From Geosiphon pyriformis uo1 (Eukaryota; Fungi; Glomeromycota): 6,756 bases of DNA. Below are positions 1 through 6,756 of the stretch, piece by piece. The translations under genes and the position numbers were made by a program. The stretch spans positions 1 through 6,756 of the forward strand of contig JAAOMT010000113.1 of assembly GCA_016748015.1 (NCBI GenBank), in the 5' to 3' direction. The notes under the pieces were generated by a model. It saw nothing but the letters and a program-made list of their open reading frames with translations, had not been told where the DNA came from and ran no database searches. Every line of letters starts with the position of its first letter. Positions within the stretch are counted from its first letter, which is position 1.

Positions 1-172
1 TCTCAAATTTTCTACGCCTTTCCTTAATCATAAGTCGACCGCTTATTTGATGGAACTTCAAGATCCCAATTTATTAAATTTAACTTTTCAACTTGTGACT
101 ATATATACAACTTGATATTTATTAAACATCTTTACAAATAATATTATAAAAATAACATTTAAAGTTTGCTAT

Positions 173-601
173 CTAGATTGAAACAACATTTCCGCTACCA
201 ATAAGAGCATTATTTCTATAAACACTCAAGATATCACCAGCGACATTGACTCCAGGTCCATTGTTATCAAGACGAAGATCGGTGACATCAACTTGGAAAG
301 CCGAGGTACCCCCGTTCAAGATTGAGTAATTAATCTTATTCGAAAGACTATAACCACTTTTTGCAAATACAATACTATAACTAGATGTGCTGCCCTGGAA
401 CCCGGTATTGAATTGACCATAGATTCGGGTGTAACCTTGAGCAAGTTGAGTAATGGTAACACGTCCTCCCAATAAATCGGCATAAGCGACAATTTGGTTT
501 TGACGACGTACAAGTGGGCTTGAGTGAGTAAGAGTGGTAAGACAGAGAATTGCCAATACCACATATAGGATGAGAGTTGAGATTGAGATTTTTCCAGACA
601 T
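173..601 (-). CDS. Small secreted protein, 142 aa (signal peptide, SPLVRR propeptide, putative Cu/Zn-SOD-like beta fold without metal ligands), copy 1
   Basis: Intronless ORF with a hydrophobic N-terminus (LILYVVLAILCLTTLTHS), dibasic RR before Q, A-rich start context (acaaaATG), upstream TATAAAA and downstream AATAAA. The fold call is pattern-based inference. Confidence 0.9.
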   Translation of the reverse strand: MSGKISISTLILYVVLAILCLTTLTHSSPLVRRQNQIVAYADLLGGRVTITQLAQGYTRIYGQFNTGFQGSTSSYSIVFAKSGYSLSNKINYSILNGGTSAFQVDVTDLRLDNNGPGVNVAGDILSVYRNNALIGSGNVVSI

Positions 602-717
602 TTTGTTTAGATATATTTTTTGAGACTCGTTAATGTGTTTGTGTATCCTTTGTTTGTAGAATGAAAGTTAACTTTGTGAAAGTGAAGAAAGAAAGTAGAG
701 TTCGGGAAAGTGGAATC

Positions 718-724
718 TTTTATA
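718..724 (-). promoter_or_regulatory. Putative TATA box of copy 1
   Basis: TATAAAA on the minus strand 123 nt upstream of the ATG, followed by a CT-rich tract typical of fungal core promoters. Confidence 0.6.
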
Positions 725-783
725 GCTTTAAAAATTTCCAAATTCCTGGAGTAAATTAAGGGCGGCTTAGTTACTAGATCTTT

Positions 784-1035
784 TTAGAGGAAAGCCATGG
801 AGATCAACATAGACATCATAGCCTCGAGTTACGTGATCAAAGCCGCATCATACATGTTTTTATTCATATACTGAAATTTTCCGAGCCACCATAGCCTGCG
901 GCTATGTTAACACTCCCATATCTAGACAAAATTAATCACTAAAACATGATAATCCAATTAAAAGACACCTTTAATAATAGTAATGGTAATGATAATGACC
1001 ATATAATAGTAATTATTATTATATCTTTTAAATCC
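784..1035. repeat. Diverged inward extension of left arm (patchy inverted homology to 5741..5973)
   Basis: 874-933 (aaattttccgagccaccatagcctgcggctatgttaacactcccatatctagacaaaatta) aligns to the reverse complement of 5832-5890 with few changes. Further shared blocks: tagagga(a)agcca, tttttattcat, catgataatcc, taatggtaatgataat, atatcttttaaa.cc. Confidence 0.85.
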
Positions 1036-1657
1036 TACCTAACTTTTTGAGTATTAAGTTAGAATAATTAGCAGAGATAGTTTAGATTAAAAAATTTACC
1101 TATAGCAAGGATTAACTTGAAAAACTAATCGTCATTTCCTTAGTCGTAACTAGCTTTGTTTGAAGATTGAACTCTCAAACTAGGTCATAATAAAATAAGA
1201 AACCAAGAATAGAGAAAAGCTGGTGATTTCAATCGTTATTTTAATCTTTAACAGTTACCTTATTTATACAGTTTATTTTAACCTTTTAAGATGACTTAAA
1301 AGGATTTAAGAATAATGGTTCTAATTACTGTTTTAATAATTAAGATAGGATATAAATAAATAAATAAATTTATTTTAAAAAAATCAAAATTACGTTTTTT
1401 TTCAAATTTTCAAATTTTAACATAAAAAAGCAATACACACACCAAAAAATCTTGACATGTTAAATTATTTTATTTTATTTTAGATATGCAATAATTTTAA
1501 TTGTTTAAAAGCAATTTTTTTATATCAAAAATGAGGAAAATAAAATAAAAATAAAAATCATTAAAGAAGAAATTAAAAACTAAAAATTGATATTCTTTTT
1601 TTTTTTAATTATAAAATAAATGAAGTTTGTAAAAAATAAGTTGAAATAACAAATTTA

Positions 1658-1660
<3 letters not shown>

Positions 1661-1714
<54 letters not shown>
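1661..1714. repeat. (TAT)18 microsatellite
   Basis: Read directly; lies in a very AT-rich intergenic tract. Confidence 0.95.
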
Positions 1715-1715
<1 letters not shown>

Positions 1716-1997
1716 GTACTTTCTTTTTATTATGATTTAAAAAAATATTATATATTTTAAAAAGAAAGTATCACAAAAAGTTGATCATAATATGGAAAGT
1801 TTTGCATTTGTTTGTTGAATCAAGAACTTTTAACATGAAGATTTTTAATCCTTAATTTTGGCTTTAAAAAATCCGGATAGATACTATCAGCATTTGTTTT
1901 TCATTTTTTAACACAGAATCTTGAATGATATCGCAAAATATTTTCAAACATAAATCAATGCAAAGATCGAGAATTTTGTTAAACATGTAATAAGCTT

Positions 1998-2023
1998 TCA
2001 GGGTTAGGGTTAGGGTTAGGGTT
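1998..2023 (+). repeat. Interstitial telomere-like repeat TCAGGG(TTAGGG)3TT
   Basis: Direct read tcagggttagggttagggttagggtt; TTAGGG is the common fungal telomere unit. Confidence 0.85.
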
Positions 2024-2370
2024 TTTTAGATGTTTCATATGATAATTTTTAAACATTTTTATTTTTTCTAATTACATAATCAATAAACATATTATCGTGA
2101 TTTTTACAAAGAATATTTTTCAACTGAAAATATTTTCCTATTAAAATCTATTTTTTGTGATCTGAGAAAATGAAATAACAAAGAATTTAATTAACTTTTA
2201 GAGTCAAAAATCCATAAATGTAATCACATTTGATAATAAAAAGTATCTCATGCTTGTCTATCATCATATAGGAATTCTCTTAAACAAAATTCCTTGATAT
2301 CCAAATTATTTTCAAAATTTTAATTATAAATAAAAAAACAAAATTTCTCAATGAAACATGATTAAAAGAT

Positions 2371-2377
2371 TATAAAA
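2371..2377 (+). promoter_or_regulatory. Candidate TATA box of the lipase-like gene
   Basis: TATAAAA 133 nt upstream of ATG 2504, similar spacing to the arm genes; the AT-rich context weakens it. Confidence 0.35.
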
Positions 2378-2503
2378 ATGAAGTAAAAGATTTTTCAAAA
2401 CATCGTGAATTCTTTTAACGCTGAAAAATTTCAGTTCAAAAGATTCCCTGTGGTAATATGAAATTTCTAGAATATTCGGCCTGCCAAATATATCGCCTTT
2501 ATC

Positions 2504-2786
2504 ATGGGTTTCAAAACAAAATTATTATTGTCACATCATCGACGAGTTTTCCTTCTTTCTTTGATTATATTGTCCCTTTGGTTTCATGGAATTTGGTTCA
2601 TTTTCTTTTCTTCATCAAATACAAAATCAATTAGTGTTTTCCCTTTAAATTTATCAACAGATAATTGGTCAGAAGAATCAATAAGATTCATTAAACCAAA
2701 ACTTAAACCCATAATAAGCTCTGTAGAAATTTCGAAATCACCCAACCTTATTCATAAAAAAATTAATTCATATTCAAATAGAAAAG

Positions 2787-2818
<32 letters not shown>

Positions 2819-3986
2819 CCCCTAAATTTATTAGCCACTAAAGCAAGAAGAAACTTGCAGAGGAAGAACAACCACCTAACACCAGAGTTAGTAACAGATC
2901 AAAATTTATTAAGACTTTTCAAAGAAGCGGCTAATTGGTCCCAAAAAGCAGAATGTTTAACAATTGAAGATAGATTTGCTACAGGAATTTATGGTATGAG
3001 ATTTCTTGAAATGTTTTTAAAAAGAAACAAGAATATGTTTAAAGAAGTCTAAATAAAATTCTCTTTGATAATTTATAAATTAGCCAAAGGGATCATTAAT
3101 CCAAATGTTGTCAATAAATCGCAAATTATTGTTTATATTAAAGGGACACCACCCGAAATGAACTATGATGAATGGAGTAATCGAATAAGTGATATGATGA
3201 AATTTGCTGGTGTTCCAAAATCTTTTAGTAATGTTATGATTGATAAAGGTTTTCACAAGAACTTAAAAAATTCCAGATTCAACATTCTCGCATATTTGCT
3301 GAAATTTAAAGAAGATCCTGAATTTGCACCATTTGATCATGAATTTGTTTTTACTGGGTTCGGAATGGGAGGGGGCAAGTTCTTTTTTAAAGTTTTTCAT
3401 ATATATATATATACTCTGTGTAAAATTGGAAATTAAATTTTTTCATCTTTTTATTCTTTAGTATTAGCAGTTCTTGTCGCTTTGGTATACGGCAAAAAAT
3501 ATGATTGCATACCAACTGTAATTACGTTTGGATCTCCTCGAATTGGAAACAACTTTTTCACTGAATTCGTTAAGGGAAAATTAAAGGCTTATAGGATTAC
3601 CTATGGGGATGATTACGTTCCCGGTTTTCCAAAACGAACTTATCTTCACCATCCGACAGAATATTGGATCCCATTACAGAATTGTGATTGTGTAAATGAA
3701 ATCCAAGTTTACAAGTGTTTACCGTCTGAAGTAAAGGTTTTTTCATTCATTCATGTCGATAAAATATATGAGGAGAATCAGGTAAAAAATGTTTGTTTTT
3801 ATTGGGATCATGAATCATGGTTAAAGAAAATTACCTTGTCGAGATTGAATGGCTAAAATCATATATGTCTTACTCATATTTTAATAGAATTGCAATGCTC
3901 AATTTCATGGAAAAAAACCTGAAACAGATAATCATCATGGCCCATACTTTGGATTTATGATGGGAGAAAAATGTGGAAGAGAATAG
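2504..3986 (+). CDS. Class-3 lipase-fold (alpha/beta hydrolase) protein, 399 aa, N-terminal signal/anchor, catalytic Ser replaced by Gly; exons 2504-2993, 3084-3374, 3462-3781, 3888-3986
   Basis: Three ORF fragments plus a terminal exon join in phase (1200 nt including the stop). Motifs occur in order: IIVYIKGT, IDKGF, FVFTGFGMGGVLAVLVAL, VITFGSPRIGN, RITYGDDYVPGFP, YLHHPTEYWI, EENQNCN, NHHGPYFG. Confidence 0.9.
2789..2818 (+). repeat. (CAA)10 coding microsatellite (poly-Q)
   Basis: Read directly; encodes Q10 in the stalk between the anchor and the lipase domain. Confidence 0.95.
2994..3083 (+). other. Intron 1 (GT-AG, 90 nt, phase 1)
   Basis: G|gtatga ... attag|CC restores GCC (Ala) and joins the 2504 and 3065 frames. 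Confidence 0.8.
3375..3461 (+). other. Intron 2 (GC-AG, 87 nt, phase 1)
   Basis: G|gcaagt ... pyrimidine tract tttag|TA gives GTA (Val) and GMGG-V-LAVL, matching GxSxGGALA spacing. Confidence 0.8.
3782..3887 (+). other. Intron 3 (GT-AG, 106 nt, phase 0)
   Basis: CAG|gtaaaa ... tactcat (branch-like) ... aatag|AAT TGC; adds the terminal exon NCNAQFHGKKPETDNHHGPYFGFMMGEKCGRE*. Confidence 0.85.
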
Positions 3987-4584
3987 AAGAAGATAATAAT
4001 AATATTTGAAAAGTTATTTATTAAACAATCATCTTGGCAATGAAAATTATATTGAATATCCTTTCCCAAAATTAGTAAATTGAATATAAGATATGATTTT
4101 TCAAGTTCATATAGTATAAAATGTTCGCTCATTTCTAAGTCCAAATTAAACCTCTGGCGGGCCAATTCAAAATTGGTAATCTTTTGAAATTAACTCCTAT
4201 TTTTATCCAAATGGAAAAATAATTCTTTCAAAGTTAGATTGCTTCCTATTGATTATTTTGGTCAGAGTTTATTGGATTCAATATAGAAATTAAATGATTG
4301 AAGTTGAAAAAATATATTGTTGGAAAATCATCACGTGGTGATGAGGGTAATTTGGAAGCTGAGAAAAAATATTTTTTTTACAAAACTTTAATCCGTAAAT
4401 AAAATTCATTTCTTCACTGAATTTGTGGACTTGAAGACTTTGAAAAATACTCCTATACAGATTAGAATCACGTATGTATAACATCAATTTTACAAAAAAG
4501 ACTATTCGCAAGAAATCTCTAGGGTTTTATTCGAGCCTGAAATCTATTTTTTTTAAAAAAGTTAATTTATCAAATGATACTTTC

Positions 4585-4587
<3 letters not shown>

Positions 4588-4617
<30 letters not shown>
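4588..4617. repeat. (AAT)10 microsatellite
   Basis: Read directly. Confidence 0.95.
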
Positions 4618-4619
<2 letters not shown>

Positions 4620-4744
4620 TTGAGATTGGGTAAATAGAAATCGAAGTAAAAAATAAATAAAACGTTTTATCATTTGTGTCCCATTAATACTTATTTTCGT
4701 ACAATAAATGATTTTTGCGAATAAAGTCTGCTTTACATTAATCA

Positions 4745-5280
4745 TCCAGGTGATCGAAATCAAATGATTGTATATTCATTTCTCATTTTTCATCCTGATT
4801 AATTTTTACAGATATCAATTAAGAAATGGTTTCTTAGCACAATAACCGGAAATAAATCAATAATGCATAATTTAAAAGTGTCTTGGAAGTACTATCATTA
4901 ACCCCCTTTATTCTTGGATTTCTATTTTCTCCAATACATTTATTTACATTCGAAAAATGGTCCGTACTCAAAAAATATCTTGCTAATATAATGGCTATTT
5001 TATCAGACGAAACCAAAAATCCTTGATTATCTTCGAGCCTATTTTTTGTATCTAGTAATCCCCCCAAGTTTTCAAATTTCGTGTAAATCATTCAAGAGCA
5101 AACAATAACATCCTCCTCCTCCTCCTCCTCCTCATCATCATCATCATCATCATAATCATAATCAGCTTTCATTATTCTTGAATGGTATAAATAACTGGTA
5201 TTTATCGCAAGAGCCATTGATAAACCTTCGAATAAAAGAATCTATGTTAAGGAAGAAAAAAATTAATCTTCTAATCTCAT
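4745..5280 (-). pseudogene. Possible decayed lipase-like paralog (N-terminal portion)
   Basis: One minus frame runs 5241 to 4834 with a single internal TGA (5094-5092). A 1-nt shift near 4851 yields LLNYALLIYSGYC, which has lipase first-helix spacing, and TII*FRS follows at about 4771-4751. Confidence 0.3.
5111..5152. repeat. Compound microsatellite (TCC)7(TCA)7
   Basis: Read directly; on the minus strand it reads as poly-D/poly-E. Confidence 0.9.
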
Positions 5281-5740
5281 ATAGAATTAAAAAATTGATT
5301 ATTTAAATTCACATATTAATTTAACAATAATCAATCATACTAAAGTGATTACCTAAAGTTTCAGCACTGAATTTAACTCACATTTCCACTCTTTCGTCTT
5401 GAGTTTTGAAATGATAATTGTCAAATAACTATTATATCAGATTTAACCAGGGAATTTGACAAAAACCAATAGATGATTTTGTGTTTAAGCCAAATATGCA
5501 ATATCAATAAACTACTCGCTTCGTACAAGTAACGCTGCTTATAATGATTCAACTCTTTTTTAATAGAAAAAAGTTTTAAACTATTTCGGCTAATGCTAAA
5601 TAATCATCTGCAGCCTCATATTTTAAATTGTGATAAGCTATCCTATCTCCTAAAATAGGCATAATTAAAAGAAAATGGTCCTTCTTAGCAAATACCCTAT
5701 GTTTACAATTCAGGCCTGAAACAAATAAATGATGCAATAT

Positions 5741-5973
5741 GGCTTTAAAAGATATGATTATTATCATTACCATTATTAAAGATGGCTTCAAAGGATTATC
5801 ATGATTTAATTAATCTAAGCATAACTGCCACTAATTTTGTCTAGATGTGGGAGCATTAACATAGCCGCAGGCTATGGTGGCTCGAAATTTTTAAATTTTT
5901 AATTTTAAACTTCTAATTTATTCCTACTATTTAAAATGAATAAAAAAATATATTAAAAAGTGGCTTCCTCTAT
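5741..5973. repeat. Diverged inward extension of right arm
   Basis: Reverse-complement homology blocks to 784..1035, separated by indels. Confidence 0.85.
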
Positions 5974-6032
5974 AAAGATCTAGTAACTAAGCCGCCCTTA
6001 ATTTACTCCAGGAATTTGGAAATTTTTAAAGC

Positions 6033-6039
6033 TATAAAA
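6033..6039 (+). promoter_or_regulatory. Putative TATA box of copy 2
   Basis: gcTATAAAAg 123 nt upstream of ATG 6156, followed by a pyrimidine-rich stretch at about 6043-6098. Confidence 0.6.
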
Positions 6040-6155
6040 GATTCCACTTTCCCGAACTCTACTTTCTTTCTTCACTTTCACAAAGTTAACTTTCATTCTA
6101 CAAACAAAGGATACACAAACACATTAACGAGTCTCAAAAAATATATCTAAACAAA

Positions 6156-6584
6156 ATGTCTGGAAAAATCTCAATCTCAACTCTCATCCTATATGTGGTA
6201 TTGGCAATTCTCTGTCTTACCACTCTTACTCACTCAAGCCCACTTGTACGTCGTCAAAACCAAATTGTCGCTTATGCCGATTTATTGGGAGGACGTGTTA
6301 CCATTACTCAACTTGCTCAAGGTTACACCCGAATCTATGGTCAATTCAATACCGGGTTCCAGGGCAGCACATCTAGTTATAGTATTGTATTTGCAAAAAG
6401 TGGTTATAGTCTTTCGAATAAGATTAATTACTCAATCTTGAACGGGGGTACCTCGGCTTTCCAAGTTGATGTCACCGATCTTCGTCTTGATAACAATGGA
6501 CCTGGAGTCAATGTCGCTGGTGATATCTTGAGTGTTTATAGAAATAATGCTCTTATTGGTAGCGGAAATGTTGTTTCAATCTAG
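6156..6584 (+). CDS. Small secreted protein, 142 aa, copy 2 (identical to 173..601)
   Basis: Identical translation, with the same signal peptide, RR site and promoter/3' signals. Confidence 0.9.
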   Translation: MSGKISISTLILYVVLAILCLTTLTHSSPLVRRQNQIVAYADLLGGRVTITQLAQGYTRIYGQFNTGFQGSTSSYSIVFAKSGYSLSNKINYSILNGGTSAFQVDVTDLRLDNNGPGVNVAGDILSVYRNNALIGSGNVVSI

Positions 6585-6633
6585 ATAGCAAACTTTAAAT
6601 GTTATTTTTATAATATTATTTGTAAAGATGTTT

Positions 6634-6687
6634 AATAAATATCAAGTTGTATATATAGTCACAAGTTGAAAAGTTAAATTTAATAAA
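6634..6687 (+). terminator. Candidate polyadenylation signals of copy 2 (mirrored at 70..123 on minus)
   Basis: AATAAA at 6634-6639 and 6682-6687 downstream of the stop; weak evidence in AT-rich DNA. Confidence 0.35.
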
Positions 6688-6756
6688 TTGGGATCTTGAA
6701 GTTCCATCAAATAAGCGGTCGACTTATGATTAAGGAAAGGCGTAGAAAATTTGAGA

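Follow-up and report, generated by a model that had tools for sequence, protein, structure and literature searches.

A probable inverted gene duplication around a lipase-like gene, written out as a free contig in the Geosiphon pyriformis assembly

The window analysed here is a whole contig of the Geosiphon pyriformis assembly (C99, 6,756 bp) and probably represents an ordinary inverted gene duplication around a lipase-like gene, the identical tracts of which were collapsed by the assembler. The two ends of the contig form a perfect inverted repeat of exactly 783 nt (1–783 versus 5974–6756, identical at 783 of 783 positions), with the first mismatch at 784 and near-identity running on to about 797, and they enclose a spacer of 5,190 nt (~5.2 kb). 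An earlier note on this DNA had described arms of at least 783 bp without a mismatch, each holding a whole outward-pointing secreted-protein gene and the two together flanking a lipase-like gene, with no transposase or recombinase ORF inside. This description is borne out: the first and last 783 bases are exact reverse complements, the ORFs at 173–601 (minus strand) and 6156–6584 (plus strand) are identical, matches to Lipase_3 (PF01764) lie within 3065–3856, and a Pfam search of the ORFs returned neither enzyme. The arms coincide with the contig ends, and both their length of 783 nt and their 100% identity are partly properties of the assembly.

We searched the genome with a whole arm, as had been proposed, and found three copies: the two ends of C99 and one further identical copy, at C726:823687–824469. 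C726 is 824,469 bp long, its terminal 783 bases are those of positions 1–783 of the window, and it terminates precisely at the last base common to both arms, which diverge from 784 onwards. Such a stop, exactly at the last shared base, points to output from a de Bruijn-type graph and is not expected of overlap-based long-read contigs, suggesting that the Geosiphon assembler was of the k-mer-graph type. A related paper of the same group (PMC9453076) names metaSPAdes for assembly and CONCOCT for binning, “as described previously”, with the Geosiphon genome paper as the reference. The three arm copies are probably one repeat edge of the assembly graph written three times, so that small real differences between the arms may have been collapsed. 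The contig stops where the right arm (5974–6756) does, and the flank outside this arm is missing from the assembly: no contig carrying it was found when the whole arm or 4 kb of flanking sequence from C726 served as query, and the outermost 100 arm bases (E ≤ 10) matched only the three known arm copies. C726 is the only exit from the loop in the assembly, and neither the spacer nor the 4-kb flank on C726 occurs a second time in the 128-Mb genome. The assembly has an N50 of 703 kb and presumably drew on long-range data expected to reach across 783 bp; the repeat was left unresolved nonetheless. It should be kept in mind that, where both spacer ends lead into a single repeat edge, the graph is the same for either orientation or for a mixture, and the assembly therefore cannot tell the direction of the spacer relative to C726.

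An indication that both arms are real comes from the inner flanks. The left one (784–1035) and its diverged inverted counterpart on the right (5722–5973) begin with one mismatch and one indel, followed by a stretch of about 75 nt that cannot be aligned and then by about 165 nt of old homology. Overall, 784–1040 is ~68% identical to its inverted partner, with 36 gap columns, and a 61-nt core at 874–934 reaches 92% identity to its partner in the right flank. Identity thus falls from 783/783 inside the tract, where the arm sequence is probably one collapsed graph edge, to 92% in the best adjoining block. There are two distinct inner junctions, each running from unique spacer sequence into the arm, and since these are different yet homologous, they require two physical copies of the arm that have long evolved separately. 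The sequence of the junctions, rather than read depth, argues that two physically separate inverted arm copies exist. The 61-nt block was also considered as a shared promoter element or an RNA gene, and both identities were rejected: it was not found upstream of the arm-gene paralogues or of the Ambispora gene, and Rfam returned no match for it, the only hit being a sub-threshold snoR41 match located elsewhere.

The identical tract includes the whole arm gene together with 182 bp upstream and 172 bp downstream. Both copies of the gene face outward and encode the same 142-aa protein, with a signal peptide, a conserved dibasic RR/KR site and a Cu/Zn-SOD-like beta barrel; the 6,756-bp contig is the longest one listed for this annotated protein. 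The SOD beta-barrel fold is predicted from a structure model with a pLDDT of 85.7, for which the Foldseek PDB matches listed at ranks 1–50 are all Cu/Zn SODs (probability 0.96–1.00), with target-normalised TM values of up to 0.70 and a best E-value of only 1.8e-3. Pfam Sod_Cu gave no match in the protein, and its mature form contains neither His nor Cys, so that none of the histidine metal ligands of Cu/Zn SOD is present. A paralogue with 60% identity lies on the same strand at C726:822033–822398, 1.5 kb from the arm gene, a second one, 37% identical, is found on C418, and homologues also occur in Ambispora. The arm gene is an ordinary member of a small local gene family, and the secreted SOD-fold protein has so far been seen in Geosiphon and Ambispora only.

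The lipase-like gene occupies 2504–3856 on the plus strand, in three same-frame ORF pieces (2504–3052, 3065–3436 and 3482–3856), which were searched piece by piece rather than as a joined spliced model. The piece at 3482–3856 matches PF01764 with E = 1.7e-8 and 34.9 bits (cut-off 22 bits), and that at 3065–3436 matches weakly, at 15.2 bits. Its nucleophile elbow reads G-F-G-M-G-G, with Gly in place of the expected Ser of G-x-S-x-G, and a lipase-like paralogue on C726, ~7 kb from the arm, has G-H-G-L-G-G at the elbow. The position of the elbow was set by the motif and by Pfam coordinates, the profile match stopping at position 75, on the elbow itself; a PDB sequence search with the piece 3065–3379 matched no lipase, and the Ser-to-Gly call therefore rests on motif position. 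The gene model contains an in-frame TAA at 3053–3055, and a GC-AG intron is proposed after the elbow. Four perfect telomere-type TTAGGG units are present in the spacer at 2000–2023 on the plus strand; the start codon of the lipase-like gene follows ~480 nt downstream. The rest of the spacer (3857–5721) holds no recognisable gene and contains ATA, TCC and TCA microsatellites; ORFs of at least 40 aa in 3900–5964 gave no credible Pfam match, hence no transposase or recombinase was seen there, and no homologue was found for an 85-aa ORF at 4834–5091.

The locus can be compared with several known systems. In human Y-chromosome palindromes and in plastid inverted repeats, inverted arms are kept identical by arm-to-arm gene conversion. 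The Geosiphon locus shares with them the near-identical, gene-bearing inverted arms around a unique spacer, as well as a sharp identity drop at the arm boundary with older homology adjoining it. It differs in being tiny (one gene, 783 bp), in having its outer boundary visible on one side only, and in that arm identity is not measurable here apart from the assembly. In de Bruijn-graph assemblies, the plastid small single-copy region and its collapsed inverted repeat form an unresolved repeat loop. The same arrangement is seen here, with a unique segment carrying one repeat edge at both ends and a neighbouring contig that ends in this edge and breaks at the first differing base. This likeness concerns how the record was written rather than the biology; it implies that the inverted repeat is genuine and is silent on inversion.

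The earlier note had raised the possibility that the 5.2-kb spacer exists in two orientations among nuclei or strains, flipped by recombination between the inverted repeats, by analogy with flip/flop mating-type switching in Ogataea and Komagataella. In Ogataea polymorpha and Komagataella phaffii, this switching proceeds via inverted-repeat recombination. As in these yeasts, inverted repeats surround a segment open to inversion by homologous recombination; perfect arms 5.2 kb apart are a suitable substrate, and arm identity kept by conversion would imply that the arms interact. However, two orientations were not observed here, MAT genes are absent, no silencing region is known beside either arm, and the window contains no recombinase gene. 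The arms, furthermore, are complete identical genes, so that inversion would not swap an expressed and a silent copy. Since both arm genes and their 182 bp upstream lie wholly within the identical arms, the anatomy predicts that they would be unchanged by inversion; a flip would alter only the adjacent diverged distal flank and the direction of the lipase-like gene, with no switchable product apparent. In A. leptoticha the arm gene is present in a single copy, with neither an inverted partner nor a lipase-like gene on its 11.7-kb contig. Nothing shows that the spacer flips, the flip/flop reading gains no support, and we regard it as improbable. A similarly low probability attaches to mixed isomers in a coenocytic fungus as the reason for this locus remaining a free loop: an isomer mixture would yield contig breaks at both arm boundaries, and a short repeat left unresolved despite the 703-kb N50 fits conflicting spanning evidence, but a single orientation gives the same graph if reads do not span 783 bp.

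An assembly artefact, with one real arm at the end of C726 and a second produced by graph-path over-extension or chimeric reads, is unlikely, even though the three arm copies do not differ and all sit at contig ends, no second outer flank is present in the assembly, and another whole contig, C310, is likewise bracketed by inverted gene copies (on table-level evidence only). A single copy of the arm cannot be attached to the spacer at each end in opposite orientations, and the spacer ends enter the arm via different sequences that are diverged homologues, sharing the 61-nt core and differing in the 75-nt stretch; nor would a chimera give rise to an ancient counterpart of the promoter-distal region, homologous to it but rich in indels. 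It is quite doubtful that the duplication continues into C726 as a longer palindrome with collapsed outer arms, of which C99 would be the central loop. C726 is indeed the loop's sole exit, as such a palindrome would have it, but C99 terminates at one and the same arm position on either side, which in a graph assembly marks a branch point at which the outer flanks differ; a perfect continuation gives no reason for a contig end at that base, and the assembly holds no diverged second copy of the 4-kb C726 flank. The other proposal of the earlier note, a non-autonomous long-TIR or foldback transposon with the lipase-like gene as cargo, is hardly credible. Long terminal inverted repeats do enclose a potential cargo with no transposase between them, but the copy-number test speaks against such an element: the arm is found at this locus only, and no other copy of arm or spacer exists in 128 Mb. 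Moreover, the arms are a complete host gene, whose tandem paralogue lies immediately beyond the supposed element. The “ends” of this element are contig ends rather than demonstrated element ends, with no target-site duplication readable. With arms and spacer confined to a single locus that has neither transposase nor recombinase, the structure is very probably not a transposon. A linear plasmid with terminal inverted repeats was rejected as well, the arm being joined to chromosomal sequence on C726 and the genes being of the spliced nuclear type.

An inverted gene duplication with collapsed identical tracts, which we take as the probable explanation, could have arisen as follows. A head-to-head inverted duplication of the secreted-protein gene would have come to flank the lipase-like gene, beside what is now the terminal sequence of C726. 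The duplication would be old, because its promoter-distal flanks have diverged with indels. The two copies of the 783-bp tract would then have become identical, most likely through arm-to-arm gene conversion; as the arms were probably collapsed into one edge, the 100% identity under this explanation is not an independent measurement. A k-mer-graph assembler would have merged the identical tracts into a single repeat edge, across which it could not thread reads. The spacer, with this edge on each side, would have been output as a free contig of 6.8 kb (C99), and the edge would have been written a further time where C726 ends.

These results call for caution in reading this assembly, in which a small contig with perfect inverted ends would be a written-out graph loop; the arms of such contigs and their perfect identity, including those of C310, should not be taken at face value. 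If both orientations of the spacer did exist, they would amount to simple somatic structural heterogeneity among the nuclei of a glomeromycotan fungus, with no functional switch apparent even then. In biological terms, the locus would provide one more example of concerted evolution in an inverted gene pair.

The window most likely carries a genuine inverted duplication of a gene, of an ordinary kind, which the assembly writes out as a loop without placing it. Its arms, in which the earlier note saw no mismatch, are indeed exact reverse complements of 783 bases each (1-783 and 5974-6756), and their match breaks with a mismatch at 784 and an indel at about 791, alignable identity being gone near 797. 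Each arm holds one whole outward-facing gene for the secreted protein, whose 142-codon ORF spans 173-601 (minus strand) in one copy and 6156-6584 (plus strand) in the other, and includes 182 bp upstream and 172 bp downstream of that ORF. The claim that no transposase or recombinase lies inside also stood, as the spacer ORFs other than the lipase-like gene yielded no credible family match in a Pfam search.

The window corresponds to the full contig C99 (1-6756) of an assembly totaling 128 Mb in 792 contigs. A subsequent publication by the group behind the genome (PMC9453076) gives 129 Mb, 795 scaffolds and an N50 of 703 kb for the Geosiphon pyriformis assembly, and describes metaSPAdes assembly with CONCOCT binning “as described previously”, citing the genome paper. 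We searched the genome with the arm, as the earlier note had proposed, and found three copies: those at both ends of C99 and one more, at C726:823687-824469, which forms the extreme end of that 824,469-bp contig. Over its final 783 bases C726 is identical to window 1-783, with nothing beyond, and it ends at the last base common to both C99 arms. The outermost 100 arm bases had no further occurrence in the genome, even at E<=10, and both the spacer and the 4 kb of C726 preceding the arm proved unique in genome searches. In C726 the outer edge of the arm falls within a hairpin of 10-bp stem and 20-nt loop (C726:823672-823711, which is L016:9203-9242 in the stretch taken from the end of this contig). 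One half of its stem lies 6-15 nt beyond the edge and the other 16-25 nt within the arm, perhaps by coincidence.

The same sequence occurs three times, each time at a contig end, and the two ends of C99 fall at one and the same coordinate of the arm. Because of this triple use at contig ends, and because C726 breaks exactly where the two continuations diverge, the C99/C726 pattern is that of a repeat edge of a k-mer graph assembler, written out without threading; long-read overlap contigs would not be expected to stop precisely at the first differing base. C726 would have been extended into the repeat edge and halted at the fork, while the unique spacer would have been extended into it at both ends, halting at the next fork. 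As the three copies probably stem from a single repeat edge, the perfect match between the arms largely follows from how the assembly was built, and small true differences could be collapsed; likewise, the assembly does not reveal which way C99 faces with respect to C726, as either orientation, or a mixture, would give an identical graph. Forking at position 1 of the arm calls for a second outer flank that differs from the one in C726, but searches of the assembly with the whole arm and with its outermost 100 bases brought up no such sequence.

Judging from the inner junctions, we think that the two arm copies physically exist. The two ends of the spacer enter the arm in opposite orientation via differing, but anciently homologous, sequences: about 75 nt next to the arm do not align, the left side being GC-richer and the right very AT-rich, and beyond them lie about 165 nt of homology with an 18-nt indel and a 61-nt core (874-934) that is 92% identical. 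Overall, 784-1040 and its counterpart share about 68% identity, with 36 gap columns. A lone arm cannot join the same spacer at either end, nor would a diverged homologue arise from a chimera, which argues for two real copies; the diverged homologous inner flanks further indicate that the inverted duplication is old and covers at least ~1,035 nt per side. A gene-centred 783-nt tract would then have been homogenised after the duplication. Such a step in identity is usually caused by arm-to-arm gene conversion, which is the probable cause here as well, with the caveat that real differences between the arms may have been collapsed by the assembly.

A pure assembly artefact is unlikely, since it sits poorly with two inner junctions that have diverged from each other. 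A spacer in active flip/flop, as envisaged in the earlier note, would account for a 783-bp repeat left unthreaded in a contiguous assembly, but by anatomy neither arm gene, nor the proximal promoter of either, would change on inversion, and we consider this reading quite improbable. We give even less credence to a longer palindrome collapsed into C726: it accounts for the single exit of the loop, but not for the stop of C99 at position 1 of the arm at either end, and a search of the assembly with 4 kb of flank from C726 showed no second, diverged copy. The non-autonomous long-TIR/foldback element also suggested for this unit fails on copy number, as the arms occupy a single locus and the spacer is unique, and the arms consist of a host gene with a tandem paralogue adjoining.

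The arm protein has no Pfam match. Relatives found by a word search are two proteins from Ambispora and a further Geosiphon protein, a paralogue of 213 aa, and sequence searches have so far revealed the family only in these two genera. The closest database relative of the arm protein is an NCBI protein of G. pyriformis, and on C726 a 60%-identical paralogue lies 1.5 kb outside the arm on the same strand; remoter paralogues are found on contigs C418 and C348. The family alignment (A1) displays an N-terminal hydrophobic helix, a conserved core and, just after the signal peptide, a dibasic RR/KR site in which one Arg never varies, resembling that of Kex2-processed fungal secreted proteins. The structure, predicted confidently (pLDDT 85.7) from a shallow alignment, matched only Cu/Zn superoxide dismutases among the Foldseek matches to PDB listed (ranks 1-50), the best of those listed being a loop-deleted monomer (target-normalised TM up to 0.70, E only ~2e-3). 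A language-model search yielded uncharacterised Mucoromycota clusters and, weakly, Sod_Cu. The mature part contains neither His nor Cys, so that the metal site is missing, and the model predicts a SOD-fold protein without it.

The lipase-like gene reported between the arms was recovered at 2504-3856 in a single frame. Searched as separate ORF pieces rather than as a joined spliced model, it gave Pfam Lipase_3 matches at 3065-3436 and 3482-3856, the latter above the curated cut-off (E=1.7e-8). The first ORF piece is parted from the second by a TAA in frame at 3053-3055, which could be the mark of a very short intron or of a pseudogene, and a GC-AG intron with a GCAAGT donor likely occupies 3376-3480, right behind the nucleophile elbow. 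The elbow (window 3350-3380) reads G-F-G-M-G-G, with Gly at the catalytic Ser position of G-x-S-x-G, and the lipase-like paralogue on C726, about 7 kb from the arm, likewise has Gly (G-H-G-L-G-G, L016:1790-1815), which suggests a subfamily of non-catalytic lipase-like proteins. The end of C726 holds a second set of both gene types (SOD-fold paralogue, L016:7564-7950; lipase-like paralogue, L016:1500-2400), and the two families appear to have been duplicated together locally. Four perfect telomere-type TTAGGG units are present at 2000-2023 in the spacer, some 480 nt ahead of the start codon of the lipase-like gene, and none of ~55 other loci examined from this genome had at least three; the run may represent a short stretch of interstitial telomeric repeat or an element of a promoter.

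The inverted arrangement is not conserved, since the A. leptoticha gene stands alone on an 11.7-kb contig, beside a DNA methylase gene and with neither an inverted partner nor a lipase-like gene on that contig. Within the G. pyriformis assembly, C310 (1-22746) is a second entire contig with inverted gene copies at its ends: its Myb-domain matches at 75-206 (minus) and 22541-22672 (plus) have equal Pfam scores, and their coordinates add up to 22,747. The genes themselves, at 3-533 (minus) and 22196-22744 (plus), each continue past the contig end. These Myb genes belong to a large family with clusters on C507, C520, C669, C596 and C788. Contigs with a repeat in opposite orientations at their two ends thus recur in this assembly, and the useful outcome is a warning on how such contigs in Geosiphon pyriformis should be read.
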